Assembly (NCBI RefSeq): GCF_037042905.1
Contig: NC_087262.1
Coordinates: 10,292,001-10,356,000 of the forward strand
Reading direction: 5' to 3'
Length of the DNA: 64,000 nucleotides
DNA from: Lytechinus pictus
Taxonomy: Eukaryota
Positions 1 through 64,000 of this stretch are shown piece after piece (within the stretch, counting starts at the first letter, position 1; each line of letters opens with the position of its first letter). The notes beneath the pieces are model-generated. The model was not told the DNA's origin and made no database searches. It saw nothing but the letters and a program-made list of their open reading frames with translations. The position numbers and the translations under genes are program-made.

Positions 1-26500: not shown

Positions 26501-29500
26501 AAGCAATGCATATCATAATATATTTTTATTCATCTAATGGCACATATTCGCATTTCATGTAATATGAATTACTATGTTTTGTATATTATCTCCTTCAGGT
26601 CTGAAGAACTATTGATCACAAAGGTTTATCTAACCGATGGAAAGACCCAATCGACTATCGCTATGACAGCTACAGATGACCCTAAAGATGTAGAGATAGC
26701 AGTTGGTGAGTATGGCAAGCCCCCTTTTCTGTTGGGGAGAGGGGGGGGCAGAATAACCCGTCTGATGGCACTTGCCCCTTCTATGCTAGCGCTGGCATTT
26801 ATTTTTTCATGAGGCTGATATGAACGATTGATCATACACAATAATCAATGTGATCAATCGTAGCATTACAAACAATCGCTACACTTTGTGTTAAGGGACC
26901 CAGAACAGTAAGGAGAAGCCCTAACCTTTTTTAAAGTACAAAATCCAGGATGTGTGTTTCAAGTTTGTGATCAAATTTTCCCTGCTCTCTCTCTTCACTT
27001 TGATGAAATGAAACAGGACTGATATAGAGAGCATAAGAAAATAAGAGCTTGGATTTTACAGTGATAATTATCATATATTGGTGTTTGTAATTTAACTTTT
27101 AAAAATCAATAACCTTTTCATAGCAAATGCTTCCATTTGTCTCTCTGTTTTAATATCTTTTCTCAGGAACCGATGATGATATTCTGTTGCTCCCGGAACC
27201 ACCTGCCAACAGAGATTATGATTCTGACGTAAGAATGTTTCCTCATAAAAGTGCCAAAGCCGCACCCTGTGGCATTAGCTTGAGATCCTGGGGCCAGTCT
27301 TACTAAAGAATGTGATTATGGGAAGCACGTTGGGAAATAATTCTTTGTGTATAGCAGCAAATATACCTACACCATAAAAAAAAAAACAAGGAGATTCAGG
27401 CTGATTGAGCAAATCACCCCAAAAAATGATGCATGCATGAGTATTAGTCCTTTAGAATTTAATGAACAGATGATTTCTAGAAAATATTAGCTTCACATAT
27501 TTGAAATAGTTTGTATATTCTTATCACTTTATTTTAGTTCCCTAATCACAACTCTTTGTAAGATAGGACCCAAAACTACTCAAAAAGTCTTCGCGTTTGT
27601 ACCTAGAATGCAATTTTATTGATCTCATCTTATACCAAATAGTATATTAAATTAACCTACTTCAATATTTTATAACATTCAAACCATACATAGTTTTGCC
27701 AAGATGCAAACAGATCACATACAGCCTCCAAACATTCTCCTTTTCTGGCGAAGATATAATGGTCATTGTAATATTCTCTAAATGTCAAAACATTTTTCCA
27801 TTTTTTTTTCAGTAAAAAGCTACATATTGTGACCAACTTATATTACAAGAGTCTATATAGAACTTACTATGTGACCTTAATTTTTCCTCCGGTTTTCCTT
27901 TGATCGTGGCCAATAGAAATGATTCTGTCTGGGCTTAGATGAAAATGTGTTGTGTTTTTTATAAAGTTCTTAACTTTTCTTACAAAAAAGCAGCAAATGA
28001 AAAGCGTTTATTACAGAATTAATAAATATTGTTTACCTGTGCACTAATAATTTAAGCAATTGCAAAGGATTTTAAATTGATTATTTATTGATATTTCAAA
28101 GCTTTCCTTACAATAATTCTTAAAATCTATAAAAGTGATGCAAGATTGCTCTCGTGACAATTGCTCTTGGCTTTAATTTCTCTGATACGAGTTGTGATAA
28201 GGGTTTTTGTTCAGAGTGTGAGGATTAAGATCAGCGTCAGGATTACAGCTTGAGTTCAAGATTTATGTTTGACCCAACAATAAAAGGCACAGGGGATGAC
28301 CATTATGCGCAATAAACATGTATTAACCACATGGAATTGAGTTGCCGAGGTGTTCGATAACTTTTTTCTTTCATGCCTCGCAAATTTGCAAATTCTGGAA
28401 ACTGGTAGAGTAAATGTACAGATTTTCCACGGGAGCAATTGTAGCCAGAGCAAATGCCACGTGTTTAGTGACAAATATCCTATTGATCTAATTGGGATAT
28501 CTACACATATTTATTCCTTAAACAGGAGGAAATGATGAATATCTACCCCTTTGATGAACCTGACGAAGAATACGAATTCAAAGTAGATATTGGCGAAGCC
28601 CCAGCATCACCCACCATTGAATCATCTCCAGAAAACCCAGTTCTGATACCATTTGCTGATTATGATTCAGAAGACACAAAAGACAAAGATGGAACGAAAG
28701 ATGAACCGAAGATGGAAGATCAAGAAGAGAGTTTGGGCTCTAAACCGAAACCGCCACCTGTTGCACCTAAACCTACAAATCAAACTCCTCAGGAGCCAAA
28801 TGCAGAGATTGATTCCTTGATGGCTGAAGACAGAGGTCATCATGATGATGTAGCTGATACAAAAGCAGCCCAAAATGAAGATACGTCTGGCTCCGCCAAG
28901 TCCAAGAATGGTCCCTCGTCTTTGATTGAGCCGTTTCCGCCAGTTGACTACCAAACTGAAACCACAAATACAGAGGACAAAGAGCAGAGTCCTGCTGTTG
29001 AACATGACAATGCGAACATTCCACCACCACCACCACTACCAATGCCTTTAGTCCAAGAAGTGCCTCTGGTTGATGATCAGGTCCAAGACCACCCGCTTCC
29101 TCCGCCGCCACCGCCTATTGTCCAACCTATTGTCCCGCCTATTGATTATGCTGATGGAAAGACTGTGACCTTTGGAGGGGAGACTGTGGTCGGAGAAGGC
29201 GCAGGAGACGGTGAGAGTACCACAGACCTGGAGACGGCCAGCGAGGCAAGCTCTCAAAGTGCCACTGCGGAGGAATTAAGTTCACCCAAACTACAACCAT
29301 CAAGGAGCCGTCCTCCTCTCACATCTGAAATTGAACTAGTCGCTGCCTCATTCAATGGTGATGTCTATCCTCATTCTAGGAAAGAAAATCCTGAGCTGTT
29401 GGCATCTCCTCAATCTACCTGTGGATCAGATGGTGAAAGTATTGGGCTTCTGGAAGACGAGTCCCTGATCAGCGTTGATGAGATTGGGACAAGCGGGATT

Positions 29501-29518
29501 GGGGTTACACAACTCTAG
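1127..29518 (+). CDS. Cadherin-related family protein (CDH23/PCDH15/CDHR2-like architecture), 5'-partial, 19 exons in window, about 1225 aa
   Basis: Exons 1127-1353, 2502-2675, 3635-3736, 5028-5151, 6768-7051, 9471-9617, 14045-14166, 15501-15628, 16541-16717, 17324-17475, 18607-18885, 19751-19839, 20621-20710, 21831-21905, 22272-22472, 23406-23552, 26599-26705, 27167-27228, 28526-29518 all have AG/GT borders and splice in frame. Cadherin motifs DYE, DINDNAPDF, DLNDNAPVF, LDRE, ATDDD; one TM helix; acidic/Pro-rich tail ending VTQL*. Orthology not determined. Confidence 0.9.
1748..1899. mobile_element. MITE with CACTG..CAGTG ends and TA duplication, nested in a Harbinger-like MITE
   Basis: TA|CACTGTAAAAAA..TTCTTGCAGTG|TA; internal inverted repeats; flanks match the family at 21473 and 58271. 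Confidence 0.75.
2502..2675 (+). CDS. cadherin exon (EC repeat)
   Basis: taag|GAA..ACG|gtaaat; YFNISNDSGAITTNHTFDYE. Confidence 0.88.
2900..3290 (+). mobile_element. tRNA-derived SINE with L2-like tail
   Basis: GTTCGAATCC B-box; ttggcaaggcg..ctcgacccaggtgctaaatgggtacc core; gtaaagcgccttgag..(ATT)n tail; homologous to 24640-25000. Confidence 0.75.
3635..3736 (+). CDS. cadherin exon (Ca-binding linker)
   Basis: gtag|GTT..GAA|gtatgt; IDITITDINDNAPDFSE. Confidence 0.9.
5028..5151 (+). CDS. cadherin exon
   Basis: ttcag|AGC..ACAG|gtatta; FSIDED..VGLIQTKDIDS. Confidence 0.85.
5721..6312. mobile_element. Kolobok-like non-autonomous foldback element (TTAA flanks)
   Basis: TTAA|AGGAGAATGAAAC..GTTTCATTCTCCT|TTAA; long internal inverted repeats; relative at 17931-18506. 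Confidence 0.8.
6768..7051 (+). CDS. cadherin exon
   Basis: ctag|AT..CAG|gtagtt; ITIMIEDLNDNAPVF..VDEDQ. Confidence 0.9.
7307..8727 (+). mobile_element. Helentron/HINE (DINE-1-like) non-autonomous element with internal 150-190 bp tandem array
   Basis: T-run, GTCTCATCTGC sub-TIR..GCAGGTGAGAC near the 3' end then CACTTGTT; about 8 catgaaacttggacataag units; shorter copies at 12245 and 59527. Confidence 0.75.
8933..9174. mobile_element. Palindromic MITE, CACTGCAAAAA ends, TA duplication
   Basis: TA|CACTGCAAAAAC..GTTTTTGCAGTG|TA; near-perfect arms of about 70 bp or more. Confidence 0.85.
9471..9617 (+). CDS. cadherin exon
   Basis: accag|GGG..GAA|gtgagt; GPYNNETIFSL..FQMSSDGTLTT. Confidence 0.85.
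9780..12000 (+). mobile_element. Decayed CR1/L2-group non-LTR retrotransposon (RT region), interrupted by an insertion
   Basis: Frameshifted motifs LKIAKVNPIFKK, NYRPISLLP..SKILEK, YQYGF, PQGSILGPL, FADDT, and after the insertion GPDIWNNL. Confidence 0.85.
11066..11802. mobile_element. Non-autonomous DNA element with 4-bp TSD (possibly Sola-like)
   Basis: AGTT|GGGCA..TGCCC|AGTT; internal ggttacggagtgac repeats; splits the LINE. Confidence 0.65.
13018..13124. repeat. (CTA)n microsatellite between N-gaps
   Basis: direct reading. Confidence 0.9.
14045..14166 (+). CDS. cadherin exon
   Basis: cccag|GTA..TC|gtaagt; VKIVAKDMGRPPLSSSKIVTVYV. Confidence 0.88.
15501..15628 (+). CDS. cadherin exon
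   Basis: atag|G..ATTG|gtagat; IEIEENSEE..CNDTDVEVDYEL. Confidence 0.8.
16541..16717 (+). CDS. cadherin exon with LDRE and RKRR
   Basis: cacag|GG..GAAG|gtaaac; KELDREFSSLYTVTLTA..TRKRRAAE. Confidence 0.88.
17324..17475 (+). CDS. cadherin exon
   Basis: tccag|TT..TCT|gtaagt; FTITVTDTLDSPP..IGSPIYTVS. Confidence 0.87.
17931..18506. mobile_element. Kolobok-like foldback element, same family as 5721-6312
   Basis: shared atcactaatgctatggagatcctc..ttggcaatgcgac arms; right end GTTTCATTCTCCT|TTAA. Confidence 0.75.
18607..18885 (+). CDS. cadherin exon (last EC repeat)
   Basis: ctcag|GCA..ACG|gtaatc; ATDDDA..ITINNSTGQIVT. Confidence 0.87.
18890..19200 (-). mobile_element. tRNA-derived SINE
   Basis: ggtacccattcacct core; ggattcgaa B-box; tccactgggcca A-box (reverse strand). 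Confidence 0.7.
19751..19839 (+). CDS. cadherin exon (membrane-adjacent domain)
   Basis: tccag|TTC..GG|gtaaat; FKILLSFEHIIIRFNKPV; phase fits neighbours. Confidence 0.8.
20621..20710 (+). CDS. cadherin exon (membrane-adjacent domain)
   Basis: tgcag|A..AAAGT|gtgagt; CIIEKMDLNITLQFL. Confidence 0.8.
20905..21055. repeat. (GAT)n-rich microsatellite next to N-gap
   Basis: direct reading. Confidence 0.85.
21473..21640. mobile_element. Harbinger/Tourist-like MITE
   Basis: GGGCACGGTTGCATAA..TTATGCAACGGTGCCC TIRs; relative at 58271-58429. Confidence 0.7.
21831..21905 (+). CDS. cadherin exon (membrane-adjacent domain)
   Basis: tacag|G..GA|gtaaga; TDMWVYGVD. Confidence 0.8.
22272..22472 (+). CDS. 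cadherin exon, transmembrane helix
   Basis: tccag|G..AA|gtaagt; AWVPIALGIIIFIGNLICIILLIVSWR. Confidence 0.9.
23406..23552 (+). CDS. cadherin exon, cytoplasmic, NPxY
   Basis: cgcag|T..GG|gtatgt; GIANPVYDV. Confidence 0.85.
23567..24142. mobile_element. Non-autonomous DNA transposon, CCCGGGGG ends, 8-bp TSD
   Basis: TTAAAGGC|CCCGGGGGGCCACTT..AAGTGGCCCCC..CGGG|TTAAAGGC; TIR about 45 bp. Confidence 0.85.
24640..25000 (+). mobile_element. tRNA-derived SINE, near full length
   Basis: tRNA-like head, ctcgacccaggtgctaaat core, gtaaagcgc..(TTA)n tail. Confidence 0.75.
26599..26705 (+). CDS. cadherin exon, cytoplasmic
   Basis: ttcag|G..GTTG|gtgagt; SEELLITKVYLTDGK. Confidence 0.8.
27167..27228 (+). 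CDS. cadherin exon, cytoplasmic
   Basis: ctcag|GA..GAC|gtaaga; TDDDILLLPEPPANRDYDSD; needed to restore phase. Confidence 0.78.
28526..29518 (+). CDS. cadherin terminal exon, acidic/Pro-rich tail with PDZ ligand
   Basis: aacag|GAG; 331 codons to TAG; ends GVTQL*. Confidence 0.9.
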   Translation, partial: EEMMNIYPFDEPDEEYEFKVDIGEAPASPTIESSPENPVLIPFADYDSEDTKDKDGTKDEPKMEDQEESLGSKPKPPPVAPKPTNQTPQEPNAEIDSLMAEDRGHHDDVADTKAAQNEDTSGSAKSKNGPSSLIEPFPPVDYQTETTNTEDKEQSPAVEHDNANIPPPPPLPMPLVQEVPLVDDQVQDHPLPPPPPPIVQPIVPPIDYADGKTVTFGGETVVGEGAGDGESTTDLETASEASSQSATAEELSSPKLQPSRSRPPLTSEIELVAASFNGDVYPHSRKENPELLASPQSTCGSDGESIGLLEDESLISVDEIGTSGIGVTQL

Positions 29519-32220
29519 TTACTTCGCAGTTAAGGCCAGTAAAATTATGCTTGACAATACAATACCTGATCAATGTCCCGTTACTAAATTCCTACTGTGT
29601 ATTATGTGATAGATCTTATCCCGTAGAGTGACCTAATGCCCATCCAGTGTTTCTTTATATTACTGTTTTTTGGAAACAAAACAAACATCTTACAAAGTCT
29701 CAATTAGAAAATATTCAATTCACAATGAAGCATGTTCAATGATTTCATTTTTCTTATGTATTCTTCTTATAAACATCGCTTTGGTTTGCTTGGACTTGAA
29801 AATATACAAATTTGTCAAAAAAGTTATTTTTATTGCTTTACTCCAATACTACATGTAGTATAAGATTAAAAAATTGAAAAGTATATCCCCAATGGCTATA
29901 AATTCATGGAGTAACTTTGTAGTGTTAAAAAATAAATAATAAACGTGTAATTCTTGTTAAAGAATGAAGTAAAATAGAGCGATCATCATATGAACTTCAT
30001 TTTTTCAATGATGTGAACAAAATTAGTTTTCTAAAAATGATATGTAAACAAAAAGAGGTCTGTTTGAGGTATTTTGATAGGGAACAAAACAACCCAAATG
30101 TGACCTCCCTTTTATGGAGAGCTTTTTCTATTTCTTCCTCTTTTGTTCTTTTATTTCTTCTCTTTTTTCCTTTCCTCCCCCTCTTTTCCAACTATTTGGA
30201 AATCGTAAAGAGGCAGACACTCCCTGCCTGTGTTACATAGTGCCATTCAAACAAGAAAGATAAGCTTTATAGAAAATAAAAAGAGAAAGATTCAATACTA
30301 TTTCACAGCCATCGTGGTAGAAGTGATCTATACTCTGATTTTTCTTTACAGCAGCAACATTCCTGCAATAAATAATAGAAAAGAATTCTTGCCAAATCCG
30401 TAATATTAATAAATTCATTTTACTCATCCGCAAGTGTGTATTATTTACTCTAGAATGCTAGACATGTACGTGTATTATGCTACTCAGTTCGTCTTAGATT
30501 TGATTCAAATAATTATTGATCGATATCAATTCCAGACTGTCATGCCCCATTGCAACCATTAACATGGACAAATGAATAATTTTGTAAACTCCATGTAGAA
30601 AGTTAGAGTTTACATACGCATCATGGGTGATAAAAAGCGTAGTGTCAGCCTTATTTTGTTGGTGTTCACATCGCCGAATTTTGCCCAGCACAGCACCTAC
30701 ATGTAACTTAAAATTTTCCTCTTTCAGGAGAGGGTGTGATATAATTTGTCATTTTATATACTGAAGGTACAATATAACCAATTTTAAATTTCTTTAGAAA
30801 ATGATATTTCGTTGATTTTTTTTAAATTCACGATGTATGGGAAGCCACTCGCATATGATGTCACAAATTAAAAAATTAAAATTCTAATAGCTTTTTAAAT
30901 TTTTGATGGATTTTCCTCAAACCTTCACCAATATTTATTTTCTGCTATTTTTACAATAAACTTTTTTTCAGGGTGAACTTCCCTTTTAAAGAGCCCATTT
31001 TTGTTTATTTGCCATATTGGTTTTATCTCAATCAGCAGTGAGAAGTGTAAAATTGACCCCCTGCCCCCTGTGTGCCCCCCCCCCCTCCTCATTGAGACCC
31101 ACCAGTCTACAGAAGAGAGCAATTTGAGTGATGTCTCTCTGTCATTTAATTTTCCATTTCCAACCATCATTTACAATAAGTTTTGTTACATACATCTTGA
31201 TATATAATCAATAAAACATGGAAACTTTATATGTATAATAATCAAGATAACCATGTATCAGGTTGGAAACGGAGGAAGCTGCTAAAAAGTGAAGCTTGTA
31301 GAATGCAGCCTCTCTGTCATGTCTTTGCTCATATTTTTGTTAATCATGCATGATAAAATCAATGGATTTCTTCACCTTATAATTTGAGTAGTATTGTTTG
31401 TGTGTTCATTAAAACAATATTTTCATTGGAAATATAGATATTTTTCAATACTCGAGATTTTCAAATAAATGCTGTAATGCAGTTTTTCATCCACCTGTGT
31501 TTCAATGTTTCAATTTCATTTGTTGATTTTTTTTATTTATCATAGCAAAAAGAGTTAAAATATACAATTGTGTAAACACTAGCACAAGCATCAAATATTC
31601 TCACACAATCGCATCCACACAATCACACAAATAAGCTTATCAATACCATCATGTCAATTAACATGAAAAACGCATTGTAAAGTAAGACTCGTAAATATTG
31701 TCACTATACCTTACAATTTTATATTTATTTACTGCTTTAATACACAATGATGTTTATCTGAATTAATAACCAATACACTTTTGCTTCCAAATACACATGG
31801 ATGTCATTACATATGTCACAAGGCTGAAAAACAATCTCCCACAAACTCCAACATATGTATACACACTCCTGTTCGAGCTTCATTATGAGGATGACCAGAT
31901 CTTTCCAGATCTTTCCAGAGCTAACAATCATGAAAGATTACCAACAGTCCTTTTCAGAACTAATACATTGTGTAACACTGTTAACCTATCGATGTATATA
32001 TCACTCCCATAAACTTTGTAAAAATTACTTCTCAGCTATTGACCTCTGTGCAAATTTGATGAATAGGTGTGAATTAGACCAATCTTTTCAGGCCTTATCT
32101 TACGACAAAGTTTCCCCTTGGTACAAATCAATTGCAAATTTTTGATCGATAGACAGATTGATAGCATACAGAAAAAACACTAAAAACTGAAATTTGACCA
32201 TTCTGACCAAAACTAATAAG

Positions 32221-32530
32221 GATAATAATAATAATATACAGTTATTGTATAGCGCATATCACATTATGAATAATGGCTCTATGCGCTCCCAAAGGACTTG
32301 GAAATTATTACCCCAGCTGTAGCTTGTCAGCCGTAATTACTCAGATTACAGTGCACACGCATTTCAAGGAATAAATTCCTGCCAGGTACCCATTTACCTC
32401 ACCTGGGTTGAGTGCAGCACAATGTGGATGAATTACTTGCTGAAGGAAACTACGCCATGGCTGGGATTTGAACCCACGACCCTCTGTTTCAAAGTCCGGA
32501 GACTAATCCACTGGGCCACAACGCTCCACA
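32221..32530 (-). mobile_element. tRNA-derived SINE
   Basis: (AAT)n tail, ggtacccatttacctcacctgggttgagtgcagcac core, gggatttgaaccc B-box, tccactgggccaca A-box. Confidence 0.8.
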
Positions 32531-32954
32531 CTACACTTGTCCGCAAACAGAATATCACAGTGTGCAACCTTTTGCAGGTTTTGACACACCAGAAAGGTAT
32601 TTCACAAAGAGTGAATATATGAGTTACATGTATGCTTCAAGGCAAACACACACGTTACTTAACGTGTAATCTAATTGACTGACATGCGATAACTAGTGCA
32701 CGTCCCGTGTGTATGATCTTGCCAATGCGGTGATGCGCTACATACTGCAAACAACTGAAATTTATGTGCGACTCTAGGTCACAATCAAATCTTTGTGAAA
32801 CCTCCCCCTGGTCATACAGGTATTTAGTTTAATGTTGAACTCCCACTTTGTTGACTTACTTTTCCGGTCTTTGCTATAAGAATAATTGGTTTATCTACAA
32901 TTCATCTAATTATATCGTGCAAGACCAAGTTGACATTAGACAAGATGGACAGCG

Positions 32955-33158
32955 ATACGACATTTCCTCCTGTGACAATTTCTCGGGGATTGATTTCGTC
33001 TAATATGTAGGGTTAGGGTTGCAATAGGGTTTAATCATAGGTTTACGGTAGGTTTAGGTTAGGGTATAGTGTTAAACCCAGGGCTGAAGTTGGTCATTCG
33101 AGTAGTGTGTGGAATTTAGGGCGGAGCAATTGTCGCCGGAGAAAATGTCCTGGAACCA
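32955..33158. mobile_element. MITE with telomere-like GGGTTA core
   Basis: gacatttcctcctgtgacaatt..aattgtcgccggagaaaatgtc TIRs; copies at 60202-60419 and 63833-64000. Confidence 0.7.
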
Positions 33159-33184
33159 GATCGGCATAGCTTTACAAGAAATTA

Positions 33185-33610
33185 GACCCTGTTCTCATTA
33201 AAGTCCTGAAACTAGTTTACTGGAAACAAGATTAGTGAAAACCAGTTTAGTGGAAACTGATTTAACATGTAATGAGAACACTCAAAGTGGTCTTGGAAGC
33301 GATATTTCAAACCAATTTGGAAAACCATCGTACGATGTGGTTTTCAGATTGCATTGCCTTGGTAATCTAGTTTAAGCATAAGTGAGGACACGCCCGTTCT
33401 TTGGGAAGAGATCTTTGCACATATTTGGCAGGCTACTCTCCACTCATGACATGAGAGCATTCCCGTAGCAACAGGACAGCTTTACGTGACGTGGTTTTGA
33501 AAACCACTTTCAGGCAATCACATGGGAACACTACCACAGCCATCTTCCAAACTGGTTTCCTGAACCAGTTTTGACTAAACTAGCTTTAGGATTGTAATGA
33601 GAGCAGGGTC
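33185..33610. mobile_element. PIF/Harbinger-like MITE, TTA TSD
   Basis: TTA|GACCCTGTTCTCATTA..TAATGAGAGCAGGGTC|TTA. Confidence 0.8.
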
Positions 33611-34114
33611 TTAGTATAGATCCTAAATAGGCCAACTGGCAATACACCAAATAGTTAGCAGACAAACTGGTTGTAGAAGAACTAGGGCGAGTCCTTGTGG
33701 TACAAGACCAACACAAACATAGACACAGTGGATGTAAATGCAATTTACCATCTTTCTCATTGTTAACATGATAGCGATGTTGTGTTTGGTCACAGGATGC
33801 TATGTTAACCAATCATTAAACAAGATTGAATATACAAAAAATGCAACATAAATTATCAATCCATAATTAATCTCATTCAAGTGCACTTACTCAATACACA
33901 AAAAGTATAAACTAATAGGATGTGTTGGAGGTGTAGTATGAAGCCTACCTGTGCGGTATAAGAGTAATCGTTGCTGTTGCTGCCAATGGTATTTGTTGTT
34001 GGTTGGTGCCGACAGACCACATGTCTACAGCGACCACTGGTTTGCTTTCCCTCGAGTAGTGTAACCCATTGGGACTCATAAGAACCTGTACATAAAGCCC
34101 AAATGCTCTTAGTG

Positions 34115-34457
34115 AACATTTTCTTGTCTCTGGAGTGGCCTATATATAGAGGTTTCCCTGTACGAAATACCACAGCGAGACTGGTTAATTTTCTTGTCTC
34201 CCTTATGTAGCCTTTATATAAAGGTTTCTCTGTACCTTGAAATACCACGGCGAGACTGGTTACTTTTCTTGTCTCCCTTAGGCGGTCTTTATATACAGAT
34301 TTCTCCTTACTTTGAAATACCACGAGACTGGCTACTTTTCTTGTCTCCCTTATAAAGCGGCCTTTATACAGATTTCTCCATACTTTGAAATAACATAACG
34401 AGTCTGGCTACTTTTCTTATCTCCATTGGGTGATCTCTATTATACAGGTTTCACTGT
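34115..34457. repeat. about 74-bp tandem array (5 units) just downstream of the COPS4 stop
   Basis: ttttcttgtctcc..aaataccacggcgagactgg recurs at about 34118, 34188, 34264, 34336, 34412. Confidence 0.85.
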
Positions 34458-34496
34458 GTTACAGTCCTTGTTCATAAGCACTCAGCGCCAATATAT

Positions 34497-46366
<11,870 letters not shown>

Positions 46367-46780
46367 GTTGAGCGAGACTGATCAATTTGTGAGAATGTAA
46401 TAATGTGATGATAAATTACACTTATAAAGAAAAGTTTTCTGCCAATAATAAAATACATTTTTAAAGCAAAATATTTTATTTATATCAAATTTGTGCCTAA
46501 CTTTATTCTTAGATAACACTTTTTAATATTTATTTATTATGCGAGGTTGTGTGGTAAAAACGTATGCGAAATACGAAGTGTACAATTACAATAGGCCGAA
46601 TGGAGAGAAGACCATTGATCGGCGCGTGATTTTGAACAAATGGATGGTAACGATGTCCTCGATTAAAGTAGGATTTTCTCATTAACCGTAAGATATTTTT
46701 TATCATCAGCTCATTGATATTACATGTATGGAAATGGTTAAATGTACTTTAAAGTTCCAAAGCGATTGGTCTATTATGAA
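46367..46780. promoter_or_regulatory. Probable shared bidirectional promoter of COPS4 and LIN54, with CDE/CHR element and CCAAT boxes
   Basis: GGCGCG(46621-26)-TGAT-TTTGAA(46631-36); CCAAT 46442-46; ATTGG 46765-69; candidate + strand donors at 46647 and 46688. TSS positions not visible. Confidence 0.6.
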
Positions 46781-47065
46781 TCAGTTTATTTGCAGTTTTA
46801 TTACGGCCCTGTGATATAAAATTGCTGCATCACTAAATCAATTCGCCACGTAAAAGGTGCTTGGGTGGAGAGCTTCGCTGTGATCGAAGCCGTGACCCCA
46901 CTCGATCGCGAGGACAATTTTGGCCGTGCTTGTCGGGGCAGTGAGTGTGTCTTGCCTGGTAGTTGACGGCCTCTGCATGGGTTAAACATGGCCTGGCCAG
47001 TGTATTGTTGGACACAGACTCTCCATGCTGTAGTCTACCATGGAGGACAATGCTTCATGTATGTT

Positions 47066-48020
47066 GTTAGACAGCTGGCAACCGTCTGTTTCGAGAAGTT
47101 TTTTTTAACATTTTAAATTTTGTTTAATTCTCCTCGTACACACGTCACAAGACGGCTCGTGATTGTGCAGCCGCCATAGAGCCTTTAGAGGGTAAACATA
47201 AATAACAATGCAAACTCCTCCCGATAGGGCTCATGGATTTTTGTCTTTATTTCTTAAAAATATACAAAAAGAACTGGACCTAAATAAAGATTAGTATTCC
47301 GTTTTGGCCTGAAGTGCACCTAAACGGGGAAAAATAAACTTAAAACTGGGGAAAAATAAAAAAACAGTGACTTACTTTGGCTGTCACGCAACTTCACATC
47401 CCTGTTTTATCCGAACTTAAGACATAAACATAAAGTGTATGGCCATCGAGTCCTCTGTACAGATCGAGCTAGAACTTCGGTCTCTGTATTTGGTGAGTGG
47501 AGCCAACCAACCAACATACATGTAAATGTAACAGAGACCGAAGCTTTTTTTTTAAGTTTTAGTCTAGTTAGACAGCTGGTAGCCGTCTGTTTCGAGAAGT
47601 ACTTTTTTAAACATTTTAAATTTTGTTTTAATTCTACACACGTCACCATGATTAATAGACGGTAGCGATTGTGCAGCCGCCATTATTAGGGGGTTAACAT
47701 AAATAACAATGCAAAAACCCCTGACGGGCTCATGGACCAAAATAAAGATTAGTATTCCGTTTTGGCCTGAAATGCACCAAAACGGGGAAAAAACTTACTC
47801 AAAAGGAAAAAAACAGTGACTTTGATAGTCTACTTCGCAAGCTTCGGCTGTCGCGCAACTGCCACTTCGAGCTTCCCTGGTTTTTCCAAACTTAATACAT
47901 AAACATATGGCCATTGAGTCCCTGTACAGATCGAGTTAGAACTTTGGTCTCTGTAATTGGTGAGTGGAGCCTACAGAGTTCAGCGGAACAACCAACATAA
48001 CAGAGACCAAAGTTTTGGTC
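47066..48020. repeat. about 500-bp tandem duplication (2 copies) upstream of the LIN54 coding region
   Basis: gttagacagctgg..ccgtctgtttcgagaagt at about 47066 and 47567; shared blocks through aaccaacata. Confidence 0.85.
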
Positions 48021-48919
48021 TACAGTACGTATGCATGTATGAATTCCTAGATTTTTTGGTATGAGTTTCCTATGAAAAAAAATGAATTAGAAATTTAGAT
48101 AATTTAGAGTAAAACTAAGTACCCAAATATTGGACACTTATATTAAGTTAAGCATAGATCTAAATTTAATTGGACCAAAACATCATTGTCCATTGAATCA
48201 AATAAAAATCATATGTACATGTAACGTTTGTCATTAGATCTATTTTGTCAGGGTTGGCGATTTTTTTTATAAAAAAAAAATAAATTGATAGGATTTATTT
48301 GATTTAAATCAATTTTTTTTTATTCAAATCAGATTTTTTTTTTTTTGACTATTTTCTAAAACAAAGTGGAAATACCAAAAATATAACCCTTACACTGAAA
48401 TCTTTTTAAAAATCATACATTTCACAACTAAAATTATTATTAACTTTTCTATTTCATAATTAAATCCAGCCAAAATGTAATTTATAAAGAATACATGTAT
48501 GCAGGTCTGTATAAAGTCATGACGAAGATGCTGTTTCCGCATCCTCTCGTGTCGGGTATTTAGCTCCTACTGACTGGTTTGGTCAAGTTGAGGAACTGCC
48601 TTGGTACAGCTAATAAGTTAGTGTTCCTATTCAAATATGAAATGAGGATCAGTTTCTTTGGAAGAATTCCATGACTCAGAGACTCATATTCTTGAAAGAG
48701 AAACATTCTTGATTTTCAAACTAAGGACTGAAAATCATGTGTTTAATAAAAAAAACTCCATTTAAAAAACAAATTTAAACCTCCTTTGGTATTTGAGCCA
48801 TGGTTGGAGCTTTGTTATTGTTTAAATCATTGATTTGCAAAGCTGTGTCTTATTGGGAAAAGTTGCAGGTTTATTTGAATTATTTCTTTTAGTACAATAA
48901 ACCAGGAGTTGTACATTGT

Positions 48920-50395
48920 ACTTGTACATGTTTCAATGGAAGTGATTTAAATCAATGATTTAACAAAAAAATCATAGTGAAAGTGGAGTAGGGGGCTAAG
49001 TGGTAACTGCGATAAAGGATTTATTCATGTTTTGATGATATATTGTTGATAAAAAATTTCTATTTTGAGTAAAAAAAAGTAAAACTGCCACAAATAAAAA
49101 AATTGTCAATCATTTGTACATGTTTTAATGGAAGTGATTTAAATCAACGATTTTTTTAAAAAATCATAGTGAAAGTGGAGCAGGGGGCTTTAAACCGCTT
49201 ATGAAGGAGAATGTTTTGATGATATATAGTTGATAAAATCTTTCTATTTTGAGGAGAAAAAAATAAAACTGCCACAAATAAAAATATTGTCAATCATTTG
49301 TACATGTTTGAATGGAAGTGATTTAAATCAATGATTTTTTTTTTAAAATCATAGTGAAAGTGGAGTAGGGGGCTTTAAACCGCTTATGAAGAAGAATGTT
49401 TTGATGATTATAAAGTTGATAAAATCTTTCTATTTTTAGTAAAAAAAAAGTAAAACTGCCACAAATAAAAATATTGTCAATCATTTGTACATGTTTCAAT
49501 GGAAGTGATTTAAAGGTCAAGTCCACCCCAGAAAAATGTTGATTTGAATAAATAGAGAAAAATCAAACTAGCATAACACTGAAAATTTCATCAAAATTGG
49601 ATGTAAAATAAGAAAGTTATGACATTTTAAAGTTTCTTTTATTTTTCACAAAACATTGATATGCCCAACTCGGTGACATGCAAATGAGACAGTCAATGAT
49701 GTCCCTCACTCACTATTTCTTTTGTTTTTTATTGTTTGAATAATATAATATTTCATTGTTAACAGATTTGACAATAAGGACCGACTTGACTGAACCATAT
49801 AGTATTGAAAATTGAAAATTTTACAATGTCATAACTTTCTTATTTTACATCTGATTTTGATGATATTTTTAGTATTGAACAATGCTTATTCCACATGTTC
49901 AGGGGGGAATAAATCGTTATTTCACTTGACAATCAGGAGAAAATTAGAATATTTCATATTTCATTCAATAAAATACAAAAGAAATAGTGGGTGGATGATG
50001 TCATCAGTCTCCTCATTTGCATACCAATCAGGATGTGCATATAACTGTTTTATGAAATTAAGCAAAATTTTAAAATGTCATAACTTTCTTATTTTACATC
50101 CGATTTTGATGAAATTTTTAGTGTTATGTTTGTTGGATTTTTGTCTTTTTATTCAAATCAATATTTTGTTGGGGTGGACTTGTCCTTTAAATCAATGATT
50201 TAAAAAAAATCATAGTGAAAGTGAAGAAATATAGGAGCGCCTTGAGCACCTAGCAAGGTGGATACGTGCACTATACAAATCCTATATATTACTTATTATT
50301 ATTATTGTCAATCATTTGTAATATGTTTCAATGGAAGTGATTTAAATCAATGTTTCTTTTTATTTAAATCATATGAAAGTGGAGTAGGGGGCTTG
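48920..50395. repeat. about 187-bp tandem array (about 5 units) interrupted by a MITE
   Basis: ggaagtgatttaaa at about 48938, 49129, 49313, 49501, 50333. Confidence 0.85.
49514..50186. mobile_element. Kolobok-like MITE, TTAA TSD
   Basis: TTAA|AGGTCAAGTCCACCCCA..GGGGTGGACTTGTCCT|TTAA; empty site visible in adjacent repeat units. Confidence 0.9.
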
Positions 50396-50953
50396 AAATA
50401 CTAGAAGATAATTTGGGATTACATCAGCTTACTCATTGCATATTCATGCAGAGAAATGTTTCACCGACATAATAATAGAAACTTTGTTTTTCCTGTTCTG
50501 ACTTTTATTAAATTTTCTCTTGTTCAGTTATGTTAATTTCAGCCTGGAGTACATGTACACCTTTAATTGATACCATTGTTACTTTTTAAAAATCATTTTC
50601 CACAGGTCAATCAACTGCCAATGTTGCTCAAAGTTAGTAAATTTCTAACTTCTCTGTTGTAGCTACTTTGCCTTTTCAGTTTGTTAAACTAAAGTGAGAA
50701 ATGAGAACAAGCTATCAGTCTGCTTTTAAGGGGATATTTGCATTTAATAATCTTTCAATCTTTTTTTTCCAGATTTTTCTTAAATGGCCAGTGAGCAATA
50801 CATGTATCTGATTCCTGAAAAATGTTGAAGGAAAAGGTTGCAAGTAGCTGATGGCATTATAGAGTGCTTGGAATTCCAGCTTGAGTGCTTGGCAAAAGCG
50901 TCAGCAATCTGCTGATTAAGTATACCTTGTCGACAGAGAATTGATTGGACATC

Positions 50954-51682
50954 ATGGCCGCAAATGGTGAGAAAACTGCAGGTGAGACGAATGGCAGTGA
51001 GGCCTCAGGAAACATCCTGATAAAACCTGATGGTGGTGATCACCAAGGCCAAAGTGGCAACCAGTCTGCAGGAACGGTTCGTCTTGTGAGTGGAGCCACA
51101 GGTGGAGGTGGCGGTGTCCCACTGCAAGTCCTGACCCCTCAGATGCTAGCGAGCCTCACACAGCAAGGACTCATCATCCAAAATGACGGCGATAGCAAAG
51201 GAATCCTGCAAGCCGTCAAACGGGCACTGCCGTCATCTTCTGCAGAGCAAACTGTAACAAAGGTTGTGATCACACGCAACCCTGGGCACAAAACGTCCTC
51301 AGCGAACGTGTCCGGAACGAACCCTTCGTTTAAATTGCAAGGTGATTCCAAGCTGCTGGGGAGTGGGTCGCCCATTAAGGTCATAACTGTGTCACAAGGA
51401 AGCAACATTCCAAAGGGTGTGGTCATTGCAAGCTCACCTAGTAAACAGACTATCGCTCCATCAAATAAGATAGCACTACCTCCCGTAAAAAGCCCTGGAA
51501 AGACAATCATGCTCGCGAGTTCCACAACACCGAAAAAGATTGCACCTGCATCGAACTCTGGCTCAGTGGGACAGACTATTTTAGTGAAGGGAAGCATGGG
51601 TTCGACTCCAGGAACAATCACATTGAGCTCGGGGGCTGTAGCCAAAGTCATCAATGTTATGAACACAACCGTTGCCTCATCA
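50954..51682 (+). CDS. LIN54: LIN54 first coding exon (low-complexity N-terminus)
   Basis: atcATGG context; 243 codons; TCA|gtaagt donor; upstream acceptor ttttttttccag ending 50772. Confidence 0.85.
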
Positions 51683-54600
51683 GTAAGTATACAGTATAAA
51701 GTACATGAAGTTACCATTCAATTATGTTTATGTCATCTTCGCAAAATATTTTTTTTTTTAAGGGACTTTACATTGACAAATCATGGGGAAATCAAGGCTA
51801 ATCTAAAACAGAGAAGGGATTCAAGTCATTCACTCGGCTGCATGCCTGGGGTGTTACGTAATAGACGCCGGCGTGTCTGGGAGGTCTAATTTTAGGAGAG
51901 CAATAGTTAGTAGACTAACCAACCAGAAGTAAACTGCATGTTTTCACTTTGAAACATGTAACTCCACAGAGGTTATTTATTTTGCTTTAGCAATCAAGAG
52001 ACCTGCTATGAGTCTAGGAATTGGGATTGTTGGAAGCTAAAACTGCGACGACCCGAAGTAAATAACCATCGGTCAAATTCGTGTGCTGTCCGAATTTTAT
52101 TGCATTAGTCCGATGGGCGCTCATGACGGACGGATTATATTATGCAAGTCAATTGGCCTTTTGCAAATTTCGTATCGATTCAATTTCCCCATGATTCGTC
52201 AGTTGCCAGGCCCTTTAATATACATCCCAGCAAAAATAATAATAATACATAACCTTTATAAGGCGCTTACTACGGGTGTTCCAAGCACACTGTGTTCTGT
52301 TTATTTTTTAATGCTTTGGAGAAAACAAAATGACACAACTAATACAGTATGTACAACTTATACTAATTATCTAAACCGATGTGCACCTCCAATTGACTGA
52401 CCCACAACTGAATCATCTATTAAACAGGTAGGTTTTGAGTAGGGTCTTGAACTGACTAACAGACTTGGCATTGTGAATGTAAGAGAATAATAATAATAAT
52501 AATGCAGTTCTTCTATAGCGCATTTCAGACCTGACAGGACTCTCAATGCACTTTACAGAAATAGAAATAATACAACATAAGGAATTACTTAGAATAACAC
52601 TTAAACAACATCATCAGTTACATATGGCATATAAATATTGGAAAAGGTCTATTTGAATGCTTCATTAAAGAGAAGTGTTTTAAGTTGGGATTTGAAAAGT
52701 CCAGGATTATTTTGTGATAGGAGAGTACTGGGGAGGGAATTCCAAAGGGTTGGGGCACTGTAGGAGAAGGACCTTTCACCATGCATCTTAGTTCTTAGTC
52801 TGGGTAGTTGAAGGAGTTGTTGAGTTGATGATCTAAGTGTCCTAGAGGGGGTGTATGGAGAAACAAGTTCAGAAATATGTTGAGGGGCAAGACCATGGAC
52901 AGCATTAAATGTTATTAGAAGGACTTTGAAGCGAATTCGTGATTTGATGGGTAGCCAGTGAAGTTCTTTGAGGATTGGGGTGATTTGGTTGTGTTTCTTG
53001 GATCTTGGAGAAGAGGGTAGCTTGTTCCAAAGAGAGGGGGCAATTGAAGAAAAGGCACGGTCACCATATTTTGTAGAGGTTCGAGGTCCAGGAGTTAATT
53101 GCATCGTAGACGATGAACGGAGAGGTCTTGAGGAGATACTAGGGCGTAAAGAAATGAGATCTGTAAGATATTTTTGGGGATTGGCCATTGAGAAATTTGT
53201 AGGTATTAAAGAAGGAGAACTTTGAAAGAGATACAGTGATGTCTGGGGAGCCAATAAAGGGGACACAGAGTTGGGGTTATGTGCTTGGATTTCCTTCTGA
53301 GAGAGACTAATCTAGCAGCAGAGTTTTGAACCCGTTGAAGTGGAACAAGGTACAATGTATGTATGAGGGAGGTTGGAAAATATTGAATTGCAGTAATCTA
53401 GGTCACAGGAAACGAATGCATGTGTTAGTTTGGCAGTTATGGGTCGGTCAAGTAATTTCCTAATCTTTCAAATTTTGAAAATAAATGTTGAACCTTAGAA
53501 CCCCATACTCCAACATGGCTTTTATGTGGTCAAGTGGTTTGTTGATGTCTTGCACCTGAAAAATCCTAACTATACATGTCTGTTAGTTTCCAGTTAAATT
53601 GCATTGTCAACATCTCATCACAAAAGAAAATCCAAATATATTGTATATCTCGGCACTGGAGGTAAACAGATGTACAGTACATCTATCAGTATCATTGCAA
53701 ATATTTCTTTATTTTTGTTTGCTATTATTACTTTTACTTCATAAGAGTTTGTTTCAAAATGCTGTTGTGCACATGTAGTATATCCTGTGGAATTTGAACT
53801 TTTCGAAAACTGAATTCACCTCAATAAAGGAAACCAAAACCAAAGGAGAGAAACAATCTCATTGGAAAGAGTAAAATGAGAGGAACAATTTAAAACAAGT
53901 TTCTCAAAATCAGTTATGAAATAACAAGTTATGGACGTTTAAATGGTCTTGTTGTTCTTTATACGGGATCCTCAAATTGGCAAACATGCTTTAAAATGGC
54001 TGAGTTTGTGGACAACTCTCCATTTGTTTTGTACACAATTTTTTCAGATTTTCCCTATTATCTTTAAAGTTGCATATTGCCTCATTCTGAGCATAATATA
54101 TGTCATGGGAAAATATAATTCACACCACATATGTCAAGGTCAGGAGGAGATGATGTGAAATATGGAAAATAAAGGAGGAAATCTTAAAATATGTGTACAA
54201 AATAAATGGAGGGTTGTCCACAAAATCAGCCATTTTGAAGCATTTTTGCCAATTTGAGGATCCCCATAGAAAGTACACGACTTTTCAAACTTCCATTACT
54301 CGCTTTAATATTCTATAACCGATTTTGATGAAACTTGTTTTAATTTGTTCATCTCATTTACTCTTTCCAATAAGATTGCTTCTTTTCTTGGGTTTTGGTT
54401 TCCTTTAAACCAAAAATATACAAGACTGGATGATTTGAAGTTCGATGTTGACCTTTTCTTTTAGTATTGATGTTGGGTCAATTTTAGCATCAAAATAAAA
54501 ACAAATCTTAGACTGGTCATGAGAAAATTCTTACTCGATGTTGAGCTATCAATAGTGTGATTTGGACTGTTTTTATAATCAAACAGTTTTTGAGCTATGA

Positions 54601-57600
54601 ACAGCTAGCTAAGGCCCCTGTTACATATGCTTCGGGTGTAAAATTGATCTCGATGCCTGCGTTGGAGCCACCATCACTCCTGCAATTTGGAGCCACCTCA
54701 TGATCAATAAATGAGTGTTACACATGGTCTGAGGCCCGCAGTTGTGTGGTTGTATTGTTTCCGCATGGTTTGTTGCAAAAACTATTGTTTGCTATCACGC
54801 CACTTCTGCCTTTGTTACACATACCAATTTGCGGGACTGATGCTGGACTGTACTGTATATCCAGAGGTGGACTCAGGTTCAGCTGGCGTTAGTGCGGCTT
54901 TAAACACGTAAATCGAGCCGCCTCCAGGACTGGCCTCAGTCCATTTTCGAGGCATTTGTAACAGGGGCCTATAGATATCTGGCTTCCAACGCCAATACTT
55001 TACTTGCCATTGACAAGTCTTTGTGTTGAAGTGATTGGCTAACATTTTGTGATTGAATAAAAAAAAACAAGAAAACAAGGACATTGTGATGTATGGAAAT
55101 GCCTAGCGTTATGCAATATTATGATTGTTTGAAAATAGCGATCTGATAGTATCATACTATAATGCCAGGAAGTGCTTCTAAATTTAGTTTAAAAAAAAAA
55201 ATTAAACAAAATTCTGTTTCAACTCCAGTCCTTCTGACATTCATTTTAATTTTGTGTTTAGATTTAATAAACATGATATTTTATTAATAACGATATGAGC
55301 CACACTGGATAGTATGAAAACAAATCTTAATGTCTCATATTAAATGAGATTAATATAATGGGCACTTGTATTGTGGATGTACATGTATTTGTCACATTTG
55401 TACACTTATGGCATTTAGATTTTTTTTTTTTTTGGGTGGGGGGTTGTGTGGTTCAGGTGTTATTTGTATAATTACATGTACATGTACAGTACATTGTTTG
55501 TTGACTTTTTATTTAGACTATATTTATACATTAAGAATAGACATACTTGCATTGTGGTTTTACATACGTGTACATGTTGATGGTACATGATTTGTATCAA
55601 GTGGGGAAAAGACCTTATATACATGTACAGTGCGTCCCAGAAAAAACAAAACAATTGTAAAGCTTTATTAGAGTCTCCTCTTTCATTCTTCTTTAATGCA
55701 TGAGTGAGCAAAAACAATTTGAAGAAAGAAAAGCAAAAAGTCACTTGACGGGCGGTATCTGAGTTTCAAAAAGAAAATCACATTTTTTAAAAGTTCAATA
55801 TCTGCTCTTTAATTTGATACTTCATTTACAGAAAACTTTCAAGAAAAAATAAAGTTCTGTTTATTTGAAATAAGGCTTGAATTCCAATAGTTTCATCAAA
55901 TGAAGAGGTATTACAGGATAGCTTTCAGACTTCCTTGACACTCTGTTTTGTTGACGATCAGCCATGCAGAAAGTCTTTGTTAACCATGCATTTTCTGCGA
56001 TTTACATGTAGCTATCAAATTAAAGAGCAGATATTGAACTTTTTATTTTATGCATGTAATTTCTTTTTTGAATTTAATACCCCCGCCAAAAGACTTTTTG
56101 CTATCCTTTCTTCACATTGTTTTTACTCACTAATGCGTGAATGAGAAATCTTGTACACATATATTTTATACCATCTGAAAGCAGAGATTCTAAGCTTTAC
56201 AATGATAGGTCATTTGTATATTGTATTTGTGATTAAAATATGATAAATCATCGCTAAACCTAGGTTTCGTTTTTTTGTGGGACGCACTGTATATAGGTAG
56301 TGGTTTTTATAGACTGATGGCAACTCCATGCTAAAGTTGCTGGGATAACGACTCTCCTGTCATTAAAATTGTGTGGGTTTAACGTTTTCAGCAGGTATCT
56401 GGAGTCGCTCCTGGCTCGGCTGTCCCTGTTCAGATCCACACCGCAGGTCAAGTGCAGCCCCAGCTAGCCCCAGGTGTGACCACCCTCAGACCAGCAGGCA
56501 ATCTCCCCGGTCAAGGGAATGTTCAAGCGGTCAGTATGCCAGGGAAATCCTTTCCAATTGTCCGACTCGTGACCGTATCAACAAACACCACCACCACTGC
56601 ATCACAAGGTAATGAAATATAAAAAAAATACTTATTTTTATGAGTATTCATTATTTAATGAAAAATGTCTTTGGTTATATAAATGAATGGACAGTACGTG
56701 CTTGGCAATATGTGTGTATTATGTAATTAACACGTGTATTGCCCATCGGTAGCCAGATCTAGGACTTTAAAGGTCAAGTCCACCCCAGAAAAATGTTGAT
56801 TTGAATTGATAGAGAAAAAATAAAAAGCATAGACGCTGAAAATTACATCAAAATTGGATGTAAAATAGAAAAGTTATGACATTTTAAAGTTTCGCTTATT
56901 TTTCACAAAACAGAGTCCATGATGTCCCTCACTAACTATTTTGTTTTTTATTGTTTGAATTATCCAATATTTCAATTTTTTTAGATTTGACAATAAAGAT
57001 CAACATGACTGAACCACTAATTGTTAAAACAATGGTACACATGTAATTCACATGTTCAGGGAGGAATAAAACTTATTATTACATGACAATGAGGAGAAAA
57101 TTGAAATATTTCATATAATGAAATACAAAAGAAATAGTGGATGTTGTCACCGGTCCCCTCCATTGCATACCGACCAGGCTGTGCATATTACTGCTTTGTA
57201 GAATAAAGTGAAATTTTAAATTGTCATAACTTTCTGATTTTACATCCGATTTGGATAAAGTTTTCAGTGTTGCGCTTGTTGGATTTTTCTCCTTTTATTC
57301 AAATCAACTTTTTGGGGTGGACTTGTCCTTTAAGTTTTAGGCGCTTATAACGATATACTTGTACATGATACTGTACAATGTAGTCACTTTCAACTCTTTG
57401 TTTGTGACATGAAATGTACACACAAAGTTGCCTAACCTAACCATTGACAAGACCCACACTTGCACATAGATTTGTGACACTCTAGATGTATACATATAGA
57501 TCATCCCCCCCCCCCCCCGAACAATATATGTAGACTCACTGCTGGAAACACCATCTTGGGCTGAAGCCAGGGTTATGAGTCTTTGAATAGACCACTAGAT

Positions 57601-60600
57601 AAACAATGCTTTACAAATACATTCATATTATTATAATGTGCAACATTTATATCGTGCTTAATAATACAATGTTTCATAGCACTTCATACCATTACCGTGG
57701 TTTTAGCACAGCTACTCTGATCAAGCACTCAAGCATTCAATGAATTTCTTCCTATCAGGTTACCGATTTGCTACACTTGGGCGGATAGTTGCAAATGTAG
57801 ATAAATGCATTGTCAGAGGATGGGAGTGCCGCAGTTGGATTGAACCCTTGACCTTGTGCAAAGTCCAGAGACTTATCCACTGAGCTACAACACCTCTCCA
57901 AATAATAATTTTTATTATGTGTTTCTATACAGCTAAGCCAGTCATCCAGCTGGCCAATGCCAAGCCCATTGCTCCAGCCCCTGTCATAGCTCAAGCCCCA
58001 ACCCCCGCTCAGGCCCAAACCCTCTCTTCCTTGACCACACTGACCTCCACTGGTCAAGTGGGAGGGGCAGCCCCCAGGACTATCAACATACCCATAGCAC
58101 CGGCTCAGGTAAGTTTGTTGACCTTTGTACTAATGTACTAGTTTGTTCACCTTTGTAGTATTGAGCAAAGGTATCCAATGATACAAATACTAGTTTACAA
58201 CATAAAAATCTGAACTTGTTAAGCAAGACCAAAAGGGTCTTTTATCAGTGAGTTCAAGAAAAGTGATTCTGGGCCCGGTTGCATAAAAAAGACTTTAATG
58301 GTAACTTTTCCATCCAATGGTAAATTCCCTGAAATCCTGATTCTGATTGGCTGATGAGCATTGTTACCATGGTAGTTACCATTGGATGGCAAAGTTACTT
58401 CTCTAGTAACTTTTATACATCAGGACCCTGATGTAAGTAAGTTAAGAAATTATATTTTCATTTTCCGAGCTATAGCCGGGGTAATAATAACAACGCGCCT
58501 CAGAATAGAATATTTCTAGATAGATGGTGCTATATAAATGACCATTATTATTATTATTGACCCTTAAAGTATACTATTGAATAAAAAGATTTAAAATCCA
58601 ATTTATTCCACTCAATGTTTCAATAAGTAGATAGCTGTTGATAAAGGCTCATAATAATAAGAAACACCCCTAATTTATATTCTCATAATTTCAGTATATT
58701 GTATTGTATTTGTAAAGATGCCACACCTATTCAGCATCAATATCAATTTCTTCATTTGTAATAGTAAAAATACATTGTCACTCCCCATTCCAGAATGTCA
58801 ACAAAGGCACTGCGCAAGGAGGGACTGGTAACCAGCCACGGTTCATTATGCCGGCCAATGCCCAATTGAAGATCATCAATGCGGGAAAACTAGCACCAGG
58901 CACCACGCTGTTATCGGCAGGCGGCAATCTACTGCAGAGCTACGCCGTGATACCGGCTCACTACCTTTCACAGGTGAGTGTGTTTTATCACGCCCTCTGG
59001 AGGTGAAGGTGGGACTAAGGGATGTGTGGAGCATTGTGGCTTAGTGGATTAGTCCCTGGACCCTGAATGATAATAATAGTAACGGTATATTTACCCATTG
59101 TAGCCACTTCAGTTCTGAAAACTGTTCTCCCAGCGGGTCCTGCTATTATTAAACAGAGGGTCAGGGGTTTGAATCATTATCGCAGTAATCCTGCATTTCT
59201 TCCTGAATTCCATTTTTTTTTCCTCAGTTTTCTGTATCATGGAAAACCAGGACTCTATGGTAAAGCGAAATATATTAATTTTCATCATATTCATAATGTT
59301 CGCTTTCAGACGACGTCGAGTCAAGCGCAGGTGACCACCCAGTCCAGTTCTTCCTCCTCATCCTCCCAGTCCAGTAGCACCAGCAACATCCAGCCATCAC
59401 AGCCCCAGCCGGCCCCCATCAAACACCCCAGCACAGCCAATAATGGGTAAGTGGCACACCAGCCGTGTGTGGAAATGGCCACTTGTGACCTGCCACCCTT
59501 AAACCAACAATAAGTCACTCTTAATGATTTTTGTCTTGCCTGCATAGCAGAGCGAGACTATAGGTGCTGCTTTTCCGACGGCGGCGTCAAAACATGAAAT
59601 CTTAACCTACATGTAAGGTTAAGTTTTTTAAATGACATCATAACTTCGGAAGTATATGGACCTAGTTCATGAAACTTGGACATGAGGGTAATCAAGTATC
59701 ACTGGAAATCCTGTGCAAGTTTAAGGTCACATGACTAAGGTCAAAGGTCATTTAAGGTCAATGAAATAAGGTCAATGAAATTTGGCCATGTTGGGGGTAA
59801 TTGTTGAATTGCCATCATAACTTTAAAAGTTTATGGATATAGTTCATGAAATGTGGACATAAGGATCAATGTCATATGTCAATTAGGGTCAATTGAAGCA
59901 GTATTATATTACCGGTATTATATGAATAGTGTTTTTTGTGAATAATTATTTTATAGTTATTTTCAAAGTCAGCACTGCTGCTATATTGAATCGTGTAATG
60001 CAGGCGAGACTGTCAGAGGCGCTCCACTCGTTTAGTATTTCATTGTGTTTTAAACAGCACATCTTAAGCTTTAAAATTATACATGGTTTGTCTTAATTGA
60101 TCAACAATAACCCACACAATTACTTGATTAAATGTAGAAGAATTCAGTAAGAGTAAAATAAATTGATACAGTAGTTGACATGTGGTAAATGTTCATAATT
60201 GGTGTAACATGACATTTGCTCCTGTGACAATTGCTCCAGGCTCAATCTTGTTTAATAAGATGTAGGGTTAGAATTATGGTTGCAATAGGGTTTTGTGTTA
60301 GATTTAGGGATAGGTTTAGAGTAGGGTATAGTGTTAAACCTTGAGTTGAAGTTGGTCATTCGATTAGTATGTGGAATTCAGAGTGGAGCAATTGTCGCTA
60401 GAGCAAATATCACGGAACCTTACTTTGATAATCAGATGGTTTTAATTGCTCTGATTTGTGCCACAGTAAGATATGACTGCAGTGACTAAATCTAGGTGTC
60501 CATAAAGCAATTATCCTACAAGAATTTGCAATGAAATGCATTGCAAATTACGTTTCCAGTTAGATGAACATGAGGGGGTTTAACGAGCACTTTTCACTAT

Positions 60601-63600
60601 CAACTTCCACATTTATTTTAATTGAAAATATATTTCACAATACTTAATAACAGTAATGAATACAGAAAATGTTTATATAAATCAAATCAAATCATTTTCA
60701 CAATAATATACAAACATTACAAATATGTACAAAACAAGAAACACACAATTGAAAAGGAAAATGAACCAAGTAAGGGATTCAAAACATAATATAAAGAAAA
60801 AGCCAAAAGCAGACATTTATTAGTCTTAAAAATCAGGCACCCAACATGAAGGAGACAGTTAGTGCAATCAAAAAGACATCTCTTAACAATATCAAGTATA
60901 TGAATGTGGCTCACATTTAGAACTTTCAAAATATCATTTAGGAAAATCAACATGATCATATAGGTATCATACAATGCTACAAATAAATGAACAAACAATT
61001 AATACCATAAGAAAGAACATAATTACACAATACAAAAATCCAACCAAAAAAAAGCTAAACCGGTCATATTTCAAAAGTAAGGAGTAGATTTTAAATTTGA
61101 TGTCAATTTTTATTTTCAGGATGTTGGCTGGAGACGGGACTGGAAACAGGCCACGCAAACCTTGCAACTGCACCAAATCTCAGTGCCTCAAACTGTAAGT
61201 AATCTGGGGTCATGTTACGCAAAACTTAGCAATCGATCTTAAAGTTTATTTGTATGTTGGATTGCTCATTATGATCAATGCAATCAAGTACTAAAAGTTA
61301 GCCCTACGATCAATTGCTAAGTTTTGTGTTATGGGTCCCTAGTTGCTCAATCGGATGACCTTTACATGAAAGCTGTATTGTAGCAATATTTTTGGCTTAG
61401 ACAAGCTGTCATTCTGAGACTGTTGAAAATCATAGAACCCACTGTTGTGATTGATTCCATTGACCACAATGTACAATAAAGTGTAGAAATTAAGTGTATG
61501 ATTAATTGCTTAAGTTTGTGTTACAGGACCTTAGTTGCTCAGTCGGGAGATGTTTTCATGAAAGTTGTCTGCATAGACAGGGTTCCCACAGTCATGGAAA
61601 ATTCTGGAAAATCCTAGAAAAAATTGTCATGGAAAGTCAGGCAAAAGTCAAGGAATTTGGTGGAAAAGTCATGGAATTGCATTTACCTCTTGGCTATGGC
61701 AGCTTTCTAGTTTGTTGTGTCTCTCGCAACTCTCATACTCTGTGATCATACTCTGCTATTATAATTGGTGTTCATGATTTCCATTTTTCCCAGTTTTATG
61801 ACATCCCAAATTCTACATAACTCCCGGGAAGTCAAGGAAAGCAGCAATTAAGTAAATAAAAGTCATGGAAAAGTCATGGAATTCTGTTTTCAAAACATCT
61901 GTGGGAACCCTGCATAGACCAAACTGTTGTGATTGATTTCATTGACCACAATGTACAATCAATCTTAAAAATCAAGCCTATGATTCATCGCTTTTTGTGT
62001 TACAGGACCCGAGATGCTCAATCGTGAGACCTTTACAAGAGTGTTGTCAGCTTAGACAAGTTGTTATTCTGAGACTGTTGTCAGTGGTAGAACAAAGTGC
62101 TATGATTGCTTTGACCACAATATACAAACAATTGCGAAAATCAAGCATTATTGACGAGTTGTCATTATCCAACATTTACCGTAGTTAAAGACACCTGTGC
62201 TTTTCAGCCAATCAGAGTAGATCTATAGTTATCATATCTGATTACTTGTTAGACTGTGAATGCAATACCTATTTTGCTAATTAAATCTGTAATGTCACAT
62301 TTTCTACCGGAACCACTTGGCATATATTTTGACTCGCCTGAACGAAGTTTGGCAGAAACCTAGTGATTAATTTTTTCCTGTTAGTCTGTTTTGTTGAGGA
62401 TAATGGGGTCGAAGGTCATCTAGGGGTCAATAGGTGAAGTTTTTGTTCAGCTTGCTCTCATTTCTTCATTTCTGCATCAATTGTTCTTACACTTGGTAGA
62501 AATGATTCTAGGGTAATACCACAAGTGTGTTGGAGATAATGGGGTCAAAGGTCATCTTGGGGTCAAAAGGTCAAGTTTTGTTCAAACTGCTCTCATTTCT
62601 TTATTTCTGCAATAATTGTCTTTACACTCGATACACAACCATTTGGTAATACCATGAGGATGATAAGGTCAAAGGTCATAAAGGGGTCAAAAGATCATGT
62701 TGCATATTTCATCAATCGCGATATCAGGCGAGACTCGTGGCTCGTAAACCACCTTGTTTATTCAAACATACAAAAACTTTGGTAATCATGTTATTGGATT
62801 CTGTGTGAACTATTTTGAGATTGTTACCACAACTGGTATTGATATTTAATGATAGAAAACATGGCCCTTCTTCCCGTGCACCAGGTACTGCGACTGCTTT
62901 GCTAACGGGGAGTTCTGCCGCAACTGCAATTGCAACAACTGCCTCAACAACTTGGATCACGAAGACGAACGAACCAAGGCGGTCAAGGCCTGCCTGGACA
63001 GGAACCCTATGGCCTTTCACCCCAAGATAGGCAAGGGGCACAACGGTCAGACGAACAGACGGCACAACAAGGGGTGCAACTGCAAGCGATCGGGATGCCT
63101 GAAGAATTACTGCGAATGCTACGAGGTAGGATTGCGTTGCATCCTTGCACATTCTTACATTGCCTTTTGTTAATACACTGACATCCTTTGGCAAAGGTTT
63201 GTCTACATTTGCCACTCTCCACCCAGGTGTAGTATATGGGTACCTGGTAGGAATTCCTTGAATGCTCGAGCTTACACTCACGTCCTTTTGCATGGCTTTT
63301 ATCTTTATCAGCCACTCTCCACCCAGATGAAGTAAATTTTACTTTGAAGATATGCTAATTAAACATGTTTTTAATATTCTGGTATTTGTGTAAGTCATAT
63401 ATATTTGTAGGAAAAAATTGTTTTAAAATCTTGATGCGGTATTCATTTGAAAGACCAAAGCTTTATTTTGTTGATTATGTATCTATTTTACCTGAGCATA
63501 ATTCTATAAAAATATGAAGGACAATCAAACAATTTATCTATTCAGGCTTGCACAAAGTTATCACTTTTTAATGTGCCTCTCGTCTTTCTCTTGAAGGCCA

Positions 63601-63796
63601 AGATCCTGTGCTCCTCTCATTGCAAATGTGTCGGATGCAAGAACTTTGAGGAGAGTCCAGAGCGCAAGACCTTGATGCACCTGGCCGATGCGGCGGAGGT
63701 CCGGGTCCAGCAGCAGACGGCCGCTAGGACCAAGCTCTCCTCACAGCTCCAAGACTACCCAACCAAGACCAGGGAATTCAGCGATACAGGAGAGAG
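50954..63796 (+). CDS. LIN54: Protein lin-54 homolog (tesmin/TSO1 CXC domains; MuvB/DREAM DNA-binding subunit), 3'-partial, 8 coding exons in window
   Basis: Exons 50954-51682, 56392-56608, 57933-58108, 58794-58973, 59310-59446, 61120-61194, 62885-63125, 63597-63796 splice in frame. [38 protein letters not shown] hinge, [63 protein letters not shown] are recognisable LIN54. Confidence 0.95.
52235..53450 (-). mobile_element. Two nested L2-type LINE 3' fragments
   Basis: [39 protein letters not shown] (inner) and [27 protein letters not shown] (outer); two (ATT)n tails. Confidence 0.88.
53824..54408. mobile_element. Kolobok-like foldback MITE
   Basis: TAAAGGAAACCAAAACC..GGTTTTGGTTTCCTTTAA; long internal inverted repeats. 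Confidence 0.8.
54612..54970. mobile_element. Harbinger-like MITE
   Basis: AGGCCCCTGTTACA..TGTAACAGGGGCCT TIRs. Confidence 0.75.
55628..56289. mobile_element. Tc1/mariner-like MITE, TA TSD
   Basis: TA|CAGTGCGTCCCAGAAAAAAC..TTTTTTGTGGGACGCACTG|TA. Confidence 0.85.
56392..56608 (+). CDS. LIN54: LIN54 coding exon 2
   Basis: ttcag|CAG GTA..CAAG|gtaatg; [19 protein letters not shown]. Confidence 0.85.
56771..57329. mobile_element. Kolobok-like MITE, TTAA TSD
   Basis: TTAA|AGGTCAAGTCCACCCC..GGGGTGGACTTGTCCT|TTAA. Confidence 0.88.
57933..58108 (+). CDS. LIN54: LIN54 coding exon 3
   Basis: tacag|CT..CAG|gtaagt; [16 protein letters not shown]. Confidence 0.85.
58794..58973 (+). CDS. LIN54: LIN54 coding exon 4
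   Basis: tccag|AAT..CAG|gtgagt; [27 protein letters not shown]. Confidence 0.88.
59310..59446 (+). CDS. LIN54: LIN54 coding exon 5
   Basis: ttcag|ACG..GG|gtaagt; Ser/Gln-rich linker; phase consistent. Confidence 0.82.
59527..60033 (+). mobile_element. Helentron/HINE-like element (short-array copy)
   Basis: ttttgtcttgcctgc..gcgagactatagg..gcaggcgagactgtcagaggcgctccactcgtt; homologous to 7307-8727. Confidence 0.78.
61120..61194 (+). CDS. LIN54: LIN54 coding exon 6 (start of CXC1)
   Basis: [15 protein letters not shown]; ttcag/gtaagt borders. Confidence 0.95.
61578..61912. mobile_element. hAT-like MITE inserted in a local tandem repeat
   Basis: CAGGGTTCCCACAG..CTGTGGGAACCCTG; CATAGA duplicated on both sides; aagtcatggaa subterminal repeats. 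Confidence 0.82.
62327..62759 (+). mobile_element. Second Helentron/HINE-like family
   Basis: ttttgactcgcctga..tcaggcgagactcgtgg..ccaccttgttt; 3 internal ggggtcaaaggtcatc repeats. Confidence 0.6.
62885..63125 (+). CDS. LIN54: LIN54 coding exon 7 (CXC1-hinge-CXC2)
   Basis: [40 protein letters not shown]. Confidence 0.97.
63597..63796 (+). CDS. LIN54: LIN54 coding exon 8 (end of CXC2)
   Basis: [40 protein letters not shown]. Confidence 0.96.
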
Positions 63797-64000
63797 GTGA
63801 GGGCTGCAGGGACCTTGTGGTTTTAACAGGGAGGTGCCATGACATTTGCTCCAGCGACAATTGCTCCGCTGTAAATTCCACACACTAATGGAATGACCAA
63901 CTTCAACCTTGGATTTAACGCTATACCCTATCCTAAACCTGACCCTAAACCTAACATAAAACCCTATTGCAACCCCAACCCTATATCTTAGACGAAATAA

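Follow-up and report, generated by a model that had tools for sequence, protein, structure and literature searches.

The window, as we call the entire 64,000-nt stretch of Lytechinus pictus DNA that was analysed, harbors two genes in a head-to-head arrangement, COPS4 on the minus strand and LIN54 on the plus strand. The exons of LIN54 run along the plus strand from 50954 to the end of the window, and the encoded protein is 97% identical to the LIN54 of Lytechinus variegatus. The coding part of COPS4 exon 1 (46293-46366, minus strand, with the ATG at 46366-46364) is delineated by an RNA contig covering 46293-46364, by opposite-strand reads and by conservation of the exon in tblastx comparisons. 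Between the two genes, at 46621-46636 on the plus strand, lies the 16-mer GGCGCGTGATTTTGAA, which reads GGCGCG-TGAT-TTTGAA, that is, a CDE, a 4-nt spacer and a CHR. This string, as well as its orientation toward LIN54, had been picked out by an earlier examination of the DNA letters, which we refer to below as the sequence-only reading, and both were confirmed letter for letter. Cells switch between quiescence and proliferation under the master control of DREAM/MuvB, the complex in which LIN54 is the CHR reader.

Structure of the LIN54 gene

To 46100-51500 we mapped RNA data of the same species, namely, three RNA-seq runs that were stranded and rRNA-depleted and one set of RNA contigs. A splice joint 46687>50773, with GT..AG boundaries, was found in 13, 12 and 12 reads of the three runs, respectively, and a rarer joint, 46667>50773, also with GT..AG boundaries, in 2, 3 and 0 reads; in addition, one RNA contig of 1,551 nt connects 46613-46687 to 50773-51500. 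On the LIN54 strand, no reads fall in 46281-46461, and coverage sets in within the last 20-30 nt of the bin 46462-46642. Taken together, the spliced reads, the contig and the strand-specific depth indicate that LIN54 starts with a short non-coding exon 1 at 46613-46687 on the plus strand (5' end at or slightly upstream of 46613, major donor after 46687, minor donor after 46667), which is followed by a repeat-filled intron 1 of approximately 4.1 kb, delimited by the splice joints (46688-50772), and by exon 2, defined by the spliced RNA acceptor and the reading frame (50773-51700, the 3' end being approximate), which contains the main ATG at 50954. Because 50773 is a splice acceptor, a LIN54 start near 50600, the distant start that the sequence-only reading had named as fatal to its interpretation, is excluded. 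The start is found at about 46613, beside the motif, and the site that had been assigned to the LIN54 promoter in fact coincides with the mapped 5' end of the mRNA. Relative to this start, which was derived from RNA-seq and the RNA contig and is approximate at the level of single bases, the motif occupies approximately +9 to +24, the CHR approximately +19 to +24, and the 19-nt conserved block described below approximately +9 to +28. CHRs are typically found at the transcription start or in its close vicinity (PMC4176359), and this is the position observed here, given the 5' end of the contig at 46613 and the splicing of exon 1 to exon 2.

The exons that encode the two CXC DNA-binding modules of LIN54 are located on the plus strand at 61121-61195, approximately 62884-63140, and 63594-63797. 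The DNA-contacting residues of human LIN54 are Tyr536 and Tyr610 (PMC4974476), and their counterparts in the window are found in the sequences CLKL|YC, which is split between the exon 61121-61195 and the exon that starts at about 62884, and CLKNYC, near 63099. Both CXC modules thus carry the respective tyrosine in the translated exons, just as had been stated by the sequence-only reading, and the LIN54 protein encoded here possesses an intact DNA-binding domain for a site in its own promoter, as an autoregulatory loop would demand.

Several other features were noticed in the LIN54 transcription unit. The 5' leader portion of exon 2 contains, at 50799, a 6-nt deletion polymorphism that is seen in 6/24, 10/25 and 9/13 RNA reads (three individuals or runs). 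Within intron 1, two tandem copies of a unit of approximately 470-500 bp occupy 47066-48000; the RNA reads on this segment differ at many sites, and their joints suggest further genomic copies. The unit has the appearance of a dispersed repeat family with transcription at some genomic location. A MITE-like element is found in the same intron, at 49506-50194 (and 48900-49530); its inverted arms are 140 nt long and 89% complementary, and tandem units of approximately 185 bp flank it. The RNA contigs over the 49506-50194 region have a very high summed depth on both strands and hundreds of loose ends, which indicates that this is a high-copy element present in many transcripts. In intron 2, a 205-aa open frame on the minus strand (52649-53266) resembles, by eye, the C-terminal tail of a non-LTR retrotransposon protein.

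The CDE/CHR motif

The accepted consensus sequences are TTYRAA for the CHR and SGCGCS for the CDE, with a 4-nt spacing between the two (PMC4974476, PMC4176359). The motif in the window conforms to this grammar: the CDE GGCGCG (46621-46626, plus strand) fits SGCGCS and its GCGCG portion is invariant in 12 of the 12 aligned sequences, the 4-nt spacer TGAT (46627-46630, plus strand) is invariant in all orthologues, and the CHR hexamer TTTGAA (46631-46636, plus strand) fits TTYRAA and is likewise invariant in all orthologues. With the location at the transcription start site and the conservation of the CHR added to the two consensus matches and the spacing, the core fits all the sequence-level criteria for a CDE/CHR site. 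A full E2F site was considered as well and rejected, GCGCG being without a flanking T-run on either strand.

The elements of CDK1 (cdc2), CCNB2, CDC25C and PLK4 are the closest known counterparts: like the LIN54 element, they combine a GC-rich CDE, a 4-nt spacer and TTTGAA, are oriented toward the gene, lie on or near the promoter start, and contain a phylogenetically conserved CHR. The LIN54 element differs from these in that the whole 19-mer, with the spacer and the flank, is invariant across phyla and in that a conserved CCAAT/NF-Y partner is not evident. Two boxes had been proposed as partners of the motif, namely, CCAAT at 46442-46446 (plus strand, approximately 170 nt upstream of the motif) and ATTGG at 46765-46769 (plus strand). 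Both boxes are indeed present, but the proposed role is not supported: neither is conserved in the urchin-starfish comparison, the former is not conserved outside Lytechinus, and the latter is located within LIN54 intron 1. CCAAT boxes are frequent, not obligatory, partners of CHRs.

The pattern GGCGCGNNNNTTTGAA has one match in the 64-kb window compared to 0.01 expected from shuffles, and TTTGAA alone occurs at chance level (131 found vs 121 expected). Across the 811.7-Mb genome, the 16-nt pattern has 50 matches, and the reversed control pattern has 7; approximately 26 of the 50 belong to one transposon family (GGCGCGCGCTTTTGAA), approximately 7 to a second repeat, and approximately 17 are single sites. 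Some of the other genomic matches to the 16-mer fall in coding or repetitive sequence (one of these, L094, is within a coding frame, and another, L096, is a repeat). The abundance of the bare hexamer, these single-copy matches and those in coding sequence or repeats are what can be said for the view that the motif is a functionless chance match in AT-rich intergenic DNA, a view to which its position on the mapped LIN54 start is opposed. The GGCGCGCGCTTTTGAA copies (about 26, e.g. L003-L006 and L016-L019) all contain the match in the same spot of a dispersed repeat, with the flanks ...GGATCTTGGAGTTTCAAC and TAACTTCCCGCGATATGCAATC...; this family is a transposon that carries a CDE/CHR-like string by happenstance.

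Conservation of the LIN54 element

To retrieve LIN54 loci independently of the motif, the exon-2 peptide of LIN54 was used as the query, full-length LIN54 orthologues were collected, and the corresponding genomic loci were extracted. The 19-mer GCGCGTGATTTTGAACAAA (window 46622-46640, plus strand), which has a single occurrence in the 812-Mb genome of the urchin itself, is identical, in the same orientation and upstream of the LIN54 coding start in all five of the following: the starfish Asterias rubens (L035:8710) and Patiria miniata (L036:5232), the brittle star Amphiura filiformis (L039:3275), the crinoid Antedon mediterranea (L040:9130), and the amphioxus Branchiostoma lanceolatum (L042:7415), with the surrounding DNA being otherwise unalignable. 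This 19-mer is exactly the invariant run of a 7-species alignment; when six lineages are compared, no other stretch of more than 2 nt is invariant within approximately 180 nt around it, and between urchin and starfish, it is the sole long invariant stretch besides the COPS4 start, the remaining intergenic DNA being unalignable. Lytechinus variegatus (L034) also has the 19-mer; its promoter is 92.6% identical over 712 nt, so this species is too close to inform on conservation. The loci of Diadema (L033) and Saccoglossus (L041) have no bearing on the question, the promoter not being covered: in the 10 kb that precede the start of the LIN54 coding sequence, neither the block nor a COPS4 exon is present, and L041 includes 1,712 N. 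The 19-nt core has remained unchanged since the echinoderm and amphioxus lineages split. Thus, the conservation of the footprint in relatives, on which the sequence-only reading had made its case depend, extends far beyond the close relatives, from starfish to amphioxus. Five additional lineages, each retrieved independently, have the identical 19-mer at the 5' end of LIN54 in unalignable surroundings, and this excludes a chance match, a reading to which we assign practically no weight.

The conservation is not limited to the 19-mer. A second block, TATTATGGGAT, is well kept in the starfish, brittle star, crinoid and amphioxus as well as in metagenome contigs, and only weakly in the window, where the alignments identify its diverged counterpart as TACAATAGGCC (46586-46596, plus strand). 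The crinoid and amphioxus sequences have approximately 42 nearly identical bases in common around the block.

When metagenome contigs were scanned for exact matches to the 19-mer, 31 contigs were obtained. Having been picked by the 19-mer, these contigs are silent on its invariance, and it is their flanks and gene content that are informative. Flanking similarity to the block is lacking in 18 of the 31, most of them with 44-58% G+C, and these are taken to be chance or bacterial matches. The other 13 contigs, which represent six distinct sequences, carry a longer block of approximately 45 nt, GCATTATGGGAYGGYAATGGTGG-GCGCGTGATTTTGAACAAA. Two of the metagenome contigs, L068 and L083, contain LIN54 exons downstream on the same strand that are closest to those of the bivalve Mya arenaria. 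Another, L073, for which we suspect an insect host, has COPS4 exons in head-to-head orientation approximately 300 nt upstream and a weak LIN54 N-terminal match downstream, and in L058, COPS4 exons are found head-to-head approximately 420 nt upstream of the block. As judged from these neighbors, the block recurs at mollusc-like and, probably, insect-like LIN54 genes. In L058 (L058:14070-14228), the promoter that contains the block is very rich in GC and resembles a CpG island, and upstream of it lies a compact COPS4 gene, the exons of which show up to 93% protein identity to those of the urchin.

The divergent COPS4 gene

Reads on the COPS4 strand are found only in the bin 46281-46461, which implies that COPS4 and LIN54 share a bidirectional promoter of approximately 200-250 nt; the motif is located approximately 255 nt from the divergent COPS4 ATG. 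The head-to-head arrangement of COPS4 (minus) and LIN54 (plus), which spans 46293-51682 in the window, is present in the sea urchin, starfish, brittle star and crinoid, that is, in all echinoderms sampled (L034-L036, L039, L040), and also in the metagenome contigs L073 and L058. The distance from the COPS4 ATG to the LIN54 block is 240-275 nt in echinoderms and up to approximately 420 nt when the metagenome contigs are counted. In amphioxus, the upstream neighbour of LIN54 is an EMP70-family gene and not COPS4, indicating that the element belongs to, and travels with, LIN54. The further proposal that the motif imposes cell-cycle control on COPS4 finds no support, given that the amphioxus element stays at LIN54 next to a different neighbour and that, in head-to-head gene pairs, the CHR regulates only one gene (Mueller et al. 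2014, PMC4176359).

Readers of the extended block

A longer block that includes other motif-like pieces could have another factor or factors as its main readers. Under this interpretation, the block is a composite core-promoter element, and the match to the CDE/CHR consensus is incidental. By consensus, the candidates would presumably be factors that recognize a bHLH-PAS-type GCGTG core, a SOX-like AACAAA and a ZNF143/Staf-like CCCA...C, and the upstream AATGGTGG resembles a YY1 site. The invariance spans 19 nt, with the spacer and the 3' flank included, conservation reaches approximately 45 nt in the crinoid, amphioxus, and the mollusc-like and insect-like contigs, and the resulting footprint exceeds the known requirements for recognition by MuvB/E2F4 (PMC4176359, PMC4974476).

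Among the candidates, Staf/ZNF143 can be evaluated in greatest detail: two features of the 18-bp Staf site are strongly conserved, CCCR (positions 3-6) and C (position 12), and an enrichment of such sites has been described for bidirectional promoters (Anno et al. 2011, PMC3082894), of which the COPS4/LIN54 promoter is an example. Both sequence features are found in the mollusc-like and insect-like contigs only, on the minus strand of GCATTATGGGA (TCCCATAATGC). The likeness, which is one of resemblance only, is partial in the crinoid and amphioxus and is not kept in the window urchin, where the minus strand reads GGCCTATTGTA, without CCCR. More generally, the best-defined parts of the block are a canonical CDE and a canonical CHR, in the canonical 4-nt spacing and orientation and on the transcription start site; the upstream motifs have diverged in the window urchin whereas the CDE/CHR core has not; the remaining factor assignments are consensus resemblances only; and human LIN54 is bound by DREAM in ChIP experiments (PMC5729532). 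On balance, we consider it rather unlikely that other factors are the main readers and the CDE/CHR match incidental.

A six-codon first exon and the 5' leader

In the bivalve-like contigs, in L073 and in the starfish, an ATG is located 5-10 nt past the block (5-7 nt in the bivalve-like and insect-like contigs) and is followed by exactly 16 nt and then by a GT donor. The mini-exon of L083 encodes MHAQEL, and the annotated N-termini of bivalve LIN54 proteins are MPAQEL or MPTQEL; this comparison indicates that, in the bivalve-like contigs, the block immediately precedes a six-codon first coding exon. The loci that contain the mini-exon and the block are L068:9849-10007 (minus strand), L083:5432-5590 (minus strand), L073:7599-7757 and L059:351-509, and their counterpart in the window is 46640-46687. 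From these sequences, the ancestral LIN54 exon 1 appears to have been a six-codon coding mini-exon. In the window urchin, the mini-exon appears to have decayed into two uORFs (46640-46666 and 46644-46685), with the main donor now 20 nt downstream, at 46687, and the ancestral donor at 46667 relegated to minor use.

The block is transcribed, at approximately +9 to +28 from the mRNA 5' end, and this placement within the 5' leader makes an RNA-level role possible, such that the block would act as a leader element controlling the translation or stability of the LIN54 mRNA; the fixed arrangement of the ATG and the donor in the bivalve-like and insect-like contigs and the uORFs of the urchin exon 1 could be construed in the same way. 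However, the block shows no consensus structure or covariation (-0.05 kcal/mol, 0 compensatory pairs), the Rfam search returned no match, and the conservation extends upstream of the mapped 5' end. With neither structure, covariation nor an Rfam match, an RNA element was rejected as the main reading, and we regard such a function as quite improbable. A conserved uORF peptide was rejected as well because the small upstream frames are not maintained, with a 1-nt insertion in Patiria and no counterpart of their ATG in starfish.

Putative autoregulation of LIN54 by MuvB

The most likely interpretation of the 16-mer is that it is the core of an ancient LIN54 core-promoter/5'-leader element and a true CDE/CHR site. 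We estimate at roughly 70% the probability that MuvB binds here to the promoter of the gene for its own reader, LIN54, being repressive as DREAM and, possibly, activating together with Myb. Under this scheme, the two tyrosines with which LIN54 contacts the minor groove would dock MuvB on TTTGAA. While cells are quiescent, DREAM would also contact GGCGCG, four bases upstream, through E2F4/DP-p130, and LIN54 would be repressed; in cells that cycle, the same CHR would serve MuvB together with Myb for the activation of LIN54. The output of LIN54 would then depend on the state that its own complex is in, which amounts to autoregulation. We infer MuvB binding, autoregulation and cell-cycle dependence at LIN54 from the agreement with the motif, from the LIN54 residues that are conserved, and from the fact that the human gene is listed as a DREAM target.

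With regard to the latter, human LIN54 and LIN9 both appear in Table 1 of high-confidence p53-DREAM targets and are bound by p130, E2F4, LIN9 and LIN54 (Engeland 2018, PMC5729532). The gene for the CHR reader is thus itself DREAM-bound in human, and the autoregulatory logic would be the same as that proposed for the urchin; the evidence is different in kind, consisting of genome-wide ChIP and expression data without a cis-element in human, and of a cis-element and its conservation in the urchin. Autoregulatory feedback of MuvB / B-Myb-DREAM has also been proposed from expression data (Nabeel-Shah et al. 2021, PMC8216455), and in Tetrahymena, knock-down of RebL1 lowers the Lin54-like and Lin9 mRNAs (PMC8216455). 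The idea common to that study and the present analysis is that MuvB subunits cross-control each other; the former relied on expression correlations, with no defined site, and the LIN54 element supplies a candidate site. The sequence comparisons suggest that the putative loop, by which the cell-cycle machinery would regulate itself, is of ancient origin.

One aspect of the element runs counter to a simple CDE/CHR reading: invariance is just as strict in the spacer, TGAT, and in the 3' flank, CAAA, as it is in the CDE and CHR themselves. According to Mueller 2014, only the CHR itself is conserved, and a CDE is present in just 23% of CHR promoters (PMC4176359); furthermore, LIN54 is absent from Table 1 of that work, which includes 148 late cell-cycle genes with conserved CHRs (PMC4176359). 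Set against these findings, the invariant TGAT and CAAA, together with the upstream extension, imply that MuvB/E2F4 alone does not explain the footprint, and this degree of conservation goes beyond the known behaviour of CDE/CHR elements. A tentative idea, which we consider possible rather than probable, is that the entire region of approximately 45 nt is a module, consisting of a Staf-like site, AATGGTGG, the CDE, the fixed spacer, the CHR and CAAA and followed by the six-codon exon, that has been essentially frozen since the bilaterian ancestor. If this is the case, self-regulation of the MuvB reader would be an ancestral, dosage-critical circuit, and the invariant spacer and flank would stand for either an extended recognition code of DREAM/MuvB or a partner factor that is obligatory, neither of which features in the current CDE/CHR models.

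The presence of DREAM at the human LIN54 promoter is already known from genome-wide lists, and DREAM subunits have been hinted to be among their own targets. In the literature searched, we found no paper containing the phrase 'LIN54 promoter' and no prior description of the LIN54 cis-element, of where it lies with respect to the start of transcription, of its conservation or of a conserved circuit for LIN54. What is new is the precise 19-nt site on the LIN54 start, which echinoderms and amphioxus share without a single difference and which is found again at mollusc-like and, probably, insect-like LIN54 genes. The survival of both this promoter element and the head-to-head COPS4-LIN54 pair over several hundred million years is unusually clear. 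With their invariance, the spacer and flank offer a natural experiment on which sequence features, in addition to the two hexamers, are read by DREAM or a partner. Because the site is kept between phyla and the sea urchin is amenable to routine reporter injection and knock-down, MuvB autoregulation becomes directly testable.

Two single-copy matches to the 16-mer elsewhere have a promoter-like look. One of these, L084 (G000:C8:35022503), has ATTGGCT approximately 30 nt upstream and ATG|GTGAGT 15 nt downstream, and the other, L085 (G000:C7:38288970), has CCAAT and TTCGCGGG close by.
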